In this document: piece by piece, positions 1 through 64,000 of the stretch | Layout of the letters: the number at the start of each line of letters is the position of its first letter | Position numbering within the stretch: position 1 is the stretch's first letter | Position numbers and translations under genes: made by a program | Assembly: GCA_041663185.1 (NCBI GenBank) | Contig: JBAZQY010000001.1 | Coordinates: forward strand, 233,087 to 297,086 | DNA length: 64,000 nucleotides | Source: Minisyncoccota bacterium | GTDB taxonomy: Bacteria; Patescibacteriota; Minisyncoccia; Phycocordibacterales; UBA9973 | Reading direction: 5' to 3' | The notes under the pieces: model-generated | Database searches by the model: none | What the model saw: the letters and a program-made list of their open reading frames with translations, nothing else | What the model was told of the DNA's origin: nothing

Positions 1-11
1 TTGTATTCATT

Positions 12-914
12 ATGCTTCTCTTAATGCAAGCCAAAAAGATCGCTTCAAATATGTCCGGCGAAATTGGCCAGTCAATTACAAAAGGCATCGCCGCAGTCGG
101 AGGAATAGCCCTAGGTGGCGCAGCATTAGGTGCAGCAGCTCTTGGAAGGGGAACGGTTGGAGGATTTTTAAAAGGTTCTGCTACTGGAGATACTGCAGCC
201 CAGAGATATGCTAGGGGTGAATCAAAAAATAGATGGGATAGTATTAAGGGAAGAATTGGAAGTAGTTTGGGTGGAGTTCAAATACAACAAGGAGTTGGGC
301 GTATTTTAAATAGAGGAACAAATAGAATGGAAGAGTCAGCACATGGTAGACATCGTTTAGATGAAGTTTCTGGACAAATATATCGTGGAAGAAAGTGGTT
401 AGATTTAAATGGAACAGAAAGAGATGCTGTACGAGAAAGAATTAATCAAAATGAAGCAATACGTTTAATGGGACCACGATTTGGAACTAGAACATGGGCA
501 CAGCTTAGCGCAGCTGAAAGGGGTGATGTAAATGATTACATAACAGATCACGGAGTAAATGAAGCTCAAAATTTAGTTAGAAACGCACAAAGAAAAGATA
601 ATCCTGTTAATAAAGTACTACAGTCTTCGGCATTTGGTAGTTATGATATAAGAAATCTTGCTGAACTTATTGCGAATGAACATGATAGTGGTTTGAGTAA
701 GTTTGGTGTTGGTTTAATTTCAACAATAAGCAAAGGAATGCGTGGTGGGCTACAACAAGCAGGAATAAATTTTGGTAAAGGACAAGGAGAATTTATGAAA
801 GATCTTGGACATACTATCACGGAAGCACTCAAAGAAACTTCTGTTAAAGTTGATCTAACAAATCTAGGAAAAGAAGAAAAGGGCGAAGCTAAAAAAGGAA
901 GTGGCCATCATTAA
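12..914 (+). CDS. hypothetical protein with Gly/Ala-rich N-terminal segment; open to the window edge, so possibly N-terminally truncated
   Basis: 300-aa ORF with no upstream in-frame stop before position 1; first gene of the T4SS-like cluster on the + strand. Confidence 0.4.
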   Translation: MLLLMQAKKIASNMSGEIGQSITKGIAAVGGIALGGAALGAAALGRGTVGGFLKGSATGDTAAQRYARGESKNRWDSIKGRIGSSLGGVQIQQGVGRILNRGTNRMEESAHGRHRLDEVSGQIYRGRKWLDLNGTERDAVRERINQNEAIRLMGPRFGTRTWAQLSAAERGDVNDYITDHGVNEAQNLVRNAQRKDNPVNKVLQSSAFGSYDIRNLAELIANEHDSGLSKFGVGLISTISKGMRGGLQQAGINFGKGQGEFMKDLGHTITEALKETSVKVDLTNLGKEEKGEAKKGSGHH

Positions 915-932
915 ATAAGTAATAAATAAAAA

Positions 933-1886
933 ATGGATCAATTACAATTACAGCAAAAAATAGCAGAATATTTTGAAAAACTTCCTAAAGAGGTTCAGGG
1001 GATTTTTTCATCTATGACCTGGATGGAAACATTAAAAAATATTAGTACTAAATATAACCTAAATGAAAAACAGGTAGAAATTATCGGAACCGAAACAACA
1101 TTGGTTTTATTAGGTATAATTCACCTGGAGGAATATGTGAATATCTTGCATAAAGAATTAAGTTTAAATGAAGAAGTTTTTAACACAATGATTGATGAAA
1201 TTGATAATAATATTTTTAAAACAATCAAAAATCAACTTGTTGATACATATGAGGCAAATGTTTCATCTTTAGATAAAGAAAATGATAATGAAGAAAAATT
1301 AGATGAACGTTTTATAGGTTTACCTGAAGAAGTTAGGGAGGCAATAATTAAATCTAACTGGAAGAAAAAACTTTATGAAATTGCGTCAAAATATAAGCTC
1401 AATATCGAACAAATGGGGATTTTAGAAGATATGACAGTGAAAGTAATGACAAACGCAATCCACCCTGATAAATACGAAGGGGAATTAACTTCAAAAATAA
1501 CAATTTCCAAAGAAGACATTTCGAATCTTATAAAAGATGTAAACGAGAACATTTTAAGAAAGATCAGAAACATAATGGAAATAAAAACTGAAACAAAAAT
1601 TCCAGAAGTAAAAGATGAGGTTCCTCTGCCACCATATGCAATAAGTAGTAAGCAGGAAGTAGCAAGGAAGAAGGAAGAAGGGGATTCAATTCCTGTTACT
1701 CCAAAAATTGAGGCTCCAGTTGATAATTCTAAAAATATAATGAGTATTGTTGAGGAAAAATTAAAAAGTGCCACAATGAGTGATCATACAATTTCTGATT
1801 ATTCAGCTCCTAAAGTAAATAATACTCCTTCAAATAACCCAAACCCTTCAATTAAATCATCAGACCCTTATAGGGAAGCGTTTTAG
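933..1886 (+). CDS. hypothetical protein
   Basis: 317-aa ORF, charged and coiled-coil-like; no recognisable motif. Confidence 0.45.
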   Translation: MDQLQLQQKIAEYFEKLPKEVQGIFSSMTWMETLKNISTKYNLNEKQVEIIGTETTLVLLGIIHLEEYVNILHKELSLNEEVFNTMIDEIDNNIFKTIKNQLVDTYEANVSSLDKENDNEEKLDERFIGLPEEVREAIIKSNWKKKLYEIASKYKLNIEQMGILEDMTVKVMTNAIHPDKYEGELTSKITISKEDISNLIKDVNENILRKIRNIMEIKTETKIPEVKDEVPLPPYAISSKQEVARKKEEGDSIPVTPKIEAPVDNSKNIMSIVEEKLKSATMSDHTISDYSAPKVNNTPSNNPNPSIKSSDPYREAF

Positions 1887-2378
1887 ATTAGTAGAAAGTA
1901 GTATGTAGTAAGTAGTAAGGAAAATAAGTAACAGGTAGAAAGTAGTAAGTAGTATGGAAGAAAATAAAACTAAAATTAGTTCTTTTACTTCCCTGTTGGC
2001 ATGGCAGGAAGCGCACAAACTTACTCTTTTAATATATAAAAGATTACCAGAGTTTCCTGTTTATGAAAGATTTGGATTATGTGACCAATTACGTAGAGCT
2101 GTATCTTCAATATCCGCTAATATTGCCGAAGGTTTCGGAAGACACACATTAAAAGACAAGGTTCATTTTTATTATATTGCAAATGGTTCTCTTACTGAAA
2201 CGCAGAATCATCTTTTAGTTGCAAGAGATTTAAAATATTTAAATGATGAAAATTTTAAAAAAATAGCTGAACAAACGATTATCACTAGTAAACTTATCAA
2301 TGGTTTGATAAAATCAATTAATAGCAAGACGTAATTTTTCGTCCCTTACTACTTGCTACCTACTACCTACTACATTTA
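1887..2378 (+). repeat. palindromic hairpin element (GTAGTA-rich left arm, CTACTA-rich right arm) enclosing the four-helix-bundle ORF
   Basis: left arm gtagtatgtagtaagtagtaagg at about 1897-1919 is complementary to right arm cccttactacttgctacctactacctactac at about 2344-2375. Confidence 0.55.
1954..2334 (+). CDS. four-helix-bundle protein of the 23S rRNA intervening-sequence (IVS) protein / Avd-like family
   Basis: 126 aa; motifs LLAWQEAHKL, ANIAEGFGR and NHLLVARDLKYL typical of TIGR02436-type IVS proteins; sits in the loop of a long inverted repeat. Confidence 0.75.
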   Translation: MEENKTKISSFTSLLAWQEAHKLTLLIYKRLPEFPVYERFGLCDQLRRAVSSISANIAEGFGRHTLKDKVHFYYIANGSLTETQNHLLVARDLKYLNDENFKKIAEQTIITSKLINGLIKSINSKT

Positions 2379-2379
2379 C

Positions 2380-2799
2380 ATGCAATTCAAAGTCCCACAA
2401 TTTATTGATATCCAAGATAAACTATTTGGCCCTTTCACTTTTCATCAATTCGCATATCTTGTCGGCGGAGCTGGGATAATCTTCGTCATTTATAAACTAC
2501 TCCCATTGTGGATTGGTATTTTTTTAATGATTCCAATTGCTATTTTGTCCGCTTTACTTGTCTTTTATAAAATAAATGGCAAACCATTTATTTTCTACCT
2601 CCAAGCGGGTATTAGCTACCTTATTTCTAGTAAATTATATATTTGGAAACAAAGATTAGTAAAACCGGGCGATAAAACTAAAGAAGAAGAGGCTCCTACT
2701 CCTTCTTTGGTTTCGGTTCTTCCAATGACCTCCGAGAATAAGCTCAAAGACCTCGCTTGGAGCTTGGATGTACAAGATAAAGATGAAAGTAGCAAGTAG
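2380..2799 (+). CDS. PrgI-family membrane protein (conjugation/T4SS-associated)
   Basis: MQFKVPQFIDIQDKLFGPFTFHQFAYL followed by two TM helices; start moved to the internal Met because the annotated N-terminus is a translated repeat arm; immediately upstream of VirB4. Confidence 0.6.
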   Translation: MQFKVPQFIDIQDKLFGPFTFHQFAYLVGGAGIIFVIYKLLPLWIGIFLMIPIAILSALLVFYKINGKPFIFYLQAGISYLISSKLYIWKQRLVKPGDKTKEEEAPTPSLVSVLPMTSENKLKDLAWSLDVQDKDESSK

Positions 2800-2945
2800 A
2801 ATGTAGTAAGCAAAAAGAGGAAATAAAAAAATATGTTAATAGAATAAAAAATGGTAAAATATAACAAGTAGTAAACAGAAAGTGGTAAGCAAAAAGTATA
2901 AAATTAAATTCCCTTACTACCTACTACCTACTACATACTACACAT
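2800..2945 (+). repeat. second copy of the GTAGTA/CTACTA palindromic element (no ORF)
   Basis: gtagcaagtagaatgtagtaagcaaaaagagg ... cccttactacctactacctactacatactac. Confidence 0.55.
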
Positions 2946-3599
2946 ATGGCAATTAGTGCAAAAAGTTCTCAAGAATTTGTCCCAATTAAAGAAGTTCGAA
3001 ATGGAATCATTATTCTTAAAGATGGTGGTCTTCGGGCGATACTACTTGCTTCATCATTAAACCTTTCTCTTAAATCGGCCGACGAACAAACTGCCATAAT
3101 AAATGAATTTCAAAATTTTTTAAATGGTTTAGATTTTCCTATTCAAATTGCTATGCAATCTCGCCGACTAGATATCCGACCATATCTTTTGTCTCTAGAA
3201 GCCAGATTAAAAGACCAAGTTGAACCACTTCTTAAAATACAAACCAGAGAATACATAGACTTCATCCGATCATTCACCGAAGAAGTAAATATTATGACTA
3301 AGACTTTTTTTATTGTCGTTCCTTATAGTCCAACTGTTATAAAATCGGGAAATAAGATAGTCGAAGGTCTGCTTGGAGGAGGCACTCCTAAAAAGCAAGT
3401 GGAGGATACAAAGAAAGCCATTGACCTCGCCTCATTTGAAGAAAAGAGAACTCAACTTGATCAACGTGTCGGGGTTATTGCCGGAGGATTGGGGAGAATT
3501 GGTATTCGAACATCTGAACTTAAAACAGATCAGGTAGTTGAACTTTTTTATAAAACATTCAATCCAGGAGATATTAGTCAGGGAATTAAATTACAATAA
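2946..3599 (+). CDS. VirB4/TraC-family N-terminal domain protein (split VirB4, part 1)
   Basis: KEVRNGIIILKDGGLRAILLASSLNLSLKSADEQ resembles the N-terminal domain of Gram-positive-type VirB4 (PrgJ/TcpF-like); stop is 1 nt before the ATPase ORF. Confidence 0.6.
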   Translation: MAISAKSSQEFVPIKEVRNGIIILKDGGLRAILLASSLNLSLKSADEQTAIINEFQNFLNGLDFPIQIAMQSRRLDIRPYLLSLEARLKDQVEPLLKIQTREYIDFIRSFTEEVNIMTKTFFIVVPYSPTVIKSGNKIVEGLLGGGTPKKQVEDTKKAIDLASFEEKRTQLDQRVGVIAGGLGRIGIRTSELKTDQVVELFYKTFNPGDISQGIKLQ

Positions 3600-3600
3600 T

Positions 3601-5436
3601 ATGGGAATATTTTCATCACTATTTGGAAAAAAGGGAGATAGCGCTAAAAATAAAAGCGTCGTTATGCCGATTTTACCAAGTGAAATATATAAGGCGGCAA
3701 CACTTGAACTTCAAGATATTATCGCTCCTTCTGCTCTCCAAATAACTCCTAAGTCATTAAATTTGGGTGATAAAATTGCTAGAACATTCTTCGTTATTTC
3801 ATATCCAAGGTACCTCAGTGATAATTGGTTCTCACCAATCATCAACTTGGATAAGGTTTTTGATGTCTCTATTTTTGTTCATCCAATCGAGACTGCTGAA
3901 ATACTCCGAACTTTTCAGAAAAAAGTTGCAGAAGTTCAGAGTCAGATTTCTATTCGTGAATCAAAAGGCCTTGTTCGTGATCCAATGCTAGACACCGCCT
4001 ACAAAGATTTGGAAGATTTACGAGATAATTTGATGCAAGCTCAAGACAAAATGTTTGACGTTGGTATTTATATTACTGTCTATGCTGATAATGAAAATGA
4101 TTTATTTAAAATTGAAAATGAAATCAAATCTCTTCTTGATTCAAAATTAGTTTACTTAAAACCAGCCTTATTCCAACAAAATGAAGGATTCAAAAGTGTT
4201 ATTCCACTTGGTACGGACATTCTTGGTATTCATCAAAAGCTCAATACAGAGCCAATTTCAAGCGTCTTTCCATTCGTTTCTTTTGATTTGACGGAAGATA
4301 AGGGAATACTCTATGGAGTTAATCGTCATAATTCTAGTTTAATTCTTTTTGATAGATTTTCTTTACCAAATTATAATTCGATTACATTCGCAACTGCTGG
4401 AGCTGGTAAATCATATGCGACAAAACTTGAAATTATTCGTACTTTGATGTTTGATACTGAAGTTATCGTCATCGATCCTGAACGTGAATACGAATACTTG
4501 GCTGAAGCTATTGGTGGACGATATTTTAATATTGCTCTTTCCTCAGAGCACCATATTAATCCTTTCGATCTGCCGATTCCAACCGGCGAAGAGACAGGAG
4601 CGGATGTCCTACGAGCTAATACTATAAACCTAGTCGGATTATTCCGCATAATGCTTGGAGGTTTAACCCCAGAAGAAGATTCAATTATCGATAGTGCTAT
4701 TACTGAAACATACGCTCTAAAAGATATCACCGCCAATTCAAATTTTATGAATATCGAGCCACCAATGTTATCTGATTTTGAAGTGGTTTTGTCGGGCATG
4801 CAGGGGAGTGAATCACTAATGCAACGTTTGATTAAATATACCCATGGATCTTGGGCTTCATTCTTAAATCAACCATCAAATGTAGATATTAATCGCAAGT
4901 TTATTGTCTTTTCTGTTCGAGATATGGAAGATGAACTCAAACCAGTCGCAATGTATATTGTTACTCACTATATCTGGAATGCTGTTCGAAAAAATATAAA
5001 GAAAAGATTACTAGTAGTAGATGAGGCCTGGTGGATGATGAAATCAGAAGATACCGCTTCTTTCCTCTACTCAATTGCCAAGCGTGGAAGAAAATATTGG
5101 TTGGGACTTGCCACTATTACTCAAGATGTGGGAGATTTCATGAAAAGTGCTTATGGCATCCCAATCGTGACTAACTCGTCTATCCAATTACTTCTTAAAC
5201 AATCTCCAGCAACCATAGATGTTTTACAGAAAACATTCAACCTAACAGATGAGGAGAAATACTTATTACTCGAAGCCAATGTTGGAGAGGGAATATTCTT
5301 TGCCGGTTTAAAACACGTAGCCATCAAAACAATTGCTTCATATACAGAGGATCAAATTATTACTTCCGACCCTTCACAAATCTTAGCCATCAAAAAAGCC
5401 AAGGAAGAGTTATTATCTTCAAATAGCAGTAATTAG
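3601..5436 (+). CDS. VirB4-like T4SS ATPase (split VirB4, part 2)
   Basis: Walker A FATAGAGKSYA, Walker B LLVVDEAWWMM; ORF is open upstream to 3538 in another frame relative to part 1. Confidence 0.85.
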   Translation: MGIFSSLFGKKGDSAKNKSVVMPILPSEIYKAATLELQDIIAPSALQITPKSLNLGDKIARTFFVISYPRYLSDNWFSPIINLDKVFDVSIFVHPIETAEILRTFQKKVAEVQSQISIRESKGLVRDPMLDTAYKDLEDLRDNLMQAQDKMFDVGIYITVYADNENDLFKIENEIKSLLDSKLVYLKPALFQQNEGFKSVIPLGTDILGIHQKLNTEPISSVFPFVSFDLTEDKGILYGVNRHNSSLILFDRFSLPNYNSITFATAGAGKSYATKLEIIRTLMFDTEVIVIDPEREYEYLAEAIGGRYFNIALSSEHHINPFDLPIPTGEETGADVLRANTINLVGLFRIMLGGLTPEEDSIIDSAITETYALKDITANSNFMNIEPPMLSDFEVVLSGMQGSESLMQRLIKYTHGSWASFLNQPSNVDINRKFIVFSVRDMEDELKPVAMYIVTHYIWNAVRKNIKKRLLVVDEAWWMMKSEDTASFLYSIAKRGRKYWLGLATITQDVGDFMKSAYGIPIVTNSSIQLLLKQSPATIDVLQKTFNLTDEEKYLLLEANVGEGIFFAGLKHVAIKTIASYTEDQIITSDPSQILAIKKAKEELLSSNSSN

Positions 5437-5480
5437 GGGGCACTTATGAGCGGTTGTTGGGTGAGTAAAGTTATTATATA

Positions 5481-6485
5481 ATGTATAGAGTGAAATTAAT
5501 GAAAATAAAAATCTTCCTCGTTGGACTTTTTATCTTAGGAATAGTCAATATTCCATCTATTTCTTTTGCTGAAACACAAATTGAAATTCAGGAAGGAGAA
5601 GTGAACGTCGAAATAATTCCAAATAACCCAGAACCATATCAAGATATTAAAATCAACATCTCAAGTTATGCTACTGATTTAAACAAGGCCATTATCACTT
5701 GGGAAACATCAAAAGGGGTAGTTCTTTCTGGTATTGGTAAAACAAGTTATTCTTTTAAAACAGGAGGGATTGGATCATCTACTGTTTTTGATATTAATAT
5801 CACTCCTGTGGGTTCTATGAGTACAATTAATAAAATAATTGTAATTACTCCGTCTGAAGTTGAGATTATGTGGGAATCTGCTGATGGTTATACTCCTCCA
5901 TTTTATAAAGGAAAGTCCTTACCAATTAGTGGTAGTACTGTCCGAGCTGTCGCCATTCCAAATACAAATACTATAAAATCGGGTAGCGGGAGTATAACTT
6001 ATACTTGGAAGAGTGGAGATGAAACACAGTTAGGAGCTTCGGGTTATAATAAAAATTATTATGAATTTAAAAATAGTATGTTTGAAGATGTTAGTGAAGT
6101 AACAGTTATGGCTTCATCAGTCAGTGGAAATTATGGAGCCGAAAAGACTATTTCTATTCCTATGTATAAACCTAAAATAGTTTTTTATAAAAAATCCCCA
6201 ACCGAAGGAATTCTTTATAGTAAAGCTCTTGATAAAGAAATAGTAATGCCAGAAGACGAAATGACAATTGTCGCTGAACCATATTTCGTCTCTTTAAAAG
6301 GCAATGAGAATGATTTCTCTTACAGATGGCAAATAAATGGACAGGGAATAGAAACCCCTTCTCGTAAAACAGAACTAACTATTCGGCCAACTTCACGTGG
6401 TGGATATGCAACAATAAATATGATAATTGAAAATGCCAATGAATTATTCCAACAAGTTAGTAATTCATTAAAACTAATTTTATAA
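5481..6485 (+). CDS. secreted hypothetical protein (signal peptide)
   Basis: N-terminal hydrophobic signal ending in ISFAET; follows VirB4. Confidence 0.5.
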   Translation: MYRVKLMKIKIFLVGLFILGIVNIPSISFAETQIEIQEGEVNVEIIPNNPEPYQDIKINISSYATDLNKAIITWETSKGVVLSGIGKTSYSFKTGGIGSSTVFDINITPVGSMSTINKIIVITPSEVEIMWESADGYTPPFYKGKSLPISGSTVRAVAIPNTNTIKSGSGSITYTWKSGDETQLGASGYNKNYYEFKNSMFEDVSEVTVMASSVSGNYGAEKTISIPMYKPKIVFYKKSPTEGILYSKALDKEIVMPEDEMTIVAEPYFVSLKGNENDFSYRWQINGQGIETPSRKTELTIRPTSRGGYATINMIIENANELFQQVSNSLKLIL

Positions 6486-6486
6486 T

Positions 6487-8118
6487 ATGAAAAAATTCTC
6501 ATTATACACATTAATATCCGTAATAATTATTAACTTTTTCTTACCGTTTGGTATTAGTTTGAGTAATAATTTAGTCGAGAGAAAAATAGCAGAAGCGGCA
6601 AATGATTGTGTAATTTCTTCAGCTTTTTGGGACCCATCGGGGGAGCAAGCTGATAAATTCTATAGAGAAGGAGCGACAACAGCAAATATCAAAGTAAAAT
6701 CAAAAAATTGTGTCGGGGTAACAGGAATAAATTTAACTATTTACGAATCCGATGGTTGGGGTACCTTTAAGGATGATGTTTGGGATGATTCTGGATTGGA
6801 TGATAGAGAAATATCTATTCCATCTGATAATTTCGCAGTAAGATTATTATTGGGTGAAGAGGATTGCGAAACTAAGCTTACGGGTGGTTTTAAGTTTGAT
6901 TGCGATTTGTATTTTAAATTTAAAAGTGGAACGGATGTTATTTATAGTTCTGTTAATATTGGTTCAAATGGTGATACTGCAGGTAGTAGCGACCCGGGTT
7001 GGCTTTGGTATGGTTGTGATTACACAACCGGAGAACTTTGTGACCAAGATGGGCAATTTTTAGAAGTAATTGCCCTGGGAAACAATGATGACTCAGTAAA
7101 TTTTGATGCATTAGATCCCATTAATTTAGATAATTCATATAATTTATTGGCCCCTATTGGTGATTTTACAAAAGCACCTGATAATATGGGGGATTATTTC
7201 CAATTAATATTTGAACTAGCGATTGCTCTCTGTGCAGTTCTTGCTGTTGTAATGATTGTTATTGGTGGAATTCAATATATGGGGAATGAGTCCATTTTTG
7301 GAAAGACTGAAGCTAAAAGTAAAATAAAATATGCTATTGGTGGTCTATTAATTGCTCTTGGGGCTTATGCATTACTAAACACAATTAATCCAGATTTACT
7401 CGGTGGTAAGGGTGTAACAATAGATCAGGTTAGTGCTGAAATAGTTCGTGATCGTGCTTCAGATCCTGCTTTTATGCAAAATATTGATAGTTTTGACACT
7501 TCTAATATAACAATAACTCCTTCAGATTATAGTGATCCAACCTTTCTTGGATATATGGGGCACCAACAGGGTAGCGCAGGAGCTTCAGCAATCCTTTGGT
7601 CAGCTCATAAAGGATATACAAGTGTTCCAGCTGATAATCCATTCACAAAAAGTGATATCAATAGAAATATGAAAGGAAACTTTAATACAACAAGTGCTCA
7701 AAAAACAATAGGTACATCAGTACTTACCCCCGACAACTTTTTGAAATATTGGGCAACTAAAGTTGCGGCAGTTAAAAATGAAACTACCCCAGTAATTCCA
7801 TCAATGATAGAAAGCGAACTCGGAAAAGTCGCTAGTGAAACTGGAGTTGATATAGCAACACTAAAAACAATCTGCCGAATTGAATCAGCCGGAGGATGCA
7901 CCAATGATTCATCTATTACTACAGTTAATAACCTAGGATATGCTGGATTATTCCAATTAAGTAATAAGGTTTATCAAAAAAACACTGGTGTCTGGGAAGC
8001 ATACAAAAAAAGTGATGGGGTTCTCCTTGATGCTTACCACAATGCTTTTGTTGCGGCCAAATATTTCAGCGTAAACTTAAGTGGAATAAAGAAGAATTGG
8101 TCAAAAATAAATAATTAA
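6487..8118 (+). CDS. membrane protein with two central TM helices and a C-terminal lytic transglycosylase (SLT/VirB1-like) domain
   Basis: signal peptide; TM pair around LAIALCAVLAVVMIVIGG and IGGLLIALGAYALL; SLT motifs RIESAGG, GYAGLFQL and AYHNAFVAAKYF. Confidence 0.55.
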   Translation: MKKFSLYTLISVIIINFFLPFGISLSNNLVERKIAEAANDCVISSAFWDPSGEQADKFYREGATTANIKVKSKNCVGVTGINLTIYESDGWGTFKDDVWDDSGLDDREISIPSDNFAVRLLLGEEDCETKLTGGFKFDCDLYFKFKSGTDVIYSSVNIGSNGDTAGSSDPGWLWYGCDYTTGELCDQDGQFLEVIALGNNDDSVNFDALDPINLDNSYNLLAPIGDFTKAPDNMGDYFQLIFELAIALCAVLAVVMIVIGGIQYMGNESIFGKTEAKSKIKYAIGGLLIALGAYALLNTINPDLLGGKGVTIDQVSAEIVRDRASDPAFMQNIDSFDTSNITITPSDYSDPTFLGYMGHQQGSAGASAILWSAHKGYTSVPADNPFTKSDINRNMKGNFNTTSAQKTIGTSVLTPDNFLKYWATKVAAVKNETTPVIPSMIESELGKVASETGVDIATLKTICRIESAGGCTNDSSITTVNNLGYAGLFQLSNKVYQKNTGVWEAYKKSDGVLLDAYHNAFVAAKYFSVNLSGIKKNWSKINN

Positions 8119-8122
8119 AATC

Positions 8123-9613
8123 ATGCCTAAAAAAACAATTATCATTTTCATAACAGTATTTGTAATCATCGGATTAATCGTCTTGGGAATTTATTTATTT
8201 TCAAAAAAAGACAAGGATGGCACTGATAATGGAACAACTCCTTGGTATCAAAATTTTAATCCTTTCGGAACAGGGACCGAAATACCAAGTGGTAATGAAA
8301 ATAATGGAATAGGAAATAATAATCAGGGTCAAACAGGAAGCCTGACAGACACAGGTTCTTCTAGATTTTACCAAGTAACCGATTTTGCAGTTGCTGGAGC
8401 TACTTTCTTAGAAGATACAAGGCCAGTAATAGTTCCCGAGGGGCAAGAGAATCAGCCAAAAGAAATCAAGACCTTAATTTCAGTCGATACGAAAGAGGGG
8501 CGAAAAGAAATTCAAAATATTTTAAATGAAACATTATTACCCAAAACTCCACTTGTTGCCGATGGAAACTTTGGGAAATTAACAACCAAAGCCATTGAAG
8601 ATTTTCAAAAATTAAAAAATTTACCAATCACCGGTAAAATTGACGCGGAAACAGCTCCATATTTTACAAAGACAATAACTGATTTAACGAATGCTCCAAA
8701 ATACGAACAGGCTCCATCTTTAAGATATGTAGAAAGAAAGAACGGACACATGTATAAAATGTTTCTCGATACTAAAGAGAAAACCAAAATTTCTAATTCA
8801 ACAATCCCTGGTATTTATGAAGCATTTTTTGACACAACAGCCCAAACAGTTATTTATCGATATTTATCTGAAGATAAAAAGATTAATAGTTTCATGGCAA
8901 CCCTAGGTGCACCAAAAGGGGAATTTTTGCCTCAGAATATTTCTGATTTGAGTGTTTCGCACGATAAAACAAAATTTTTCTATCTCGTAGAAAATGGTGG
9001 AGGAGTTACTGGAACGACTGGATTGTTTGGTAATACAAAAAGGGAAGTAGCATTCAATTCTCCTTTTACAGAATGGCTAAGTCAATGGACTTCTGGGCAA
9101 AAAGTATTTTTGACAACAAAAGCCTCATATGGAGTTAGTGGTAGTATTTTTATGCTAGATACTACAAAAAAAACACTCTCAAAAGTATTTGGCGGGGTTA
9201 TGGGTCTTACTACACTAGTAAACCCTAACGGGTCTCTTATTTTGTACAGTTATTTTTCAAAAACAGGTCCACAACTAGGAATTTTTGATATCGCTCAACA
9301 CTCCACCAGAAATTTGGATATTTATAGTTTGCCTGAAAAATGTGTCTGGGCTAATGATAATGTAAGTATTTATTGTGCTGTGCCTAATGTTATTGTCGGG
9401 AATCAATATCCAGATTATTGGTATCAAGGATTAATTTCTTTTGATGATTATTTTATAAAAATAAATACCGAGACCGGAAATAAAACAACAATTGCAAACT
9501 CCATAAATGAAACAGCTATAGATGGAACGCATTTGTTCTTGGATCGCACAGAAGAAAATTTGTTTTTAATAAACAAAAAAGATTCAACCTTGTGGAGCCT
9601 AAATATTAAATAA
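8123..9613 (+). CDS. membrane-anchored protein with a peptidoglycan-binding domain
   Basis: N-terminal TM; PG_binding_1-like LVADGNFGKLTTKAIEDFQKLKNLPITGKIDAETAPYF. Confidence 0.55.
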   Translation: MPKKTIIIFITVFVIIGLIVLGIYLFSKKDKDGTDNGTTPWYQNFNPFGTGTEIPSGNENNGIGNNNQGQTGSLTDTGSSRFYQVTDFAVAGATFLEDTRPVIVPEGQENQPKEIKTLISVDTKEGRKEIQNILNETLLPKTPLVADGNFGKLTTKAIEDFQKLKNLPITGKIDAETAPYFTKTITDLTNAPKYEQAPSLRYVERKNGHMYKMFLDTKEKTKISNSTIPGIYEAFFDTTAQTVIYRYLSEDKKINSFMATLGAPKGEFLPQNISDLSVSHDKTKFFYLVENGGGVTGTTGLFGNTKREVAFNSPFTEWLSQWTSGQKVFLTTKASYGVSGSIFMLDTTKKTLSKVFGGVMGLTTLVNPNGSLILYSYFSKTGPQLGIFDIAQHSTRNLDIYSLPEKCVWANDNVSIYCAVPNVIVGNQYPDYWYQGLISFDDYFIKINTETGNKTTIANSINETAIDGTHLFLDRTEENLFLINKKDSTLWSLNIK

Positions 9614-9618
9614 GAATA

Positions 9619-9650
9619 AAAAAATCCAGGTCTAGCCTGGATTTTTTTAT
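9619..9650. terminator. bidirectional rho-independent terminator
   Basis: aaaaaatccaggtctagcctggattttttt hairpin between convergent genes. Confidence 0.6.
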
Positions 9651-9651
9651 T

Positions 9652-10119
9652 CTATATAGAATTATCAACATATTTTATAACAACCCGACGATTCGGACCA
9701 TAACCCTCTGATTCCGTTTTTATATCTTTTGCTCCTTCCAAGAACATATGGATGATTCTTCTTTCGTAGGCAGGCATTGGATCAACTTCAATGTTGCTTT
9801 TAAAATATCTAGCCCGTTCGGCCATCATATGGGCGATATTTTTTAAATTCTCAAAACGCTTTTTTTGATAACCATTAACATCAATAAATATATTGGGGCC
9901 TTTTTCTTCTTCTTTTAATCCTTTTTCTATAATTTTTTGAACAAGATGATTCAAAGAGCGAAGAGTCTCGCCATCTCTTCCAATAATAAACCCCGAATCC
10001 GGAGTTTCGATCATACACCAAGTCATACCTCCCTCATCGGAGAATTCACACCGAGAAATAGCACATGAGGTGTGTTTAAAAATCTGTTCTATTGTCTCTT
10101 TTATCTTATCTTTATACAT
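9652..10119 (-). CDS. jag: Jag/KhpB RNA-binding protein (KH + R3H domains)
   Basis: R3H signature ERRIIHMFL and GYGPNRRVVIKY; lies downstream of yidC as in the canonical oriC locus. Confidence 0.75.
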   Translation of the reverse strand: MYKDKIKETIEQIFKHTSCAISRCEFSDEGGMTWCMIETPDSGFIIGRDGETLRSLNHLVQKIIEKGLKEEEKGPNIFIDVNGYQKKRFENLKNIAHMMAERARYFKSNIEVDPMPAYERRIIHMFLEGAKDIKTESEGYGPNRRVVIKYVDNSI

Positions 10120-10124
10120 AAAAA

Positions 10125-10886
10125 TTAATTTGGGGTGTGTGTCAATTTACGACGGATATACCATTCTTGAACGATAGTAAATATATTACTCACAATCCAA
10201 TATAATGCAACTGCGGCTGATATTTTCCAAGCAATAAAAGCAATAAAAACCGGTAAAATATATTTAACATTCATTTGCATGCTTTCAGAGAGTTGTTCTT
10301 GAAACGTCTTTGGGGCTGGGACTTCTGTTGTTCCTTTTACAATTTCAACCTTTGGTTTAACTGGTGATGATAAATAACCTTGAATAAACTGAGTCACCCC
10401 AGCAAAAATACCGAGGAAAAGGCTCTTACTTCCCATTTCTATTAAACCAAGGAAATTGGTGTGCAAACTATCTGGTGTTTGGATAAATGAGTATATCAGA
10501 CTTGGATCAACCGCAAATGGTTTATAAAAAACATAATACAACGCAAAAATAACCGGGAGTTGAAGAATAACGACCAAACAACCAGAAAATGGATTTGTCC
10601 CATATTTTTTATATAATTCAAAGGTTTTTTTAGCTTGTTCTTCTTTATTGGGGAAATCTTTTTTAATCTGCTTAAGCTCGGGTTCCATTTTTTTCATTAA
10701 TATTTGGCTTTTAATGGACTTGCGGGTAAGGGGAGCAAGTATTAATTTTACGATTATTGTCACTAAAATAATAGCAAAACCAACATCACCAAAAGTGATA
10801 TTGTCTATTATAAATATAAGAATATTGTATATGGGTTGGTAAAAGACACTATTCCACAGAGCTTGCATTTCCCTATTGTAGCACAA
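10125..10886 (-). CDS. yidC: membrane protein insertase YidC (short form)
   Basis: multi-TM with PFSGCLVVILQLPVIFALYYVF; position in the rnpA-yidD-yidC-jag order. Confidence 0.85.
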   Translation of the reverse strand: MCYNREMQALWNSVFYQPIYNILIFIIDNITFGDVGFAIILVTIIVKLILAPLTRKSIKSQILMKKMEPELKQIKKDFPNKEEQAKKTFELYKKYGTNPFSGCLVVILQLPVIFALYYVFYKPFAVDPSLIYSFIQTPDSLHTNFLGLIEMGSKSLFLGIFAGVTQFIQGYLSSPVKPKVEIVKGTTEVPAPKTFQEQLSESMQMNVKYILPVFIAFIAWKISAAVALYWIVSNIFTIVQEWYIRRKLTHTPN

Positions 10887-10984
10887 GGAAGCAAAAAGTA
10901 GAAAGTAGTATGTAGAAAGATTGGTTTGAAATATTTTATATTATGTTTTTGTTTTTTCCCTTACTACCTACTACTTACTACCTA
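10887..10984 (+). repeat. third copy of the GTAGTA/CTACTA palindromic element
   Basis: aagcaaaaagtagaaagtagtatgtagaaag ... cccttactacctactacttactacctattac between yidC and yidD. Confidence 0.55.
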
Positions 10985-11191
10985 TTACTTAATTGGGTCG
11001 TAATGATTTTTTTGCCAAGGATGACAACGAGAGATCCGAACAACACCCCGCCAAAGGCCAGTCCAGACTCCATATTTTAAAATGGCTTGTTTAGTATATT
11101 CTGAGCAGGTTGGCAAAAAGACACAAGATGAGTGAGATCGAAGTGGTATTTTTTGATAAATATTTATTAACCAAAGTAATATTTTTTTCAC
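10985..11191 (-). CDS. yidD: membrane protein insertion efficiency factor YidD
   Basis: FLPTCSEYT ... RCHPW signature. Confidence 0.8.
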   Translation of the reverse strand: MKKILLWLINIYQKIPLRSHSSCVFLPTCSEYTKQAILKYGVWTGLWRGVVRISRCHPWQKNHYDPIK

Positions 11192-11208
11192 TTAATTATA
11201 AAAATTTA

Positions 11209-11532
11209 TTATTTAATAAAGTGAGTTTTTTCTAAAATAAAAACTATATCTTCTTTAATTTCTTTAGCGCCAACAAAAAGAGCTTGTTTTTTATAAAAAA
11301 ATATTCCACTTCCACCTAAAATAGGAATGGAGCGTAAGACATTGTAACCAATTCTTCTGAATTTATTTCTCTTAACAGCGTTTTTAAAAATACCCTTAGG
11401 GGTCACAAAAGCAAAACTCGGTCCACCGCTGTTTTTAAAAGAAAAAGAAAAAAGGCTAGTTGAAAAAGTTTTTCCCTCTTTTAATAATAGTTGGAAATCT
11501 TTTTTTGTCAGCCTCTTTTTTTTTGAAAGCAT
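11209..11532 (-). CDS. rnpA: RNase P protein component
   Basis: KNAVKRNKFRR motif; located between rpmH and yidD. Confidence 0.8.
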   Translation of the reverse strand: MLSKKKRLTKKDFQLLLKEGKTFSTSLFSFSFKNSGGPSFAFVTPKGIFKNAVKRNKFRRIGYNVLRSIPILGGSGIFFYKKQALFVGAKEIKEDIVFILEKTHFIK

Positions 11533-11534
11533 AT

Positions 11535-11675
11535 TTATTTTTTTATTGACACATTGACTCTACCTTTTCGGCGACGAGCAGTATTTACCCTTCTACCATT
11601 TTGTGTTTTGTTGCGAACAAGAAAGCCGTGAGTCTTGGCTCTTTTTCTTCTATTTGGTTGATATGTTTGAGACAT
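11535..11675 (-). CDS. rpmH: 50S ribosomal protein L34
   Basis: minus-strand translation [46 protein letters not shown]; below the ORF-track size cutoff. Confidence 0.85.
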
Positions 11676-11801
11676 AAGGGCAATATATACTATTTAAGCT
11701 AATATTGCAATCTCTATCATAAAACATATCCACACGATATCAACATATTAATTAAGGTATTTTATTGTTGGAGAATTAAAAAACAATGTATAATACGCAC
11801 T

Positions 11802-13169
11802 ATGAATAACACAAGAGAGCTTTGGAACCGATGTTTAGGAGAAATTGAACTAAGTATTTCAAAGGCTAATTTTACTACTTGGTTTAAAAATACTTCAATC
11901 ATTAAAGAAGATGCTGGGGTAATATATGTCGGTGTCCCAAATGAATTCGTTAAAGATTGGCTGTATAACAAATTTCATAAACTTATCCTCAAAACCCTGA
12001 TTAGTAATGAGGAAAACATCAGAAATGTTGAATATATAATACACAAACAGGAACAAAAATATGAACAAGCTATTAAAAACAGTGACATTGTTAATATAAA
12101 ATCTCCAATAAGCAATAACAAAGAACTTCCGTTGAATGATTTATATATTAATAAAGAAGACAACTTAAATCCAAAATATAATTTTAATTCTTTTATTGTT
12201 GGTCCTTTTAATGAGTTGGCTTACGCTGTAGCACAAGCCATAATTGCAAACCCTGGACAAAACTACAACCCATTTTTTGTTTATGGTGGAACTGGTTTGG
12301 GTAAAACCCATATGATTGAAGCAATAGGGAACACAATAAAAATCAAACATCCAGGTAAAAAAGTTTATTATGTTAGTTTGGAAAAATTTGCAATTGATTA
12401 TATTAATTCAATTCAAAACAAAAACCCAAACTCCTTTAAAGAAAAGTATCGTAAATATGATGTTATTATTATGGATGATATTCAATTTATTTCCGGTAAA
12501 GACAAAACCCAAGAAGAATTATTCCATCTTTTTAATACCTTATATGAAAACAATAAACAAATAATCTTCTCTTCTGATAAGCACCCAAACTTTATCCAGG
12601 GATTAGAAGAAAGACTCCAGTCGCGCTTTGCTTCTGGAATGACTGTTCAGATAGTTGAACCAGATTATGAATCTCGTGTCGCAATTATAAAAGCAAAATT
12701 CGAATCGAGTAGTTGTATTATGGAACCAGAAGCTATTTCCTATTTAGCTGAAGCTTTAAATGGAAATATCCGTGAGCTAGAAGGAAGTTTAAATACCATC
12801 ATCTGTCAATCACAACTAAAAAATAAGTCTTTAACCCTACTAGAAATCAAAACCCTTATTAAAAACAATATCCGACCCAAAAAGACTGTGGCGATTAAAG
12901 ACATTGTCCAAATTGTCGCTGATCAATATGGAATTCCCGAGGAGGTCATCTATGAGAAAACAAGAAGAAAAGAAATTGTCCGAGCTCGTCAGGTTGCAAT
13001 GTATTTATTACGAGAAGATTTTAATGTTTCCTATCCACTTATAGGTAAAAAGTTGGGGGACAGAGATCATACAACTGTTATTCACTCACACCTAAAAATA
13101 AAAAGTGATTTAAAAACTGACCCATCATTATTACAAGAGATTGAAAAAATAAGAATTATGTTTAAGTAG
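11802..13169 (+). CDS. dnaA: chromosomal replication initiator DnaA
   Basis: Walker A GGTGLGKTH; domain IV ARQVAMYLLRE ... DHTTVIHS. Confidence 0.95.
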   Translation: MNNTRELWNRCLGEIELSISKANFTTWFKNTSIIKEDAGVIYVGVPNEFVKDWLYNKFHKLILKTLISNEENIRNVEYIIHKQEQKYEQAIKNSDIVNIKSPISNNKELPLNDLYINKEDNLNPKYNFNSFIVGPFNELAYAVAQAIIANPGQNYNPFFVYGGTGLGKTHMIEAIGNTIKIKHPGKKVYYVSLEKFAIDYINSIQNKNPNSFKEKYRKYDVIIMDDIQFISGKDKTQEELFHLFNTLYENNKQIIFSSDKHPNFIQGLEERLQSRFASGMTVQIVEPDYESRVAIIKAKFESSSCIMEPEAISYLAEALNGNIRELEGSLNTIICQSQLKNKSLTLLEIKTLIKNNIRPKKTVAIKDIVQIVADQYGIPEEVIYEKTRRKEIVRARQVAMYLLREDFNVSYPLIGKKLGDRDHTTVIHSHLKIKSDLKTDPSLLQEIEKIRIMFK

Positions 13170-13382
13170 TGGTAATAAGTCTGTTGAAAACTTGGGTTTA
13201 TAAAAAAATAATTTGTGGAAAAAAAATCATTTATAAAAAAATAAAAAGTAATTAACAAATTAAATTAAAAACAAAAAAAATAAAACAAAAAATATCTTTA
13301 TATTAAAAGACAAAAAAGAAATCCACATATTAACACCCATAATAATAGTAGTAAGTATTAATAAGATAATTTATAACATATT
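13170..13382. promoter_or_regulatory. candidate oriC: AT-rich dnaA-dnaN spacer with DnaA-box-like 9-mers
   Basis: tttgtggaaaa (revcomp TTTTCCACA) and aaatccaca; long A/T tracts; a further tatccaca lies upstream of dnaA near 11727. Confidence 0.5.
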
Positions 13383-14480
13383 ATGAAAATAGAATGCTCC
13401 ATAGATAAAATAAAAAATGCCCTAATCTCTGTTGAAAGAATAACCGGAAAAAACTTAACCCTCCCGGTTCTTGGATCAGTACTTTGGGTCGCAACCAACA
13501 AAACACTAAAACTTCGAGCCACGAACCTAAATATTGGAATAGAAGTTGAAATCCCAGCCCGGGTTGAAAAAGAGGGTGTTGTTGCGGTTCGAGGAGATGT
13601 TCTTTCTTCTTTATTTTCTATTTTACAGGGTGATTTAATTGTTAAATTTGAATTAATAAATGGTAATTTACTTGTTAAAACAAAAACTAGTACAATTTTA
13701 CTAAAAAGTATTTCACATGAAGATTTTCCCACAATTCCAATTGTTGAAGGGGAGAAACTTTTGGTTCCGAGTAAAAAGTTTATTGAAGGAATAAAATCTG
13801 TTTATTATAGTGCCTCTGTTTCCGAAGTAAAACCAGAAATTGGAAGCGTCTATATTTATCCAGAGGAGGACATGCTGGTCTTTGTTTCCACAGACTCGTT
13901 TCGTTTGGCAGAGAAAAAAATAAAAATAAAACAAAAATTATCTTTTGGTGGAATATTAATTCCATTTAAAAATGTTGTCGAAATTATTAAGGTTTTTGAT
14001 GGAATGAATGATGACATAACTATAACTCTTCAGAAAAATCAAATTTCTTTTAAAACAGAAAATATATATTTAACCTCACGCGTTGTTGATGGAAGCTTTC
14101 CTGATTATAAACAAATCATTCCCAAAAACCCCACCACCAAATCAGTTGTTTTAAAACAAGATTTTATTTCCTCACTTAAAATTTCTAATATTTTTTCCGA
14201 TAAATTCAATCAAATTGTTTTAACCATTAGACCAGAAGAAAAAATTTTTGAAGTTGAATCTAAAAATACTGATATTGGAGAAAACACCACCCTTCTGGCT
14301 GGAGCTCTATCTGGAGAAGATGTATCGGCCAATTTTAATTATAAATATGTCCTAGATTGTTTTCAATCAATTGCTGGAGATAGTTTAAGTATTGAATTGA
14401 GTGGTAATAGTAAACCAATGATTATTAGAGGTGTCGGCGACCCATCATTTATGTATTTGGTCATGCCGATGAATCGATAA
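13383..14480 (+). CDS. dnaN: DNA polymerase III beta sliding clamp
   Basis: 365 aa; position after dnaA; three-domain clamp length and an N-terminal region typical of DnaN. Confidence 0.9.
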   Translation: MKIECSIDKIKNALISVERITGKNLTLPVLGSVLWVATNKTLKLRATNLNIGIEVEIPARVEKEGVVAVRGDVLSSLFSILQGDLIVKFELINGNLLVKTKTSTILLKSISHEDFPTIPIVEGEKLLVPSKKFIEGIKSVYYSASVSEVKPEIGSVYIYPEEDMLVFVSTDSFRLAEKKIKIKQKLSFGGILIPFKNVVEIIKVFDGMNDDITITLQKNQISFKTENIYLTSRVVDGSFPDYKQIIPKNPTTKSVVLKQDFISSLKISNIFSDKFNQIVLTIRPEEKIFEVESKNTDIGENTTLLAGALSGEDVSANFNYKYVLDCFQSIAGDSLSIELSGNSKPMIIRGVGDPSFMYLVMPMNR

Positions 14481-14486
14481 AATACT

Positions 14487-14750
14487 ATGGACTACAACCA
14501 CATAACAAGTTTTTTAGATAAGTTTAAAAAACTACTTTTTCAAAAAGAGGAAATTAAAAAAATTGTAACCCAAACAATAAGAGAAGAAATTAATCATCAA
14601 GTAGATGATAATTTAATAAAAATAAAAGATGGTTACATTTTTATACAAGTATCCCCGGTTCTTCGTAGTGAAATTATGATTCATAAACAAAGAATTTTAA
14701 TAAAACTAAAATCACTCGTGCCTGACATCAACTTTTTAGATATTAAATAG
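14487..14750 (+). CDS. small DUF721/DciA-like protein
   Basis: 87 aa immediately after dnaN; IKIKDGYIFIQVSPVLRSEIMIHKQRIL pattern. Confidence 0.45.
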   Translation: MDYNHITSFLDKFKKLLFQKEEIKKIVTQTIREEINHQVDDNLIKIKDGYIFIQVSPVLRSEIMIHKQRILIKLKSLVPDINFLDIK

Positions 14751-14775
14751 TTGATAATATTTTCAATAAATAAGA

Positions 14776-17274
14776 TTACATATTTACCCCAAAAGATAGA
14801 GTCTTTTCTCCAACATTCCCCATATTATCGACACCAACAATTCGGAGGGTATTGATGCTTGAGATGTTTGCTATATTGTTCGGAGTAAATGATGTTATAA
14901 ATGGATATGTTTTTAGTGAGGTTAGATAAGTATTATTAACAAAAACATCAATTTTTTTCATCGGATATTTACTAATTGCATTAATTGAAACAACCACGTT
15001 TTCGTCTTTTAAATATGTTTTATTTTCAATTCCTAAAATATTAAGAATTGGTCTGGATTCGAGGGTGTGGACAGTATCATAAGTTGTTGGCCGGTTTGAT
15101 TCTGTCACTATTTTATATTTATATTTATTTGCTTGCCACCAATTTTGCACCCCATATTCCCAGTTTTGATATTGAGAATCATTTTGTTGTCCAGATGTTT
15201 TTGTAAGTGGATTCTTTTTATCCATCCAATATAAAATTGAATGAACATTAGTAATTGATATTTCTTTTCTTGTTTCTATTGGAGTATATTCTGTAGCTAA
15301 ATTACCAGAAACAGAATCTATAATAAAAGTATCTCCCCCTTGCCAAAAACCACGAAGAATAGGAGGAATTGATTGATCAATCTCATTTGGTTTTTTAAAG
15401 AATTCTTCCGGTGTAGTTTTTAAGGCTTCAGTCATCACAGCATTCCAGATTGGTCCAGCTAAGGCCGCCCCTCCTTTTTTCATTGGTTTATTGTCGTTAT
15501 TACCCACCCAGACACCAACAGCGACCGAAGGGGTATATCCAATGGTCCAGGCGTCTTTATTGTCGTTTGTCGTACCAGTTTTTACTGCAACCTCTCTTCC
15601 GGGTATTTTTAAAACAGAGTTTGCTCCAAAAGTAGGAGCTCTGGCTACGTCATCTGAGAGAATATTTGAAAGAGTGTATGTTGTATTTGGTTTAATTATT
15701 TCTTGTGGTTTACTCTCATATTCCTCTAAGATAGTTCCACTACTATCGGACACAGAAAGAATTCCCACTGCTTTATTTCTAATTCCTTCATTAGCAAAAA
15801 CACTATAAACTGAAGTCATATCAAGAAGAGTAGTTTCACCACCTCCAATAACAAGAGATAGTCCATATATGTTTGGGTCATTTTTTAGGGTGGTAATGCC
15901 TAGATCATGAGCTATCTTGATTGAGTCAGACACACCAACAAGATATAAAAGCTTAACAGCGATAAGGTTGATAGATTGAGCCAGCCCATCACGAAGAGTC
16001 ATTGGTCCACGGAATCCACCATCATAATTTTCTGGAGTATAACAATTTATTGAAGTTTCTAATCCATTAGGATTACAAGAAGAATTAAATTCTGTTCTGA
16101 CATCAAATAAAGTTGTTTTTTCGGTGTAGCCTTTTTCAAAAGCCAAAGCATAGACAATTGGTTTAAAAGAAGACCCCGGCTGTCTAGCGGCGGTTGCAAC
16201 ATTGAAATTACCATCAATATTTTTATCAAAATAATCACGAGAACCAACCATCGCCAGGATTTGTCCGGTTTTTGGATCAATCACTACAATTGCTGTATTG
16301 TTTCCATTCCAATTCTTTTCATTTTCTTTGGCTTTAGCTATAGCCACTTCTTCTGCTTTTTTTTGTAAATTATAATCAAGGGTTGTTATTATTTTTAAAC
16401 CTCCAACATTCAGTGTATTTGACCCATATCTTTTCTCTAAATAATCTTTAATAAAAAATACAAAGTGTGGAGCTGCAATGTGTGTGGGTTGTTCTGGTAA
16501 AAAGGTTACAACTTCGGCTTTGGCTTTATTGTAATCTTCATCAGAAATAAATTTCAAATCAAACATTCTTTTTAATACAAGATTTTTGCGATCATCAAGT
16601 TTGTTTTTATTTTTACCATATGGTGAATAATAAGAAGGACCATTAGGTAGTGCCGCCAGATAGGCTGCCTCGGCCAAAGTTAAGTCCCTGGGCTGTTTAC
16701 CAAAGAATAATTTAGTCGCTTCTTCAATACCATAAACATTTCCTCCATAAGGGGCTTCGTTTAGGTACAGAGCTAAAATATCATCTTTACTCAAAACTCT
16801 TTCTATTTTGACAGACAGAATCCATTCTTTTATCTTACGAGAAATTGTCACTTCTGGAGTTAAAAGAGTGTTTTTAATTAATTGTTGGGTTATTGTTGAT
16901 CCTCCTTGAATTTTTCGGCCTGTTAATTTAGCCCAAACGGTAGCTCGAAAAATAGACGAGAGACGAATTCCATGGTGTTGATAAAACAGAGAATCTTCAA
17001 TCGCGACAGTAGCATTTAAAATATTAGTCCCCATATCTTCATAGGGGATTATCGTTCTTTTTATCCCTTGATTTACATCATAAAGTAGAATTGTGCCGGT
17101 TCGGTCATATATTTTAGTTGAACTTTGGATTTTTCGCTCAGTAAATGTCTTAAAATCTGGGAGTTTTAGGGTACTTACCCAAATTGTTAAAAAACCAGCA
17201 ATTAATAATCCAATTCCGACAATAATAAAGGCCCAATTTTTAAAAGAATGTTTTTTGGTTCTATTTTTATGCAT
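14776..17274 (-). CDS. class A penicillin-binding protein (PBP1A-type transglycosylase/transpeptidase)
   Basis: N-terminal TM; GT51 motif near ALYLNEAPYGGNVYGIEEA; transpeptidase motifs SSFKP and KTGTT. Confidence 0.9.
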   Translation of the reverse strand: MHKNRTKKHSFKNWAFIIVGIGLLIAGFLTIWVSTLKLPDFKTFTERKIQSSTKIYDRTGTILLYDVNQGIKRTIIPYEDMGTNILNATVAIEDSLFYQHHGIRLSSIFRATVWAKLTGRKIQGGSTITQQLIKNTLLTPEVTISRKIKEWILSVKIERVLSKDDILALYLNEAPYGGNVYGIEEATKLFFGKQPRDLTLAEAAYLAALPNGPSYYSPYGKNKNKLDDRKNLVLKRMFDLKFISDEDYNKAKAEVVTFLPEQPTHIAAPHFVFFIKDYLEKRYGSNTLNVGGLKIITTLDYNLQKKAEEVAIAKAKENEKNWNGNNTAIVVIDPKTGQILAMVGSRDYFDKNIDGNFNVATAARQPGSSFKPIVYALAFEKGYTEKTTLFDVRTEFNSSCNPNGLETSINCYTPENYDGGFRGPMTLRDGLAQSINLIAVKLLYLVGVSDSIKIAHDLGITTLKNDPNIYGLSLVIGGGETTLLDMTSVYSVFANEGIRNKAVGILSVSDSSGTILEEYESKPQEIIKPNTTYTLSNILSDDVARAPTFGANSVLKIPGREVAVKTGTTNDNKDAWTIGYTPSVAVGVWVGNNDNKPMKKGGAALAGPIWNAVMTEALKTTPEEFFKKPNEIDQSIPPILRGFWQGGDTFIIDSVSGNLATEYTPIETRKEISITNVHSILYWMDKKNPLTKTSGQQNDSQYQNWEYGVQNWWQANKYKYKIVTESNRPTTYDTVHTLESRPILNILGIENKTYLKDENVVVSINAISKYPMKKIDVFVNNTYLTSLKTYPFITSFTPNNIANISSINTLRIVGVDNMGNVGEKTLSFGVNM

Positions 17275-17374
17275 TTATCTATCATAACACCCTAAAGTAA
17301 ATTTTCCCACAAGAAAATTACTATGGGGCGGGTACTATATTCTATAAATACTACAAATATGTTAAAGTATAAAT

Positions 17375-18556
17375 ATGAAGATAATCACTGATGAGAAAAA
17401 AATCGACGAGATATTAACCCGCGGGGTTGAAGATATCTTTATAAAAGAAGACTTAAAACAAAAACTTCGTTCAGGTAAACAACTAAGAATTAAGTTAGGG
17501 TTTGATCCAACCGGGTCAAAAATTCATATTGGTAGAGCAATTATTTTACGAAAATTGAGGGCTTTTCAAGAATTAGGCCACCAGATTATTTTTATTGTTG
17601 GAGATTTCACCGCTCAGGTAGGGGATCCCTCTGATAAGCTAGAAAAAAGACCAATGTTGCAAAAAGAGACAATTAAGCAAAATCTAAAAACTTATAAAAA
17701 ACAAGTTGGTAAAATTATTGATTTATCTAAAGCAAAATTTTATTACAACAGCACCTGGCTTAAAAAATTAGGCTTTCAAGAAATTTCAGAGTTAGCTGAA
17801 AGTTTTTCCATTCAACAAATGTCTGCCCGAAGAAATTTCAAAGATAGATTTGAAAAAGGGGAGGAGGTTTCTCTTCGAGAGTTTATGTATCCTCTGATGC
17901 AAGGTTATGATTCAGTAAAAGTTAAAGCCGATGTTGAAATTGGTGGTTTTGATCAACTTTTTAATTTGAAAGCTGGCCGAATTATTCAAAAACATTATGG
18001 ATTACCAGAACAAAATATTTTAACTTGTCAGATGCTTGAAGGGACCGACGGACGAAAAATGTCCACCTCCTGGGGAAACATCATTACTATTGTCGATGAA
18101 CCAAACGATATGTTTGGAAAAATAATGTCCTTAAAAGATGAACTCATCACTAAATATTTTTTATTAACAACCAACATGGATATTGGCGAGATAGAAAAAA
18201 TGAAAAACTCTTTGAAAAACAACGAAAACCCAATGGTTTTTAAGAAAATGCTCGGAAAAGAAATTGTCACCCTATATCATGGAAAAGAAAAAGCAGAAAA
18301 AGCGCAAGTAAATTGGGAAAATGTTTTTTCTAAAAAAGAAATACCTGAAGACGTTTTAGAAGTGGAGAAGGGAGATAAATTTGTAAATGTTTTTTTAAAC
18401 AATAAAATTATTTCTTCTAAAACAGAGTTTCGCCGACTGGTTGATGAAGGGGCGATAACAAATTTAGAAACAGAGGAAAAAATAAAAGATTATGATTCTA
18501 ATGCCACATCTGGAACTTATCGCATTGGTAAAAAAAGATTTATAAGAATTAAATAA
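17375..18556 (+). CDS. tyrS: tyrosine--tRNA ligase
   Basis: HIGH-like HIGR, GDPSDK, GGFDQ, KMSTS motifs. Confidence 0.75.
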   Translation: MKIITDEKKIDEILTRGVEDIFIKEDLKQKLRSGKQLRIKLGFDPTGSKIHIGRAIILRKLRAFQELGHQIIFIVGDFTAQVGDPSDKLEKRPMLQKETIKQNLKTYKKQVGKIIDLSKAKFYYNSTWLKKLGFQEISELAESFSIQQMSARRNFKDRFEKGEEVSLREFMYPLMQGYDSVKVKADVEIGGFDQLFNLKAGRIIQKHYGLPEQNILTCQMLEGTDGRKMSTSWGNIITIVDEPNDMFGKIMSLKDELITKYFLLTTNMDIGEIEKMKNSLKNNENPMVFKKMLGKEIVTLYHGKEKAEKAQVNWENVFSKKEIPEDVLEVEKGDKFVNVFLNNKIISSKTEFRRLVDEGAITNLETEEKIKDYDSNATSGTYRIGKKRFIRIK

Positions 18557-18560
18557 TATA

Positions 18561-18594
18561 AAAACCCCTGGGGTCTTGCCTCAGGGGTTTTTAT
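18561..18594. terminator. bidirectional terminator
   Basis: aaaacccctggggtcttgcctcaggggttttt. Confidence 0.7.
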
Positions 18595-18596
18595 AT

Positions 18597-18755
18597 TTAG
18601 TATTCAGCAGATCCATCTAGCCCAGCAAATTCATCATCAAGTAAATCATCATCTGCTAGGACATCGTCGTCTATTGGCTCACCTAAATCGTCGTCAAGAT
18701 CTGTGTCTTCTTCTAGATCTCCAATTTTTATTTCCTCATCATCATTGTAACTCAT
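18597..18755 (-). CDS. highly acidic 52-aa protein (hypothetical)
   Basis: MSYNDDEEIKIGDLEEDTDLDDDLGEPIDDDVLADDDLLDDEFAGLDGSAEY; last ORF of the ruvB-SDR-ruvC minus-strand string; below the ORF-track cutoff. Confidence 0.3.
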   Translation of the reverse strand: MSYNDDEEIKIGDLEEDTDLDDDLGEPIDDDVLADDDLLDDEFAGLDGSAEY

Positions 18756-18800
18756 ATTAAATAATCTGAATTATTATAATGCATTATTTGTATCAAAATC

Positions 18801-19307
18801 TTATTTCCTTTGCAAGACCTTCCTGGCTGTGGAAAACTTCTCACAAGCCAGACAAGTAAGGCCCACAGCAATAGCGTCTAATTCATCATCAGAATTTATT
18901 TTAACCTTGATATCTATGAGTTTGGGCACCATCGACATTACCATTTCCTTACTGGCTTTACCATACCCAGTTACCGCTACTTTTATCTGGGGAGGAGTAT
19001 ATTCATAAATTTCCAAGTTATTTTTAGAAGCAATATAGATAATAGTTCCACGGGCTTCAGAAACCCCCATAACTGTTTTTTGGTTGGTTGTGAAATACAA
19101 TTTTTCAATTGCTAAAATTACCGGCCTATATTTTTTTATAATTTTTTCTACTTCCGCCCCGATATTTTTTAATCGTTCAGGAAAAGGTATTTTGGCTGAT
19201 GTCTTGAAACATTCTGAATAAATTAAAATGTCTTTCTGAAGATAAGTTTTTTCAATTATCGCAATTCCAACTCTTTCAAACCCAGGATCAATTGATAATA
19301 TTTTCAT
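18801..19307 (-). CDS. ruvC: Holliday junction resolvase RuvC
   Basis: MKILSIDPGFERVGIAII N-terminus. Confidence 0.85.
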   Translation of the reverse strand: MKILSIDPGFERVGIAIIEKTYLQKDILIYSECFKTSAKIPFPERLKNIGAEVEKIIKKYRPVILAIEKLYFTTNQKTVMGVSEARGTIIYIASKNNLEIYEYTPPQIKVAVTGYGKASKEMVMSMVPKLIDIKVKINSDDELDAIAVGLTCLACEKFSTARKVLQRK

Positions 19308-19311
19308 AATC

Positions 19312-20091
19312 TTATTTATTTTTTATTTTTTTATAAATTATTTTAAACAAAAATGGAAAATATTTTTGAATAAAAACAACCAATTTTCCATAACTCGTTA
19401 TGACAACCTCAAATTTTTTATTTTTTATCGCTGACAAGATTAATCGAGCTGCTTTTTCGGGTTTCATTTTTGACAGTCCTAATTTTTTTATAAGATCGTT
19501 GGTGTGATTAAAATTAGTATCCATCGGACCGGGCATAATGTGAGTAACAGAGATGTTATATTTAGAAAGTTCTAACCATAGTGGTCTGGCAAGTCCGCGT
19601 ATAGCAAATTTACTCATTACATAAGCTGATGACCCAGGGGCAAACGAAACATATCCTCCAACGCTACCAATAATACAAATTGAACCTTTTGTTTTTTTAA
19701 TTTCAGGAAGCCCAGCATAAATTGTTCGCAAAACCCCAAAGACATTTGTTTCGAATTGTTTTTTATAATCTTCTAATTTTAAATTTTCAAAATCTCCCGG
19801 TACTCCGAATCCTGCATTAGCTACAATAATATCTATTTTCCCGAAATTTTTAACCCCCTCTAAAACAGCATTCTCTAAGTCTCCATCTTTTGTGACATCT
19901 CCCGAAATAGCCAGACACTTATTGAAATTTTTTGTTAGTTCATTCGCTATTTGAGAACTTAATTCGAATTCTTTATCAAATAAAATAACATTTGCTCCAT
20001 TTCGAGCAAATTCATAAGCTAGTGCTTTTCCAAGACCTGAAGATGTTCCAGTAATCAAAATAACCTCATCTTTGAATAATTTAGACTTCAT
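19312..20091 (-). CDS. short-chain dehydrogenase/reductase (SDR)
   Basis: TGTSSGLGKALA Rossmann motif. Confidence 0.8.
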   Translation of the reverse strand: MKSKLFKDEVILITGTSSGLGKALAYEFARNGANVILFDKEFELSSQIANELTKNFNKCLAISGDVTKDGDLENAVLEGVKNFGKIDIIVANAGFGVPGDFENLKLEDYKKQFETNVFGVLRTIYAGLPEIKKTKGSICIIGSVGGYVSFAPGSSAYVMSKFAIRGLARPLWLELSKYNISVTHIMPGPMDTNFNHTNDLIKKLGLSKMKPEKAARLILSAIKNKKFEVVITSYGKLVVFIQKYFPFLFKIIYKKIKNK

Positions 20092-21101
20092 TATAAAAGA
20101 TTATTTTGTAAATTATCTGGTAAATCAAAACCTAGATGCTCATATCCTTTTTTTGTTACAACCCTTCCACGAGTTGTTCGGTCTAGTAGTCCCAGTTGAA
20201 TTAAGTATGGTTCAATGACTTCCTCAATTGTTGCTTCTTCTTCACTAGTAGCGGCAGCGATCGTTTTTAGGCCAACTGGTCCGCCATTAAATTTTGAAAT
20301 AATAATTTCTAAAATTCGTCGATCAGAAGCCGATAGTCCCAGTTCATCAATTTCAAGAAGGGCCAAGGCTTTTTTGACGGTTTCTTTCGAGAGTGGGGCT
20401 TTATGAACTTGAGCATAATCGCGACAACGTTTGAGGAAATAATTTGCGGTCCGAGGTGTGAAGCGAGCTCGCTTTGAGATTTCGTCCAAGGCTTCATCAC
20501 TTAACTCTACCCCAAGAATCTTTGCCGAGCGAGAAATTATTTTTTTAATTTCATCATGAGTATAAAATTCGAGACGAAAGACTCCACCCGAGAATCTTGA
20601 TCGAAGAGGGGATGAAAGTAGGGCGATGCGTGTAGTTGCTGCTATTAGAGTAAAAGGTGGAAGTTCAAGTTGAATTGTGCGAGCAGATGGACCCTTACCG
20701 ATAATAATATCAAGCACTCCAGATTCCATTGCCGGATAGAGAATCTCCTCAACCATTTTATTTAGTCGGTGAATTTCATCAATGAAGACAATATCTCCGG
20801 GAGAAAGGTTCGTTAGGATTGAAGCCAGATCTCCAACTTTCTCAATCGCCGGGCCTGAAGTTATTTTTATTTGTCTGCGAGTCTCTTTAGCAATCAAATG
20901 TGCCAAGGTTGTTTTACCAAGACCAGGTGGCCCATAAAAAAGTATGTGTTCGGCTGGGTGAGAACGCTCTTCGGCGGCCGTTAATAGTATTTTTAGGTTA
21001 GCTTTTATGTTTTCTTGGCCAATGTATTCTGCCCAGGTGTCAGGACGTAATGTTTGATCCAAAAAGACCTCGTCTTTATTTGTTTTATTTATGCTTGACA
21101 T
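20091..21101 (-). CDS. ruvB: Holliday junction helicase RuvB
   Basis: LFYGPPGLGKTTLA AAA+ motif; typical RuvB length. Confidence 0.95.
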   Translation of the reverse strand: MSSINKTNKDEVFLDQTLRPDTWAEYIGQENIKANLKILLTAAEERSHPAEHILFYGPPGLGKTTLAHLIAKETRRQIKITSGPAIEKVGDLASILTNLSPGDIVFIDEIHRLNKMVEEILYPAMESGVLDIIIGKGPSARTIQLELPPFTLIAATTRIALLSSPLRSRFSGGVFRLEFYTHDEIKKIISRSAKILGVELSDEALDEISKRARFTPRTANYFLKRCRDYAQVHKAPLSKETVKKALALLEIDELGLSASDRRILEIIISKFNGGPVGLKTIAAATSEEEATIEEVIEPYLIQLGLLDRTTRGRVVTKKGYEHLGFDLPDNLQNNLL

Positions 21102-21340
21102 TTTATTTTATATATGATATACTCCCCCTAGTAATAAAGGTTCATCTGATATATAATATTGTTATTATAGCATTTTAATTAAGAGGATATAAATCTCTAA
21201 GCAATCGGCCACGTGCTCTATGTATGTGCGTAGGACGGCTTGGTTATTTTTTAATTTTCTGGGCCCATCCTGTAATCATATATTACTTTGTAAGTGTATG
21301 CTTAGAAAGGATTGTTTAGAGATTTATGTTTTCTTAATAC

Positions 21341-21377
21341 AAAAACCCCAAGACCTTAGGTCTTGGGGTTTTTGTTT
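21341..21377. terminator. terminator after pilB
   Basis: aaaaaccccaagaccttaggtcttggggttttt. Confidence 0.7.
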
Positions 21378-21388
21378 TGATTTGCAAT

Positions 21389-23089
21389 TTATTCTTCTAA
21401 CAGATCAACAGCACTACCGACTTCTTCGAGCGAGGTGATACCTTTTAAGACTTTGACGATACCATCTTCTTTCATATTCAATGTTCCCTGATTGGCTGCA
21501 ATTTTTTTGATTTCGCGTTCGCTAGGATTTTGAGGGATGATTGCTTCAATTTCTGCATCATTATAAATCGCTTCAAATATTCCCATTTGCCCATGGTAAC
21601 CTGTTTTATTACATTTATCACAACCAACTGCTTCGTATAATTTGATTGGAGCATTTACATCAATTCCGTAAGTAGAAAAGTTTTTATTATTTTTCTGACC
21701 CTCAGCTAATATATTTTTTATTATATTTATTTCTTTCTCGATATTAGTTTTTTCTTTTTTACAATCATTACACAATTTCCTGATCAGACGTTGAGCAATA
21801 GAAAGAGAAAGAGCTGAAACTAAAGTTTTTGGATTTACTTCAAGGTCGATCAAACGTGGAATAACTCCGGCCGCATTATTGGTGTGTAAAGTAGAGAAGA
21901 CCAAATGCCCAGTCAGAGCTGACTCGACGGCTGTTTTGGCTGTCTCGGCATCACGTATTTCTCCAACCATGATTACATCTGGGTCTTGGCGGAGAGCGGA
22001 CCGCAATCCTTCCAAGAATGTATAACCCTTTTCATCATCAGTTTGTGTTTGAGATATTCCAGGTAAATGATATTCGATTGGGTCTTCAATTGTAATAATT
22101 TTTATTTCCTCTGAGTAGATTCTTTGTAGGAAAGAGTAAAGAGTTGTCGTCTTACCACTTCCAGTTGGTCCTGTTAGGAGAATAAGTCCGTTTGGTTTTT
22201 TAATTTCATTCATAAAAATCTCAAACAATTTTGGCTCAATACCCATGTCTTCTAGTTTAACCCGGATTGATTTAGGGTTTAAGATTCTCATGACGATTGA
22301 TTCGCCGTAAGCTCCGGGCATAATAGAGACACGAAGGCTGATTTCATTTTGGTCTAAGAAAATACTAAAGCGACCATCTTGAGCAATCGCTGAAGTGGTA
22401 ATTTTTAAGCCAGAAATTAATTTAATTCTAGAATTTATAAATTTGTGAACAAAAGGGGGAAGTTCCATTACTTCATGTAAGACTCCATCAAGACGCAATC
22501 TTAAGCGGACAGTTTTTTCTTCTGGCTCAAAGTGAACATCAGAAGCATTTATAGCGATGGCTCCAGCCAGAACAATTTCAAGAATGTGAGAAGTAGTGTG
22601 AGTGTTATCTTTTTCTGCACCGGCGATAGCATTCTTGATGTCATCCATGTTTTTAATATCTACCATTATATTTTTCAAAGATTCACCAGAAATAGTAACA
22701 ACCCCGAGCTTTGATTCAGAAGCATAAGATATTTCTTTATATCTCTCCCAAGCTTTTTGTAAACTCGCTAGAGAGGCCATATAAAAATGTGGCGTATATC
22801 CATGATCAGTAAAGAAAGTATTTAAACTTTCTAGTTTGTCTGGTTGGGGAGAGCGCACAGCTACGTGAATATTTCGGCCGACTAATTTAAAGGGAGCAAT
22901 TTCCAAAGAGATTGCATCTTTTTCGGGGATAGAACGGAGGGCATTATTATCAATTATGACCCCAGCCAGGTTGACCGAGGGTATTCCATATTTAGATTCT
23001 GCTAAGGCTTGCACCAATTCTTCCTCTTCCTGTCTTCTTAGGTCAGCTAGATTTTTTTTCTGCTTATCATCATCAAATGTAATAGTCAT
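21389..23089 (-). CDS. pilB: type IV pilus/type II secretion assembly ATPase (PilB/GspE family)
   Basis: Walker A LLTGPTGSGKTTT; C-terminal tetracysteine CDKCNKTGYHG. Confidence 0.9.
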   Translation of the reverse strand: MTITFDDDKQKKNLADLRRQEEEELVQALAESKYGIPSVNLAGVIIDNNALRSIPEKDAISLEIAPFKLVGRNIHVAVRSPQPDKLESLNTFFTDHGYTPHFYMASLASLQKAWERYKEISYASESKLGVVTISGESLKNIMVDIKNMDDIKNAIAGAEKDNTHTTSHILEIVLAGAIAINASDVHFEPEEKTVRLRLRLDGVLHEVMELPPFVHKFINSRIKLISGLKITTSAIAQDGRFSIFLDQNEISLRVSIMPGAYGESIVMRILNPKSIRVKLEDMGIEPKLFEIFMNEIKKPNGLILLTGPTGSGKTTTLYSFLQRIYSEEIKIITIEDPIEYHLPGISQTQTDDEKGYTFLEGLRSALRQDPDVIMVGEIRDAETAKTAVESALTGHLVFSTLHTNNAAGVIPRLIDLEVNPKTLVSALSLSIAQRLIRKLCNDCKKEKTNIEKEINIIKNILAEGQKNNKNFSTYGIDVNAPIKLYEAVGCDKCNKTGYHGQMGIFEAIYNDAEIEAIIPQNPSEREIKKIAANQGTLNMKEDGIVKVLKGITSLEEVGSAVDLLEE

Positions 23090-23253
23090 ATTGCCTTATT
23101 ATATCGTATTAAGAGGGCAAAGTAGATACTTGACATTTATTGCCCAACGTGATACCATGCAGTTAAATGTCCGATTTCTAGTATTGTTATATTTTTCCCT
23201 CATTATTGAGAGATTTTTAGGGGACGAATATAACAATACTAAAAATCTATGAA

Positions 23254-25233
23254 ATGAAAACAAAAATGATTATTTGGTCTGTGATCTTATTATTAGGATT
23301 GCAGGCGTTTCGTCCGCCTGAAACTGAAAGTTCCCAAAAGACTGAAAGTTATCAGAGGTGGGTGTATTTTTACAAAAATGATACAACCACCGAGTACCTG
23401 AGTTCATATGTTATGAGCTTACAAGAATTAGCCGATATTGTTAATTCACTCGAAAGTTTTGATGGATCAACTAAGTATCAGTTAAATTCCGGAATCTACT
23501 TCGTGATTCCTAATCCCAAGTTATACTATACTTATCTTCGCTTATGCATTATTAAAGCTGATCCCTCTGTCTCAACGACAGATGATATGGTCAATGCTAT
23601 TTTGGGGGGAGAGAAAGTACGATGGGGGAATGATATTCCATATAAGGTTAAGAACTATTGGTTCTCGACTTCAAAGAATGAGGTAACTTTCTATGGGAAT
23701 TTTTCAGGAGCAGAGAAGGGTATTTGGATACTCCTAATCAATGGATTTCCCACCGTCAAATTAGATTGCGGGAACCCACTTGAAGTATATGGAGATGGTT
23801 ATGTCCCAACCTATACTGACGCCGTTAAATTCCCAGACTCGGTAATTACCACCACTGTCAATGGGGAAACAACAACTAAGACCATATTTGTAGTAATATG
23901 TCTTGAAAAAGGTGAATGTATTCCACCCCAGCAAGTGGTTTACTGCGAAAGGCTGTGCTATAACTGCCCTCCGACGTATTCATATGATTGGTGTTTCAAT
24001 CCGATTCCTTTTTTGCTGCCGTTTTTTATTCCAATGGGTGGATACGGCAATAATACCCGCTTTTGTAATAGCGGTGGGAATGTTATTGATAATAGTAATT
24101 ATACTTACATTGACAATAGTTATACTGACAATAGTTATTATAATTATGAAGATAATGATGTAGTCATCAATAATCCTCCAGTAAAACCCCCTGATCCTCC
24201 TGATGATGGATCAGGGATTGATCCACAGGATGGTGCAGGAATTGATCCACAAGGAGATGAAGGAAAAAAGGCAGGAGTAGGAGGCCAAAGTAAAAGCTTG
24301 AATGAAAATCAAGCAACAGCCAAGACAACAACTCAACCGAAACAACCCACAAATGAAGTTACCACAAAAAAGATGGCTCCACAAACAACTACAGGAGGAG
24401 ACCTTGCTAGGGTGGACCAAACAGCAAAAACTAAAACTGTCGTTCCCTCGACGAAATCAAATTCAAACGGAGGAAGCCTTGCAAGAGTGGAAGAGACAGT
24501 AAAGACCAAAACTGTTGTCCCCTCAGCAAAGTCAAATTCGAATGGAGGAAGTTCTACTAAAGTACCGGAAACGAAAACAAACGGATCTGCTACACGCCAG
24601 GAAATAGTACCCTCACAAAAACAAGTTAAGCCTGGCAGTGAGCTTACTAGGGTAGAATCAGCAACAGGTGGATCTGCTCGTAAAGGTGAAACTACGGTAT
24701 CACCTACTACACGGCAAGTTCCTGTGACGAAACCAATCGTAAAAAATCCATCTTCCAAGGTGGCCGAATCGGTTGCAAGCGCAAGGCCGACGAGTGAAGG
24801 AGGTAGTGCAACACGTAAAGTTTATACACAACCATCACCAAATCCATCGACCCAGGCAAGTCAGCGGAGTAGTAATCAAAATTATTCTCAGCCGTCTAAT
24901 AGTAGGGAGAGTTATTCTTCCCCAAACAGGAAGCCCTCTCAGAGTTACACTGGTGGTAGCGCAAATCATTCGGGTAGTACAAGTTATTCTGCCCCCAGTA
25001 AGAAGCCCTCTCAGAGTTACACTGGCGGAAAACAGACAAATCCATCAACCAGTCCAAGCAGGAGTTACTCTAAGCCCCCAAGCCGAAGTTATACTTCAGG
25101 ATCATCTGGTGGTGGAAAATCTCGCTATAATAGCGGAACCCCTAATGGTGGGTACTCTGGAGGTGGAGCACAGCGCTCAGGCGGAGCTCCGTCTATGAGT
25201 GGAAGAAGTTCTGGTGGATCAAGACCCCATTAA
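23254..25233 (+). CDS. secreted protein with Cys-rich folded N-terminal part and long Ser/Thr/Pro/Gly-rich disordered tail
   Basis: signal peptide; internal repeats KTKTVVPS.KSNSNGGS and PS.KPSQSYTGG. Confidence 0.6.
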   Translation: MKTKMIIWSVILLLGLQAFRPPETESSQKTESYQRWVYFYKNDTTTEYLSSYVMSLQELADIVNSLESFDGSTKYQLNSGIYFVIPNPKLYYTYLRLCIIKADPSVSTTDDMVNAILGGEKVRWGNDIPYKVKNYWFSTSKNEVTFYGNFSGAEKGIWILLINGFPTVKLDCGNPLEVYGDGYVPTYTDAVKFPDSVITTTVNGETTTKTIFVVICLEKGECIPPQQVVYCERLCYNCPPTYSYDWCFNPIPFLLPFFIPMGGYGNNTRFCNSGGNVIDNSNYTYIDNSYTDNSYYNYEDNDVVINNPPVKPPDPPDDGSGIDPQDGAGIDPQGDEGKKAGVGGQSKSLNENQATAKTTTQPKQPTNEVTTKKMAPQTTTGGDLARVDQTAKTKTVVPSTKSNSNGGSLARVEETVKTKTVVPSAKSNSNGGSSTKVPETKTNGSATRQEIVPSQKQVKPGSELTRVESATGGSARKGETTVSPTTRQVPVTKPIVKNPSSKVAESVASARPTSEGGSATRKVYTQPSPNPSTQASQRSSNQNYSQPSNSRESYSSPNRKPSQSYTGGSANHSGSTSYSAPSKKPSQSYTGGKQTNPSTSPSRSYSKPPSRSYTSGSSGGGKSRYNSGTPNGGYSGGGAQRSGGAPSMSGRSSGGSRPH

Positions 25234-25391
25234 AGCTAAAAATTGTTCTTTATAAACTCAAGGAGGGATGAAAAACTATCATAAAGATAGCCATCCCTTA
25301 CTTTCTTAAGTCTTTAACATAAAAATGTTGAAGGTTTAAGATTGTAAATTTAATATTTTTTAAGTCGAGTGCAATTATAATTTATCCGCCT

Positions 25392-28300
25392 TTGCAATTA
25401 GCTATGGCGAGACAAAGAATGAAAAATAATATGAAAAAATTAATAGTTGGTTTATTTGCTTTTGTTCTACTTTTAGTAGGTCAGAGTGTTTTTGCGGCAC
25501 CATTGTCGTATGTCACTTGGAATACGAGCCCTGATGATTGTCCAGATATAAATATAAAAAACGGTAATGTTGGTGGTGGCAATCCATGTTGGACGGGAGT
25601 AAATATAACTGCTGTTCCTGGGAATAATATTGATGTTAAGGTTTACTACCACAACACTGGAGACATGACAGCTACAAATACTCGCATTAAAGTTATTCCT
25701 TCTCCGAGCGTTGGTCAATCAGACACAGTCCACTCTTTCATTGGGAAAATACTTTCTAATCAAGCAAACCACACATCAAATGGTGATGTGACGGTTACAA
25801 TATCTTCATCACAGTCATTATCTTTTGTTTCAACAACTTGGTGGACAAAACCCGACCCAGATGAAAATTATCTTGAAGCAACTCCATTACTTTCTGGTCA
25901 AGATGGTTCTGAAGTTCTCGAATCAAATGGTTTATATATTGGTGATATCGCCCCAGGTTGGGGAACTCAAGGAGCCGTCACTGTTCGCTTTCATGTGAAC
26001 AATGTTGCACCACCAACTTGCGAGATAAATAATTTTGAAGCCAATCCTGATACTGTACCTCCCGGACAGCTTTCAGAGCTTTCTTGGAATACAACCAACT
26101 GTGCTTACTCGAAAATTTTTGTTAATGGAAATCAAATCGGAGGCACTCACTACGGCTCATCCGGTAGTTATAATGTTTGGCCAAATGATACAACCGAGTA
26201 CACTCTCAAGGCCTATAAATCAAATGGTACAGTTGGAGATACACAAACAACGACTGTCACTGTAAATGCTCCACCCGAGAATTGTTCAATTGATTATTTC
26301 AAAGCCAATCCAACTCATATAGTTCTTGGTGGATCTTCAACGTTGTCATGGGATACAACTAATTGTGAGACAACCAAACTTTCTGTGGGAACTGGACTCA
26401 AATCTCTCGGTGTTTATGGTTCATCTGGATCAAAAACAGTTTCCCCAATAATGACAACTACTTATACTCTCAAAGCTTATAGTGCCAACGGGACTCTCGG
26501 TGAGACTAAAACTGCAAAGGTTACAATCACTACAACTACACCTGAATGTTCAATCATAGATTTCGATGCAACCCCGAATCATATTGATGAAGGAGATTCT
26601 TCTACGCTCGACTGGACTGTCAGTAATTGTGCCTACACAAAATTATTTAAAAATAATTCCCCAATTGGCGGTCCTTATTATGGAACAACTGGTTCTAAGA
26701 GTGTCTCACCAGAGGATACGACAACCTACACACTAAAAGCATATAAACAAAACGGAACTGTTGGAGCTATGGCAACGGCGATTGTTAATGTGAATACTAC
26801 AATTACCCCAACTTGTTCTATTACTGACTTTACAGCTAGCCCGACAACAATTGATCCGGGTGAGTCTTCTATCCTTGAGTGGGATACAACGGGTTGTCAG
26901 ACAACCAAACTTTTCATCGGTTATACCCAGATTGGACAATATGGTGCATCTGGTTCGAAAACAGTTTCACCAGAACATCAAACTACGTACACACTCAAAG
27001 CTTATATCGGGCAAGTTGAAAAAGCGTCAAGTTCTGTGACGGTTAGTATCAGTACACAAGATTGTCAAATAGCATTTTTCTACGCTGTTCCAACAACTAT
27101 CACAAATGGAGAATCTTCGGTTTTAAATTGGAATACAAGTGATTGTTACAACACCAAACTTTTCATCGGCTATACCCAGATTGGAACTTTTGAACCATCT
27201 GACGCTTTGACTGTTTGGCCCGATCACTTAACTACATATACACTCAAAGCCTACAATTTAAATGGAACTGTGGGAGACACAGCCCAAGCAACTATTGAAG
27301 TAGAAGCTCTACCAGCTTGTTCTATAAGTAATTTTACAGCTAGTCCGACATCAATTGACGAAGGGGATTCCTCAATGCTTACGTGGAATACCAGTGGTTG
27401 TGAAAGTGTAGTCATATCAAATCTTGATTACGGTGTTCCTGTTTCAGGGTCACAAACTGTTTGGCCAGAAGACACGACAACGTATGTATTAACAGCGACC
27501 GGACAAGGTGGTGATGTCCACACTAGATCGGTAACTGTCTATGTTGATACCAATAATTCTAATTGTTCCATCTCGTCTTTCTACGCAGTTCCTTCATCTA
27601 TCGAAGAAGGAGAATCTTCAAAATTATATTGGACGACAAATGGTTGTACAAATGTAAACATTGAAGGAATTGGCCAAGTTTCAACAAATGGTTCCCGAAC
27701 TGTTTGGCCAACATATACTCGAACATATATTCTAAACGCTGAAGATAACAATGGTAATGGAGTTAGTGGCCAAACAACTATTTATGTAGATGAAGAAAAT
27801 AATAATAATTGTGAGATTAATAATTTTGACGCAAGTGATACAAGTATAGAAGATGGTGATGAGGTAACTCTCGAATGGAACACCAGTAATTGTGACTATG
27901 TAAAAATTACAGATCTTGGAAATGTTCCAGACGATGGAGAAGAAGATGTTTCTCCAGATGAAGATACTACTTATGTCTTAACCGCCTATGATTTTGACGG
28001 ATCACATCAGACCGAATCGATTAGAATTTATGTTGATGAAGATGGTAATAATAATGGAGATGAATGTACGGTTGATAGTTTCACTGCATCCGATACATAT
28101 ATAGATCGTGGGGATGAAGTAACTCTCAGATGGAGAACAACAGATTGTGATGATGTTAGTATTACTAATGTCGGAGATGTTTCTGATGATGGAAGTGAAG
28201 ATGTTTCTCCTTATCAAACCACAACTTATATTCTACGAGCTTATGGAGATGGAAGTGATTCTAAATCTATTCGGATTAATGTAAATAATTACAATGATGA

Positions 28301-29198
28301 TCAAAACTATAATACAAATGTAGTAACAACTGTTGCGACAAATATTTCTCAGACGGGAGCTCAATTAAATGGACTTATTACCGGTTCAAATTTTAGTGGG
28401 GGAAGTACATACTTCGAATATTGGACAAGTGTCAATATGGGAATGCGAACAATTTCTAGAGCAACAAACGGGAATAATACTTTTAGTGAGTATGTTACCA
28501 ATCTAAACTCTGGAACTGTTTATTATTTCCGTGCAGTTTCTGAAGGATCATACGGAATTTCTTATGGATCCATCGAAATATTCCAAACTCTTAGATACCA
28601 AAATAATAATACTCAAATCATAAGACAGGTAATTCAAGGACCAACAATTGCTGGCTCCGAATCTCCAATAATGCTTCAGATTGAGAATCGTTATCAGACG
28701 ATTAGTGTTGGAGATACGGTTGAATACACTGTTTTCTATAAAAATATTAGTAGCTCTCGATTAACTAATCCGATGGTTCAAGTCTTTTTCCCAGAAGGAA
28801 TTGAATTCGTAAGTTCTTCTCGTGGAACATATTCTAATGGAGATAAAACTCTGTCAGTACCGATTGAAGATTTGAGGCCCGATGATGAAGGAACCATCTA
28901 TATAGAAGCAGTTGTCGAATCCTTAGATCGTAATATGGCTCAGATTGTCACAACCGCTGTGTTGATCTACACCAATCCAAATGGGGCACAAGAAAATGCT
29001 ATGGCCTATGTTCTAAATAGTCCAAGGGGTAATGTTCTAGGTGCTTCTGCTTTCTTTGGAAAAATATTTGGAATGGGCTTGATTGGTTGGTTGTTACTCA
29101 TAATTATAATCTTGTTACTAGTTCTTATTGCAAGATCTTATTATGGGCGTCGCAACTTACTTGTCTCACCATTTCATGCTGAGAAAAATCATCTATAA
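25392..29198 (+). CDS. giant cell-surface protein with about 12 tandem roughly 85-aa repeat domains and a C-terminal TM anchor
   Basis: repeat consensus C.I..F.A.P..I..G.SS.L.W.T..C ... TTYTLKAY..NGT; C-terminal LIGWLLLIIIILLLVLIARSYYGRR. Confidence 0.8.
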   Translation: MQLAMARQRMKNNMKKLIVGLFAFVLLLVGQSVFAAPLSYVTWNTSPDDCPDINIKNGNVGGGNPCWTGVNITAVPGNNIDVKVYYHNTGDMTATNTRIKVIPSPSVGQSDTVHSFIGKILSNQANHTSNGDVTVTISSSQSLSFVSTTWWTKPDPDENYLEATPLLSGQDGSEVLESNGLYIGDIAPGWGTQGAVTVRFHVNNVAPPTCEINNFEANPDTVPPGQLSELSWNTTNCAYSKIFVNGNQIGGTHYGSSGSYNVWPNDTTEYTLKAYKSNGTVGDTQTTTVTVNAPPENCSIDYFKANPTHIVLGGSSTLSWDTTNCETTKLSVGTGLKSLGVYGSSGSKTVSPIMTTTYTLKAYSANGTLGETKTAKVTITTTTPECSIIDFDATPNHIDEGDSSTLDWTVSNCAYTKLFKNNSPIGGPYYGTTGSKSVSPEDTTTYTLKAYKQNGTVGAMATAIVNVNTTITPTCSITDFTASPTTIDPGESSILEWDTTGCQTTKLFIGYTQIGQYGASGSKTVSPEHQTTYTLKAYIGQVEKASSSVTVSISTQDCQIAFFYAVPTTITNGESSVLNWNTSDCYNTKLFIGYTQIGTFEPSDALTVWPDHLTTYTLKAYNLNGTVGDTAQATIEVEALPACSISNFTASPTSIDEGDSSMLTWNTSGCESVVISNLDYGVPVSGSQTVWPEDTTTYVLTATGQGGDVHTRSVTVYVDTNNSNCSISSFYAVPSSIEEGESSKLYWTTNGCTNVNIEGIGQVSTNGSRTVWPTYTRTYILNAEDNNGNGVSGQTTIYVDEENNNNCEINNFDASDTSIEDGDEVTLEWNTSNCDYVKITDLGNVPDDGEEDVSPDEDTTYVLTAYDFDGSHQTESIRIYVDEDGNNNGDECTVDSFTASDTYIDRGDEVTLRWRTTDCDDVSITNVGDVSDDGSEDVSPYQTTTYILRAYGDGSDSKSIRINVNNYNDDQNYNTNVVTTVATNISQTGAQLNGLITGSNFSGGSTYFEYWTSVNMGMRTISRATNGNNTFSEYVTNLNSGTVYYFRAVSEGSYGISYGSIEIFQTLRYQNNNTQIIRQVIQGPTIAGSESPIMLQIENRYQTISVGDTVEYTVFYKNISSSRLTNPMVQVFFPEGIEFVSSSRGTYSNGDKTLSVPIEDLRPDDEGTIYIEAVVESLDRNMAQIVTTAVLIYTNPNGAQENAMAYVLNSPRGNVLGASAFFGKIFGMGLIGWLLLIIIILLLVLIARSYYGRRNLLVSPFHAEKNHL

Positions 29199-29253
29199 TC
29201 TAAATTAATCTTACACATACCCCGACAAGTCGGGGTATGTTAGTATATAAGGG

Positions 29254-29703
29254 ATGAAAAAAACAAAATTTAAGAAAAACGAAATATCAAAAATCTCCAA
29301 AAAGTTAACCAGTAAAATTTTGAAAATGAAAAATAAAAAGGCTCGGGTTGTCGCTTTCTCTGGAGACCTTGGTGCTGGGAAAACAACTCTTACTCAAGAA
29401 CTTGCCAGGGAATTTGGGATTAAAGACACAGTTATTTCTCCGACTTTTGTGATTATGAAAGCATATGATATTCATCCGAGCTCTCTATACTACGAGCACT
29501 TTAAAAGATTGGTGCACATAGATGCTTATCGTCTCGATTCGCATTTAGAGTTATTCAAAATCGGTTGGACTGAAATTCAAAATGATAAAGATAATCTAAT
29601 TATCATCGAGTGGCCGGAGAAAGTGAAGAAATGTCTAGAAAATGATGCCCTGTGGGTCAAACTAGACCATATAGACGATGAAACTAGGGGGCTGAAATAT
29701 TAA
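29254..29703 (+). CDS. tsaE: tRNA threonylcarbamoyladenosine biosynthesis protein TsaE
   Basis: GDLGAGKTTL ... SPTF ... IDAYRL. Confidence 0.75.
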   Translation: MKKTKFKKNEISKISKKLTSKILKMKNKKARVVAFSGDLGAGKTTLTQELAREFGIKDTVISPTFVIMKAYDIHPSSLYYEHFKRLVHIDAYRLDSHLELFKIGWTEIQNDKDNLIIIEWPEKVKKCLENDALWVKLDHIDDETRGLKY

Positions 29704-29731
29704 AATAACCTTGCAAAACAAGGTTATTTTT
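29704..29731 (+). terminator. terminator
   Basis: aataaccttgcaaaacaaggttattttt. Confidence 0.65.
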
Positions 29732-29915
29732 CTAAAATAGGGCTAAAACACTTGACTTTTACCTCCTAATATGCTATACTATAAGAGTAAATGGTTCTTT
29801 GAAAATTTCATGGGTTTGATTGTTTAGATTTATTTTATTAACTTTTCTTTATACCTTGAAGGGTTTAGGGAAAAGTTAATAATCTAAATTAAGAAACATT
29901 TAAAAATCAACAATC

Positions 29916-30374
29916 ATGAAAAAAATTATGTTCATCATTGCCGTAGTTCTTCTGATTTCTTCAACAGCTTATACACAGATTAATCCTGACTTTAGAACCA
30001 TCCAATATGGTTTTATGGACCGAATTCTTGACAGTTTGGCAATTAATCCGGACTTCGCTGAATTCAAAATAACAACGGAACAAAAAGCAGATTCATCTAT
30101 TTATGGTGGTTACTTTTTTATCCGAGTTGAAGATCTGGATTCTGAGTTCGGGGTTCCAACAGGAGATCTAATTTGTTATGAGATTAATATTTCGTGGAAT
30201 GGTAACAACGTTCGCCACTTTTCTATTTCCAGGAATAATTCCTATGTCGCTTATTATCCGGAAGAAAAAAGGTTAGAAATAAGCGAGAATAGCGTTGAAA
30301 AAGAAATCATTCCTCGTAAATACATGGCAGTCCTCCAGGATGTTAGCCAAAATAAGTTTACTAAAGTATGGTAA
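29916..30374 (+). CDS. secreted hypothetical protein
   Basis: signal peptide MKKIMFIIAVVLLISSTAYTQ; sigma70-like promoter ttgact/tatact about 165 nt upstream. Confidence 0.5.
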   Translation: MKKIMFIIAVVLLISSTAYTQINPDFRTIQYGFMDRILDSLAINPDFAEFKITTEQKADSSIYGGYFFIRVEDLDSEFGVPTGDLICYEINISWNGNNVRHFSISRNNSYVAYYPEEKRLEISENSVEKEIIPRKYMAVLQDVSQNKFTKVW

Positions 30375-30487
30375 TTATATACCTACAAACACATGGGGCC
30401 GTCACGAATAATTCGTGGCGGTCTTTTTTATTTCCATCAATTTTTTTATTACAAATAATCTTCGGCGAATTCTGATATAATTAGAAA

Positions 30488-32971
30488 ATGGCTAAGAAAA
30501 AGGAGGGGAAACAAAAGATAGTTTTGCTTGATTCACATGCGATTATTCATCGGGCTTATCATGCTCTCCCTGAGTTCATGAATTCTCGTGGTGAGCCAAC
30601 TGGGGCTATATATGGGCTTGCTACGATGCTTTTCAAGATCATTACTGACCTAAAGCCGGATTATATTGTGGCTTGTTTTGATTTACCCAAGAAGACATTT
30701 CGTCACGAAGCTTATGATAATTACAAAGCTGGCCGAGCCAAGGCTGATGAGGCACTAGTTGCTCAACTTATTCGCGCTCGCGATTTTTTTAAAGCATTAT
30801 CTGTCCCAATGTATGAATGCGAAGGATTTGAAGCTGATGATTTACTCGGGACAATAACCGAACAATTAAAAAACAAAAAAGATAAAGTTGATATCATTAT
30901 TGCTTCGGGGGATATGGATACACTCCAAATTGTCGAAGGGGACTGGATTCAAGTTTACACTCTTAAAAAAGGAATTAATGACACAATTTTATATAACGAG
31001 AAAAAAGTTTTTGAACGTTTTGGATTTAAGCCGAAAAATTTACCGGATTATAAAGGATTGCGGGGTGACCCATCGGATAATATTATTGGTATAAAAGGAA
31101 TTGGGGAAAAAACTGCTACAACTCTTATTTCAGAGTACGGAACAATTGAAAATATTTATAAGGCGATAAAAAAGAGCGATAGTGAATTAAAGAAAATAGG
31201 TATAACCGACCGAATTCTCACCCTTCTCAAAGAAGGTGAAGAAGAAGCGCTGTTTTCGAAAACATTAGCCACGATCCGAATGGACGCGCCGATAAAATTT
31301 GAATTACCTAAAAAAATTTGGAAGGAAACAGTTGATAAAAATAATGTTGCAAGTTTTTTCAGAGAACTTGAATTCAAAAGTTTGCAAAATAGATTTTTGA
31401 ATGTTTTGGGGGAAGAAGGGGCCGAAATCCGAGAAAGCTCCTCTCAGCAAGGTCCTCGGACGAGGGAGGAGAGGGGCCAGACCATTGCCGATAGGACTTT
31501 CTCGGATTTCGGCCCAACAACTACTGATAATGAAAAATTCAAAAAAGCGCAAATTGCTTATTGGCTTTTGAATTCGGAGCGGACAGACCCAGATATTGAT
31601 GAAGTATCCCACTACAAAGGAAGTGAATCACTTGATGAAGCCACCAAACTTCTTGAAGCCGATATTAAAAAAGAAAATTTATCTTACGTTTATGAAAATA
31701 TTGAAATCCCAATTATACCTATAATTGACAAGATGGAAAAGCAGGGGATTTTAGTTGATATTGCTTATTTAAAAAAAATCTCAAAAGAGTATCACAAAGA
31801 TTTAGCAGAGATTGAGAAAAATATATGGAAGCAAGCGGGTGTAGAATTTAATATAAACTCTCCAAAGCAAATTAGTGACATTCTTTTTAATAAGTTAGGA
31901 CTTTCAATGAAAGGAATAAAAAAAAGTGCTGGTGGAGCTATCTCAACCCGGGAGAGCGAGCTCGAAAAACTTCGCGACCTACATCCAATAATTAACGAAA
32001 TCTTAAAACACCGCGAACTCCAGAAACTTCTTTCAACATATATTGATACTATCCCATCATCAGTCGGGGAAGATGGTCGGCTACACGCCAGTTTCATTCA
32101 AGCTGGGACGACAACAGGAAGATTTTCTTCTAATAATCCAAACTTACAAAATATTCCAATAAAAACTGAACGGGGGAAAAACATTCGGAATGCTTTCATC
32201 GCCCCCGAGGGTTATGTTTTAGCTTCATTTGACTACTCGCAAATTGAACTTCGGGTGGCAGCGCTCATGTCGCAGGATCCCTACTTTGTAAAAGTTTTTG
32301 AGGAAGGACGTGATATTCATAGTGCTGTGGCGATGAAAGTTTTCGGAGTAAAAGAAAATGAAGTAACTCATGAAATGCGTCGTCGGGCTAAAGTTATTAA
32401 TTTTGGAATTTTATATGGCATGGGTGTAAATGCACTTCGTCAAAACCTTGCTCGTACAGAAATGGGCTCTCTCAAAAAATCTGAAGATATCTCACGTGCC
32501 GACGCGCAAATATTTTATGATAATTATTTTGCTCAGTTTCCAACAATTGCTGGCTATCTTGAGAGTATCAAAAATTTTGCAAAGTGTAATGGATACACTG
32601 AAACCTTATTTGGTCGCAAAAGATATTTCCCTGGTATCAAGTCGCCGATTCCTTTTATCAGAGCAATGGCCGAGCGAATGGCAACAAATGCTCCGATTCA
32701 AGGAACTGCCACAGCCGACATTATAAAAATAGGAATGAAAAAGGCTGAAGATGCTTTGCAAAAAGCTGGTCTTTCGGAAGTCGTGCGACTGGTATTGCAA
32801 GTTCACGATGAATTGGTCTATGAGGTAAAAGAAGATAAGGTTAATGAGGCGAGTCAAATTATTGAAAAAGCCATGAAAGAAGTCATTCCGGAAGAGTTTT
32901 TGAAAGGCAAAGAGAAGGTTCCTTTACTGGTATCATTCTCGTATGGCCGAACTTGGGGTGATTTAAAATAG
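30488..32971 (+). CDS. polA: DNA polymerase I (5'-3' exonuclease + polymerase; no proofreading domain evident)
   Basis: DYSQIELR, RRRAKVINFGILYGMG, QVHDELVYE; carries a GC-rich in-frame insertion at about 31418-31515. Confidence 0.95.
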   Translation: MAKKKEGKQKIVLLDSHAIIHRAYHALPEFMNSRGEPTGAIYGLATMLFKIITDLKPDYIVACFDLPKKTFRHEAYDNYKAGRAKADEALVAQLIRARDFFKALSVPMYECEGFEADDLLGTITEQLKNKKDKVDIIIASGDMDTLQIVEGDWIQVYTLKKGINDTILYNEKKVFERFGFKPKNLPDYKGLRGDPSDNIIGIKGIGEKTATTLISEYGTIENIYKAIKKSDSELKKIGITDRILTLLKEGEEEALFSKTLATIRMDAPIKFELPKKIWKETVDKNNVASFFRELEFKSLQNRFLNVLGEEGAEIRESSSQQGPRTREERGQTIADRTFSDFGPTTTDNEKFKKAQIAYWLLNSERTDPDIDEVSHYKGSESLDEATKLLEADIKKENLSYVYENIEIPIIPIIDKMEKQGILVDIAYLKKISKEYHKDLAEIEKNIWKQAGVEFNINSPKQISDILFNKLGLSMKGIKKSAGGAISTRESELEKLRDLHPIINEILKHRELQKLLSTYIDTIPSSVGEDGRLHASFIQAGTTTGRFSSNNPNLQNIPIKTERGKNIRNAFIAPEGYVLASFDYSQIELRVAALMSQDPYFVKVFEEGRDIHSAVAMKVFGVKENEVTHEMRRRAKVINFGILYGMGVNALRQNLARTEMGSLKKSEDISRADAQIFYDNYFAQFPTIAGYLESIKNFAKCNGYTETLFGRKRYFPGIKSPIPFIRAMAERMATNAPIQGTATADIIKIGMKKAEDALQKAGLSEVVRLVLQVHDELVYEVKEDKVNEASQIIEKAMKEVIPEEFLKGKEKVPLLVSFSYGRTWGDLK
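31418..31515 (+). repeat. GC-rich element bounded by a perfect 19-bp inverted repeat, in frame inside polA
   Basis: gggccgaaatccgagaaag ... ctttctcggatttcggccc; core ggacgagggaggagaggggccagacc. Confidence 0.65.
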
Positions 32972-33120
32972 CTTTGCCCCGTACTAAATTTTTGATTAAT
33001 TTATATTAAAATTATAAAATAATAGTACAATTAAAAAATAATTATTCAGTTTTTATCAAACGTAAAATTTTAGTACTGGGGTGGCGTAAATTATTTTCAG
33101 GTGATAGGATTAATGTATAT

Positions 33121-33621
33121 ATGAATCCAGTAGAATATCAAACAAAAGAGTTTAAAGAATATCGCAAGGGCACAGTGCATTTTATCTTACTGCACTCATA
33201 CCTTATTTTCTTGTTTGCTGTAATTTTGGGAGTTATTTTTGATACCTATTTAAATCGGAAAATATTTTCAAATGATGTTTATCAAGTGATTGGTTTTTTG
33301 ATGTTGATAATTTCTTCAATCATTATATATTGGGCCCAAAGTTCGTCGGCTAATTATAAAAAGAAAGTTCACAAAAAAGAAGGTAGATCTCATTTTGAAT
33401 TTGGTCCATATCGATATTTGCGTAGCCCAACTCATTTCGGTCTTTTTATTTTGACTATTGGCTTCGCTCTTATCATAAACTCATTATTTAGTATTATTTT
33501 TACAATCATCGCTTACATAATTACAAAACTTTTCTTTCTCAAAAAAGAAGAGAAAATGTTGGAAGAAAAATATGGTCAAGTTTATCGTGACTACAAGAAG
33601 AAAGTTAAAAATTGGATATGA
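33121..33621 (+). CDS. membrane methyltransferase of the isoprenylcysteine carboxyl methyltransferase (ICMT/PEMT) family
   Basis: multi-TM; GPYRYLRSPTHFG and C-terminal EEKMLEEKYGQVYRDY. Confidence 0.55.
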   Translation: MNPVEYQTKEFKEYRKGTVHFILLHSYLIFLFAVILGVIFDTYLNRKIFSNDVYQVIGFLMLIISSIIIYWAQSSSANYKKKVHKKEGRSHFEFGPYRYLRSPTHFGLFILTIGFALIINSLFSIIFTIIAYIITKLFFLKKEEKMLEEKYGQVYRDYKKKVKNWI

Positions 33622-34253
33622 TATATATTCTTACGGGGAATGATACGAAAAAGAAAAATGCTTATCTAAAAAAGCTATCTAAAAAAGATCAGCTAGTTTT
33701 TATACCACGAGCAGATATAACAAAAGAAAATTTTTTTGAGTATGCGGGGAGCATTTCTTTGTTTGGGGATTCGCCAGTTGTTGTGGCTGACGACATATTA
33801 AATGATGAAGATATTAAGTTTTCTGCAAAAGAATTACTTGTTTTAAAAGATTCAAAAACAGTCTTTGTGTTTTTGGAGGAAAAATTACCAGCTTCACAAA
33901 TTAAGGAATATAAAAAATACGGCATAGTTGAAGATTTTAGCACACAGGCATTAGCCAAGAAGTTAAAAATGAATACTTTCAGCATTGCTGAAGCTTTCTC
34001 CCGTCGCGATAAAATTGGAACTTGGATTTTGTATCGAGAAGCAGTGTCGTTGGGTATTGCTCCAGAAGAAATTTCTGGAATTATTTTTTGGAAAATTAAA
34101 ATGATGTTGTTAAATGGAACAAAAGTTTTTTCGTCTGATGAATTGAAGAGTAGTTCTAGTAATCTCGTTGATATTTATCACAAAGCTCATAGAGGGGAAT
34201 GTGATTTTATTGTCGGGCTTGAACAGTTTATTCTTTCATCGCTAAATAAATAA
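33612..34253 (+). CDS. DNA polymerase III delta subunit-like protein (short form)
   Basis: IYILTGND N-terminus and length/position; weak assignment. Confidence 0.4.
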   Translation: MDMIYILTGNDTKKKNAYLKKLSKKDQLVFIPRADITKENFFEYAGSISLFGDSPVVVADDILNDEDIKFSAKELLVLKDSKTVFVFLEEKLPASQIKEYKKYGIVEDFSTQALAKKLKMNTFSIAEAFSRRDKIGTWILYREAVSLGIAPEEISGIIFWKIKMMLLNGTKVFSSDELKSSSSNLVDIYHKAHRGECDFIVGLEQFILSSLNK

Positions 34254-34264
34254 GAAACAAAAAA

Positions 34265-34313
34265 AGGCTTGGAAGTCGAACCTCAAATTTTGAGAACCGA
34301 CTTCCAAGCCTTT
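34265..34313. terminator. long perfect hairpin (bidirectional terminator)
   Basis: ggcttggaagtcgaacctcaaattttgagaaccgacttccaagcc + T run. Confidence 0.7.
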
Positions 34314-34439
34314 TGAGCTTTTAGAACAAAGAACAACTCACTAATAAAAGTGTGAGTATAAAGTACCAATAATGTATATATAAATCTTTTCTTAAATTTA
34401 AATACCTATTCGTAGGTTGAACGTGGAAAAGATTATTAC

Positions 34440-34600
34440 AAAGATATCTTGTATGTATTATATAACAGAAATAGAAGGCAAGCAAGTAAGCTGTGGATAA
34501 CATTTGTCCCCATGCCAGGCCTAGCCCGTGCTGATTGGCCTAGGGAGATTATTATAACTATCTTCTCTGACAGAGGTTATATGGAGGATTTGTATAACAA
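34440..34600. other. candidate structured non-coding RNA in a convergent intergenic region (identity unresolved)
   Basis: about 290-bp ORF-free gap with a locally GC-rich core gtccccatgccaggcctagcccgtgctgattggcctaggg and a gaaggcaagcaag motif. Confidence 0.25.
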
Positions 34601-34611
34601 GTTGTTATTTA

Positions 34612-35511
34612 TTAAGGTGTTGCAGAGTTAGATTTCTTGATAGAAAAATTATAAATTCCTATACCAAATAATGACAACACAACACCAATAATAAATAAAA
34701 TTGTTAATTTTTCTGACAGAAAAAGATAAGCTAGTAAAAAAGTTATAAATGGTTGCAAATATAAAATCATAGAATTCATTACGGGTGTTGTCTTTTTTAT
34801 TAAAACTTGATTTATTAAGTAGCAAATAGCTGTACCGAAAACTGCAATAAATACTATGTATAAATAAGAAGTGGTAGAGACATTTTTTATCCAATAAGAG
34901 TTTTTTATTAAATCGAAAAACAAGAACGGTATTAATAGTATTGTTGTTGTTGCAATAAAATAATTATTAATTTTTATTGATGAATATTCTTGTTTTATTT
35001 TTTTTGATAAAACCCAGTACAAAGAAATGGAAAGCATTGCAATAGTAATAATAAAATTACCAATTATTGTACCCCCACTATTATTTGAAATTAGTGGCAT
35101 TAATATTATTGTAATTGTTCCAATAAATCCAATAATGATTCCAATTATTTTATTAAAACCGAATTTCTCTTTTAATATATAAAAAGACAATATTGCAGAT
35201 ATGATGGGGACTGCACTATAAATCATTTGACTCATGTTTGCTGTGGTATGTTTTATACCAAATGAAAATAATATTACATTAAGAGAGGCAAGAAGTGATA
35301 ATAATATTATTTTCCAATCTTTCTTTTTAAATGTTGGTAGGTGTTTTAATGAAAATGGTATTAAAAATATTGAGGCAATAAAAAATCTTAAGAAGGTAAA
35401 ACTAAAAGATGGTATTTCCTCTAAAACTATTTTACCCAAAACACCAGTGGTTGCACCAAAAACAGCAGCCAAAAGAATCAAAAAAAGAATAGAATAATTA
35501 TTTTTTTGCAT
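34612..35511 (-). CDS. EamA/DMT-family transporter
   Basis: about 10 TM segments, duplicated EamA-like halves. Confidence 0.75.
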   Translation of the reverse strand: MQKNNYSILFLILLAAVFGATTGVLGKIVLEEIPSFSFTFLRFFIASIFLIPFSLKHLPTFKKKDWKIILLSLLASLNVILFSFGIKHTTANMSQMIYSAVPIISAILSFYILKEKFGFNKIIGIIIGFIGTITIILMPLISNNSGGTIIGNFIITIAMLSISLYWVLSKKIKQEYSSIKINNYFIATTTILLIPFLFFDLIKNSYWIKNVSTTSYLYIVFIAVFGTAICYLINQVLIKKTTPVMNSMILYLQPFITFLLAYLFLSEKLTILFIIGVVLSLFGIGIYNFSIKKSNSATP

Positions 35512-35760
35512 ATGCAGATTATATCAGAAATAAACAAAAGTTCGATTTCTGTCTGGGTTAAACTCGGTAGGACCATGAGTACATTTATCGACCTCGACTA
35601 AAACTTTTTCGTCAAAAAGTTTTGTCTGGTCACCAGCTCGTCTATTTTCAAAGCTTTGAAAATATGACTCTGCTGTTCGATTCCTACACGCAAGCAAAGA
35701 AGTTTGCTTGCTCTCGCGGACAATAATAAAAACCTTAATTTCTTAAGGTTTTTATTATTG

Positions 35761-35834
35761 TCCGCTCGGTAGGAATCGAACCTACGACCATCTCCTTAAA
35801 AGGGAGCTGCTCTACCAACTGAGCTACGAGCGGA
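35761..35834 (-). tRNA. tRNA-Lys (anticodon UUU)
   Basis: minus-strand fold: acceptor CCGCTCG/CGAGCGG, D-arm GCTCAGTTGGTAGAGC, anticodon loop CTTTTAA, T-arm GTAGGTTCGATTCCTAC. Confidence 0.9.
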
Positions 35835-36058
35835 TGGATGTTGATATTTATTAACTACACAGTAATACTTTTCGATTGACCCACTACAACTAACTGCGAG
35901 TGGGTATTTAACACGATTTATCAAAAGTACCATATTTACTCCTTAAAATCAACACCAGGATTATAAAACTTGACTTTTTAAGGCTAACATGATATACTTG
36001 AAGTCGAATACAATAATGTTGTTTAGACAATAATCAGAAACTTCTAAAATTACTTACT

Positions 36059-36313
36059 ATGGCTGAAAAAAATTTAACACACACGAGTCCTTTTTATGTT
36101 GGCGAGAATTGTGGTCGCCATAGGGGAGACGAATCTACAGGTAGTTCAGGGGAAGCATCTGTCCAACAATTATCTCAGAACAACGATGGGAAATATGTTC
36201 TCTGTGTTTCTGTTGGAGGTAAATGTAATATATGCGGAGGGTCTTTTGTGAATGGAGATAATATCTGCAATATCGGACGCCATGTGGTAGGTTCTACATA
36301 TCCACGTAAATAA
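36059..36313 (+). CDS. small Cys-rich hypothetical protein (84 aa)
   Basis: six Cys incl. CNICGGSFVNGDNIC; followed by the terminator at 36347-36381. Confidence 0.35.
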   Translation: MAEKNLTHTSPFYVGENCGRHRGDESTGSSGEASVQQLSQNNDGKYVLCVSVGGKCNICGGSFVNGDNICNIGRHVVGSTYPRK

Positions 36314-36346
36314 AAACACAACTCCCTTAAAAACACAACTGCTCTT

Positions 36347-36381
36347 AACCCCACTTCAGTAAAATGAAGTGGGGGTTTTTA
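36347..36381 (+). terminator. terminator
   Basis: aaccccacttcagtaaaatgaagtgggggttttt. Confidence 0.7.
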
Positions 36382-36429
36382 TTTCCAGGTTGTCTTGTTA
36401 AATGATAATTTATTATATAAACTCTATAT

Positions 36430-36915
36430 ATGTTTAAAAAAGATGAAATTAATTCAATATTAATTCTTCCAGATATTCGTTCGGCTATCAATATTGGGGC
36501 TATTTTTCGCACGGCTGATGCTGTTGGAATTTCAAAAATATATTTGACTGGCTATACCCCACGGCCGACAGACAAATTCGGCCGAATTCAGAAAGACATT
36601 GCAAAAAGCGCCCTTGGTGCAGAAACTTGGATTCCTTGGGAATACAAAAAAACATTAATTCCTCTTATAAATACTTTGAAGAAAAATGGTTATAAAATAA
36701 TCGCGATAGAACAAGACGAAAAATCCATTGATTATCGAAAACTCAAGATAAAAAGTAAGGTTGCCATAATTATGGGTAGAGAAGTAGAAGGGCTCCCTAA
36801 AAATATTTTAAACAAATGTGATGTTATCGCTGAAATCCCAATGCATGGTAAAAAAGAATCCTTGAATGTCTCTGTTGCTTGTGGAATTGCCTTGTTTAGA
36901 ATTTTAAGATCCTAA
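36430..36915 (+). CDS. SpoU/TrmH-family RNA 2'-O-methyltransferase
   Basis: SPOUT motifs IMGREVEGL and CGIALFRI. Confidence 0.8.
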   Translation: MFKKDEINSILILPDIRSAINIGAIFRTADAVGISKIYLTGYTPRPTDKFGRIQKDIAKSALGAETWIPWEYKKTLIPLINTLKKNGYKIIAIEQDEKSIDYRKLKIKSKVAIIMGREVEGLPKNILNKCDVIAEIPMHGKKESLNVSVACGIALFRILRS

Positions 36916-37118
36916 TTATCACTTGAACCATAAGATCCTGAGTTAGAAATTTGCCCAGGTTTTTGGATGAGGAACATACTTTCTTCTTTATCTTTATCTT
37001 TTTTGGCACCTCCCATTAATATCCAGATTATAAAAATAGCGACAACAAACAGAAGGACTTCAAGCCCAAAGGACATTCCACCTCCACTATGTTTTTTCTC
37101 TTTTGGTTTTTCTGCCAT
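36912..37118 (-). CDS. small single-TM hypothetical protein
   Basis: 68 aa with central hydrophobic helix. Confidence 0.3.
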   Translation of the reverse strand: MAEKPKEKKHSGGGMSFGLEVLLFVVAIFIIWILMGGAKKDKDKEESMFLIQKPGQISNSGSYGSSDN

Positions 37119-37244
37119 CCCATTAGAAGCAAATCGTGATTATATTTTGTAATAAACCCAATCTGCCATATTAACTTATAATAATTTAATTAATTTTTTG
37201 CCACTTATCCCAATAATCACGGCTTCTAACGGGACAAGTATATC

Positions 37245-38189
37245 CTAAACGAATAATTTTTGATGAACATTACAAAAATGTGTACTACGTCCATTTATAA
37301 CTTTTCTCATTATAACACCAGAACAAGCATGTTTACCACATTTTGTATTTTTCTTCTGATAAACGTTATGTTTATTTTGAAAATTACCTTTTTCTCCATG
37401 GATATTCCGATAATCAGACATCGAATCACCACCGAAATCTATTCCTTTAGTAAGGACCTTTTTCATTTCTTTATACAATTTTAATAATTTTTCCGGAGGT
37501 ATTTTTATTGAATTTGATTCTGGATGAATACTAGAAGACCAAAGCATTTCATCTGAATAAATGTTTCCGATTCCAGCAATAACTGTCTGGTCCATTAAGA
37601 TAGTTTTTATCTTTCCGCTTGTTTTTAAAAATAGACGATCTTTAAACTTTTCAAAAGTAAAAATTTTTTCTAATGGCTCGGGACCAATATTTTTCAAGTG
37701 CAAAGTATTTTCTAAATCATGAGTTGGTATAATGGTAACCTTCCCGAATTTACGAGAATCACAAAAAGCCAAATGTTTAACACCCGAGAAAGTAAAAACA
37801 ACATGAATAAATCGATTACATGGATCTGATAGAGATTTCCTTTCATTTTTATCTGGAACCCAGCTTACTACTTTCTGCTTACTACCTACTACTTGTTTGT
37901 ATTCGCCAAAAAGAAGATGCCCAGTCATTTTTAGATGAATGAGAATTGTATAACCACCAGAAATATGAATTAGAATATTTTTTGCTCGTCTTTCTACTCT
38001 TAGAACTTTTTTCCCGATAACTTTTTTCTTAAATTTTTTGAAAAATACATCATTTTTAATTGTGTCTTGAAATTGTTTAACTTTTTGATTTTTTTTCGAA
38101 AGATCAGTCCAGATATCAACAAAAACAAGCCCTGGTAGGACTTTTTGCAAACCATTTACTGTTGTGGTGACTTCTGGGAGTTCAGGCAT
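37245..38189 (-). CDS. mutM: formamidopyrimidine-DNA glycosylase (Fpg/MutM)
   Basis: MPELPEV N-terminus; C-terminal zinc finger CGKHACSGV ... HFCNVHQ; carries an in-frame repeat-like segment at about 37864-37895. Confidence 0.9.
   Translation of the reverse strand: MPELPEVTTTVNGLQKVLPGLVFVDIWTDLSKKNQKVKQFQDTIKNDVFFKKFKKKVIGKKVLRVERRAKNILIHISGGYTILIHLKMTGHLLFGEYKQVVGSKQKVVSWVPDKNERKSLSDPCNRFIHVVFTFSGVKHLAFCDSRKFGKVTIIPTHDLENTLHLKNIGPEPLEKIFTFEKFKDRLFLKTSGKIKTILMDQTVIAGIGNIYSDEMLWSSSIHPESNSIKIPPEKLLKLYKEMKKVLTKGIDFGGDSMSDYRNIHGEKGNFQNKHNVYQKKNTKCGKHACSGVIMRKVINGRSTHFCNVHQKLFV
37864..37895 (+). repeat. CTACTA-repeat segment (cttactactttctgcttactacctactacttg) embedded in frame in fpg
   Basis: exact cttactacctactac match to the right arm of the hairpin elements; encodes an extra roughly 20-aa loop compared with E. 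coli Fpg. Confidence 0.5.
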
Positions 38190-38247
38190 GAAAAAATAAT
38201 TAGGAATTAATAATTAAGAATTACGAATTGAGAAAATAAATATAAAA

Positions 38248-38826
38248 TTAACGCTTGCCGAGGATTTGCAAAGCTTCTTTTATTCGTGCATTAGTACCGA
38301 TTGTTGTAGAGGGGACTTGTTTGAGAGCATCTCTAGCTTCATTTTGAGAGTAACCGAGAGATTTAAGAGCTTCAATAATATCACTTTCATCGCGCAATAA
38401 TCCTGGAGTGTCATCATCATTTCTATATTCTTGTAATTTATCTCGAAGCTCAACAATTATTTTTTCAGCAGTTTTTTTGCCAATGCCGGAAACTTTATTT
38501 AAATAACTTGTATCACCGGTAGCGATAGCTTTTTTTAGTGTATCTATTGGGGCGACGGTCAAAATTGATAGAGCTGATCTTGGTCCAATACCCGAAACAT
38601 CAAGCAGAAGCTCAAAAAAAGACAACTCGTTAATTGTTTTGAATCCATATAAGTCGATAGAATTTTCTCGGACAGCGGTATGCACCCAAAAAGAAGAATG
38701 TTCTCCAAGAATAGATGATGCTAATGTTTCGGTTGTAATATATAACTTATATCCAACACCCGAAACATCAACCACCAAAAACTTGTTATCAATATGGGCG
38801 ATAATTCCTTCTATTTTTGCAATCAT
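38248..38826 (-). CDS. ruvA: Holliday junction branch-migration protein RuvA
   Basis: MIAKIEGII N-terminus; HhH region GIGPRSALSIL. Confidence 0.9.
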   Translation of the reverse strand: MIAKIEGIIAHIDNKFLVVDVSGVGYKLYITTETLASSILGEHSSFWVHTAVRENSIDLYGFKTINELSFFELLLDVSGIGPRSALSILTVAPIDTLKKAIATGDTSYLNKVSGIGKKTAEKIIVELRDKLQEYRNDDDTPGLLRDESDIIEALKSLGYSQNEARDALKQVPSTTIGTNARIKEALQILGKR

Positions 38827-38958
38827 GTATAAATAATAGCAAATATTGCTCTTTTGGGCTATTTCTGGTAATATTCTTGTATTAAGTTTTGCTGGTGTCT
38901 CGGCAGGATTTGAACCAAATTCTTAATTCGTAATTATTAATTCTTAATTAAATATAAT

Positions 38959-39213
38959 ATGCCAATAACAAAATCAGCAAAAAAAGCACTTCGAGGGTCA
39001 ATGGTCAAAAAAGCGGCCAATGATCGCAATAAGAAGAACATTAAAGAAGCCATAAAGAAAATTGAAAAATTTGTCAAAGAAAAGAAAAAAGATGAAGCCA
39101 AAAAGTTACTTCCAGGGGCCTATAGTGTCATCGACAAGGCAGCAAAGAGGGGAGTTATTAAAAAGAATAATGCTTCTCGTAAAAAATCTCGACTTTCAAA
39201 AATAACAAAATAA
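38959..39213 (+). CDS. rpsT: 30S ribosomal protein S20
   Basis: MPITKSAKKALR... basic 84-aa protein. Confidence 0.8.
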   Translation: MPITKSAKKALRGSMVKKAANDRNKKNIKEAIKKIEKFVKEKKKDEAKKLLPGAYSVIDKAAKRGVIKKNNASRKKSRLSKITK

Positions 39214-39222
39214 ACAAAATAA

Positions 39223-39277
39223 AAATAGCTAGGTCTTTCCTCAAGTGCTCCCGAGGTAAGTCCTAGCTATTTTTTTC
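39223..39277. terminator. bidirectional terminator
   Basis: aaaaatagctagg ... cctagctattttttt. Confidence 0.65.
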
Positions 39278-39279
39278 GC

Positions 39280-39573
39280 TTACTGAGTTACAGTTCCAGT
39301 AGAAGGTGCTGGGGTATTTGGTATTTCATCTCCCGTTAAAGGTTTAACGTTTTTATAATTCCAATTCATCATACCTCTCCCGAAACTATAATTCTTTGTA
39401 TATGATCTCATTTCTCCCCATTGTGTTCCCAAACAGAAAGCAACAATTAGAAGCACGATCACAATTAAGTATTTCATACCATGACACTTTTTCAAATGAC
39501 AACAACCGTGCATTGAAGAATTATCACAACAACCTTTTTCTTTATTCTCACAACAATTTTTATTTTCTTCCAT
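39280..39573 (-). CDS. Cys/His-rich N-terminal region + single TM: putative metal-binding membrane protein
   Basis: CCENKEKGCCDNSSMHGCCHLKKCHG followed by LIVIVLLIVAFCL. Confidence 0.4.
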   Translation of the reverse strand: MEENKNCCENKEKGCCDNSSMHGCCHLKKCHGMKYLIVIVLLIVAFCLGTQWGEMRSYTKNYSFGRGMMNWNYKNVKPLTGDEIPNTPAPSTGTVTQ

Positions 39574-39686
39574 ATATATTTTAATTAATTAAAAACTTCG
39601 ACTGAGAGATATTATAGCATAAAAATATAGAGTATAATCTACTTGCGATTGATTGCTAGATGGTGTAGATTTATAACGTAATAATA

Positions 39687-39758
39687 TTGGTCCCGTCGTT
39701 CAATGGATAGGACGTAACTTTGCGGAAGTTATGATGTAGGTTCGATTCCTACCGGGAT
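39687..39758 (+). tRNA. tRNA-Arg (anticodon GCG)
   Basis: acceptor GGTCCCG/CGGGATC (one G-U), D-arm GTTCAATGGATAGGAC, anticodon loop TTGCGGA, T-arm GTAGGTTCGATTCCTAC. Confidence 0.8.
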
Positions 39759-39828
39759 CACCCAGTAGTGCTAGTATGAAGAGCTTATAACTCTTTTAAA
39801 TAATTTTTATTAGCTATATAATACAACC

Positions 39829-40509
39829 ATGAAAAAAGTAATTATATTAGGAGCTAGTGATGGTCTTGGCAAGGCAATTGCTAAATTGTGTCAAAGTGAA
39901 AAAATAGAAGTAATTAATATAAGTAGAACAGCTTGCGATATAACAGGTGTCATTAATATTACTTGTGATTTATCAATAGAAAAAGACATTGATAATGCCG
40001 TTAATACTATAAAAGAAAAATATGGTGATTTTGATGCAATAATAAATTGTGCTGCTATTGTAGCAATGGAAAAGATAAATGAAATTACATATCCTAAATT
40101 CGAAAAAGCATTTAAGGTAAATACTATTGCACCTTTATATTTCTTATCTTCATTGTTTGATAACATTGTAAAAAATGAAGCAGACATATTAAATATAGGC
40201 ACAACAGCAGATTTAAAGGCTGGGTTTAATGATCAATTAGCATACACTTCGACTAAATATGGATTAAGAGGTGGTTCTTATAATATTGGTTTAGAATTAG
40301 CAAAAACAAAAAGTAGAATGATTTATGTTCATTGTGGTGGTATGAATACACAAATGCATGAAAAAGATTACGGAAAGAAAATAGAAGACCCAACAGAATG
40401 GATGGATCCAAAAGATGTAGCTAATATAGTTTTGTATTTATTAAAATTACCAAAGCAAGTAGAAATAACAGAAATTACTATCAGTCGTAAAAAAAGGAGA
40501 TTGGTGTAA
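39829..40509 (+). CDS. short-chain dehydrogenase/reductase (SDR)
   Basis: ILGASDGLGKAIA; no other conserved motif checked. Confidence 0.7.
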   Translation: MKKVIILGASDGLGKAIAKLCQSEKIEVINISRTACDITGVINITCDLSIEKDIDNAVNTIKEKYGDFDAIINCAAIVAMEKINEITYPKFEKAFKVNTIAPLYFLSSLFDNIVKNEADILNIGTTADLKAGFNDQLAYTSTKYGLRGGSYNIGLELAKTKSRMIYVHCGGMNTQMHEKDYGKKIEDPTEWMDPKDVANIVLYLLKLPKQVEITEITISRKKRRLV

Positions 40510-40526
40510 AAATATATTAAGACGAA

Positions 40527-41003
40527 TTAGAACCCTAATTTCTCCATGAAGACCATTGAGCGGGATTCGTCGATTTCGGAGCGAGTTGCAACTTTGAGGA
40601 GAGTGTCTTTAACTTCATCTGCCATATCTTTAGGAAGGGGGATAGTATAGATTGGAAGAAAATATTTGCTTGTTTCAATTAAAAGTTTCGCATAAACGTC
40701 GGCATCATTTTTCTTTATATTAAAACTCTTAATACTTTTCCAGGTATGTAAATCTTTTCCCATTGTTAACCCTTTTGTTTCAATAATATATTTCACATCT
40801 TCGGGATGCCTCAAGGTAAACATTATCAGACAACCACCAGAGATTAGAAGAAAAACAGCAAATACATAATTGTGTAACCAAATTGCGATTACACAAGCAA
40901 TTATTGTAATGAGTCCAATAGCCCAGAACCAGTCATTCCCGCGTTCTTTGTGAGAATATTCTGGAACTGACCACTCTATTGTATTTATTTTAATTTCATC
41001 CAT
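40527..41003 (-). CDS. hypothetical membrane protein (2 TM)
   Basis: 158-aa ORF with two hydrophobic helices. Confidence 0.45.
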   Translation of the reverse strand: MDEIKINTIEWSVPEYSHKERGNDWFWAIGLITIIACVIAIWLHNYVFAVFLLISGGCLIMFTLRHPEDVKYIIETKGLTMGKDLHTWKSIKSFNIKKNDADVYAKLLIETSKYFLPIYTIPLPKDMADEVKDTLLKVATRSEIDESRSMVFMEKLGF

Positions 41004-41032
41004 AAGTATATTATACCAATATTTGTTTAATA

Positions 41033-41401
41033 TTACTTCTTTTTACTATCCGCATCTTTTTTAATTATCTTCCAGTGTTTCTTTAAATCTTTAACAAGCG
41101 CCTCGAGTTCTTTTTTATCAACACTTTTTAGTTTAGCGTATCTTGTTTCTGCTTTATTTACAATATTATGATACATTGGTTCAGTCAAAACTTTTGCCTT
41201 TTCAAATTCTTCTATTATCTCACCCTTCATTTTTACTGCCCAACCATGAATAACTTTTCGGTTCTTTTTACCATTTGGTCCAAAAAGCACATAAGCTGCG
41301 GCACTGAGCACGGCAACCCCTGCCCCTATTCCTATTATTTTTTTTGCACTTACACCTTTTTTACTTACTGTTTTTTTCTTCATATATTTTTTGCTCGCCA
41401 T
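41033..41401 (-). CDS. hypothetical Lys-rich membrane-anchored protein
   Basis: 122-aa ORF with a single TM. Confidence 0.4.
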   Translation of the reverse strand: MASKKYMKKKTVSKKGVSAKKIIGIGAGVAVLSAAAYVLFGPNGKKNRKVIHGWAVKMKGEIIEEFEKAKVLTEPMYHNIVNKAETRYAKLKSVDKKELEALVKDLKKHWKIIKKDADSKKK

Positions 41402-41434
41402 TGGCGAAAACTGATTAATAATTTACACAACTTC

Positions 41435-41710
41435 TTAGATTGATTTAGTTGAACGTTTATTTTGATCCTTTTTTACTTTTTCTTTTCCAAAGATAAAAGT
41501 AAATAGGCGACTTTGTCTGATATGTTCTCCCATTTCCCTAAGCTCAGTATTTGTATCTTCTGCATAGTTTTTTAATATCGTGGATATTTTATAGAAATTT
41601 CTTAATATTTTTATAAAATAAAATCCAGTTACTAATAAAACTAAAGTGATAATCACTACTGAAACAGAAGAGATAAAGAAGAATATATCTGACTTTAAAA
41701 TTGATTCCAT
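41435..41710 (-). CDS. hypothetical small membrane protein
   Basis: 91-aa ORF with an N-terminal TM. Confidence 0.35.
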   Translation of the reverse strand: MESILKSDIFFFISSVSVVIITLVLLVTGFYFIKILRNFYKISTILKNYAEDTNTELREMGEHIRQSRLFTFIFGKEKVKKDQNKRSTKSI

Positions 41711-41758
41711 ATATTCTATTTTAGCACTAATTACAAAAAAAGTAGAATAGATAGGGTA

Positions 41759-41787
41759 TTGACATATACCCCCGGGGGGTATATACT
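41759..41787 (+). promoter_or_regulatory. promoter (ttgaca-17-tatact) with a CsoR-type operator palindrome in the spacer
   Basis: ttgacatatacccccggggggtatatact; pseudo-palindrome atataccccc/gggggtatat at 41764-41784. Confidence 0.7.
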
Positions 41788-41793
41788 AGAAAA

Positions 41794-42057
41794 ATGACAA
41801 ATAACAACCAAAAATTAATACATCGGCTTAAGATTATTGAAGGGCAGATTCGAGGTTTGCAAGAGATGATTAATGATAATAAATATTGCATTGATGTTAT
41901 CACTCAAACATCAGCCGTTAAACAAGCCCTTTCCGGGGTCGAGGATGCTTTAATGGAAAGCCACTTGGGAACTTGCTTGGTACATCAGATTCAAAAAGGA
42001 CAAACAGAAAAAGCCACCAAGGAAATATTAAAAGTTTATGGGCTCAAGAGAAAATAA
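41794..42057 (+). CDS. csoR: copper-sensing repressor CsoR
   Basis: 87 aa; Cys in YCIDVITQ and His/Cys in HLGTC (Cys-His-Cys ligands). Confidence 0.85.
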   Translation: MTNNNQKLIHRLKIIEGQIRGLQEMINDNKYCIDVITQTSAVKQALSGVEDALMESHLGTCLVHQIQKGQTEKATKEILKVYGLKRK

Positions 42058-42058
42058 A

Positions 42059-44377
42059 ATGATAAATAAAATTTACAAAATCAAAGGAATGCATTGTGCC
42101 TCATGCGCCAGTATCATCGAGAGAACTTTCAAAAAGACTGAAGGAGTAGATGTTGCCGAAGCCAATTACGGAAACGAATCAGTTAAGATAAGCTTTGATG
42201 ATACAAAAACAAATCCGCGAGATCTTTCAAAGAAAATTGAGCCTCTCGGGTATTCATTAATTATTCCTGAAACTGCCGGATCTATGGGAATGTCGGAAGG
42301 TGAACATATGGCACATAATGGTATTGGACAACCTGTCTCGCCAAGCCAAGGCGGATCAAAAGGGGAGAAACTTCTTGAACTTTCTGATATGAAAAAGAAA
42401 TTAATTGTGGCTATTCCACTGGCAATCATCAGTATTTTTATTATGGCTTGGGATATTTTATCTTTATATGAGATTGTTCCAATGATGAGTTACACCACCA
42501 AAGAATTTTTTCACCATCTTCTACCCCTTATGGCTACCTATACATTATTTGTTGTCGGCAAGCCATATCTTCTTGGTTTTTATCGTTTTCTTCGCTATGG
42601 CAAAGCCAATATGGATACACTTATTGGAATTGGTACAGTTACAGCATATTTATATAGTTTTATAATAACTGCTTTTGAGGATTTACTTAAACCATTCTTA
42701 AATGTTGAAAATACCTATTTTGATATAACGATTGTAGTAATTGTCTTTATTGCCCTTGGAAAATATTTAGAAGCAAGATCAAAAATAAAAACAGGAGATG
42801 CTATAGAAAAACTTTTAAATCTACAAGCCAAAACCGCTCTCGTCTTTCGGGCCGGAGAAGAAGTTGAAATCCCAATTGATCAAGTAATTCATGGGGATTT
42901 AATTATAATAAAACCAGGAGCAAAAATTCCCGTTGATGGAGTAATCACTGAAGGTTTTTCATACATTGATGAATCAATGGTCACAGGTGAGCCGATGCCA
43001 GAAAAAAAGAAGATTAATGATAATGTTGTCGCGGGGACAATAAATACAACCGGTTCATTTATTTTCAAAGCGACCAAGGTTGGCTCAGAAACACTACTTG
43101 CTCAAATCATAAAAATGGTAGAAGAAGCACAAGGAAGCCGTGCGCCGATTCAAGCTCTGGCTGATAAAATATCAGCGATTTTTGTTCCGATTGTGCTTGT
43201 AATTTCGTTTGTTTCGTTTGGAATGTGGTTGATATTTGGTGCTGGTCCCTTGGGTTTTTCTCAAGCACTTTCATACGGACTTATGTCATTTGTTGGAGTG
43301 CTTGTTATTGCTTGTCCTTGTGCTCTAGGACTGGCGACACCGACAGCGATTATCGTGGGAGTTGGAAAAGGAGCCAAAGAAGGAATATTAATCAAAGATG
43401 CAGCAACTCTTCAAAAACTTCACAAAGTGAACACTATTATTGTTGATAAAACAGGGACGATAACAGTTGGTAAACCAACCCTGACAGATATTCAAAATAT
43501 TTCTTCTCTGGAGGAGAAAGAACTTATCTCTATACTTGCGACACTTGAAAGTAAATCAGAACATCCGATTGCTCATGCGATTATGAATTATGCAAAAGAA
43601 AATAATGTTCCAACTTATTCTGTTTCTGATTTTAATAACATTGAAGGGAAGGGGGTAAGAGGTTTGGTGAATAATGTTGAATATTTTGTTGGTAATGTAA
43701 AATTAATCCAAGAGTTGAATTTAAATTTTGATCTATTGAGCATAGAAAAATATACAATGGAGGGGAAAACTCCCGTTGTCATTGCAACAGATAAAGAAGT
43801 GCTTGGTTTTGTGACAGTTGCTGATGAAGTAAAAATGGAATCCAAACAAGCTATCATTAATCTTCACAAATTAGGAATCAAGGTGGTTATGGTTACAGGG
43901 GACGATGAAAAAGCAGCAAATTATATTGCATCACTTGTTGGTATTGATGAAGTTGTGGCGCATGCCTTACCGAAGGATAAGTTAGAAAAAATAAAAGAAC
44001 TTCAATCACAAGGTAGAATTGTAGCAATGGCCGGCGATGGTGTAAATGATGCTCCAGCTTTAGCTCAAGCCGATGTCGGTATTGCCATGGGAACGGGGAC
44101 TGATGTGGCCATCGAATCAGCGGGGATTACATTACTACATGGTGATATTTCGAAACTTGTTAAAACTATTAAACTTTCGAAAATGACTATGCGTGGAATC
44201 AAACAAAATCTATTCTGGGCATTTTTCTACAATATTATTGGGATACCACTTGCCGGAGGATTATTCTATCCAATTTTTGGATGGTTACTCAATCCGGTTT
44301 TTGCTGGCTTTGCCATGGCTATGTCATCAGTGTCTGTAGTGTCGAACTCATTACGAATTAAAGTAAAAAAGATTTAA
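42059..44377 (+). CDS. copA: copper-translocating P1B-type ATPase
   Basis: HMA GMHCASCA, CPC motif, DKTGTIT, GDGVNDAPAL; start set at the Met after csoR's stop (ORF track begins at 42038). Confidence 0.95.
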   Translation: MINKIYKIKGMHCASCASIIERTFKKTEGVDVAEANYGNESVKISFDDTKTNPRDLSKKIEPLGYSLIIPETAGSMGMSEGEHMAHNGIGQPVSPSQGGSKGEKLLELSDMKKKLIVAIPLAIISIFIMAWDILSLYEIVPMMSYTTKEFFHHLLPLMATYTLFVVGKPYLLGFYRFLRYGKANMDTLIGIGTVTAYLYSFIITAFEDLLKPFLNVENTYFDITIVVIVFIALGKYLEARSKIKTGDAIEKLLNLQAKTALVFRAGEEVEIPIDQVIHGDLIIIKPGAKIPVDGVITEGFSYIDESMVTGEPMPEKKKINDNVVAGTINTTGSFIFKATKVGSETLLAQIIKMVEEAQGSRAPIQALADKISAIFVPIVLVISFVSFGMWLIFGAGPLGFSQALSYGLMSFVGVLVIACPCALGLATPTAIIVGVGKGAKEGILIKDAATLQKLHKVNTIIVDKTGTITVGKPTLTDIQNISSLEEKELISILATLESKSEHPIAHAIMNYAKENNVPTYSVSDFNNIEGKGVRGLVNNVEYFVGNVKLIQELNLNFDLLSIEKYTMEGKTPVVIATDKEVLGFVTVADEVKMESKQAIINLHKLGIKVVMVTGDDEKAANYIASLVGIDEVVAHALPKDKLEKIKELQSQGRIVAMAGDGVNDAPALAQADVGIAMGTGTDVAIESAGITLLHGDISKLVKTIKLSKMTMRGIKQNLFWAFFYNIIGIPLAGGLFYPIFGWLLNPVFAGFAMAMSSVSVVSNSLRIKVKKI

Positions 44378-44379
44378 TT

Positions 44380-45390
44380 ATGAAAACATATACATTCCAT
44401 GTTTCTGGTACGCATTGTGCCTCGTGCAAAATCTTGATTGAAGATGTTTTAGGTGAACATGATTTTGTAAAAAGCGTTACAGTTAATTTAAAAAAAGAAA
44501 CTCTTGAATTAGAGACAGATAGTGAGCAAAGTATAGAAGAGATTGCAGTAATGTTAACAAGTAAAATAAAACCAAATGGTTATACTCTTTCAGTTGAGAA
44601 AATAATTAAAGAGCAAGGAGATGGGAGTATTATTTGGAAAGCGATACCCATTGGTCTTCTATTTCTTGCTCTATTTTTCATTTTGCAAAAATCTGGAATT
44701 CTAAATTTTGGAATTGGCGGGGAGACTACTCCAGTAACAAGTTTTATTATTGGGTTAATTGCTTCGGTATCTAGTTGTTTGGCAATTGTTGGAGGTCTTG
44801 TCTTGTCACTTTCAGCGAAAATTACTAAAGACGATAACCAATCCACAAAAAAACCATTTATCCTTTTCCATGCCGGAAGATTGATTGGATTTGCTATCTT
44901 GGGTGGGGTTCTTGGTTTAATTGGGGAGGCGATTGGGATAAACTTTCTTTTTTCAGCAATCTTGGGATTAATTGCTTCAGCTGTTATGATTGCTCTAGGG
45001 CTTAATCTGCTCGGGATATTTAAGAAAAATAAAATAACTCTGCCGAGTGGAATCTTTTCTTTTTTTAGAAAAGTAGAACATGCGACTTGGGCACCGATTT
45101 TAGTTGGTCTGGGAACATTTTTTCTACCATGCGGGTTTACTCAATCAATGCAGATATCAGCACTCTCTAGTGGTTCATTTATGTCTGGATTTCTGATAAT
45201 GTTTGCCTTTGCCCTTGGAACCTTGCCGGTGCTCGCATTACTTTCTTTTAGTTCTGTTTCTTTTTCAAAATCAAAATATGCCCCACTATTTTTCAAATCA
45301 GCTGGAGTAGTCGTAGTCGGGCTTGGAGCATTTGCCCTTCTGTCAGGTCTTGCAGGAGTCGGTATTATTAATCCATTATTTAATCTTTAA
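44380..45390 (+). CDS. HMA-domain (CxxC) fused to polytopic membrane domain; putative metal transporter/chaperone
   Basis: N-terminal GTHCASCK; about 8 TM helices. Confidence 0.55.
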   Translation: MKTYTFHVSGTHCASCKILIEDVLGEHDFVKSVTVNLKKETLELETDSEQSIEEIAVMLTSKIKPNGYTLSVEKIIKEQGDGSIIWKAIPIGLLFLALFFILQKSGILNFGIGGETTPVTSFIIGLIASVSSCLAIVGGLVLSLSAKITKDDNQSTKKPFILFHAGRLIGFAILGGVLGLIGEAIGINFLFSAILGLIASAVMIALGLNLLGIFKKNKITLPSGIFSFFRKVEHATWAPILVGLGTFFLPCGFTQSMQISALSSGSFMSGFLIMFAFALGTLPVLALLSFSSVSFSKSKYAPLFFKSAGVVVVGLGAFALLSGLAGVGIINPLFNL

Positions 45391-45399
45391 AAAGGGTAA

Positions 45400-45484
45400 G
45401 AAGCAAAGCAAATTATATTCTAAAAAAACTGGACGAGGGAGGACGAGGGGCCAGACATTTTTTTATAAAATAATTTGCTTTGCT
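45400..45484 (+). repeat. hairpin element with a GC-rich core related to the polA insert
   Basis: 17-bp IR gaagcaaagcaaattat/ataatttgctttgcttc flanking ggacgagggaggacgaggggccagac. Confidence 0.55.
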
Positions 45485-45495
45485 TCTGAAATATT

Positions 45496-45906
45496 ATGAA
45501 ACAAAATAAAACAGCATTAATTATTATCATAGTTGGAATTGTTGTCAGCGTCGGCATTGTTTTTATGGGCGGATTAAAAACAAAAAATAATGCAGATAAT
45601 GTGCAAACCGAACAAGTGAACAATATTGAAATAAAAGATGGGATTCAATACATCACCATAAATGCCAAAGGTGGTTATTCGCCGAGAGTCTCAACAGCTA
45701 AAGCTGGAATTCCCACGAAACTAATTATGAAAACAAATGGTACATATGATTGCTCGGCATCTTTGGTTGTGAAGTCTGTTGGTTATCAAAAAATTCTACC
45801 GAAAACTGGAGAAGAAATTATTGATCTTGGCATACCCGAAACGGGAGTCCCCACAAGAGGAGTCTGCGGAATGGGGATGTATAGTTTCTTGATTAATTTT
45901 GAATAA
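45496..45906 (+). CDS. membrane-anchored hypothetical protein in the copper locus
   Basis: N-terminal TM; soluble domain with two Cys. Confidence 0.45.
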   Translation: MKQNKTALIIIIVGIVVSVGIVFMGGLKTKNNADNVQTEQVNNIEIKDGIQYITINAKGGYSPRVSTAKAGIPTKLIMKTNGTYDCSASLVVKSVGYQKILPKTGEEIIDLGIPETGVPTRGVCGMGMYSFLINFE

Positions 45907-45981
45907 GAAATAATCTATTTCTTTTGGATCAATGATTTGTTTAGAATTAAACACAACCGCAGTAAATTCTGCCTCATCTTA

Positions 45982-46920
45982 TTATTTGTCAAATATATCC
46001 ACCATAGCATTCAGAAATTCTTCGGCATATTCAAAATGAATATACGGGAAAGCAGTATGTGGATTTAATTCAAAAACCACGGGACCATTTTTTGTAATTC
46101 CAATGTCAACAGTGTAAATCTGTTCTTTAAACAAAGTCTCAACTCTCTCCTTAATTTTTTTATGAAAATCTAAAATATCTGCTGGAAGTTTTGAAATTGA
46201 TATCTCGGAGTATGGTGAATCAAAAGTACAAACTTCGCCAAGGTTATTTTCGGGTGTTCTTAAGTTCGCAAAAATATGATCACCGATTGTTATGAGTTTA
46301 ATGTCATGAATACCTGAAACAATTCCATCGATGGTTATGTTTGTATCAGCAAATTCTTGCAGTAAATATTTTTTATTTTTTAAAATCTCTGGGTCTAATT
46401 TTGGAGGGTGTGTTTTTTCAAAAACGGTGACATCTTCACCTTTTTGTCCATGATTTGGCTTGAGCACTGCTTTTTTAGTAGAAATTAATTTTAATCCTTC
46501 AATAAGATCATTTTCACTAGTAATCAAAAATGTTTTTGTCATAAATTCCCCAAGTAATTGGTATTGTTCCCACTTATCCCCACACCAGTTTCTGAATTCT
46601 GGAGAATTAATAATTTTTACTTTATAATCAAAATTTTCATCTGTCATTTTTTTAAATTGATAAATAACATCAGCTTTAAATTCTGGCTCAGCGGGAATAA
46701 TTCTTCCTTTTTCATAACGAGAAACATTTTTAAAAATACCATTACCAATATACGAATTAGTGTAATCAGCAAAACGAAATTCAAAAACCTCATTACATTT
46801 ATTAAAAAATGCATGATATTCAGGGTTCCGTGAAAAACCATCAATTACAGGGTCTCCAGCAGGTTTTTTCCAGAAAACAAAATTTTTTTTCATATCAACT
46901 CTATTATACATTAACCTCAA
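45982..46920 (-). CDS. ATP-grasp domain protein
   Basis: LKPNHGQKGEDV and VDIGITKNGPVVFELN ATP-grasp-like motifs. Confidence 0.65.
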   Translation of the reverse strand: MRLMYNRVDMKKNFVFWKKPAGDPVIDGFSRNPEYHAFFNKCNEVFEFRFADYTNSYIGNGIFKNVSRYEKGRIIPAEPEFKADVIYQFKKMTDENFDYKVKIINSPEFRNWCGDKWEQYQLLGEFMTKTFLITSENDLIEGLKLISTKKAVLKPNHGQKGEDVTVFEKTHPPKLDPEILKNKKYLLQEFADTNITIDGIVSGIHDIKLITIGDHIFANLRTPENNLGEVCTFDSPYSEISISKLPADILDFHKKIKERVETLFKEQIYTVDIGITKNGPVVFELNPHTAFPYIHFEYAEEFLNAMVDIFDK

Positions 46921-47012
46921 TAATTTAGGTATTCGAGTTACTTCGATATTTTATTTTTTGCGGAAGCGGTGAGATTCTTATAAAAATTATTAGTTACTAA
47001 GCGGAGGCGGTG

Positions 47013-47097
47013 AGATTCGAACTCACGGTGCCTTTCGACACTTCGGTTTTCAGGACCGATGCACTAAGCCTCTATGCGACGCCTCCGCTTAACAACC
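47013..47097 (-). tRNA. tRNA-Ser (anticodon UGA), type II with long variable arm
   Basis: minus-strand fold: acceptor GGAGGCG/CGCCTCC, 11-nt D-loop, anticodon stem TCGGT/ACCGA, variable stem GTGTC/GGCAC, T-arm GTGAGTTCGAATCTCAC; position 33 is C (atypical). Confidence 0.8.
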
Positions 47098-47214
47098 AAA
47101 ATCTAATTTATTTAAATATAGTTTTTACTTCACAACATTACCTTATTTTTACTCTTTTTTCAAGTTTTAGGGAAGCATCAAAAAAGACCCCCACAGGGTC
47201 TTTTTTGATGCCGA

Positions 47215-47445
47215 TTAGATTTTTGTTTTAAATAATCGAGTAATGTCTTTTGGATTTTTCTTGGCAATATAGAATATATAAATGATATCCAAGATTGCGA
47301 AAGTGTTTAATATAAGTAGAGCGATGAACCATCTCTTATTATTTAATCTTGAAGCGGTCCAAAGCGCATAACCTTTCCATGGAAGAACCCAAACAACCAT
47401 AATAATGAGTAACCAAATATTATTTTGGAAAAATGCGTTTGTCAT
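47215..47445 (-). CDS. small 2-TM membrane protein
   Basis: 76-aa ORF, two hydrophobic helices. Confidence 0.35.
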   Translation of the reverse strand: MTNAFFQNNIWLLIIMVVWVLPWKGYALWTASRLNNKRWFIALLILNTFAILDIIYIFYIAKKNPKDITRLFKTKI

Positions 47446-47602
47446 AATATATAAATAATAACAGAAATAACTTTTTTTGACAATTATGGTAAAATTAAAG
47501 TACTTGTCCCGTTAGAAATTTTTGATTAATCAAAACACACTAAAACAAAGGGCGAGAGAAAAAATAGGTCAATTATAATATAATGTTAAAATTTTTAATG
47601 GG

Positions 47603-48025
47603 ATGAGATATTTAGGGATAGATTATGGAACAAAAAGGGTAGGATTAGCACTTTCCGACGAAGATGGGAAAATGGCTTTTCCGTACAAAATAATCAAAAA
47701 TGACCTTGAATTAGTGGATACTATTCATAATATTTGTGGACAAGAAGAAATTTCGGCCATTGTCCTTGGTGAATCGACCGATTTATCGGGCAACCCAAAC
47801 AAAATTATGGGGAGTATTGAAGAATTTAAAAGAAATCTCGAGGGAGAACTTGATTTACCAATTTATTTTGAAAAAGAATTTATGACGACAATTGAGGCTC
47901 GAGGTAGAGCCGGTAAAGAAGTAAATAATGCTAAAAAAGTAGCCAAGGGGAAACAAGCGGCGGCGGACGCGTCCGCCGCCGCCCTAATCCTCGGGCGGTA
48001 TTTAGATAGAAAAAATAATAATTAA
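47603..48025 (+). CDS. ruvX: RuvX/YqgF Holliday junction resolvase-like nuclease
   Basis: MRYLGIDYGTKRVGLALSD; Ala-rich tail encoded by a 28-bp GC palindrome. Confidence 0.85.
   Translation: MRYLGIDYGTKRVGLALSDEDGKMAFPYKIIKNDLELVDTIHNICGQEEISAIVLGESTDLSGNPNKIMGSIEEFKRNLEGELDLPIYFEKEFMTTIEARGRAGKEVNNAKKVAKGKQAAADASAAALILGRYLDRKNNN
47957..47984. repeat. perfect 28-bp GC palindrome inside the ruvX coding sequence
   Basis: gcggcggcggacgcgtccgccgccgc. Confidence 0.9.
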
Positions 48026-48028
48026 TTT

Positions 48029-48382
48029 ATGGACTACATATCATACGAAGAATTTAAAAAGATGGATATCCGAGTTGGAACAATCAAGGAAGTTGAAATA
48101 ATTCCAGAGACCGACAAACTTTTACGTTGCCAGGTAGATTTTAATGAAATTAATGAAGAAGGAAATAAAAAGTTAAGACAAATTGTTTCAGGGATAAAAG
48201 AATATTATCCCGACCCACAGGTCTTAGTAGGGAAACAGGTACTATATATTGTAAATCTTGAACCAAGAAAAATTAAGGGATATGAAAGTAATGGAATGCT
48301 AATGGCGGTGGATGGAATCGATGGCAAGCCAGTTTTTCTTATTCCTGAAGTCGAAGTTAATCCCGGAAGTAGGGTGAGGTAA
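48029..48382 (+). CDS. tRNA-binding domain protein (CsaA/Trbp111-like)
   Basis: MDIRVGTIKEV ... IVSGI ... SNGMLMA OB-fold pattern. Confidence 0.7.
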   Translation: MDYISYEEFKKMDIRVGTIKEVEIIPETDKLLRCQVDFNEINEEGNKKLRQIVSGIKEYYPDPQVLVGKQVLYIVNLEPRKIKGYESNGMLMAVDGIDGKPVFLIPEVEVNPGSRVR

Positions 48383-48445
48383 TTAAGAATTAAAAATTAA
48401 GAATTAAAAAATGTCGAACCAATTAATTACTAGAACCTAATTCAA

Positions 48446-49042
48446 ATGCTTGACCCAATTGTAATTATTAAAGCGGTTGGAATAATTGGAATAATTCTGA
48501 TTGTTTTCGCGGAGACGGGATTATTTTTTGGCTTTTTCTTTCCTGGAGATTCGCTTTTATTCACGGCAGGAATATTTGCCTCGCAAGGATATTTGAGTAT
48601 TGAAATTCTTTTGATTGGTTGTATCGTTGCTGCAATTTTAGGGGATAGTGTCGGTTATTGGTCAGGGAAAAAATACGGACGACAACTTTTTGATCGAGAT
48701 GCTGGATTTTTCTTTAAGAAAAAGCGTTTATATGATGCTGAAATTTTTTATGAAAAACACGGAAAATCAACGATAATAATTGCGCGATTTGTGCCGATAA
48801 TTCGAACTTTTGCCCCGATTGTAGCCGGAATTGGTAGAATGAAATATCCTGTTTTTATTTCATATAATATCTTTGGTGGAGTCTTTTGGGTCTCTAGTAT
48901 GTTACTCTTGGGTTATTTTTTAGGTGGCATAATTCCTAATCCTGATGTTTATATTATTCCAATCGCTTTTGTTATCATTGTGCTTTCTTTTTTACCAATA
49001 GTTATAAAAATGATTCGTTTCAAGTTAAATAAATTACCTTAA
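48446..49042 (+). CDS. DedA-family membrane protein
   Basis: VFAETGLFFGFFFPGDSLLF motif. Confidence 0.8.
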   Translation: MLDPIVIIKAVGIIGIILIVFAETGLFFGFFFPGDSLLFTAGIFASQGYLSIEILLIGCIVAAILGDSVGYWSGKKYGRQLFDRDAGFFFKKKRLYDAEIFYEKHGKSTIIIARFVPIIRTFAPIVAGIGRMKYPVFISYNIFGGVFWVSSMLLLGYFLGGIIPNPDVYIIPIAFVIIVLSFLPIVIKMIRFKLNKLP

Positions 49043-49084
49043 GCCCTTTTATATACTCTCGGAGTATCGTATAATGATATTGTA

Positions 49085-50704
49085 ATGAAAAGATTGTATA
49101 ATCATTATTTCCCCACACCATCATACTTGGCTATGAATTCTTTTGCGATTGATATTTCTGATCGATCGATAAAATACGGAGAACTCGTGATGACTACTTC
49201 TGGGTTACGACTCGGTAAATATGGAAAAGCCCAAATTCCAGAAGGAACAGTTGTCTCTGGTAAAATTGAAAAAGAGAATGAACTAGTTGGGGTGTTAAAG
49301 CAAATTAAAGAGAAAGAAAAAATTCACTTCATTCGAGTGTCTTTATCTGAAGAGCAGATGTACCTATTCACCTTGTCTGTTCCAGCATCGAGTAATGAAA
49401 ATCTTCGCGATATGATACTTCTGCAAATAGAAGAGTACGTGCCACTGAAGGCTCCTGACGTGGTTTTTGATTTTGATATTATTAAAGAAGATGACAAGAA
49501 TACTTTAATAGAAGTAGTTGCGATTGCTAATACGACACTCGAAAGTTACTTGTCAGTTTTTGAAAAAGCCGGACTTGTCCCACTCTCTTTTGAAATTGAT
49601 GCGCAGGCGACAGCCAGAGCCATTATTCCAAATGGAGACGATAGTCCGATTATGATTGTTGATTTTGGAGATTTTCGAACCGGTATTTCTGTTTCAAGTG
49701 GGGGGAGAATATTTTTGACCACAACTCTTTCCCTCGGGGGGATAGATTTAACAAATATGATTGCTAAAAATTTCTCTTTATCATTTCCTGAAGCTGAAAA
49801 AATGAAACAAGAGTATGGATTGAATAAAGTCTCTAAGGCCGGAGATATTTTCCCTGCAATTTTAAATGGGATTTCAGTCCTGAAAGATGAAATAAATAAA
49901 CAGTATCAATATTGGGAAACACACTATAGTAACAATAAGGGGCACGAGCCGATCAAACGGATAATTCTTTGTGGGGGAGATGCGAATTTGGCTGGGTTGT
50001 CTGAATATTTGGAATTGAGCATGAAAATGAAAATAGAAAATGCGAATGTCTGGGTCAATATTTTGAATACAGAAAATTCAGTGCCGGAAATGTCTTTTGA
50101 AGAATCACTTGGTTATGCGACAGTTTTTGGATTAGCCCTAGGAGGTTTCTCAAACATTTCACAGCCAGTTATAAATATTTTGCCCGATAAAGAGAAAAAA
50201 TCTTTACGTAGAGAATATCGTACAAGATTTTCCACAATGATTTTGCACTTGATTGCTATCACCGGAGTAGTTTCAATTCTTTTGCTTTTCCCATCGTATT
50301 TCATCTCAAGATTTGAAGAGAATCTGGTTGAAAAAGAACTTGAAGCTTTCAATATAAAGAATCCCGATCTTTCAAATGGCAGTATGGATAAATTAATCGG
50401 GGATATTAATCTGAAATTAGAGTTGTTAAATAAAGCCGGAAGTTCTTATCAGGTTAACGACAAGGTTTTGGAAAATATTTTGGCTAGCCGTACTTCAGGG
50501 ATAACTTTTTCACAGATACTTTTTAATAAAAAGATTACCGATTCTATTTTAGTCATTCATGGAACAGCAACCAATCGAGATTCTTTACGCAACTTCAAAA
50601 CAATCCTAGATAGTAACCCAAATTTCTCAAAAGTCGATTTACCAGTTTCGAATTTTCTTGAAAAAAATAATTTACCATTTACTATTTCTATAACCATTAA
50701 GTAA
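49085..50704 (+). CDS. pilMN: type IV pilus assembly PilM (actin-like) fused to PilN-like TM/periplasmic region
   Basis: FAIDISDRSIKYGEL start of the actin-like fold; TM ILHLIAITGVVSILLLF at about residue 390 followed by a periplasmic segment. Confidence 0.6.
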   Translation: MKRLYNHYFPTPSYLAMNSFAIDISDRSIKYGELVMTTSGLRLGKYGKAQIPEGTVVSGKIEKENELVGVLKQIKEKEKIHFIRVSLSEEQMYLFTLSVPASSNENLRDMILLQIEEYVPLKAPDVVFDFDIIKEDDKNTLIEVVAIANTTLESYLSVFEKAGLVPLSFEIDAQATARAIIPNGDDSPIMIVDFGDFRTGISVSSGGRIFLTTTLSLGGIDLTNMIAKNFSLSFPEAEKMKQEYGLNKVSKAGDIFPAILNGISVLKDEINKQYQYWETHYSNNKGHEPIKRIILCGGDANLAGLSEYLELSMKMKIENANVWVNILNTENSVPEMSFEESLGYATVFGLALGGFSNISQPVINILPDKEKKSLRREYRTRFSTMILHLIAITGVVSILLLFPSYFISRFEENLVEKELEAFNIKNPDLSNGSMDKLIGDINLKLELLNKAGSSYQVNDKVLENILASRTSGITFSQILFNKKITDSILVIHGTATNRDSLRNFKTILDSNPNFSKVDLPVSNFLEKNNLPFTISITIK

Positions 50705-50706
50705 AT

Positions 50707-51264
50707 ATGAAAAAGAGAAATTCCATTTTAATACTGATTCTTTCTTTAATCACAACCCTATTGGTTCTGGGGGCCCTTGGTTTTTTCTTGAGAATTATTA
50801 AAAATAAAAATCAACATATATCTGTTTCCATTGCAACACTCGAAAAAAAATTGAAAGATAAGGAAGAAATAGTAACATTTGCTGAAAAGTTATCAGAAAT
50901 CGAATCGATCCGAGATACTATTAGTAGTCGTTTTATTGATCCGAATAAGATAGATACATTTGTAAATTATTTAGAAGATCTTGATTCGGATATTGGCTCA
51001 GATATTGCAGTGAAGAATATTGAAATATCACCCAAGGTTAAAAATTCAATTGCCTTTAAGATTTTAATTACTGGAACTTTCCAAGAGGTTATGGAGACAA
51101 TCTCACTACTAGAGAATATTCCTTATGAAGTCGATGTTACTCAGGTTTATTTAAATAAAGATCTAGCCCAAGTAATTGATACTCAAGATGAGAAACAGAC
51201 TCCTGTAATTAAAGTTTCAACTTGGCAAGCGGATATCGCTTTTAATATTTTGAGCTCCAATTAA
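50707..51264 (+). CDS. PilO-like pilus assembly protein
   Basis: N-terminal TM + coiled-coil; position after pilMN. Confidence 0.4.
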   Translation: MKKRNSILILILSLITTLLVLGALGFFLRIIKNKNQHISVSIATLEKKLKDKEEIVTFAEKLSEIESIRDTISSRFIDPNKIDTFVNYLEDLDSDIGSDIAVKNIEISPKVKNSIAFKILITGTFQEVMETISLLENIPYEVDVTQVYLNKDLAQVIDTQDEKQTPVIKVSTWQADIAFNILSSN

Positions 51265-51269
51265 TTTTT

Positions 51270-51590
51270 ATGAAAATATCTTTTAAAAAAACTGAAAATC
51301 AAATAAAAAAATTATTCTCTCCTAAAAAATCAAACCCGCATACTGATTGGCGGATTCTGCTTGATATATTCTTTCTTGTTGTCGTAGTTTTGATTTTATT
51401 TAGTTTCTATTTACTATACACCATTAAAAATCAACAAGTATTTCAGATTGAACCTAAATCAGACGAAACACCAACGATGATTAATGAAAAACTTTTAGAA
51501 AAAATAAACAATTCATTTGAACAGAAATCAATCAAAGCCAGAGAAATAAAAGATGGATCAAAATCATATAAAGATCCAAGTATAAATTAA
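51270..51590 (+). CDS. small single-TM protein (possible pilus assembly accessory)
   Basis: 106-aa ORF with a TM helix; operon position. Confidence 0.3.
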   Translation: MKISFKKTENQIKKLFSPKKSNPHTDWRILLDIFFLVVVVLILFSFYLLYTIKNQQVFQIEPKSDETPTMINEKLLEKINNSFEQKSIKAREIKDGSKSYKDPSIN

Positions 51591-51637
51591 ATCTTGAAAT
51601 TAACTTTAAATATGGTAGTATAAACGACAGGTTAATT

Positions 51638-51710
51638 GCGCGATTAGCTCAGTTGGTAGAGCAACCCGTTTACACCGGGAAGGTCGGGGGTTCGAGTCCC
51701 TCATCGCGCA
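51638..51710 (+). tRNA. tRNA-Val (anticodon UAC)
   Basis: acceptor GCGCGAT/ATCGCGC, D-arm GCTCAGTTGGTAGAGC, anticodon loop TTTACAC, T-arm GGGGGTTCGAGTCCCTC. Confidence 0.85.
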
Positions 51711-51817
51711 CAGCGATAAATACAAAGCAAATTTATTTGCTTTGTATGAGGGCGAGAAAGCCGGAGCGCGTCGGCGTGAGGCAGGGTCGTGCGAATTTTC
51801 AGTAGAAAATTACGCCT

Positions 51818-51840
51818 GACCGAGTCCCTCATCGCGCACA
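51818..51840 (+). repeat. 21-bp direct repeat of the tRNA-Val 3' end
   Basis: cgagtccctcatcgcgcacag identical to 51690-51713. Confidence 0.8.
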
Positions 51841-51848
51841 GTTATTTT

Positions 51849-51920
51849 GCCCTCGTAGTTAAATGGATATAACTGCGGACTTCTAAGCCGCTATTGTAGG
51901 TTCGATTCCTGCCGAGGGCA
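51849..51920 (+). tRNA. tRNA-Arg (anticodon UCU)
   Basis: acceptor GCCCTCG/CGAGGGC, D-arm GTTAAATGGATATAAC, anticodon loop CTTCTAA, T-arm GTAGGTTCGATTCCTGC. Confidence 0.8.
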
Positions 51921-52067
51921 CAAAAGAGTGAATTTAAAAAATAATAACTGCTTATTATTTTTTCTCTTTTGTGAGACAGAGCGATGTTTTGCTAGTAGGC
52001 AAAACCGCGAGTCGGGGTCGCGACCGAGATGAGTGGCGACGAGCCGAGAGTTGTGGCCAATTAATTT

Positions 52068-52856
52068 ATGAAAATAAAAATTTTATACGAAGATAAAAAT
52101 ATTTTAGTTATCGATAAACCAGCGGGTATTTCAGTGCATGGAGATGGTAAAACCAAAGAAGAAACAATTTCTGATTGGGTGCTTTCAAATTACCCATCAA
52201 TAAAAAATGTCGGAGAGCCAATTAAATTAAAAATTAAGAATGAGGAATTAAGAATTAATCGGCCGGGAATTGTCCACCGCTTAGATAAAGAAACTTCGGG
52301 AATTTTGATTATTGCTAAAAATCAAAAAACTTTTCTTTTTTTGAAGGAGCAATTTATGAACCATAAAGTTAAAAAAGTTTACCGAGCATTTGTTTATGGT
52401 TATGTTTCTGATCCCAAGGCTTCACTTCTTACCGGTGGAAGGGGAGTAATAAATGTTCCAATAGGTCGCTCATCAAAAGATATCAGGGCATATACTGCTG
52501 GGCGTGGAGCGAGAGCCCCACTTCGTGAGGCTGTGACAGAATATATTATTTTAAATAAGTTTACTGATTCGAGCGATGAAAATGAAAAGAAAAAAATTGA
52601 ACATCAGTATTCTTATATTGAAGCATATCCAAAAACTGGGCGAACTCATCAGATTAGAGTTCATATGCGTTATATTAATCACCCAGTAGTTTCTGACCCG
52701 ATTTATCGTGGAATAAAAGAGAAATCTTTAGGCATGAAGCGCCTCGCGCTTCATGCCTATTCGGCAACTTTTACTCTTCCAAATGGAAAAGTGAAAACTG
52801 TAGAATCTCCACTTCCGGCTGATTTCAAAAAGGTGTTAAAAACATTTTTGAATTAG
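52068..52856 (+). CDS. RluA-family pseudouridine synthase
   Basis: catalytic HRLDKETSGILIIAKN. Confidence 0.85.
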   Translation: MKIKILYEDKNILVIDKPAGISVHGDGKTKEETISDWVLSNYPSIKNVGEPIKLKIKNEELRINRPGIVHRLDKETSGILIIAKNQKTFLFLKEQFMNHKVKKVYRAFVYGYVSDPKASLLTGGRGVINVPIGRSSKDIRAYTAGRGARAPLREAVTEYIILNKFTDSSDENEKKKIEHQYSYIEAYPKTGRTHQIRVHMRYINHPVVSDPIYRGIKEKSLGMKRLALHAYSATFTLPNGKVKTVESPLPADFKKVLKTFLN

Positions 52857-52927
52857 GTTCTAGTGGCTAGTTTCTAGGTTCTAGCAAAATGCTAATGAAT
52901 TCATATACAGGAACAATTTTTTTCATA

Positions 52928-52957
52928 TTGACAAAATAGGGTTGTTTGTGATATAAT
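52928..52957 (+). promoter_or_regulatory. sigma70-like promoter of the DGR target gene
   Basis: ttgaca - 18 nt - tataat. Confidence 0.5.
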
Positions 52958-53026
52958 ACAAGAAGGTAAAGAGTCTGCCTTAAAAATGGCTCAAATATTT
53001 AATTTTGTACTTTTAAAAAATTTAAA

Positions 53027-53665
53027 ATGAGAACAAAAACTCTCGAGCAGAACACGGCGCAAGATTTCGCTGGACTGCAAATCGACCAGTTGAGCAAATT
53101 GCGCAACGGTAACATCACCTTTGAACAGGTGAAATGGTTTAACAACCTTACATTCGAGCAACGCGAAGCGTTGATGGGCAAGCAACCCGAAATGGTGCTT
53201 TTCCTGAAACTGCTTTCCGGAGCTGAAACGCTGATGCTTGATGCCCTCGATGGCACAGAGACATTGGCAACCGCTAAGGAAGTTTTTCCATCGGGTATTG
53301 ATGGCGACTTCAAAAACTGGGGCACCAACAAGTCCAGTATCGCTACCAAAGAACAGGCGGTAGAGGTACACGAACTAGTAAAGGATGGAACCTTTGCACA
53401 GATGTTTGGTTCTCTCGGGACCGATCTGGATAAGTGGTGTTTAACACAAGCCCAGATAAAGAACTTTTGTAAAAAATATCCCAACTGGTTACGCAAAGAC
53501 GGATATGTGACTTTCTTCCTATTTAAGGTTGAAGATCACTTCTTCGTTGCTCGCGTGCGCGTGCGCTCTGGTGGCTTGGGCGTCGACGTCGGCGGGTTCG
53601 GGGGCGGCGTCGTGTGGGGTTCTGACGTCCTTCCTCGTGTGGTAGTCCCGCAACAGGTTGCTTAG
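53027..53665 (+). CDS. DGR variable (target) protein; VR encoded at the C-terminus
   Basis: 212 aa; about 50% GC against about 33% in the flanks; last 39 codons form the VR. Confidence 0.8.
   Translation: MRTKTLEQNTAQDFAGLQIDQLSKLRNGNITFEQVKWFNNLTFEQREALMGKQPEMVLFLKLLSGAETLMLDALDGTETLATAKEVFPSGIDGDFKNWGTNKSSIATKEQAVEVHELVKDGTFAQMFGSLGTDLDKWCLTQAQIKNFCKKYPNWLRKDGYVTFFLFKVEDHFFVARVRVRSGGLGVDVGGFGGGVVWGSDVLPRVVVPQQVA
53536..53654 (+). repeat. DGR variable repeat (VR)
   Basis: 119 bp aligned to TR; 21 mismatches, all at TR adenines. Confidence 0.85.
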
Positions 53666-53687
53666 ACACTTAAATAATTTGATTCTT

Positions 53688-53721
53688 AATCCCTTTGATA
53701 CTTTGTCAGAGGGATTTTTTT
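53688..53721 (+). terminator. hairpin + T-run after the target gene
   Basis: aatccctttgatactttgtcagagggattttttt. Confidence 0.5.
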
Positions 53722-53963
53722 ATGTATAATTAAAATACAAGCGTGCGATACTTCATGGTTACGGCTACGAAGTCACTTTTGTGGAAAACCATTATTGAGA
53801 ATTTTGTTGGTTACGGCTTACAAAAGAGTGGTAATGTTTTTTCAAATTAAAAAATAATTTAGTTGGTGTAGTTTGCTTGTGAATTTTGATATTCCAAATG
53901 ATATACAGCACGATTCCTAATGGAAACATGTTTGAATCGGCAGTGAAATAGATGGCACACTAC

Positions 53964-54082
53964 ACAATTCTTCGTTGCTAACGTGAACGTGAACTCTGAT
54001 GGCTTGAACGTCAACGTCAACAGGTTCGAGAACGACAACGTGTGGAATTCTGACGTCCTTCCTCGTGTGGTAGTCCCGCAAC
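53964..54082 (+). repeat. DGR template repeat (TR), non-coding, rich in AAC triplets
   Basis: aacgtgaacgtgaac ... gagaacgacaac; identical 3' 40 nt (IMH-like) with the VR. Confidence 0.85.
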
Positions 54083-54100
54083 TAAATATTTCTCCCCTGA

Positions 54101-54442
54101 TTAATTCTTGGGAGTTTTTATTTCAAGTCCCTTTTTCCAACCACCTAACATTCGCCCAATTTCATCAAGTTGTGTTGACAGTGTAATGTATTTTTCGGTT
54201 GGTAAACATTTATTTTCCCAAGAAATCTGAAGGAAAAATTTTACTCCATCTAATTTTGAAATTGAGATAGTTAATCGATTGATTTTATTTTCTCCTGAAA
54301 GATATTGAGAAACAAAAATATTTTCCAAAAGTTCTAAAAAATATCCTTCAATTTTTTCTCCAATAGTGCGACGATACATCTTAGGGAAGTCAATAAAAAT
54401 CTTAAACCAGATAGAATAAGCACCTTTTGCTTTTATGAGCAC
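54101..54442 (-). CDS. avd: Avd-like accessory variability determinant (four-helix-bundle)
   Basis: 113 aa from a GTG start; C-terminal LDEIGRMLGGWKK matches the Avd/IVS family; lies between TR and RT on the opposite strand. Confidence 0.65.
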   Translation of the reverse strand: MLIKAKGAYSIWFKIFIDFPKMYRRTIGEKIEGYFLELLENIFVSQYLSGENKINRLTISISKLDGVKFFLQISWENKCLPTEKYITLSTQLDEIGRMLGGWKKGLEIKTPKN

Positions 54443-54453
54443 CTGAGGTGCTC

Positions 54454-54463
54454 GGGGGGGGGG
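54454..54463. repeat. G10 homopolymer tract (C10 on the avd strand) next to the 17-bp hairpin gagcacctgaggtgctc
   Basis: ten consecutive G at 54454-54463 in the avd/RT divergent spacer. Confidence 0.9.
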
Positions 54464-54493
54464 TAATTAATGAATTCATATAATTAAAATAAA

Positions 54494-55513
54494 ATGAAAA
54501 AATTTGATAATAAATATAATGATATCATATCTATAGAAAACTTACTTTTAGCTTGGCAGGAATTTCTAAAAGGCAAAAGAAAAAAGAAAGATGTTTGTGA
54601 ATTTCAATTAAAACTTATGGACAATATTTTTGACTTACATAATGATTTAAAAAACAAAACATACAAACACGGTGAATATATTGCTTTTAAAATTAATGAC
54701 CCCAAACCAAGAGATATTCATAAAGCAAGTGTCAGAGATAGATTACTTCATCATGCTATATACAGAATACTTTATCCATATTTTGATCAAAAATTCATTT
54801 ATGACTCGTATTCTTGTAGATTGGGTAAGGGGACTCATAAAGCCATAAACAGATTCAGAGATTTTTCTCGAATTGTCTCAAAAAACAGTACAAGGTCTTG
54901 CCTTGTACTAAAATGCGACATCAGAAAGTTCTTTGCTAGTATTAATCACCAAGTATTGAAAAACATTTTAGTAAAATACATGGATGATAAAGATACTCTT
55001 TGGCTTATTAACCAAATTGTAGACAGTTTTCAAACCACTTACAACTTTACCAAACTAACGCTATCGCGTTCCTTTGGTAAAGGACTTCCTTTGGGCAACT
55101 TAACTAGTCAACTGCTTGTGAATATTTATATGAATGAATTTGACCAATTTGTAAAAAACAAACTAAAGATAAAATACTATATCCGCTACGCGGATGATTT
55201 TGTCATTTTGCAAAATGACAAAATGAAACTTCTTGATAATTTAGATCGAATGAAAGAATTTTTAAGTAATGAATTAAAATTAAATATGCATCCAGATAAA
55301 ATATTTATTAAAACACTTTATTCTGGTATTGATTTCTTGGGATGGGTAAGTTTCCCAAACCATAGAGTTTTAAGAACATCAACCAAAAAGAGGATGTTTA
55401 GAAATTTGGAGAAGTGTAATTATAAAAAAGAAAGTGTAAATTCTTATTTGGGGATGTTGTCGCATGGAGATGGGTATAAGCTAGAAAATTTGATAAAAAT
55501 TTGCTTAAAATAG
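54494..55513 (+). CDS. DGR-type reverse transcriptase
   Basis: RT motifs [30 protein letters not shown] (DGR-style LGxxxSQ), RYADDFVIL (YADD). Confidence 0.9.
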
Positions 55514-55536
55514 CTATATATGATAAAGTAAAACCC

Positions 55537-55935
55537 ATGGAAATAACGAAAAAACAATTTACTCCAGTAGCTCAAGAGGATCGTAAAAAGCTTAATTTTA
55601 AGGCTGGGGATACGGTGCGTGTTTGGAGTAAGATTTTAGAAAAAGGAAAAACTCGTTTACAGGCTTTCGAAGGGCTTGTTCTTTCTCGTAAACATGGGAC
55701 AGAGTCAGGAGCAACATTTACAATTAGAAAAGTGGCCTCAGGTGTGGGGGTTGAGCGTATTTTCCCATTATATTCTCCCAACATTGATAAAATTGAAGTT
55801 ATTAGAAAATCAAAAACTCGCCGAAGTAAGCTCTATTACATCAGAACAAAAGCAGTTAAGGAAGTTAAAAAGAGATTAAAGAGTGTGACTCTTTCAAAAG
55901 AAGAACAAGAGGGAGTTGTAAAAACAGAAGAATAA
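55537..55935 (+). CDS. rplS: 50S ribosomal protein L19
   Basis: [10 protein letters not shown] ... [21 protein letters not shown]; start placed at the Met after the RT stop. Confidence 0.85.
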
Positions 55936-55945
55936 GAAATTATAA

Positions 55946-55989
55946 TAAAAAATCCACCCAAAAGAATAGACTCAGGGTGGATTTTTTTA
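55946..55989 (+). terminator. terminator
   Basis: aaaaaatccaccc ... gggtggattttttt. Confidence 0.75.
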
Positions 55990-55997
55990 TATTAATC

Positions 55998-56025
55998 AAT
56001 TGGTAGACGCTACATCCTTGAGGTG
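55998..56025 (+). pseudogene. truncated tRNA-Leu-like fragment (D-loop to anticodon loop)
   Basis: aattggtagacgctacatccttgaggtg aligns to tRNA-Leu positions about 14-41. Confidence 0.45.
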
Positions 56026-56038
56026 ATATAATATAGAC

Positions 56039-56722
56039 ATGAGCAAGAGGGGACCACAACCAAAAAGGATTATAAATGAAAAATGGAATGCAAACTTAGC
56101 TTATGCAATTGGTCTACTCGCTACTGATGGTTGTCTGGCTAATGATGGGCTGTTAATTGATTTAACCTCAAAAGATAAAGAACAGCTATTAAATTTTTCT
56201 AAATGTGTTGGTGTAAATTTTAAGATAGGTAATAAGTGGAACTTAAAAGGAGATGAATGCCTAAGAATTCAATTTAAAAATAGAATTTTCTACGATTTTC
56301 TTTTGTCGATTGGGCTAACTTCTAAAAAATCATTAACTATGGGGAAATTAAAAGTGCCAGATAAATATTTTTTTGATTTTTTACGAGGGTGTTTTGATGG
56401 AGATGGTTGTTTTTATTCTTATTGGGATCCTAGATGGCGTTCGAGCCATATGTTTTATATTGAATTTGTTTCTGCCAGCAAAGAGCATATTGATTGGTTG
56501 CAACAAGAATTAAAAAATAACATTAAAGTAAATGGACATATCACTGTCGCTTTTAAAAAGAATAAATATTATCAACTAAAATATGCAAAAAAGGAAGCGA
56601 TGGAAATAATAAAGAAAATGTATTATAATCCCAATGTTGTTTGTTTATCTAGAAAAAAGATTAAAATCCAAAAAGCCCTAGAGATAGAGAAGAGACAACA
56701 GAAAAAATATTTAACAAAATAA
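56039..56722 (+). CDS. LAGLIDADG homing endonuclease (two-motif, monomeric type)
   Basis: AYAIGLLATDGCL and FLRGCFDGDGCF. Confidence 0.85.
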   Translation: MSKRGPQPKRIINEKWNANLAYAIGLLATDGCLANDGLLIDLTSKDKEQLLNFSKCVGVNFKIGNKWNLKGDECLRIQFKNRIFYDFLLSIGLTSKKSLTMGKLKVPDKYFFDFLRGCFDGDGCFYSYWDPRWRSSHMFYIEFVSASKEHIDWLQQELKNNIKVNGHITVAFKKNKYYQLKYAKKEAMEIIKKMYYNPNVVCLSRKKIKIQKALEIEKRQQKKYLTK

Positions 56723-56723
56723 T

Positions 56724-56809
56724 GCGCGGGTGGCGAAATCTGGTCAGACGCACTACCTTGAGGTGGTAGCGGGAGCAATCCTATGGAGGTTCGAATCCTC
56801 TCTCGCGCA
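56724..56809 (+). tRNA. tRNA-Leu (anticodon GAG), type II
   Basis: acceptor GCGCGGG/CTCGCGC, anticodon stem CTACC/GGTAG with loop TTGAGGT, long variable arm, T-arm GGAGGTTCGAATCCTCT; starts 2 nt after the HE stop. Confidence 0.8.
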
Positions 56810-56965
56810 CAAATAAAGTTTGCAATTTGTATAATTAGTGGTAATGTGAAGAAAATACCTCACATATAGTCATAGTCAAAAGTCATTAATTATTTGATGT
56901 TTTTTGACTATGACTGCTGTGGTGGTGGTCCTCTAGTACATTTAAATAATTAAATATTTAAAATT

Positions 56966-57655
56966 ATGACAGATGTAAACCGCTTGTTGTTCTGCGATGC
57001 TCGTGGACCAATGAACCAGATCAACGATGTTTTAGCTGGAAAAAATGGAAAACTCTGGTTAAAAGGAATTAACTCTTATTTGAGGCAGGGAGCAATAAAA
57101 GCTTTTGGTTGGGAAACCTATGGAGCTTTTGATTTAAGGTTCTTTGAATCACCCGATGTTTTAATGGCCGCTATTAAATTTAAATTAAAGCCGCGGGATG
57201 TTTTTTGGGGTAATGAGCATGACATTGAAGTGCTCATAAACCAAATTAACTATCCAGTTCTACAAGAATCGGGGGTAGAATTTGTTTCTTTAAAGATAGA
57301 GGAGTTGGGCTTTGAAAAAGGAGCTCGCCTATCTGAGATTGAAGATTGTCTTCCAGGACTAGGATTAGAAATATGCCGACAATCTGATGCTCCTGGTTTA
57401 TTCCTAACCGATAAAGATTCCCTTGATAAAATTAGAAAAATAGAAAGAGGGGTATTTATTAGTAAACCATTTTTTCTACATTTAAGAGGAAAAAATGATC
57501 CCGAGAGGCCAATTTTGTTTGAATTGACTTTTAGTAATGTTGTAGAGGTTGGGCTCCATAGTTTTTGGAGTGAAGCCACCGAAGGAGTTGAAGAAAAATA
57601 TCCATCAGATATATTTTTTACTTCATCGCAAAAGATTGTATTACGTATTAAATAG
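56966..57655 (+). CDS. hypothetical protein
   Basis: 229-aa ORF; preceded by a 15-bp IR hairpin tagtcatagtcaaaa/ttttgactatgacta. Confidence 0.45.
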   Translation: MTDVNRLLFCDARGPMNQINDVLAGKNGKLWLKGINSYLRQGAIKAFGWETYGAFDLRFFESPDVLMAAIKFKLKPRDVFWGNEHDIEVLINQINYPVLQESGVEFVSLKIEELGFEKGARLSEIEDCLPGLGLEICRQSDAPGLFLTDKDSLDKIRKIERGVFISKPFFLHLRGKNDPERPILFELTFSNVVEVGLHSFWSEATEGVEEKYPSDIFFTSSQKIVLRIK

Positions 57656-57752
57656 TGGAAAATAAGGGAGGGTTGTTTAAAAAACATCACTCCCTTTTTT
57701 AATTCTTTTTAAATTTCTAAAATAATAATGATTTTTATAGTATAATCATATT

Positions 57753-58325
57753 ATGCTTAATATTTTACTTTATGTGCTTGAGGTTTTTTTGATAGTTGTC
57801 TTTTTGGGGATTGTTGTTTTATTTGTATTTTGGTCAATTGGGAATTTTAGAAATAAAGTTCCATTCGTCACAGCGTCAAATGCTGTTTTGAAAGATATTG
57901 CAAAAGCACTTATGATTACAGATGACAGTGTAGTATATGATTTAGGGTGTGGAGATGGAAGAGTTTTGGTTTATCTTTCTCGTTTGAATCCAAAAGCAAA
58001 ATATATTGGAATTGAAAACAATATTTTACCACTTTTATTATCTAGGATTGAGTCATTTTGGTCTAATAAAAAAACGGGGAATAAAATTGAAATCATTAAT
58101 GGTGATTTTTTTAAGCAAGATTTATCCAAAGCCACTCATATTTTTACCTATCTATATCCAAATATAATGGATGAATTGCTTTCAAAATTTGAAAAGGAAC
58201 TCAAGCCCGGAACCAAATTAGTCTCACTGTCTTTTAAATTTTCAGGCAAAAATTATAGTAATGAGGTTGACCTTATGAGAAGTAAATATAAACTTGGGCG
58301 TAAGTTGTATGTTTATCAATTTTAA
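57753..58325 (+). CDS. class I SAM-dependent methyltransferase with N-terminal TM
   Basis: motif I VYDLGCGDGRVL. Confidence 0.65.
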   Translation: MLNILLYVLEVFLIVVFLGIVVLFVFWSIGNFRNKVPFVTASNAVLKDIAKALMITDDSVVYDLGCGDGRVLVYLSRLNPKAKYIGIENNILPLLLSRIESFWSNKKTGNKIEIINGDFFKQDLSKATHIFTYLYPNIMDELLSKFEKELKPGTKLVSLSFKFSGKNYSNEVDLMRSKYKLGRKLYVYQF

Positions 58326-58349
58326 AATGAAATGGTATAATTAAACTAT

Positions 58350-60314
58350 ATGACAACTTCTGAATTAATTTCTTATATTAAAAAGCAAATCGCCAATCAT
58401 ATATCTAAAGATGTTATTATTGCTAAGCTTTTAGATGCCGGCTGGTACATGAATGATATTAATGAAGGTTTTTTGAAAGTTGAATCAGAACTCCATCCGA
58501 TAGATATACCAAAACCAGAAGTAAAAGTTGAACAACCCCAAAGAGAAGCACCGCGAGTCTGGGTTCCTCATAATTTACCCATACTAGAAAAGTCGCAGAC
58601 GATGGTTGTGGAAGAACAAGAATTGGAATTGCCAGCCAAAAAAGAAGAGAAGAAAGAAGAAAAAAGGGAAGAGCTTATTCCTACCCTAATGCCAAAAGTG
58701 ACGATTAATTCTTTTGGTTCAGTCAATAGAGAAAATTTTGGTAAAAAAGAAGAACCAATTGTTCCTATTGAGCCAACCAAAAATTATTCAATCAAAGATT
58801 TACCAAAAGTTGCTATGCTCTCTTCCTATAAGCAAGATTTATTGTCTGTAAATCAGATAAAAGAAGAAAGCCCCAAAAAAGTAAATAGTAAAATGATCAA
58901 ATGGCTTGTAATTGCTCTAATTGTGATAGGAGTTCTTGGAGGGGCGGTTTGGGCTTTTGAAAAAGGATACATTAATATTAAAGATTTTAATTTTTCTCTT
59001 ATTAAAAAAGATCCCAAGGTTTTAATCTTGAATAATTCAAAAGTTTTGTCTTCTTTAACTTCATATAAAACAGAAACCAACATCGAAATATCTTTTCCAT
59101 CTGTCGTCGACATTAGTGCGGGTTTAATTAGTGGCGAGGCAGTTCCTCAAACTGATAATGATTCTATTTCTGTTAATACACTTGGTATTATCGATCAGAG
59201 TGACGGCAATTTTTTGTCCGATAATTTCATTACAGTCAAGAGTTCGCTTTTGCAAAATTATATAACGACTGGTGTAAAAAGTAATGGATCTGATTTATTT
59301 ATTTCAGTTCCTGATCTTAGCCAAATTATTGGTGAAGATGCACCTAAATCTTCAATTGTTAAAATAGATGAACAGCAATTTAATTTAATCCCTCCTCTTT
59401 TTTCACAAGACGTTGAATTACAACTGAAGAAGCTGAATCTTTATAAAATTTTATCGACAGGAGTACCATCTTATATTAATGATAAAACTCTTAGCTCTTA
59501 CGATGAATTGATAAAGAATGTAGAAATCATAGAAAAAGGACAAGAAAAAATAAAAGACATTGATACGTATCATTATTCCATAAATACTGATAAGGATTCA
59601 GCCCGCAATCTTTTAATTGAGATTGCTGATAATTTTACTTCTAATCTTTCAGAGGAAGATAAAAATAAATTAACTCAAATTTTTGGATCGGTGATGATTA
59701 ATTCATTTGATGTTTGGATTGGCAAAGGCGACAATAATGTCTATCAATATCATATAATTCTCGAAGTTCCTCTATCAAAGATTCTTGGTTTTGATGATGA
59801 AAGTATTGGTGATAACAAAGTTGCTCTTGATTGGCAGACGACATATTATGATTTCAATATCCCGAATAATATATTTATGCCCGAGGATTCTATTCCAATA
59901 GTCGATTTTGTAAATACTGTAAATAAAAATAAACTCAAAAATGATGTTTTGTCTTTCTCTGGATTTGCAAGGAGTCTATTTAATGCGGAAGGTTCATATG
60001 GTAAAAAAGCAAACACAAAGGGTAGTTGTATGAGCCCAGTTTCGGGTTCACTTTTTTCACCGACTGGTCACCCTAAAGGAGCGGTTAGCTCGGTCAGTTC
60101 TCTTTCGGAGTTATTGAATCAAATATTATCTATCACAGAAGGAGTAGGAACCTGTTATTCTACAACTAAAGCTTGGTCATTTACTATTCCAATTTCTGAT
60201 AATTATGATATTACTTCTATTCCGACCCCAACTTATGAATCTTTCTTTTGTGTAGATAGTACTGGGGCAACAAAAGATCTTGTCACTCCTCCAACTGGAG
60301 TCATTTGTGAGTAA
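58350..60314 (+). CDS. hypothetical membrane-anchored protein (654 aa)
   Basis: single TM near residue 185 (LVIALIVIGVLGGAVWAF); no recognisable motif. Confidence 0.5.
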   Translation: MTTSELISYIKKQIANHISKDVIIAKLLDAGWYMNDINEGFLKVESELHPIDIPKPEVKVEQPQREAPRVWVPHNLPILEKSQTMVVEEQELELPAKKEEKKEEKREELIPTLMPKVTINSFGSVNRENFGKKEEPIVPIEPTKNYSIKDLPKVAMLSSYKQDLLSVNQIKEESPKKVNSKMIKWLVIALIVIGVLGGAVWAFEKGYINIKDFNFSLIKKDPKVLILNNSKVLSSLTSYKTETNIEISFPSVVDISAGLISGEAVPQTDNDSISVNTLGIIDQSDGNFLSDNFITVKSSLLQNYITTGVKSNGSDLFISVPDLSQIIGEDAPKSSIVKIDEQQFNLIPPLFSQDVELQLKKLNLYKILSTGVPSYINDKTLSSYDELIKNVEIIEKGQEKIKDIDTYHYSINTDKDSARNLLIEIADNFTSNLSEEDKNKLTQIFGSVMINSFDVWIGKGDNNVYQYHIILEVPLSKILGFDDESIGDNKVALDWQTTYYDFNIPNNIFMPEDSIPIVDFVNTVNKNKLKNDVLSFSGFARSLFNAEGSYGKKANTKGSCMSPVSGSLFSPTGHPKGAVSSVSSLSELLNQILSITEGVGTCYSTTKAWSFTIPISDNYDITSIPTPTYESFFCVDSTGATKDLVTPPTGVICE

Positions 60315-60399
60315 AATTAATTTTTTACGAAGCCCTAGATTTATAGGTATTTTTTTGGTATAAAGATGTAGTCACTCTAAATTTCAATAGAGTAATTAT

Positions 60400-60453
60400 G
60401 GTGCCTATAGTGTAATGGTTAGCACTAGAGTTTGTGGAACTCTTCAGAAGGCG
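60400..60453 (+). pseudogene. truncated tRNA-His-like 5' fragment (G-1, acceptor, D-arm, anticodon arm GUG; no T-arm or 3' acceptor)
   Basis: gGGTGCCTATAGTGTAATGGTTAGCACTAGAGTTTGTGGAACTCT then no complementary T-stem/acceptor 3' strand. Confidence 0.5.
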
Positions 60454-60493
60454 TACATTTTACATATAGCAAATTATTTGATAAAATGACAAT

Positions 60494-60988
60494 ATGCCAA
60501 TTGTTTCGTGTAAAATATGTTCAAAGAAGTTTTACGGAAAACCTTTTTTCTTAGAAAGAGGGCATGCAAAATATTGTTCGCAAGAATGTATGAGAATTGG
60601 AAGTCGAACTGGTAAAATAGTAAAATGTCATTTGTGTGATAAAGAAGTGTATAAAACAAAGAAAGCTTTACGTGTTTCAAAAAGTAAAACTTATTTTTGT
60701 ACAAAATCTTGTCAGACAAAATGGCGCAATTCTATTTTTATTGGGTCCAAACACTCAAATTATAAGAACGGTTTATATTCTTATAGAAGTGTACTCTCTA
60801 GGCATAAAATTCCAAAGGTTTGTAAACTATGTAAAACCAATGATGTAAGATTGTTAGCTGTACATCACATTGACCATGTTAGAAATAATAATTCTGTTTC
60901 CAATTTAGCGTGGTTGTGTCACAATTGTCATTTTCTCGTTCATCACGATAAGGATGTAGAGAAAAAATTTATGGAGGTATTAGTGTAG
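60494..60988 (+). CDS. HNH homing endonuclease
   Basis: HHIDHVRNNNSVSNLAWLCHNCHFLVHH plus N-terminal Cys-rich zinc-binding region; 3' end overlaps the tRNA-His by 16 nt. Confidence 0.85.
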   Translation: MPIVSCKICSKKFYGKPFFLERGHAKYCSQECMRIGSRTGKIVKCHLCDKEVYKTKKALRVSKSKTYFCTKSCQTKWRNSIFIGSKHSNYKNGLYSYRSVLSRHKIPKVCKLCKTNDVRLLAVHHIDHVRNNNSVSNLAWLCHNCHFLVHHDKDVEKKFMEVLV

Positions 60989-61044
60989 TAGTAACACAGC
61001 TCTCTGTGGAAGAGCTATCATGAGTGCAAATCTCATATACCTCC
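60973..61044 (+). tRNA. tRNA-His (anticodon GUG) with G-1:C73
   Basis: G-1, acceptor GAGGTAT/ATACCTC, D-arm GTGTAGTAGTAACAC, anticodon stem GCTCT/AGAGC loop CTGTGGA, T-arm ATGAGTGCAAATCTCAT, discriminator C. Confidence 0.8.
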
Positions 61045-61100
61045 CAAGATTACCCAAAAAACAAATAAGGATTAAAAAGCGTACTCGCCTTGTAAATATA

Positions 61101-61139
61101 AAACTAAAAAGACACACCTTGGTGTGTCTTTTTAGTTTT
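61101..61139. terminator. bidirectional terminator
   Basis: aaactaaaaagacacaccttggtgtgtctttttagtttt. Confidence 0.75.
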
Positions 61140-61143
61140 ATAT

Positions 61144-61368
61144 TTAGTTTCTCCTACCTTCTGATAATTCTTTCTTAGTATCTTCATCTGGTGTTTCTTT
61201 CATTATTCCACCACCATATTCAACAAATTCTGGTGTTTTTGCGTTAGCAACAGATAGGGCCTCATCTCTTATTTCTTTCCACTCTTTTTTTGTTAAACCG
61301 TGGTTGTTTCTATTATATAGATATTCTTCTTCTTGGGTGAGTGTGGGTTCGCTGTTTAATTTTTCCAT
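61144..61368 (-). CDS. small hypothetical protein
   Basis: 74-aa ORF with the terminator downstream. Confidence 0.4.
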   Translation of the reverse strand: MEKLNSEPTLTQEEEYLYNRNNHGLTKKEWKEIRDEALSVANAKTPEFVEYGGGIMKETPDEDTKKELSEGRRN

Positions 61369-61436
61369 TTTTGATATTTGACTTATTACTTATAATGATG
61401 TATTATATACCAGGATGTTATAAAAGTCAATAGATA

Positions 61437-61907
61437 ATGGAAACACAGAACTTTTTCTTTATTGATAGAGATATCGATGAAGGTTTGTTTAATGATTTCA
61501 GCGCGTTTTTAATAAAAGCTGAAAATAATTATTCTGTAGTGCATCTTTTATTTAATTCTACAGGAGGTAAAATGCTTTTTGCTGCCAAAATCATAAAATT
61601 AATGATTAAAAGCGGTATTGAGTTTCAGGGAATAGCCATTGGAAAAGTTAGTTCGGCCACAATCCCGATATTTTTAGCTACTAGTAATAGGCGTGGTGTT
61701 GTTCAATCCTCTGCCTTGATTCATAGAGCTTCAAAAGAAAATGAGGATTTCTCGATTGAAGAAATAGCAATTATGGAGAGGCAATTTCTCGAATATATTG
61801 CTCAGAAGCTTGAATTGCTCATAGATGAGGTCTATGAAATGGCAGATGCAAAAACTGTCATTACAATAGATCATCCACTTGGGAAAAAATTCTTTACAGG
61901 AAATTAA
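61437..61907 (+). CDS. ClpP/crotonase-fold protease-like protein
   Basis: NSTGGKMLFAAKIIKLM ... GKVSSATIPIF resembles ClpP INSPGG ... G.AAS.G. Confidence 0.45.
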   Translation: METQNFFFIDRDIDEGLFNDFSAFLIKAENNYSVVHLLFNSTGGKMLFAAKIIKLMIKSGIEFQGIAIGKVSSATIPIFLATSNRRGVVQSSALIHRASKENEDFSIEEIAIMERQFLEYIAQKLELLIDEVYEMADAKTVITIDHPLGKKFFTGN

Positions 61908-62016
61908 TGGCCTTTATATCTTTATATGAAGGCCATTTTGCATTTCTGTTCTAGTGACCTATAAACTGGTATAATAAAAGTATTGATTATTTAATTATTT
62001 ATAATTTATAATATAT

Positions 62017-62418
62017 ATGTTAAAAGGCTTTAAACAATTTATTTTACGTGGAAATGTTGTCGATTTGGCAGTTGGTGTTGTCATTGGGGCCTCTTTTGGA
62101 ACAGTGGTTTCTTCACTGGTTAAAGATATTCTCACTCCTTTTATAAGTGTGATTTTTAAGTCACCCGACTTTTCAGGATTAGCTTTTACGATAAAAGAAA
62201 CAAATTTCATGTATGGGAATTTTTTGAATGCGCTTATCGCTTTTCTTATAGTTTCAGTAGCGGTTTATTTTTTTGTCGTCACTCCGATTAATACTTTAAT
62301 AGCTAAATCTCGTAAAGAAAAACCTCTAGATGAAACAACAAAAAAATGCACCGAATGTCTAAGTGAAATACCAATTGAAGCCAAACGATGCGCACACTGC
62401 ACTTCTGTTTTAAAATAG
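62017..62418 (+). CDS. mscL: large-conductance mechanosensitive channel MscL with C-terminal CxxC...CxxC extension
   Basis: FILRGNVVDLAVGVVIGASFG; C-terminus CTECLSEIPIEAKRCAHC. Confidence 0.85.
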   Translation: MLKGFKQFILRGNVVDLAVGVVIGASFGTVVSSLVKDILTPFISVIFKSPDFSGLAFTIKETNFMYGNFLNALIAFLIVSVAVYFFVVTPINTLIAKSRKEKPLDETTKKCTECLSEIPIEAKRCAHCTSVLK

Positions 62419-62434
62419 TTTTTTAATATAATTT

Positions 62435-62944
62435 ATGAAAAAGAAAAAAGAAATAAGACCAAAATCTAAAATCCCAAAAGTAGTTATGGTAAGCGGGGGT
62501 TTTGACCCGATTCATATCGGACATATTCGTTACATACAAGAAGCTAAAAAACTTGGAGACAAATTAATTGTTGTTTTAAATAATGACAATTGGCTTCAAG
62601 CAAAAAAGGGAAAAGAATTTATGCCGGAAGAAGAAAGGAAGGAAATCGTAGAAGCGATCGTCGGAGTGGATGAAGTAATAATTTCTAGTCATCCTAAAAA
62701 TCCAAAAGATATGAGTGTTGCCAAAGAACTCGCTAGAATTCGGCCTCATATATTTGCAAATGGTGGAGATAGAAATGAAAAAGATTCCAAAAATCCAAAA
62801 TCTTCTTTATATAAAGAAAGAAAAATACATAAAAAATATGGTATTAAAATGGCTTATAACGTTGGTCGTGGAGGAAAAATTCGAAGCTCGTCTGATTTAT
62901 TAGAATCTTATGTAAAAAATCTTCGAAAAAAGAAACATGGATAA
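62435..62944 (+). CDS. cytidylyltransferase-like nucleotidyltransferase (HxGH family)
   Basis: GGFDPIHIGHIRYI. Confidence 0.65.
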   Translation: MKKKKEIRPKSKIPKVVMVSGGFDPIHIGHIRYIQEAKKLGDKLIVVLNNDNWLQAKKGKEFMPEEERKEIVEAIVGVDEVIISSHPKNPKDMSVAKELARIRPHIFANGGDRNEKDSKNPKSSLYKERKIHKKYGIKMAYNVGRGGKIRSSSDLLESYVKNLRKKKHG

Positions 62945-63587
62945 ATATAAATTTACTATTCCTAAATCTATTGTTATTTTAATAATTTTAGTCACGGTGT
63001 TGAGTATATTACGCATTGTTCTTTTTAATAAATTTTCTCAGGTTTATCTTTTTTGGAATATATTTTTGGCAATCATTCCTTTTTGTATCAGCTCTATTCT
63101 TCTATGGTGGGCCCGGAATCATAAATTAAAAAAATATTTGTTTTTCATTGGCGGTATTCTTTGGTTGCTTTTCATCCCCAATGCTCCATATATAATAACT
63201 GACCTAATTCATATTGGCGAAGTTCGAGCTGTTCCGGCACTCTATGATTCTTTTTTGATTTTTAATTCTGCTTGGGTTGGTCTTCTTTTTGGGTTACATT
63301 CAATTTATCACATGGAACAAATTCTTCGAGAGAAATATTCAGCGAGAGTTACTTTTGCTATTCTCACCATTACGATGCTTTTTATTAGCTTTGGAATTTA
63401 TTTGGGACGATTTTTGCGATTTAATAGTTGGGATATTTTTGAAAAACCATTATCTTTTATTAATGGAATTGGGGAAATTTTTTCAAATAAAACTGATTCT
63501 ATTGAAGCATTTCTATATACAGGGCTGTTTCTCTTTTTTATCATAATGTCTTATAATTCATGGAGAGCGACACAAATCAAATTATGA
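62937..63587 (+). CDS. polytopic membrane protein (hypothetical)
   Basis: 6-7 TM helices. Confidence 0.5.
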   Translation: MDKYKFTIPKSIVILIILVTVLSILRIVLFNKFSQVYLFWNIFLAIIPFCISSILLWWARNHKLKKYLFFIGGILWLLFIPNAPYIITDLIHIGEVRAVPALYDSFLIFNSAWVGLLFGLHSIYHMEQILREKYSARVTFAILTITMLFISFGIYLGRFLRFNSWDIFEKPLSFINGIGEIFSNKTDSIEAFLYTGLFLFFIIMSYNSWRATQIKL

Positions 63588-64000
63588 ATTTAACTAAAAA
63601 AATTGTAGTTTTTGATCTTGATGGAACATTGGCTGAGAGTAAGCGTCCAATCACCGAAGAGATAGCTCATCTTGTTGAGGAACTTATTAAAGAAAAATTA
63701 GTGGTTATTATTAGTGGGGGAAGTTTTGATCAATTTGGTAAGCAATTTCTTCCCGCTTTTCATAAAGAGGATCTAAAATCTCCGTTTATTAAAAATTTAA
63801 TCTTGTTGCCTACAAGTGGTAGTCAAAGATATGAATATGATGGAGAGACAAAAGAATGGAAATTAACAGACCTGGAAATATTTTCAGAGGATGTAAAAGC
63901 AAAAGCTAAAAAAATTTTAACGGAAATGATTAATTCAGGATTATATGATATACCCAAAAATCCAATCGGTGAATATGTTGAAGATCGTATAACCCAACTT
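63585..64000 (+). CDS. HAD-superfamily hydrolase (3' partial, runs off the window)
   Basis: VVFDLDGTLAES motif I; no stop before position 64000. Confidence 0.6.

Follow-up and report, generated by a model that had tools for sequence, protein, structure and literature searches.

The closest described counterparts of the arrangement reported here are simple-sequence-repeat (SSR) contingency loci, among them the poly-G open reading frames of Neisseria and Campylobacter and the CAAT repeats of Haemophilus lic. In such loci a repeat whose unit is not divisible by three lies a few codons past the ATG, its length differs between otherwise identical strains, and in-frame and out-of-frame alleles coexist in the databases. 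Furthermore, various repeat types occupy one position according to lineage, and interrupted, 'locked' alleles occur. In phasevarions it is the mod methyltransferases that are controlled by repeats, and repeat-controlled mutator alleles are known as well; in both cases a global modifier is placed under a stochastic switch. As for diversity-generating retroelements (DGRs), little is known of how their activity is controlled, and most of them look silent in the laboratory.

Regarding the cassettes themselves, DGRs are numerous in the ultra-small CPR bacteria: Wu et al. 2018 (PMC5758913), with a CPR set of 126 members, name the order TR-(avd)-RT architecture B3 and assign 90% of CPR DGRs to it. 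For the DGR of the Bordetella phage it is stated that 'Avd is required for catalysis' (bioRxiv 10.1101/2023.10.23.563531).

The cassette examined here lies in a window of 64,000 nucleotides (the whole stretch of DNA that was analysed) and resembles the contingency loci in each of these respects: the repeat unit is not divisible by three and sits inside an open reading frame a few codons past its start, and length polymorphism between otherwise identical strains, coexisting in-frame and out-of-frame alleles, lineage-dependent repeat types and interrupted alleles are all found among its relatives. It differs from them in its gene, which encodes a hypermutation accessory factor rather than a surface or restriction-modification function, and in its hosts, which are environmental CPR bacteria rather than host-adapted pathogens; moreover, the repeat travels with the cassette across lineages. 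As in phasevarions and mutator alleles, a stochastic repeat switch would stand above a system that generates variation, hence a second-order control of variability, but in contrast to these the downstream system directs mutations, by way of reverse transcription, to sites in a single target gene. A search of the full-text literature found no earlier report combining DGR or Avd with repeat, phase-variation or frameshift topics; the passages of Wu et al. 2018 that were searched for such terms make no mention of a repeat in avd, nor does Roux et al. 2021. The B3 architecture was already known.

The DGR cassette and the start of avd

The features of the cassette are as follows.

53540-53654, plus strand: variable repeat (VR), in the 3'-terminal part of the target gene (53027-53665), from the repeat comparison with the TR
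53703-53730, plus strand: promoter-like site TTGTCA-16-TATAAT upstream of the TR, 11 of 12 matches, a consensus match only
53968-54082, plus strand: template repeat (TR), from the repeat comparison with the VR
54101-54442, minus strand: Avd body as annotated from an internal GTG, 113 aa, four-helix-bundle bAvd domain
54402-54479, minus strand: frameshifted leader reading frame of the G10 allele, MNSLITPPPSTSGAHKSKRCLFYLV followed by a stop, 25 codons
54437-54453, minus strand: hairpin with a 7-bp stem and a 3-nt loop, adjoining the tract on its 3' side in the avd mRNA
54454-54463, minus strand: G10 (C10 in the avd sense), avd codons 6-9 (Thr-Pro-Pro-Pro), a putatively hypermutable homopolymer
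54477-54479, minus strand: probable genuine avd start ATG, from frame translations, homologue alignment and ATG retention
54494-55513, plus strand: DGR reverse transcriptase (RT), 339 aa, YADD motif, from Pfam, translation and homologues

On its sequence features the cassette is a genuine DGR, with an RT, a TR/VR pair and an accessory variability determinant (Avd). The RT matches RVT_1 in Pfam (E = 4e-22) and has more than 8000 homologues at E < 1e-30, many of them from CPR genomes, while the Avd body matches bAvd (PF22296, E = 2.9e-12, exceeding the curated cut-off). Over 115 nt, TR and VR show 21 mismatches, each at a TR adenine (21 of the 26 A's), and their last 31 nt are identical; only one VR is present within the window. 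Apart from the frame of avd, which is broken at the tract, the cassette has an intact RT, Avd body, TR and VR. The promoter-like site before the TR could drive a TR-RT transcript antisense to avd. The order target/VR, TR, reverse-strand avd and RT is that of architecture B3 as defined in Wu et al. 2018 (PMC5758913), in which avd separates TR from RT and is read from the other strand, and this layout is common to all related loci with upstream sequence. Hence, the opposite orientation of avd, which the first-pass annotation had called atypical, is the usual one for CPR DGRs. The distance of about 30 bp that it gave between the tract and the RT holds: the RT ATG at 54494 lies 30 nt past the tract. 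This ATG and that of avd are 14 nt apart, the two genes being divergent.

The annotated start of avd is a GTG (54442-54440) which opens a 113-aa minus-strand reading frame and lies within the 3' arm of the hairpin stem. The earlier proposal that the hairpin sequesters a start codon was correct in placing this GTG in the hairpin, but the codon is internal: in relatives it is a conserved Val codon (GTG, GTA or GTC), homologues begin upstream of it, and in 68 of 128 tract-bearing loci, as well as in the close relative L089, no canonical start exists there (from the tract to the conserved helix, the 68 lack ATG, GTG and TTG alike). The GTG was therefore rejected as the natural start of avd. Annotators choose it because the G10 allele is out of frame. 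Indeed, with G10 the ATG at 54479-54477 is out of frame with the Avd body, and with G9 or G12 it is in frame; from the translations, G9 and G12 would yield an Avd of 125 and 126 aa, G10 a 25-aa peptide and G11 a 15-aa peptide. In the full-length reading M-N-S-L-I-T is followed by Pro-Pro(-Pro) from the C-tract and by R-A-P-Q-V-L-I-K, which leads into the four-helix bundle, and the G9 product of the window aligns end to end with the homologue P0122, which starts MNTLIT, at 84% identity.

Avd homologues in general mostly start M-x(3-20)-PP(P)-R/A-x-P. An N-terminal extension is present in 84 of 120, with PP in 69 of those 84, and the 113/114-aa forms begin MLI or MVLI; one homologue has an (HT)n N-terminus, implying a (CA)n repeat. 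Furthermore, 124 of 128 loci, out-of-frame alleles included, have kept an upstream ATG whose frame runs into the tract, compared to 60 +/- 5 in shuffles. Shine-Dalgarno motifs are uninformative as an argument for either start since the genome barely uses them (4 of 45 ORFs against a 9% background). For the same reason initiation is more plausibly placed at the upstream ATG, which lies in AU-rich, unstructured sequence, than at a GTG that follows C10 and is buried in a stem of -11.6 kcal/mol. Judging from these translations and alignments, the tract is inside the avd coding sequence, downstream of the true ATG.

The G10 tract and its counterparts in related loci

Direct reading and a script both give exactly ten G at 54454-54463, directly after the hairpin. 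The run is as extreme as first described: no other run of G or C in the 64 kb of the window (34.1% GC) exceeds 6, and the number of G runs of at least 10 expected there by chance is 0.002 with independent bases and 0.02 under a first-order Markov model. G10 is found in all three assemblies with sequence at this position, namely an ENA megahit contig (ERZ27249449), the NCBI MAG GCA_041664805.1 and the Logan contig of SRR6484324. These come from different pipelines, though possibly from one sample, and G10 is thus not the artefact of a single assembler. The expected run count, the three assemblies and the comparative data below together led us to reject a chance origin. In the window organism no heterogeneity of tract length was seen, every assembly being G10, and an in-frame G9 or G12 Avd of its own strain is absent from a collection of 15 billion proteins.

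The hairpin, GAGCACC-TGA-GGTGCTC, adjoins the tract as first described, except that it starts at 54437, one base before the 54438 initially given. It codes for R-A-P-Q-V-L and holds the annotated GTG. In avd-sense RNA it folds with -10.1 kcal/mol when isolated and -11.6 kcal/mol in context, the latter corresponding to z = -4.5 and equalled by none of 200 shuffles. About half of the unique relatives have it. In the clade of the window 76% of cells are paired, compared to 16-47% in slid controls, and four of the seven pairs have changes on both sides, with none of 500 shuffles as good. On this pairing record the hairpin is under selection in that clade. Candidate roles are to render the internal GTG inaccessible, to make polymerase or ribosome pause, or to promote slippage.

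A repeat occupies the tract position in 138 of 145 related B3-type CPR DGR loci (about 93%), spread over many named CPR groups; the RTs of those loci that come from genomes share 59-76% identity with that of the window. In the avd sense, 125 of the repeats are poly-C of 6-13 nt, 12 are (TC)n of 10-37 nt and one is a heptamer array, so that the unit is 1, 2 or 7 nt, never divisible by three, and the overall span is 6-77 nt. In most loci 9-17 nt lie between the tract and the conserved Avd helix, but its distance from the RT start is 4-52 nt. In B1-type viral DGRs a repeat near the 5' end of avd occurs in just one of 47 (Fisher p about 1e-33 against the B3 loci). Some lineages have lost the tract or carry it interrupted. 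In one related locus, L086, the tract is decayed and the RT ATG is apparently missing.

Tract length differs in 8 of 16 groups of contigs with 100%-identical flanks. In three pairs the tract is the one difference, long alignments showing no mismatch and a single gap, over 4336 nt (L012/L127), 3744 nt (L033/L097) and 4333 nt (L110/L114), and in two others (L101/L102 and L104/L108) the differences are the tract and 17 clustered positions, read as a VR. Such clustered differences between near-identical relatives fall within stretches of 90 nt that are putative VRs. One strain group combines G9, two G12 and a 13-G substitution variant, all in frame as read from the sequences, with an out-of-frame G11. 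The length variation that the first-pass annotation looked for between strains is therefore present among relatives, while G10 alone was found in the window organism's assemblies. Homopolymer lengths in short-read assemblies are somewhat error-prone. Seven contigs sharing the RT protein P0117, from several sample accessions, show no tract variation and are all G9 (OFF+1); thus switching is not rapid everywhere, or OFF+1 is favoured. These comparisons support the view that the tract is a slipped-strand hypermutable site tied to avd.

The best explanation, which we hold with fair but by no means full confidence, is that Avd, and with it DGR mutagenesis, is phase-variable through a simple-sequence repeat, with the switch in the 5' coding region of avd. 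Translation of avd would naturally start from the minus-strand ATG (54479-54477) and proceed through the C-tract into the four-helix bundle. Slipped-strand mispairing at replication would change the reading frame, since the unit of the repeat measures 1 nt in the window and 2 or 7 nt in other lineages. As Avd is required for RT catalysis in the Bordetella phage DGR, tract length would then toggle the adenine-directed mutagenesis of the target gene, heritably but reversibly, and the window genome with G10 would be in an OFF (+1) state. This reading takes it that out-of-frame alleles give little or no Avd, that Avd is probably essential in this DGR as it is in the phage, and that switching of the tract is presumably frequent and reversible. 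Against it stand the uniform G10 of the window organism, the uniform G9 of the P0117 contigs and the error in homopolymer lengths from short-read assemblies. The phase-variation switch of the first-pass annotation is thereby kept in its slipped-strand, length-polymorphic nature and its conserved position, but is moved: it would act by frameshift within avd and not through a promoter or 5' UTR, because the tract lies inside the avd frame downstream of the true ATG.

Frame states and rival explanations

The tract-bearing loci comprise 44 ON, 45 OFF+1 and 27 OFF+2 alleles. There is no enrichment of in-frame alleles among them, which by itself cannot tell a switch from a non-coding tract; it was the tract-less controls that proved decisive. 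Indeed, all 11 relatives with a lost or interrupted tract are in frame from the upstream ATG, compared to 44 of 128 tract-bearing loci (Fisher p = 2e-5). A tract-less example reads in frame as MSTSLRPPVVLVK, and L164 reads ATG AAT ACA TTA ATT ACC TCC TCC CGA.

The same frame states bear on a programmed recoding, instead of or on top of the switch, in which the C-run and the hairpin form a slippage site and tract length acts as a dosage dial. Either RNA polymerase would drop or add a C, or tRNA-Pro would slip +1 on CCC-C at a ribosome slowed by the hairpin, G10 then yielding a set, low amount of Avd. We regard this reading, the main rival, as unlikely, though it deserves to be weighed. Homopolymers from a length of 9 upwards are known to support slippage in transcription; for tRNA-Pro, a classic +1 site is CCC-C. 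A homopolymer with an adjacent stem-loop in a frame-shifted reading frame recalls programmed slippage and frameshifting in dnaX, IS elements, prfB and tRNA-Pro CCC-C decoding. OFF+1 is the commonest state, in excess over OFF+2 with a binomial p = 0.04 that is subject to phylogenetic non-independence. It is also enriched in loci bearing the hairpin (31 OFF+1, 19 ON and 11 OFF+2, against 14, 25 and 16 in those without; chi-square p = 0.02, without phylogenetic correction). Five close relatives (L084, L085, L089, L093 and L096) share the OFF+1 state of the window, as does the uniform G9 population mentioned above, and the compensatory changes in the hairpin agree with such a role. Furthermore, L100/L103 and L154/L156 show VR-like clustered differences though their consensus tracts are out of frame, so that out-of-frame alleles may be partly active, a point against the simple switch. 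However, a programmed site normally fixes one out-of-frame arrangement, whereas in these loci each of the three frames is common and one locus in three is simply in frame. The hairpin is missing in half of the loci and begins 0-2 nt past the run, an atypical onset compared to the usual 5-9 nt for frameshift stimulators. The non-homopolymer repeats of some lineages, (TC)n and the heptamers, match no ribosomal or polymerase slippage motifs known of such kind, and the statistics cited in favour are phylogenetically non-independent.

A combined form, in which C-tract and hairpin make up a DNA-level switch plus a recoding site, appears to us unlikely as well, and a shade more so. In that case out-of-frame alleles would make little Avd in amounts depending on tract length, and hypermutation would be graded, heritable and reversible.

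It is far less probable that the switch is transcriptional, with the tract as a spacer or UP-type element in a control region shared by avd and RT, or as part of the RT 5' UTR. A G/C run in a short divergent control region is also what characterises the promoter homopolymer switches, such as the poly-C of Bordetella fim and the poly-G of Neisseria porA and opc. Besides the short distance to the RT ATG, many relatives show a TAnnnT hexamer (TAATAT, TAAAAT, TAGAAT or TATAAT) directly after the tract on the RT strand. Unlike in the promoter switches, the tract here is inside a reading frame, and neither its length range nor its distance to the RT start suits a 16-18-nt spacer. A scan found no -35/-10 pair flanking the tract, the hexamer is absent in whole subclades (e.g. 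TCCCAGA...), tract-less relatives code through the position and homologous proteins include it. With only 14 nt between the two ATGs, each promoter must overlap the other gene and a secondary effect on RT transcription is therefore possible. The G-tract was also considered as a Shine-Dalgarno element for the RT, which the 4-52-nt spacing rules out.

We find it equally improbable that the tract is a neutral hotspot tolerated in a disordered N-terminal tail, with G10 inactivating a DGR that is being lost. The out-of-frame allele of the window with no in-frame variant found, the decayed tract of L086 and the lineages with lost or interrupted tracts would fit such decay. Against it, a long pure repeat with units never divisible by three persists at one position in 138 of 145 loci, nearly all tract-bearing ones retain the upstream ATG together with an open leader, the clustered differences read as VR suggest ongoing diversification in relatives, and all parts of the window cassette other than the avd frame are intact.

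More improbable still is an RNA element of the TR-RT transcript, where hairpin and G-run would serve reverse transcription (RT or Avd binding, priming) or RT translation. The promoter-like site before the TR and the lack of a terminator before the RT suggest a transcript running through TR, antisense avd and RT that would carry the hairpin and G10, and the segment from TR to brt is functionally essential in the Bordetella phage. RT-sense folds are slightly more stable on average (77 of 117 loci), but the strand comparison gave no clear answer. The free length variation, and the presence of (GA)n, a heptamer array or nothing at the same position, are unlike a structured RNA; half of the loci lack the hairpin, and a search of 16 loci against Rfam gave no known RNA family at the junction, only terminator-like chance matches, and an RT-7 match upstream of the TR that was far sub-threshold.

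Finally, a sequencing or assembly artefact, for which one may cite the known poly-G artefacts of two-colour Illumina chemistry and a relative's Logan contig (L247) that starts inside the tract, is effectively refuted by the comparative data, given G10 in three assemblies by different pipelines, a tract in the middle of long contigs that recurs at the homologous site of over 130 loci, drawn from many studies with data of 2011-2016 among them, (GA)n in its place in some loci and in-frame versions translated in homologues.

Consequences for DGR annotation and control

Among the cassettes sampled from this CPR DGR clade, about nine in ten have a hypermutable repeat in the accessory gene. The avd genes of the clade are systematically mis-annotated, being shortened so as to begin at an internal GTG or ATG, or else at a Met further on, and this touches both DGR surveys and attempts at protein expression. 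If recoding acted together with the switch, there would be at least three Avd dosage levels and a cassette-borne 'mutation-rate dial' common to most CPR DGRs, which might respond to the state of translation, e.g. to poly-proline or CCC-C decoding. If phase variation of Avd by frameshift is the correct reading, targeted hypermutation would itself be stochastically switched, so that only a subpopulation would diversify the target at any time, and the cost of mutagenesis would be limited while the capacity for diversification is kept.

The DGR cassette and its G tract

The window belongs to a metagenome-assembled genome (GCA_041664805.1) of Candidatus Paceibacterota (CPR/Patescibacteria) and carries a diversity-generating retroelement (DGR) with template repeat (TR), variable repeat (VR), avd and reverse transcriptase (RT), in which every one of the 21 TR/VR mismatches is at a TR adenine.

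Features of the DGR region
53027-55513: complete DGR
53027-53665, + strand: target gene, its 3' end being the VR
53540-53654, + strand: VR, within the target gene
53688-53716: terminator-like hairpin of the target gene
53703-53730, + strand: promoter-like site TTGTCA-16-TATAAT, 11/12 consensus matches, just after the terminator
53968-54082, + strand: TR, after the target gene
Minus strand: avd homologue (Pfam bAvd, E = 2.9e-12)
54494-55513, + strand: RT (RVT_1, E = 4e-22)
56039-56722, + strand: free-standing LAGLIDADG-type endonuclease ORF, 227 aa (Pfam E = 1.7e-7)

The DGR lies between a pseudouridine synthase gene and rplS; the endonuclease ORF is directly 3' of rplS, with a tRNA gene immediately after it (about 56724-56809, corresponding to 5231-5316 of L001). 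No terminator was detected from the promoter-like site up to the RT, and a TR-RT transcript starting at this putative promoter would run fully antisense to avd. The segment 3' of the TR is an essential 'spacer' in Bordetella phage, whereas in the TR-(avd)-RT layout (B3) it is the antisense of avd coding sequence. The 240-nt non-coding stretch from promoter-like site to TR, with which the DGR RNA would begin, contains an Rfam match to RT-7 RNA (53795-53843, + strand); the match is far sub-threshold (20.6 bits vs a gathering score of 116.8; E = 0.008-0.017) and probably due to chance. Elsewhere in the window, AATTAAG is repeated in tandem 4-5 times at three separate places (38195-38234, 48381-48410, 52225-52258), with its near reverse complement (AATTCTT)n at a fourth (38918-38949), and heptamer tandem repeats AGTAGTA and TACTACC are observed at 1890-1954, 2347-2373, 2915-2941 and 10962-10991, which may be repetitive coding sequence.

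As described in the first-pass annotation, a hairpin (GAGCACC-TGA-GGTGCTC, 54437-54453) adjoins a run of ten G (G10, 54454-54463); no other G/C run in the 64 kb exceeds 6 (chance expectation for G10 0.002-0.02). The stem has an energy in context of -11.6 kcal/mol (z = -4.5) and is supported in the window's Avd clade, where pairing holds in 76% of cells vs 16-47% with a slid partner, both sides have changed in 4/7 stem pairs (GC to AU, CG to UA; one such switch combines a synonymous Ala-codon change with a Val-to-Ala change) and the covariation score is reached by 0/500 shuffles. Different stems occupy the same place in other subclades (GAGAATTACC/GGTAATTCTC and TTTTGCCA/TGGCAAAA). A hairpin is missing from about half of the unique loci, the (GA)n group among them; hence it is a frequent companion of the repeat and no defining part. 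The folding energies of the two strands gave no indication of which strand uses the hairpin.

A length-polymorphic tract within avd sets its reading frame

Related cassettes were compared in 80 loci with RT relatives (59-76% identity) from species-representative genomes and 80 loci with Avd relatives from metagenomes, with 80 viral contigs as outgroup. The reverse orientation of avd, initially considered atypical, is normal for the clade, since avd is divergent from the RT in every relative having upstream sequence and the B3 layout accounts for 90% of CPR DGRs in Wu et al. 2018 (PMC5758913). A simple repeat is found at the position of G10 in 138/145 loci, namely a homopolymer of 6-13 in 125 (mode 9-10), (GA)n of 10-37 nt in 12, and eleven in-frame copies of GATTGCT in one (L083, 2403-2479); the N-terminus of the Avd homologue P0167 is (HT)n, which implies (CA)n at the DNA level. 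The interval to the conserved first Avd helix is nearly constant (9-17 nt in most loci), while that to the RT start varies between 4 and 52 nt. In contrast, classical avd-TR-RT viral DGRs (31-43% RT identity) show a repeat near the avd 5' end in 1/47 (p about 1e-33).

Translated in the avd sense, the homopolymer gives Pro-Pro-Pro, (TC)n gives (Ser-Leu)n and the heptamer gives SNQQSAI repeats. Since the interval between repeat and helix has no ATG, GTG or TTG in 68/128 loci, translation is there possible only from upstream of the repeat. An ATG-initiated frame enters the repeat in 124/128 loci vs 60 +/- 5 in shuffles, so that even out-of-frame alleles have retained the start. All 11 relatives without a pure repeat (L055, L086, L151, L152, L155, L159, L163, L164, L166, L167, L169), for instance L164 with its interrupted tract ACC TCC TCC CGA, have avd in frame with an ATG located a few codons upstream, e.g. 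MSTSLRPPVVLVKTKE, vs 44/128 unique repeat-bearing loci (Fisher p = 2e-5). Moreover, 84 of the best 120 Avd homologues in the protein collection carry the N-terminal extension M-x(3-20)-PP(P)-R/A-x-P-x-V/A-L. The 113/114-aa Avd forms, which start MLI or MVLI, are truncated gene calls; a single 90%-identity cluster holds 125/127-aa and 114-aa members together. In L086 (Ga0180007_10012093) the tract has decayed to GGAGGG with avd in frame from the upstream ATG, and the RT start region ...AAAATAAAAAAATTT... is without ATG where relatives have one, which may mean that the cassette is decaying or that the RT uses another start.

The GTG at 54442, chosen by annotators and previously taken as an avd start held in the hairpin, was rejected: it lies inside the stem directly behind ten C and is a conserved valine codon (GTG, GTA or GTC in relatives), and homologues extend further N-terminally. 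The ATG at 54479-54477 (minus strand) is the more plausible natural start; it is 14 nt away from that of the RT and lies in an AU-rich, unstructured region. Shine-Dalgarno-like motifs precede 4/45 long ORFs of the whole window vs 9% background, so that the organism seems to initiate translation essentially without them; the upstream ATG is thus a likelier initiation site than the buried GTG. From this ATG, G10 yields MNSLITPPPSTSGAHKSKRCLFYLV and then a stop, G11 a 15-aa peptide, and G9 or G12 a 125/126-aa Avd that aligns end to end with homologues (84% identity to P0122, which starts MNTLIT). The natural start being out of frame with G10, the window allele is in an out-of-frame (+1) state.

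The tract differs in length in 8/16 contig groups with 100%-identical flanks (120 nt each side). Between L012 and L127, 4336 nt align with 0 mismatches, the sole gap being 1 nt long and at the tract, and the same pattern is seen in L033/L097 (3744 nt) and L110/L114 (4333 nt). L101/L102 and L104/L108 differ by the tract and by 17 positions clustered within about 90 nt, read as VR; since pairs differ only there, the DGR's own target and the repeat are apparently the two variable places in these genomes. The suggested slipped-strand hypermutability is hence borne out among near-identical relatives, but the window's own sequence has G10 in 3/3 assemblies from different pipelines. Near-identical contigs from different metagenome records (L101/L102, L104/L108, L100/L103, L154/L156) show 10-19 clustered differences and almost none elsewhere; these windows of about 90 nt, read as VRs, look like ongoing DGR activity. 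L247 (Logan ERR4193205 contig), from a related strain, starts inside the G-tract (GGGGTCTTATT...), as expected for a graph break at a length-heterogeneous or error-prone homopolymer.

A putative translational switch and its alternatives

The evidence best supports reading the tract as a translational contingency switch in avd. Slipped-strand mispairing would alter the repeat just after the avd start codon and, the repeat unit never being a multiple of three, Avd production would be turned on or off. Since the Bordetella phage RT needs Avd for catalysis (bioRxiv 10.1101/2023.10.23.563531), the switch would gate DGR mutagenesis. The analysis shows that the tract is coding, that it is polymorphic and how its length alters the frame; we infer that out-of-frame alleles lose Avd, that the DGRs of this clade depend on Avd, and how often and how reversibly the tract switches.

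Several observations are awkward for such a switch and leave room for recoding, with slippage of RNA polymerase or tRNA-Pro along the C-run making out-of-frame alleles leaky. In-frame alleles are about a third of the total (44 in frame, 45 +1, 27 +2), and the +1 state is in excess, most next to hairpins (31/61 vs 14/55; p = 0.02, relatedness of loci ignored). Furthermore, the +1 state is shared by the window and five close relatives, one related population has G9 (+1) in 7/7 contigs, and clustered VR-like differences also occur between pairs with the avd tract out of frame in both consensus sequences. We consider recoding rather unlikely, though it is the main rival of the contingency switch. 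A secondary effect of the tract on RT transcription is conceivable, as only 14 nt separate the avd and RT start codons. That the tract serves as a structured RNA element of the TR-RT transcript is improbable, as the repeat is freely replaced by other repeats and the junction has no Rfam match in 16 loci. A role as promoter spacer is excluded: the repeat ranges in length from 6 to 77 nt, its distance to the RT start varies, and no hexamers flank it.

Phase variation by repeats is already known, as is the B3 layout; neither a repeat in avd nor phase-variable DGRs turned up in the full texts searched or in the large DGR surveys consulted. The contingency switch would represent a cassette-borne repeat controlling targeted hypermutation, apparently common to most sampled cassettes of this CPR DGR clade.

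Follow-up and report, generated by a model that had tools for sequence, protein, structure and literature searches.

Free-standing homing endonucleases have been well studied in T4-like phages, where they belong mostly to the GIY-YIG and HNH families. One of them, SegB, is encoded in the tRNA gene cluster of T4 and cuts the tRNA gene region of phages that lack it, its own gene and the flanking markers being preferentially inherited (PMC2330249, PMC2988022). The locus described here resembles those of the Seg and Mob phage endonucleases in that the gene is free-standing, lying between other genes and in neither an intron nor an intein. In the phage systems, differences in sequence at the site protect the genome that carries the endonuclease (PMC2330249, PMC2988022), and carriers of the present cassette may be shielded in a similar way. 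The locus differs in that SegB is a GIY-YIG enzyme of a phage, whereas the present protein is of the LAGLIDADG type and is encoded in the cellular chromosomes of Patescibacteria; in that the family is tied to a single tRNA isoacceptor across a phylum-level radiation; and in that the cassette appears to carry a promoter piece derived from its target and to share a transcription unit with the tRNA. The last three features (the tie to one isoacceptor, the target-derived promoter and the shared tRNA unit) are undescribed for Seg and Mob genes in the literature that we found.

A second precedent is the intron-encoded GIY-YIG enzyme I-TevI, which binds a homing-site-like operator in its own promoter, with autorepression as the result (PMC2988022). 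In the cassette, likewise, a homing-site-like sequence overlaps the endonuclease's own putative promoter, and I-TevI is a precedent for reading the spacer of that promoter as an operator. I-TevI, however, belongs to a different enzyme family and to a phage group I intron, while in our cassette binding is presumed by analogy; the element, with about 31 bp of tRNA-like sequence, is a long one, and a role as recombination arm is just as possible. In sequence and structure, the best matches of the protein are I-Tsp061I and the LAGLIDADG enzymes of CPR rRNA insertions and archaeal rRNA introns, with which it shares the fold, the two-domain monomeric organization, the catalytic motifs and a host group rich in such genes (PMC11270868); those enzymes sit inside rRNA intervening sequences, whereas this one lies outside its presumed target, 5' of an uninterrupted copy. 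Group I introns interrupt bacterial tRNA genes for tRNA-Leu(UAA) in cyanobacteria and for tRNA-Asn, tRNA-Asp and tRNA-Thr in Patescibacteria, and the survey of the latter reported HNH rather than LAGLIDADG genes and no case in tRNA-Leu(GAG) (PMC13011429). Such introns are comparable with the cassette as mobile elements that exploit tRNA genes and have a breakpoint beside the anticodon loop, but the window locus has no ribozyme and its tRNA is uninterrupted.

Integrative elements that have tRNA genes as their insertion sites bring a replacement segment of the tRNA, and free-standing endonuclease ORFs of mitochondria bring with them a duplicate end of the gene that they invade. In each case, as perhaps here, mobile DNA supplies a working copy and a displaced partial copy lies beside it; at the window locus, however, there is no integrase, and the remnant is a 5'/middle piece, not a 3' end, and appears to be a conserved, functional component of the element. 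Finally, WhiA (DUF199) has lost the catalytic acids of this fold and possesses a C-terminal helix-turn-helix domain. Its structures (PDB 3HYI/3HYJ) share the fold of the window protein (Foldseek E about 4e-7) and illustrate that the scaffold is usable as a sequence-specific regulator, but the window protein keeps both aspartates, and no helix-turn-helix domain was found in it. In the literature searched, we found no LAGLIDADG family described as dedicated to the gene of a single cellular tRNA isoacceptor across Patescibacteria. We think it fairly probable that the locus is exactly that: a free-standing LAGLIDADG homing endonuclease cassette specialized on the tRNA-Leu(GAG) gene of these organisms.

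Anatomy of the locus and its protein

The window (the whole stretch of DNA that was analysed) comprises 64,000 nt of a Minisyncoccota bacterium, from positions 233,087-297,086 of the forward strand of contig JBAZQY010000001.1. The features discussed are as follows, in window coordinates except for the last.

55537-55935, + strand: rplS, encoding ribosomal protein L19 (Pfam Ribosomal_L19, E 1.3e-34)
55950-55988, + strand: intrinsic terminator of rplS, read from the sequence (stem AAATCCACCC / GGGTGGATTT, then a T-run)
55996-56034, + strand: conserved tRNA-like element and putative promoter, upstream of the endonuclease ORF
56004-56009, + strand: putative -35, TAGACG (promoter scan)
56024-56025, + strand: putative extended -10, TG (promoter scan)
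56027-56032, + strand: putative -10, TATAAT (promoter scan), with the ATG 6 nt downstream
56039-56722, + strand: free-standing gene for a two-domain LAGLIDADG homing endonuclease of 227 aa (Pfam LAGLIDADG_3 and PDB 2DCH matches)
56601-56629, + strand: promoter-like site within the ORF, TGGAAA, 17 nt, TATAAT (promoter scan, 10/12 matches)
56724-56809, + strand: tRNA-Leu(GAG), intact, with no encoded CCA (Rfam tRNA, 47.3 bits; ARAGORN gives 56724-56810)
3020-3104 of related locus L041: empty-site tRNA-Leu(GAG)

The rplS terminator was missed by the terminator scan because its loop exceeds 8 nt; a hairpin and T-run, differing in sequence, occupy the same position in every related locus. A first-pass annotation, made from the letters of the sequence, had described a two-motif LAGLIDADG ORF ending 2 nt before an intact tRNA-Leu(GAG). 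Both genes are as it said (the 227-aa product matches Pfam LAGLIDADG_3 with E 1.7e-7), and only the spacing needs amendment, the stop codon and the tRNA being 1 base apart (56723). The tRNA is probably co-transcribed with the ORF. The promoter-like site inside the ORF, some 95 nt 5' of the tRNA, could be a second tRNA promoter, although its conservation is inseparable from coding constraint because it overlaps the conserved codons for MEIIKKMYYN. In the window sequence after 56810, no remnant of a displaced tRNA 3' half was visible.

The same annotation took the gene to be free-standing and proposed a search for a group I intron core, and on this point it was borne out. Rfam scans, run at gathering score on the whole window and with permissive filters (E<=10) on 55700-57100, returned tRNA but no intron family of group I or group II, and the non-coding flanks of the ORF (45 nt upstream, 1 nt downstream) leave no room for a ribozyme core. 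An ordinary intron-encoded endonuclease, for which the upstream fragment and the downstream sequence would be the exons of a tRNA-Leu split by a group I intron, might have been expected from the abundance of such introns in Patescibacteria tRNA genes, in the anticodon loop (PMC13011429), and from the end of the fragment just past an anticodon-loop-like sequence. Given that the sequence after the ORF is not a 3' exon but a tRNA complete with acceptor and D arms of its own, and that the fragment is short of the acceptor and 5' D-stem strands, we regard this explanation as extremely improbable.

The two motifs of the protein, AIGLLATDG and LRGCFDGDG, align with those of I-Tsp061I (PDB 2DCH, E 8.7e-5; identity about 21%), and the predicted catalytic residues, D30 and D122, show no variation among 36 aligned sequences of the family. 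An AF2 model (pLDDT 76.5; of five models, one alone was confident) has the element order H-E-E-H-E-E-H twice, that is, the pseudo-symmetric alpha-beta-beta-alpha-beta-beta-alpha fold in duplicate. The top Foldseek matches of the model include I-Tsp061I, the Tli VMA intein endonuclease, WhiA, I-AniI, I-DmoI and I-SceI, and all of the top 50 are LAGLIDADG enzymes, inteins or WhiA (probability 1.00, TM 0.5-0.6). To judge from its sequence, then, the protein is a member of the single-chain, two-domain LAGLIDADG homing endonuclease family. No extra Pfam domain, helix-turn-helix domains included, was found in it, and no NCBIfam model matches it. A search of viral contigs turned up nothing related to the protein and so gives no hint of a phage vehicle.

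The tRNA-like element upstream of the gene

The tRNA-like part of the element (55998-56028) corresponds to the D-loop, the 3' strand of the D-stem, the 5' strand of the anticodon stem and the anticodon loop. When it is aligned with positions 14-45 of the window tRNA (56737-56768), 27 of the 33 columns match, with three mismatches and three one-base gaps; the local alignment score of 30 was reached by none of 2000 shuffles (maximum 24), and the fragment is the top-scoring non-tRNA tile against the tRNA on either strand of the whole 64-kb window. The resemblance to the D-loop-to-anticodon-loop portion noticed at first pass is thus well founded. A covariance-model scan, also proposed then, recognized the intact tRNA-Leu(GAG) but not the upstream fragment by itself (55992-56030), which by this criterion is not a foldable partial tRNA, and a profile of 36 endonuclease-linked tRNA-Leu genes, searched against all loci, gave no more than marginal detection of the element (E about 1, in two loci); for these two reasons the likeness to the window's own tRNA must be called modest. 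In the opposite direction, a profile built from the element scores 44.1 bits on the element in the window, where the runner-up is the window tRNA-Leu with 9.0 bits (E 0.1, 128 kb searched). The element strongly resembles only the tRNA of relatives that are free of the endonuclease (20.8 bits, E 5.5e-6), and across about 580 kb the best 11 non-self matches of its profile are all tRNA-Leu(GAG) genes. Its two tRNA-like blocks are in the correct order and at the tRNA spacing to within one base, and in Daviesbacteria the element has AATGGTAGAC, shorter by one base, as are the tRNA-Leu D-loops of that lineage. The upstream piece therefore looks to be derived from a tRNA-Leu(GAG) of the empty-site type. 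The truncated tRNA of the earlier interpretation survives as a statement of origin, but what is found at present is a conserved promoter-like element, not a decaying pseudogene.

The consensus of the element, about 38 bp long, is TAATTrGTAGACGCTAnnnCcTTGAGGTGATATAAT, and its HMM finds a match upstream of the ORF in 38/38 loci, although the GC-rich family members L054 and L058 have no recognizable element. A promoter scan gave 10/12 matches, a 17-nt spacer and an extended -10 TG, and the element reads as a sigma-70 promoter (-35 TAGACG, 17 nt, TGnTATAAT). Over 25 aligned loci of standard length, GTAGAC and TATAAT are invariant or nearly so, the spacer CcTTGAGGTGA is conserved, the flanks are saturated and the distance from the promoter-like site to the ATG is fixed; the element is under strong purifying selection. 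As the ATG comes 6 nt after TATAAT, the mRNA is probably leaderless, and no Shine-Dalgarno sequence is suitably spaced from the start codon.

Might the element be nothing but a strong promoter of an ORF-tRNA operon, with TAGAC as its -35, GAGGTGAT as a Shine-Dalgarno-like sequence and a coincidental likeness to tRNA, the endonuclease, if active, having some other target? The sigma-70 geometry is certainly perfect; GAGGTGAT agrees with the Shine-Dalgarno consensus; and the failure of the Rfam tRNA model to recognize the fragment, its bare detection by the linked-tRNA profile and its absence from the GC-rich members would all be expected. A Shine-Dalgarno role for GAGGTGAT is, however, ruled out by the 15 nt between GAGG and the ATG, which is too long, by the invariant TATAAT 6 nt from the ATG, and by the lack of obvious Shine-Dalgarno sequences at neighbouring genes. 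Coincidence is also hard to reconcile with the order and spacing of the tRNA-like blocks, with the preference of the element profile for tRNA-Leu(GAG), above all that of empty sites, and with the shortening shared between element and D-loops in Daviesbacteria. Moreover, the spacer bases (CCTTGAGG) and the non-consensus -35 bases are near-invariant between saturated flanks, and L014, L022 and L036 keep the tRNA-like block despite insertions of 13-27 nt between block and -10 that destroy the -35/-10 spacing. We therefore consider a simple promoter with a chance likeness to tRNA to be improbable; the persistence of the block where promoter spacing is broken, and the near-invariant spacer, suggest that the element is more than a promoter.

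One observation counts against our preferred explanation, that of a homing cassette. Simple homing into a tRNA gene should have left the 5' strand of the recipient's acceptor stem upstream of the element, and no such remnant is detectable there beyond a non-significant 5-nt GCCGG in the Daviesbacteria locus L056. A metagenome scan for an element lacking the ORF (TTGAGGTGATATAAT, then 3-30 nt, then a tRNA-Leu 5' end) gave two matches, both of them chance matches with no tRNA, so the element was not found without the ORF.

Linkage to tRNA-Leu(GAG), empty sites and host history

Wherever the 3' flank of a homologue could be read (36-86% identity, from Parcubacteria to Microgenomates), the gene lay immediately 5' of tRNA-Leu(GAG), in 42 cases out of 42. 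Among genome loci with a 3' flank and a homologue of 59-86% identity, all 35 continue with a tRNA-Leu(GAG) in the same orientation, at a gap of -36 to +21 nt, and the homologue in L040 is likewise followed by this tRNA. In Paceibacteria, rplS is directly upstream of the endonuclease gene in 37/37 loci (tblastn with L19). Five distant members (36-47% identity) are also linked to tRNA-Leu(GAG), but have UDG, rplS or, in Daviesbacteria, an unknown gene upstream, from which it seems that the partner of the cassette is the tRNA and not rplS. Element, LAGLIDADG ORF and tRNA-Leu(GAG) together form a conserved unit, present in at least 42 loci across Patescibacteria.

The comparison with endonuclease-free relatives suggested in the first-pass annotation does define an empty site. 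In L041-43, L046, L048, L050/51 and L052/53, whose L19 is 89-95% identical to that of the window, the order is rplS, terminator, a promoter of its own and tRNA-Leu(GAG), with ORF and element absent; several of these relatives share the neighbours of the window locus (bAvd-RT upstream, a methyltransferase downstream). The same rplS/tRNA-Leu junction is occupied in the window, L040, L004, L009 and others. In the L19 tree, empty and cassette-bearing genomes interleave, the window being sister to the empty L041, so that there is a presence/absence polymorphism at one homologous site. The idea that a cassette had disrupted an ancestral tRNA-Leu gene gains from this to the extent that sister genomes do have tRNA-Leu(GAG) at the position; what the first pass saw is not, however, the private scar of one genome.

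The tRNA genes of empty and occupied sites differ in a systematic way. The element profile scores 18.7-20.8 bits (E about 1e-5) on 4/5 empty-site tRNAs, whereas no linked tRNA exceeds 10.8 bits, and the core T[AG]GTAGACGC is exact in the same proportion of empty-site tRNAs but in 0/40 endonuclease-linked ones; the four matching tRNAs belong to genomes so closely related that they count as one or two independent observations, and the tRNA of the fifth lineage, L050, does not match the element. Compared with the empty-site tRNA, the window tRNA has two extra bases in the D-loop (56740, 56745), which break a GGTAGACGC motif that is absent from 40/40 linked tRNAs. In an alignment of L041, L048, L003, L017 and the window, linked and empty-site alleles of one tRNA type differ exactly at the core (GGTcAGACG in the window and L003, GGTAaccGC in L017). 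In L014, L015 and L030 the linked tRNA comes close to the putative target, with differences at a few positions only, and it is not obvious for that reason how they would be resistant.

The tRNAs of empty-site relatives are nearly identical to each other (96%), whereas cassette-bearing relatives of similar L19 identity have tRNAs only 83% (window), 75% (L004) and 80% (L009) identical to that of L041. Across linked loci, tRNA-Leu identity is uncorrelated with that of L19 (rho -0.11), compared with a rho of 0.46 for the neighbouring tRNA-Arg and 0.21 for tRNA-Val. Such heterogeneity of linked tRNAs beside uniform empty-site ones is consistent with co-conversion. We also considered a chimeric tRNA, with its 5' half from a donor and its 3' half from the host, but the window tRNA differs from the empty-site tRNA over its whole length, including compensatory changes in the acceptor stem, and a breakpoint at position 38/39 is for the same reason unsupported.

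The endonuclease tree conflicts with the host tree in clear cases. The window protein is nearest to those of L001-L003 (83-86%), whose L19 is only 66-69% identical, while the closest relatives of the window by L19 have endonucleases of 77-81% identity; L032, with 86% in L19, has 63% in the endonuclease. Overall, the distances of endonuclease and L19 (a short marker) are positively correlated (rho 0.47), and synonymous sites have reached saturation (dS above 1.4) between the window gene and the closest relatives sampled; much of the inheritance is therefore vertical, and no recent transfer is documented. Mean identity is similar for the two proteins (69% for the endonuclease, 68% for L19), indicating similarly slow evolution, and dN/dS of the endonuclease gene is 0.04-0.11. 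That low ratio, the invariance of D30 and D122 and the LAGLIDADG fold point to a functional enzyme. Degeneration was seen in two copies out of 37, an in-frame stop interrupting L025 and about 70 N-terminal codons having been lost from L035. These degenerate copies fit a homing life cycle, though their small number and the L19-like rate also fit a gene beneficial to its host.

This raises the alternative that the protein has been domesticated and fixed in the tRNA-Leu(GAG) unit, for example as a DNA-binding regulator acting on a tRNA-like operator, and is inherited vertically with occasional loss. Strong and uniform conservation, a position fixed over very deep divergence, the correlation with the host marker, the scarcity of pseudogenes and an operator-like conserved sequence within the gene's own promoter are all what one would expect of such a regulator, and WhiA, a LAGLIDADG-derived transcription factor among the top fold matches, provides a precedent. 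Against this, both catalytic aspartates are invariant and no helix-turn-helix domain has been added; the gene is dispensable, since at least five close lineages that interleave with carriers in the L19 tree lack it and keep the tRNA; degenerate copies do exist; incongruences between host and endonuclease are clear; and the difference in tRNA motif between carriers and non-carriers is not predicted for a pure regulator. We judge domestication to be unlikely, though a more serious contender than either of the alternatives considered above.

A possible route of homing and its implications

The homing cassette that we favour would comprise a tRNA-derived D-arm/anticodon-arm piece of about 38 bp, the ORF, and a full tRNA-Leu(GAG) near or overlapping the stop codon. 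The enzyme would cut the resident tRNA-Leu(GAG) gene of a cassette-free genome in or near ...TTGGTAGACGC-ACTACCTTGAGGTG..., and the break would be repaired from cassette-bearing DNA, with the tRNA-like piece as left homology and the tRNA as right homology. Repair would bring in the ORF and swap all or part of the tRNA for an allele altered in the recognized segment and hence presumably resistant. The tRNA-derived piece would have been recruited as a promoter, with its -35 in the former D-arm and its extended -10 just past the former anticodon loop; the leaderless mRNA would run into the tRNA, which RNase P processing would free from the mRNA 3' end. Because the spacer and the non-consensus -35 bases are conserved beyond the needs of a promoter, the piece is probably also a homology arm, an enzyme-binding (autoregulatory) site, or both. 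If the enzyme does bind the element, the one-base difference in spacing might spare the element from cutting, but this is only a guess. These proposals about cleavage and its exact target, about resistance, about promoter activity and a leaderless start, and about an operator or homology-arm role all come from comparing sequences.

A bolder version, which we put forward only tentatively, is that of a phylum-wide gene drive on one tRNA gene, in which the resident allele is destroyed, the cassette and a cleavage-resistant tRNA are installed, and a domesticated fragment of the target serves simultaneously as promoter, recombination arm and operator; the scrambling of tRNA-Leu(GAG) relative to host phylogeny would then be explained by cassette activity rather than by drift. 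Simple deletion of the element would silence tRNA-Leu(GAG), as the promoter of the tRNA would now lie upstream of the element, which bears on the persistence of selfish elements in very small genomes. If the homing explanation is true, the locus is a natural case of target-derived sequence reused as an element's promoter, homology arm or operator, and explains why, in reduced genomes, a single tRNA gene shows unusual turnover. It would also make available thousands of single-chain LAGLIDADG enzymes, compact (~220 aa) and with a target of ~30 bp that can be predicted, for specificity studies and engineering. For annotation, the rule would be that a 'hypothetical protein' directly 5' of tRNA-Leu(GAG) in these genomes is this LAGLIDADG endonuclease; where an ORF call extends into the tRNA, the overlap would be an artefact of how tightly the two genes adjoin.

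The endonuclease gene and its tRNA partner

The window, AT-rich (34% G+C), belongs to a Candidatus Paceibacterota (Patescibacteria/CPR) genome, since a MAG of this group encodes an NCBI protein with 100% identity to the ORF product.

Features of the locus (window positions)
53537-53654 and 53965-54082: direct repeat pair, 118 nt, 81% identity
54101-54442, minus strand: bAvd accessory gene (Pfam bAvd, 2.9e-12)
54494-55513: reverse transcriptase gene (RVT_1, 4e-22)
55537-55935, plus strand: rplS, encoding L19 (Pfam Ribosomal_L19)
55950-55988, plus strand: terminator, hairpin plus T-run
between terminator and ORF, plus strand: non-coding spacer, 45 nt
56039-56722, plus strand: LAGLIDADG ORF, 227 aa
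56724-56809, plus strand: tRNA-Leu(GAG), one base after the ORF
56966-57655: ORF of 229 aa
57753-58325: methyltransferase gene

The ORF encodes a two-domain LAGLIDADG protein (Pfam LAGLIDADG_3, E 1.7e-7) that, among solved structures, comes closest to the archaeal intron endonuclease I-Tsp061I (E 8.7e-5, both motifs aligned); in a structure search, its AlphaFold model (pLDDT 76.5) resembled I-Tsp061I, I-DmoI, I-SceI, I-AniI, intein endonucleases and WhiA. Might the gene then belong to an intron? Neither group I nor group II intron models matched around the ORF, permissive settings included, and the non-coding flanks are only 45 nt and 1 nt, so the gene is free-standing, as the first-pass annotation had proposed; an intron fits these data poorly and is scarcely credible.

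A scan of species-representative genomes gave 37 loci (59-86% identity; annotated as Nomurabacteria, Paceibacterota, Zambryskiibacteria, Vogelbacteria and others), most of them in metagenome-assembled genomes. The gene directly 5' was rplS in all 37, and a tRNA-Leu(GAG) in the same orientation followed in 35 of the 35 with a readable 3' flank, at -36 to +21 nt from the stop codon. In nine of these (L002, L007, L008, L009, L016, L028, L029, L030 and L037) the stop codon falls within the tRNA gene, which the reading frame enters by 15-36 nt; RNase P cutting of such a co-transcript would take the stop codon off the mRNA. Distant family members (36-47% identity), found by a third protein search, have various 5' neighbours (UDG-ORF in L054 and L058, rplS-ORF in L055, an unrelated gene in the Daviesbacteria loci L056 and L057), and likewise all lie immediately 5' of tRNA-Leu(GAG). 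The constant partner of the endonuclease is therefore the tRNA. The predicted tails of some GC-richer, more distant proteins (P0262, P0275 and P0350) resemble translated tRNA-Leu, for example ...WGFNSL, the expected translation of GGGTTCAACTCC.

Just 5' of rplS lies a diversity-generating retroelement (53537-55513), in which the 118-nt repeats resemble a variable and a template repeat; the order bAvd-RT-rplS recurs in the relatives L040 and L041. The 229-aa ORF on the other side of the tRNA has no Pfam or NCBIfam match and is shared by the window and L040, the relative at 99%, while all other loci, occupied or empty, lack it; it is thus a second, independent insertion beside the tRNA.

The tRNA-like element

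The similarity of the region upstream of the ORF to the tRNA, noticed at first inspection, proved real: 55998-56028 matches tRNA positions 14-45 in 27 of 33 columns, a score attained by none of 2000 shuffles, and is the best non-tRNA tile of the whole window. Within the window the resemblance is modest: the Rfam tRNA model found the intact tRNA-Leu(GAG) but did not recognise the fragment alone, and a profile built from related tRNA-Leu genes detected it barely.

The 45 nt 5' of the ATG are kept in every Paceibacteria locus. Over 25 loci the element has the consensus tttnntAtTAATTaGTAGACGCTAttaCcTTGAGGTGATATAATaTnnnnATG, with GTAGAC and TATAAT invariant or nearly so, whereas positions just outside it, three mid-element positions and the four bases that precede the ATG are saturated. 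The element has the geometry of a sigma-70-type promoter: a -35 TAGACG (56004-56009), a 17-nt spacer and an extended -10 TGaTATAAT (to 56032). As the ATG follows the -10 by exactly 6 nt in nearly all loci, the mRNA is predicted to be leaderless, to start at A56039 and to continue into the tRNA. Three features go beyond the needs of a promoter: the spacer CcTTGAGGTGA is almost invariant; so are the -35 bases that are off consensus; and in L014, L022 and L036 the tRNA-like block is kept despite insertions of 13-27 nt between it and the -10. A promoter that resembles the tRNA purely by coincidence fits poorly with the data, and we regard it as improbable. The element is also present in L055 and in Daviesbacteria, where it reads AATGGTAGAC, one base shorter, as in the D-loops of Daviesbacteria tRNA-Leu; it was not found in the GC-rich L054 and L058.

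A further sigma-70-like site within the ORF (56601-56629; TGGAAA, 17 nt, TATAAT), about 95 nt 5' of the tRNA, could serve as a tRNA promoter internal to the gene; it falls on the strongly conserved codons MEIIKKMYYN in the 3' part.

Empty sites and tRNA alleles

Empty sites were sought on contigs encoding L19 proteins 89-99% identical to that of the window, a small and phylogenetically narrow sample. L040 (L19 99%) is arranged as in the window. Five lineages (L041-43, L046, L048, L050/51 and L052/53) have neither ORF nor element, the order being rplS, terminator, a different promoter-like sequence (in L041, TTGAAA, 17 nt, TATACT) and tRNA-Leu(GAG). L041 and the window have in common the bAvd-RT genes on the upstream side and the methyltransferase on the downstream side, and blastn homology between the two is interrupted exactly around 55967-56720. 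In a neighbour-joining tree of L19, only indicative for so short a protein, genomes with empty and with occupied sites are intermingled, and the empty L041 is the sister of the window. In L044 (L19 96%) neither ORF nor tRNA-Leu follows rplS, and the genome must encode its tRNA-Leu(GAG) elsewhere; the intergenic region (2918-3120; also in L045) has a short tandem 'gaattac' repeat.

The element resembles the tRNAs of empty sites more closely than those linked to the ORF. Its profile scored 20.8 bits (E 5.5e-6) on the L041 tRNA, where AATTGGTAGACGC-ACTACCTTGAGGTGGTA pairs with AAtTaGTAGACgcTAttaccTtgaggTgaTA, and 18.7 bits on those of L046, L048 and L052 (equally on L053, the 5' part of the L052 gene cut by the locus end), but at most 10.8 bits on ORF-linked tRNAs, which were still its 11 best non-self matches in about 580 kb. 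The exact core T[AG]GTAGACGC occurs in four of the five empty-site lineages, those four being close relatives (the fifth, L050, does not match), and in none of 40 linked tRNAs. Within one tRNA type, linked and empty-site alleles differ precisely in this core segment (GGTcAGACG in the window and L003, GGTAaccGC in L017); the changes are in the D-loop and leave the cloverleaf intact. The tRNAs of empty-site relatives are nearly identical (96%), whereas those of occupied relatives of similar L19 identity are 83% (window), 75% (L004) and 80% (L009) identical to that of L041. At occupied loci, identity in tRNA-Leu does not correlate with identity in L19 (rho -0.11), while neighbouring tRNAs give positive values (tRNA-Arg 0.46, tRNA-Val 0.21, tRNA-His 0.17).

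Mobility, function and precedents

The best-supported reading, which we think probable, is a free-standing LAGLIDADG homing endonuclease cassette targeting tRNA-Leu(GAG). This agrees with the core of the first-pass proposal, but replaces its private scar by a widespread, conserved mobile unit. The upstream piece would be what remains of the D-arm and anticodon arm of the target, kept as a promoter and probably also as a left homology arm, a binding site for the endonuclease, or both. The tRNA downstream would be a functional, presumably resistant allele that either travels with the endonuclease gene or was selected after its arrival. Cleavage, target, resistance, promoter activity and leaderless start are all inferred from sequence comparison.

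Mobility is suggested by the closest relatives of the window endonuclease, in L001-L003 (83-86%), whose L19 is merely 66-69% identical, while the L19-nearest relatives (91%) have endonucleases at 77-81%, and L032, with L19 at 86%, has one at only 63%. Downstream methyltransferase synteny tracks L19, not the endonuclease. Counting against recent mobility, the endonuclease and L19 distance matrices correlate (rho 0.47) and dS is saturated.

Could the protein instead be a domesticated regulator? Its slow, uniform evolution (dN/dS 0.04-0.11) and deeply conserved position would suit that role. However, the active site is intact (the catalytic aspartates D30 and D122 are both invariant in the aligned family), the gene is dispensable in sister genomes, there are two degenerate copies (L025 is interrupted by an in-frame stop and L035 is missing about 70 N-terminal codons), and the pattern of the tRNA motif also speaks against it; we consider domestication unlikely. 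The family is large: a word-indexed search gave 2764 relatives at E<=1e-3, the best 120 of them all at least 72% identical, and an exhaustive search gave 6543 cluster representatives at E<=1e-3, of which 86 reached E<=1e-30. No viral contig had a relative.

The closest functional analogue of the cassette is T4 SegB, a free-standing GIY-YIG endonuclease within a tRNA gene cluster (PMC2330249; review PMC2988022), and I-TevI, with a homing-site-like operator in its own promoter (PMC2988022), is a precedent for a possible operator role of the element. In Patescibacteria, LAGLIDADG genes have been reported inside rRNA insertions, with tRNA not mentioned (PMC11270868), and group I introns in tRNA-Asn, Asp, Thr and other genes, with any endonuclease gene being HNH (PMC13011429). 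We found no description of a LAGLIDADG gene 5' of tRNA-Leu(GAG) in full-text literature, although coverage was incomplete and an earlier description is possible. For a free-standing homing endonuclease, the family, host, dedication to one target and predicted target-derived promoter are all unusual.

The tRNA-Leu(GAG) genes themselves (36 loci aligned) form several classes of markedly different sequence, in which stem changes are compensatory, and the encoded CCA is absent from the window (56809-56812) and most loci and present in about ten. In the near-identical Daviesbacteria contigs L056 and L057, the same tRNA gene (2316-2393 in both), of Val-type body, has the anticodon TAC (Val) in one and TAG (Leu, by ARAGORN) in the other, a single C-to-G change, whether a shift of anticodon or a sequencing variant; L057 carries an additional tRNA-Phe.

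Follow-up and report, generated by a model that had tools for sequence, protein, structure and literature searches.

A candidate free-standing HNH homing cassette carrying a replacement tRNA-His within a resident tRNA-His gene of a Minisyncoccota bacterium

Homing endonucleases usually spare their host by residing in self-splicing introns or inteins. A free-standing exception is SegB of phage T4, a GIY-YIG enzyme encoded among tRNA genes that recognises a conserved T-psi-C stem-loop motif of tRNA genes and biases inheritance in favour of itself and its tRNA neighbours (PMC2330249). The locus described here resembles SegB in that an intron-less endonuclease gene lies among tRNA genes. However, SegB is a phage protein that acts in co-infection and leaves neither a split gene nor remnants, whereas the gene in the window (the whole 64,000-nt stretch of DNA that was analysed) encodes a zinc-finger HNH protein on a cellular chromosome, sits inside a resident tRNA-His gene, overlaps its cargo and is tied to one tRNA species. 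In fungal mitochondria, mORFs (Allomyces atp6; Glomus atp6/atp9/cox2/nad3 hybrids) travel with a foreign gene segment, and an unused remnant of the native gene is found nearby (PMC3630166). Both cases combine a divergent replacement with a native leftover matching the gene of close relatives, a likeness of mechanism for which we claim no family membership. The mORFs lie downstream of a 3' protein-gene segment and form organelle hybrids, while the element in the window is followed by a whole tRNA gene, leaves mainly a 5' remnant and has a bacterial host. Finally, group I introns bearing HNH genes occur sporadically in tRNA-Asn genes of Patescibacteria, in the anticodon region (PMC13011429). Phylum, sporadic occurrence and the position of the HNH gene near the anticodon region are shared; unlike these introns, the element in the window has no ribozyme or splicing, and rescue would come from a replacement gene. 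Replacement is a known strategy for fungal mitochondrial protein genes and, loosely, for phage tRNA clusters. In the open-access literature, we found no report of the same strategy for bacterial chromosomal tRNA genes, nor a prior HNH/tRNA-His or LAGLIDADG/tRNA-Leu cassette in Patescibacteria.

The element in the window appears to break an essential, probably single-copy tRNA gene while carrying a working replacement. We read it, with a probability of roughly 80%, as a free-standing homing endonuclease gene that travels with a replacement tRNA, rather than as an intron. The mobile unit is probably a cassette of ~600 bp, from 60444 to about 61047, inserted in the resident tRNA-His gene and containing a conserved box, its own promoter, a zinc-finger HNH gene and a complete cargo tRNA-His; homology to HNH-bearing relatives ends at 61047–61052. 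The resident tRNA is referred to as type A and the cassette-borne one as type B. The features of this locus and of a second locus upstream are as follows:

60336..60364, + strand: resident tRNA-His promoter, TAGATT-17 nt-TATAAA with extended TG (consensus match; putative function)
60374..60393, + strand: short hairpin (ACTCTA / TAGAGT) in the leader, 3' of the resident promoter and 5' of tRNA-His position -1 (alignment)
60400..60443, + strand: 5' remnant of the resident (type A) tRNA-His, nt -1 to 43 (tRNA-His model, identity to relatives)
60444..60452, + strand: left end of the cassette, conserved box TCAGAAGGC (fixed offset among loci)
60459..60487, + strand: HNH promoter TTTACA-17 nt-TAAAAT, TG-extended (promoter scan)
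60494..60988, + strand: free-standing HNH endonuclease gene, 164 aa (ORF, PHROG and Pfam matches, fold)
60973..61044, + strand: intact cassette-borne (type B) tRNA-His(GUG) (ARAGORN, Rfam, tRNA-His model)
61093..61146, no strand assigned: perfect 26-bp inverted repeat, predicted bidirectional intrinsic terminator 3' of the tRNA
55998..56026, + strand: tRNA-Leu-like fragment (D loop to anticodon loop) 5' of the LAGLIDADG gene
56004..56032, + strand: LAGLIDADG gene promoter TAGACG-17 nt-TATAAT (promoter scan)
56039..56722, + strand: LAGLIDADG endonuclease gene (Pfam LAGLIDADG_3, phrog_4645)
56724..56810, + strand: intact tRNA-Leu(GAG) linked to the LAGLIDADG gene (tRNA calls)

An initial sequence-only reading had placed an HNH endonuclease gene at 60494–60988 whose 3' end overlaps a tRNA by 16 nt. 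Both points hold. The ORF matches phrog_1271 ('HNH endonuclease') with an E-value of 4.6e-17, and its stop codon (TAG, 60986–60988) lies in the D arm of the tRNA, so that the last five HNH codons (MEVLV*) are encoded by tRNA sequence. The Pfam HNH_3 match is weak (19 bits, under the cut-off of 24.8). With the HNH profile, alignments were obtained to the HNH domain of IscB (E 0.0026) and to that of a group II intron maturase. The protein consists of two N-terminal Cys4 zinc-ribbon (TRASH-like) repeats and a C-terminal zinc-bound HNH domain. Across 29 sequences, no variation occurs in the HH...N...H motif or in three CxxC...CxxC sets, including the catalytic-motif residues H124/H125, N137 (also N132 and N144), H146 and H150 and the zinc-site cysteines C110/C113 and C142/C145. 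In the AlphaFold model (pLDDT 87.6), strands at residues 121–125 and 138–142 are followed by a helix at 143–151, which corresponds to a beta-beta-alpha arrangement with a zinc site. Foldseek returned probabilities of 0.9–1.0 to McrA, IscB, Cap5 and Gme HNH, with every E-value above 1e-3. Judged by motif and predicted fold, the protein belongs to the HNH (beta-beta-alpha-metal) endonuclease superfamily and is a putative active nuclease. It has 1088 homologues. A phage origin or vector was considered and rejected, as IMG/VR yields only three distant relatives with 28–32% identity.

Upstream of the HNH gene, positions 60400–60443 comprise G-1, the 5' acceptor strand, the D arm and the complete anticodon arm of a tRNA-His. 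A tRNA-His covariance model that we built for this analysis, and used beside Rfam tRNA and ARAGORN, scored this fragment at 34.3 bits (E 1.4e-5, 60400–60456), and Rfam tRNA gave 21.5 bits, below its gathering score of 29. The stretch 60394–60443 is 100% identical over 50 nt to an intact tRNA-His locus of relatives without the HNH gene (e.g., L102 and L110), and up to nt 43 the fragment equals the intact tRNA-His of L082, L102, L104, L110 and others. The fragment is therefore real, and a chance resemblance is excluded. Its identity as a 5' remnant of tRNA-His was correctly recognised at the outset; its extent was not, since the tRNA homology stops where the anticodon stem ends, at 60443 (nt 43), and not at 60453. 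The break accordingly lies in the variable-loop region, after nt 37–43, and not in the T arm. The promoter block CTAGATTTAT...TGGTATAAA precedes the intact tRNA-His in relatives without the HNH gene and the fragment in loci with it. The resident promoter would now drive the fragment, and its transcripts probably read through into the cassette. The leader hairpin is kept in empty as well as occupied sites, and its complementary arms differ among relatives in the alignment.

The interrupted tRNA could also be an intron-containing tRNA-His, in which the fragment is the 5' exon and the HNH ORF belongs to an intron of group I or another type. This idea draws on the group I introns, some with HNH genes, of Patescibacteria tRNA genes (PMC13011429), and in most relatives a P1-like pairing can form between the anticodon region and the sequence that follows the fragment. 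The initial reading had named a completing 3' exon as the sign of such an intron. We searched the whole window for the 3' half of the first tRNA, allowing up to 7 errors for TTCGGGTTCGAATCCCGGTAGGCACCC and up to 1 mismatch for TAGGCACC, and obtained nothing usable. An Rfam scan of 55500–61600 at E-values up to 10 revealed no intron or ribozyme, and the locus has neither a ribozyme core nor ligatable exons. Moreover, non-coding sequence amounts to only ~50 nt on the left side and is lacking on the right, a complete tRNA would be contained in the supposed intron, and the 3' remnants that exist in other genomes lack nt 44–50. The P1-like arms do not covary either. We tried the hairpin between the anticodon region GGTTTGTGG and the box CCACAAGCC and rejected it, as a locus's own arms fold no better than swapped ones (mean -5.82 vs -5.90 kcal/mol; 2940 of 5000 permutations at least as good), which implies no covarying structure and conservation of each arm as sequence. 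Taken together, an intron is very improbable. A T-stem next to the fragment was also discarded: 'TCAGAAGGCG' after the fragment aligns with the conserved cassette box CCACAAGCC or CAGAAGNC, 'AAGGCG' belongs to that box, and its possible partner CGCCTT at 61087–61092 has no acceptor strand after it and no counterpart in relatives.

We collected related loci in two ways, by HNH-protein similarity (80 genomes) and by sampling on ribosomal protein L19 irrespective of the HNH gene. An intact same-strand tRNA-His(GUG) adjoins the HNH gene in 80 of the 80 genome loci found by HNH similarity. About 45 of these tRNAs overlap the end of the ORF by 15–16 nt, about 29 lie 2–25 nt downstream and 6 (L004, L006–L009 and L041) about 90–110 nt upstream. 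The latter six loci, in which no tRNA remnant could be found downstream of the HNH gene, are not accounted for by a simple insertion model. The 5' tRNA-His fragment is present in about 25 of the 82 HNH-bearing loci, with 85–109 nt (mostly 90–96) from its G-1 to the ATG and a sequence that always differs from the intact tRNA of the same locus; it is absent from all 33 loci without the HNH gene. The junctions of the split site are constant at nt 37–43 and 50–52 of the tRNA-His. A T-arm/acceptor 3' remnant follows 22–55 nt beyond the intact tRNA in L022, L027, L057 and L078, and the remnants of L027 and L078 are complementary to the acceptor strand of the fragment; hence, promoter, HNH gene and tRNA lie inside one split resident gene in these two genomes.

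Sampling on L19 provided the empty sites. Of the 36 L19-selected loci that include tRNA-His, a single one (L091) carries the HNH gene. The relatives sampled in this way share the order L19–tRNA-Leu–(methyltransferase–654-aa protein)–tRNA-His, and empty sites have the same flanks and promoter as occupied ones, revealing a presence/absence polymorphism. The uninterrupted ancestral tRNA-His with the GGTGCCT acceptor, which the sequence-only reading had proposed to look for, exists at the syntenic site of at least 13 close relatives without the HNH gene; this type A tRNA is preceded by the same promoter and identical to the window fragment through nt 43. The HNH cassette recurs sporadically across Patescibacteria, and closed genomes such as CP060229.1 are among its carriers. 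Pairwise HNH and L19 identities are weakly correlated (Spearman 0.21, 780 pairs), and L091, the nearest host as judged by its methyltransferase (77% identity), encodes the most distant HNH protein of the clade (57%). This decoupling of element similarity from host similarity suggests that the HNH gene spreads horizontally.

Two tRNA-His-like sequences in the same orientation, and the serial arrangement of intact tRNA, fragment and HNH gene in L041, might alternatively stem from an old tandem tRNA-His duplication in which one copy decayed and an unrelated HNH gene came to lie between by chance, without any mobile unit. The fragment, however, represents the allele of relatives without the HNH gene, while the intact copy belongs to a different, HNH-associated lineage. 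In addition, the junction falls at the same tRNA position and at a constant distance from the ATG in ~25 divergent loci, no locus without the HNH gene has a duplicate or fragment, and matching halves bracket the HNH gene plus intact tRNA in L027 and L078. We therefore regard a duplication as unlikely. Genomic islands classically integrate into tRNA genes and are flanked by partial copies of them, so that an integrase-type island or site-specific element with a partial duplication as att site also had to be weighed. No integrase or recombinase is encoded in or beside the 600-bp insert, whose sole gene is the HNH nuclease, and the duplicated portion is the 5' one and differs in sequence, whereas att repeats are identical 3' portions. 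Such an island is scarcely credible here.

All HNH genes that we saw are intact, and their conservation is on par with that of a ribosomal protein in this sample, which is biased because the loci were collected by protein similarity. A purely selfish gene is not usually so well conserved, and a host-beneficial role would fit as well. The HNH protein could accordingly be a domesticated, vertically inherited host factor for tRNA-His, acting in processing or transcript regulation, with the fragment as a leader or decoy. Intact and strongly conserved ORFs, the universal tRNA-His adjacency and an anticodon-loop-like box at a fixed distance from the promoter are in line with this idea. So is the fragment in the window clade (the window and L001–L003), where nt -1 to 37 are almost invariant and nt 38–43 and the flanks have diverged, a pattern that calls for recent, independent insertions whose junctions differ slightly, or else for selection acting on the fragment. 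Yet the HNH gene is absent from 35 of 36 L19-selected relatives with a normal tRNA-His at the same site, the congruence between HNH and host similarity is weak, most family members have a decayed fragment or none, L027 and L078 show a physical split of the resident gene, and a host factor would have no need for a second, different tRNA-His. A domesticated factor is thus quite improbable.

The cargo tRNA is intact and foldable, as first described, and it scored strongly in all models, where a failure to score had been named as an argument against the reading. ARAGORN called tRNA-His(GUG) at 60974–61045, Rfam tRNA gave 59.1 bits at 60974–61044 and the tRNA-His covariance model 82.6 bits at 60973–61045, with G-1 (60973) pairing with C73 (61044). 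Its loops are unusual (D loop AGTAGTA, T loop TGCAAAT): the elbow is non-canonical, with the G18G19 guanine pair absent and a T loop UGCAAAU. Among 16 distinct type B sequences, 100% of the cloverleaf cells pair, 13 of 22 pairs show compensatory changes and G-1:C73 is invariant, so the type B tRNA has the covarying cloverleaf, GUG anticodon and encoded G-1:C73 of a bacterial tRNA-His. Full pairing together with compensatory change shows that the cargo tRNA is under structural selection. Compared with its presumed target, type A, type B is altered notably in the variable loop and, in the window clade, in both the D and the T loop. Of 79 HNH-linked tRNAs, 54 have TATC or a different 4-mer with a final C as their variable loop, while HNH-free tRNAs mostly have CAGT or TAGT (a final base other than C in 25 of 31; Fisher p = 4e-6, with kinship ignored and the two sets sampled differently).

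The -10 hexamer of the HNH promoter ends 6 nt upstream of the ATG. Among the 62 loci with a recognisable HNH promoter, 42 have this spacing and 8 a spacing of 7 nt, which predicts a leaderless mRNA. The conserved box reads TCAGAAGGC in the window and occurs as the CCACAAGCC variant in most relatives. It is an inverted copy of the tRNA-His anticodon-loop sequence, located 9 nt 5' of the -35 hexamer, and is found at a fixed offset in 51 of the 62 loci, compared with 1.2% of random 11-nt windows. I-TevI reportedly represses itself by binding a homing-site-like operator at its own promoter. The inverted, target-like motif beside the HNH promoter recalls this arrangement by sequence resemblance, although I-TevI is an intron-encoded GIY-YIG enzyme. 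By analogy, the box is a candidate operator through which the nuclease may repress its own leaderless gene.

The LAGLIDADG/tRNA-Leu locus 4 kb upstream had been described as following the same pattern, and it does so in having a sporadic gene, a tRNA fragment on the 5' side and an intact tRNA on the 3' side. The gene matches Pfam LAGLIDADG_3 above the cut-off (E 1.7e-7) and phrog_4645 (E 3.7e-29), and it ends 1 nt before tRNA-Leu(GAG), which has a variant D loop, TCTGGTCAGAC. It lies between L19 and tRNA-Leu(GAG) in 8 of ~68 L19-selected relatives, which is again a presence/absence polymorphism, and decayed remnants of it persist in L001, L070 and L092. The likeness covers the cassette design but not the fragment: the tRNA-Leu-like fragment lacks the acceptor strand and doubles as the LAGLIDADG promoter, which overlaps it and ends 6 nt before the ATG, and it is kept in most LAGLIDADG-bearing loci. 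A second zinc-finger HNH family, with at least 850 homologues, adjoins tRNA-Ser(UGA); a remnant of it was sought in the window and none was found. The other tRNA genes of the window (Lys, Arg-GCG, Ser, Val and Arg-UCU) have ordinary genes and no homing endonuclease as neighbours. The recurring mechanism proposed earlier thus gains from tRNA-His, tRNA-Leu(GAG) and tRNA-Ser(UGA) cassettes of one design, and the comparative data agree with the suggestion that cassettes of endonuclease plus tRNA would break up or supplant resident tRNA genes, of which 5' remnants stay behind.

We propose the following working model. The HNH endonuclease would cut tRNA-His genes that lack the HNH insertion near the anticodon-arm/variable-loop region, and the break would be repaired from a cassette-bearing copy, with the 5' part of the resident gene serving as left-hand homology and the right side closed by the downstream flank or by illegitimate joining. 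What remains of the resident gene would be its 5' part and, in some genomes, a 3' piece too. The cassette tRNA-His, presumed immune to cutting, would supply the essential function. Having no promoter of its own, it is probably expressed on read-through transcripts that start at the HNH promoter, the resident promoter or both, and then excised, which would remove the HNH stop codon from the transcript. Later loss of the HNH gene would leave the foreign tRNA as a footprint, as may be the case in L085, L118 and L121. Of these HNH-less loci, L121 has a type B tRNA followed by a type A 3' remnant, and the type B tRNA of L085 has the same downstream flank as the HNH-bearing L002 and L003. A more far-reaching version, which we offer tentatively and consider rather doubtful as a whole, holds that tRNA-specific, intron-less homing cassettes of Patescibacteria (with zinc-finger HNH genes for tRNA-His and tRNA-Ser(UGA) and a LAGLIDADG gene for tRNA-Leu(GAG)) overwrite essential single-copy tRNA genes with cleavage-resistant copies and so drive horizontal tRNA turnover, with the non-canonical tRNAs of these genomes, changed in the D/T-loop elbow and the variable loop, as resistance alleles and the box allowing the nuclease to repress its own gene.

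The HNH family is confined to a phylum with tiny genomes. If the proposed mechanism is true, compact (~160 aa) zinc-finger HNH nucleases with long conserved targets would be potential sequence-specific tools, and tRNA fragments as well as ORFs running into tRNAs would be real rather than annotation errors. It would also give an origin for odd tRNA-His variants, and tRNA genes would be horizontally replaceable, which would bear on tRNA phylogeny and annotation.

An open reading frame in the window encodes an HNH nuclease, with predicted cleaving activity, and lies between two stretches of tRNA-His sequence. The features discussed here are as follows.

56039-56722, forward strand: LAGLIDADG gene, between L19 and tRNA-Leu(GAG)
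60336-60364, forward strand: promoter-like block CTAGATTTAT...TGGTATAAA
60374-60393, forward strand: small hairpin
60400-60443, forward strand: 5' portion of a tRNA-His, 44 nt, found with a tRNA-His covariance model
60444-60452, forward strand: TCAGAAGGC, directly 3' of the tRNA-His fragment
60459-60487, forward strand: near-consensus promoter TTTACA-17 nt-TAAAAT, ending 6 nt before the ATG
60494-60988, forward strand: HNH reading frame, 164 codons
60973-61044, forward strand: complete tRNA-His(GUG), starting inside the last 16 nt of the HNH frame
61093-61146: perfect 26-bp inverted-repeat terminator

The downstream copy, which the sequence-only reading had folded as an intact tRNA-His, was called by ARAGORN and scored 59.1 bits with Rfam and 82.6 bits with a custom tRNA-His covariance model, all in agreement that it is a tRNA. 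The upstream piece scored 21.5 bits with Rfam, which is below threshold, and 34.3 bits (E 1.4e-5) with the tRNA-His covariance model. The hairpin at 60374-60393 separates the resident promoter from position -1 of the tRNA-His; it has equivalents at matching positions in related loci fetched for comparison (L001-L003, L012, L083, L085, L089), and its arms vary among relatives with complementarity kept (ACTCTA/TAGAGT, CCCT/AGGG, AGTCTA/TAGACT). The dinucleotide AT before the tRNA-His G-1 is nearly universal.

To sample relatives independently of the HNH gene, we used ribosomal protein L19, encoded 5 kb upstream in the window; this yielded 80 metagenome loci with 62-95% L19 identity. Gene order is conserved in this sample (L19, tRNA-Leu(GAG), methyltransferase, 654-aa protein, tRNA-His). 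The tRNA-His is included in 36 of the loci, and an HNH gene was present in only one of these (L091). A covariance-model search of 33 HNH-less loci found no tRNA-His fragment. In at least 13 close relatives the tRNA-His is uninterrupted (GGTGCCTATAGTGTAATGGTTAGCACTAGAGTTTGTGGAACTCTCAGTTCGGGTTCGAATCCCGGTAGGCACCC, here called type A) and is preceded by the promoter and hairpin that also precede the window fragment. The fragment matches this gene at every base between G-1 and nt 43, so the ancestral GGTGCCT-acceptor tRNA-His that had been predicted does exist and, as judged from these alignments, the fragment is the broken resident gene. The break had been placed at the T arm; it lies instead in the variable-loop region, homology between the window and empty sites ending at 60443 in all comparisons, and the bases taken for a T-stem strand belong to the inserted DNA.

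Two further kinds of tRNA-His piece were seen in HNH-less loci. L097 has an intact type A tRNA-His (11380-11452) and an extra 3' remnant, TTCCCATTAGGCACCC, ~30-50 nt downstream, which may be the scar of an earlier insertion and loss. Several others (L082, ~9720-9770; L094, ~11730-11780; L096; L123; L124) have, after the tRNA-His terminator, an inverted partial copy of the 3' half that covers the T loop, the T-stem 3' strand and the acceptor strand and is interrupted by a 22-nt hairpin (GCGACTAAAGCAGTTTAGTCGC, opposite strand). A similar motif also follows tRNA-Ser in L164.

The HNH protein matches phrog_1271 in PHROG (E 4.6e-17) and has 1088 homologues, every named one of which is from Patescibacteria. 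Its HH...N...H residues and CxxC/CxxC zinc site are invariant, its profile aligns with HNH domains found in IscB and in a group II intron maturase, and a confident structure prediction (pLDDT 87.6) is similar to the HNH domains of McrA, IscB, Cap5 and Gme. The N-terminal 80 residues form two Cys4 zinc-ribbon repeats (weak TRASH match; cysteines invariant), which probably bind DNA. Scanning one genome per species gave 292 loci, of which 80 were kept, and an intact same-strand tRNA-His(GUG) adjoins the HNH gene in all 80. The reading frame ends 15-16 nt inside the tRNA in ~45 of them, so that the acceptor stem and D stem encode its last residues, which accounts for the conserved C-terminus M-(E/A/V)-x-(L/I)-V*; in ~29 the tRNA lies 2-25 nt downstream.

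A recognisable 5' tRNA-His fragment is kept in ~25 of 82 HNH-bearing loci, and its tRNA-His lineage always differs from that of the accompanying intact tRNA. The fragment's G-1 is 85-109 nt (mostly 90-96) upstream of the HNH ATG, a spacing that also holds for HNH proteins with as little as 54-60% identity to the window's own. Many other loci keep the anticodon part alone or nothing, as expected for decaying debris. In four HNH-bearing loci (L022, L027, L057, L078) the intact tRNA is also followed, after 22-55 nt, by a 3' remnant that begins in the T stem at ~nt 50-52 and continues to the discriminator base; in L027 and L078 the acceptor strands of this remnant and the 5' fragment are complementary. 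The matching 5' and 3' pieces therefore place a conserved box, the promoter, the HNH gene, the tRNA and a short trailer inside one resident gene, of which ~nt 44-50 were lost at the split. The HNH gene and the intact tRNA-His were thus inserted together, as a cassette. An intron is ruled out because the halves cannot form a tRNA, a complete tRNA lies between them and an Rfam scan found no ribozyme.

No 3' remnant of the first tRNA-His survives in the window, where homology to HNH-bearing relatives ends at 61047-61052. The stretch from the cargo tRNA to mscL (61053-61985) had no nucleotide match in the 160 related loci compared, so the region 3' of the tRNA-His is itself variable; it contains a 74-aa reading frame on the minus strand and a 156-aa ClpP-like one. 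In the window clade fragment nt -1 to 37 are near-invariant; the fragment may be under selection, or the insertions may be recent and independent of one another. Six of the 80 loci (L004, L006-L009, L041) do not fit a simple insertion model: in them the tRNA-His lies ~90-110 nt upstream of HNH instead and nothing tRNA-like was found downstream of it; in L041 the intact upstream tRNA-His is followed by a separate 5' fragment.

The HNH-linked tRNA-His of the window clade (type B) has the acceptor GAGGTAT or a variant, the variable loop TATC, a D loop AGTAGTA without the usual GG (no G18G19) and a T loop TGCAAAT (UGCAAAU, G at position 55). Across 16 distinct sequences every cloverleaf cell is paired, with compensatory change in 13 of 22 pairs, and type B is a structured tRNA under selection. 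A third tRNA-His type has the D loop AATAGTAG and the T loop AGCAUAA; since both types keep perfect cloverleaf pairing, their D-loop/T-loop elbow contacts must be unusual. Non-canonical variants were noted at window 60973-61044 and in L008, L009, L042, L137 and L156.

Type B is present in all six clade loci with HNH and a type A fragment (window, L001-L003, L012, L091) and in only 3 of 16 HNH-less close relatives (L085, L118, L121). L121 has a type A 3' remnant behind its type B tRNA, and the downstream flank of L085 is common to the HNH-bearing L002 and L003. We read these three as footprints, either of HNH loss or of conversion from type A to type B without HNH gain; the loss could have come about when fragment and cargo tRNA recombined through their similar 5' parts. 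Of 79 HNH-linked tRNAs in the family as a whole, 54 have a variable loop that ends in C (TATC in 27 of these) and only one has CAGT, whereas the variable loop of HNH-free tRNA-His is mostly CAGT or TAGT (Fisher p = 4e-6, uncorrected for relatedness). Because the insertion junction lies exactly at this contrasting loop, we infer that the recognition or cleavage site would include the anticodon-stem/variable-loop region and that the cargo tRNA would be immune to the nuclease.

Among 62 loci with a recognisable promoter, 50 have 6-7 nt between the end of the HNH -10 hexamer and the start codon and lack a Shine-Dalgarno sequence, which predicts a leaderless mRNA. The box, CCACA(A/G) or (T/A)CAGA(A/G), lies 9 nt upstream of the -35 in 51 of the 62, compared with 1.2% of random windows. 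CCACAA is the reverse complement of TTGTGG, the universal tRNA-His anticodon loop sequence; no covariation between the box and the upstream anticodon remnant was found, so the box is a sequence element and not a hairpin. Our best guess is a putative operator that the nuclease would bind through its DNA-binding domain, in analogy to I-TevI, an endonuclease that reportedly binds an operator at its own promoter. The cargo tRNA-His has no promoter of its own and would thus have to be transcribed from the HNH promoter, the resident promoter or both; its 5' maturation would trim the HNH message at its end, with loss of the stop codon.

The LAGLIDADG/tRNA-Leu locus, 4 kb upstream, had been proposed to follow the same pattern, and the parallel holds: a sporadic gene has a conserved tRNA-Leu-like piece 5' and a linked tRNA 3'. 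The gene is present in only 8 of ~68 sampled relatives, with decayed copies in L001, L070 and L092, and ends 1-22 nt before tRNA-Leu or overlaps it by 21-22 nt. In most loci it is preceded by the piece (A)ATT(A/G)GTAGACGCTAnnACCTTGAGGTGATATAAT, a D-loop-to-anticodon-loop fragment that supplies its promoter, the -10 ending 6 nt before the ATG. The D-region motif GGTAGAC is missing from 15 of 18 LAGLIDADG-linked tRNA-Leu genes compared with 19 of 74 where no LAGLIDADG gene is present (Fisher p = 1e-5, phylogeny ignored); the sequences suggest that the linked tRNAs are resistance variants. This cassette spans 55998-56810 in the window and was also noted in L009, L010, L018, L091, L095, L110, L114 and others; L068 has a duplicated tRNA-Leu 3' end 142 nt downstream. 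Directly upstream of rplS, a module resembling a diversity-generating retroelement (53537-55513) comprises a 118-nt direct repeat of 81% identity (53537-53654, 53965-54082) resembling a variable/template repeat pair, a bAvd-like frame on the minus strand (54104-54442, Pfam PF22296) and a reverse transcriptase (54494-55513, RVT_1).

A distant HNH paralogue (~30% identity to the window protein), first seen in L128 (2331-2807, minus strand), belongs to a second family of zinc-finger HNH proteins, with at least 850 members. Its gene lies immediately upstream of or overlaps tRNA-Ser(UGA) for 5 of 5 independent proteins checked, and the TGTGGTATACT-6 nt-start arrangement repeats the promoter, 6 nt and start codon of the tRNA-His family. 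The locus is next to ruvX (L128; L164-L172). The window's own tRNA-Ser(UGA) site (47001-47086; region 47001-47602) is empty of a second-family HNH gene.

Three lines of comparative evidence point to a mobile cassette: the 1-in-36 occupancy, weak host tracking and the discordant L091. Pairwise HNH and L19 identities correlate at Spearman 0.21 (780 pairs). L091 is the closest host to the window by methyltransferase identity (77%) and its HNH is only 57% identical, compared with 80-82% in the more distant L001-L003 (methyltransferase 66-68%) and 71% in L010 (48%). A phage vector is not indicated, as viral contigs hold only remote HNH relatives.

A search of the open-access literature found no earlier description of an HNH/tRNA-His element. 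Phage T4 SegB is a free-standing homing endonuclease that recognises tRNA-gene sequence and drags neighbouring tRNA genes along (PMC2330249), and in fungal mitochondria endonuclease reading frames carry a replacement copy of the displaced gene segment, leaving a native remnant (PMC3630166). Group I introns that carry endonuclease genes are known from tRNAs of Patescibacteria (PMC13011429); unlike these, the window element involves no intron. The cassette presumably entered the host's only tRNA-His gene, and it unites the SegB-type and fungal-mitochondrial-type ideas in a bacterial chromosome, its zinc-finger HNH gene being fused at the end to a complete replacement tRNA.
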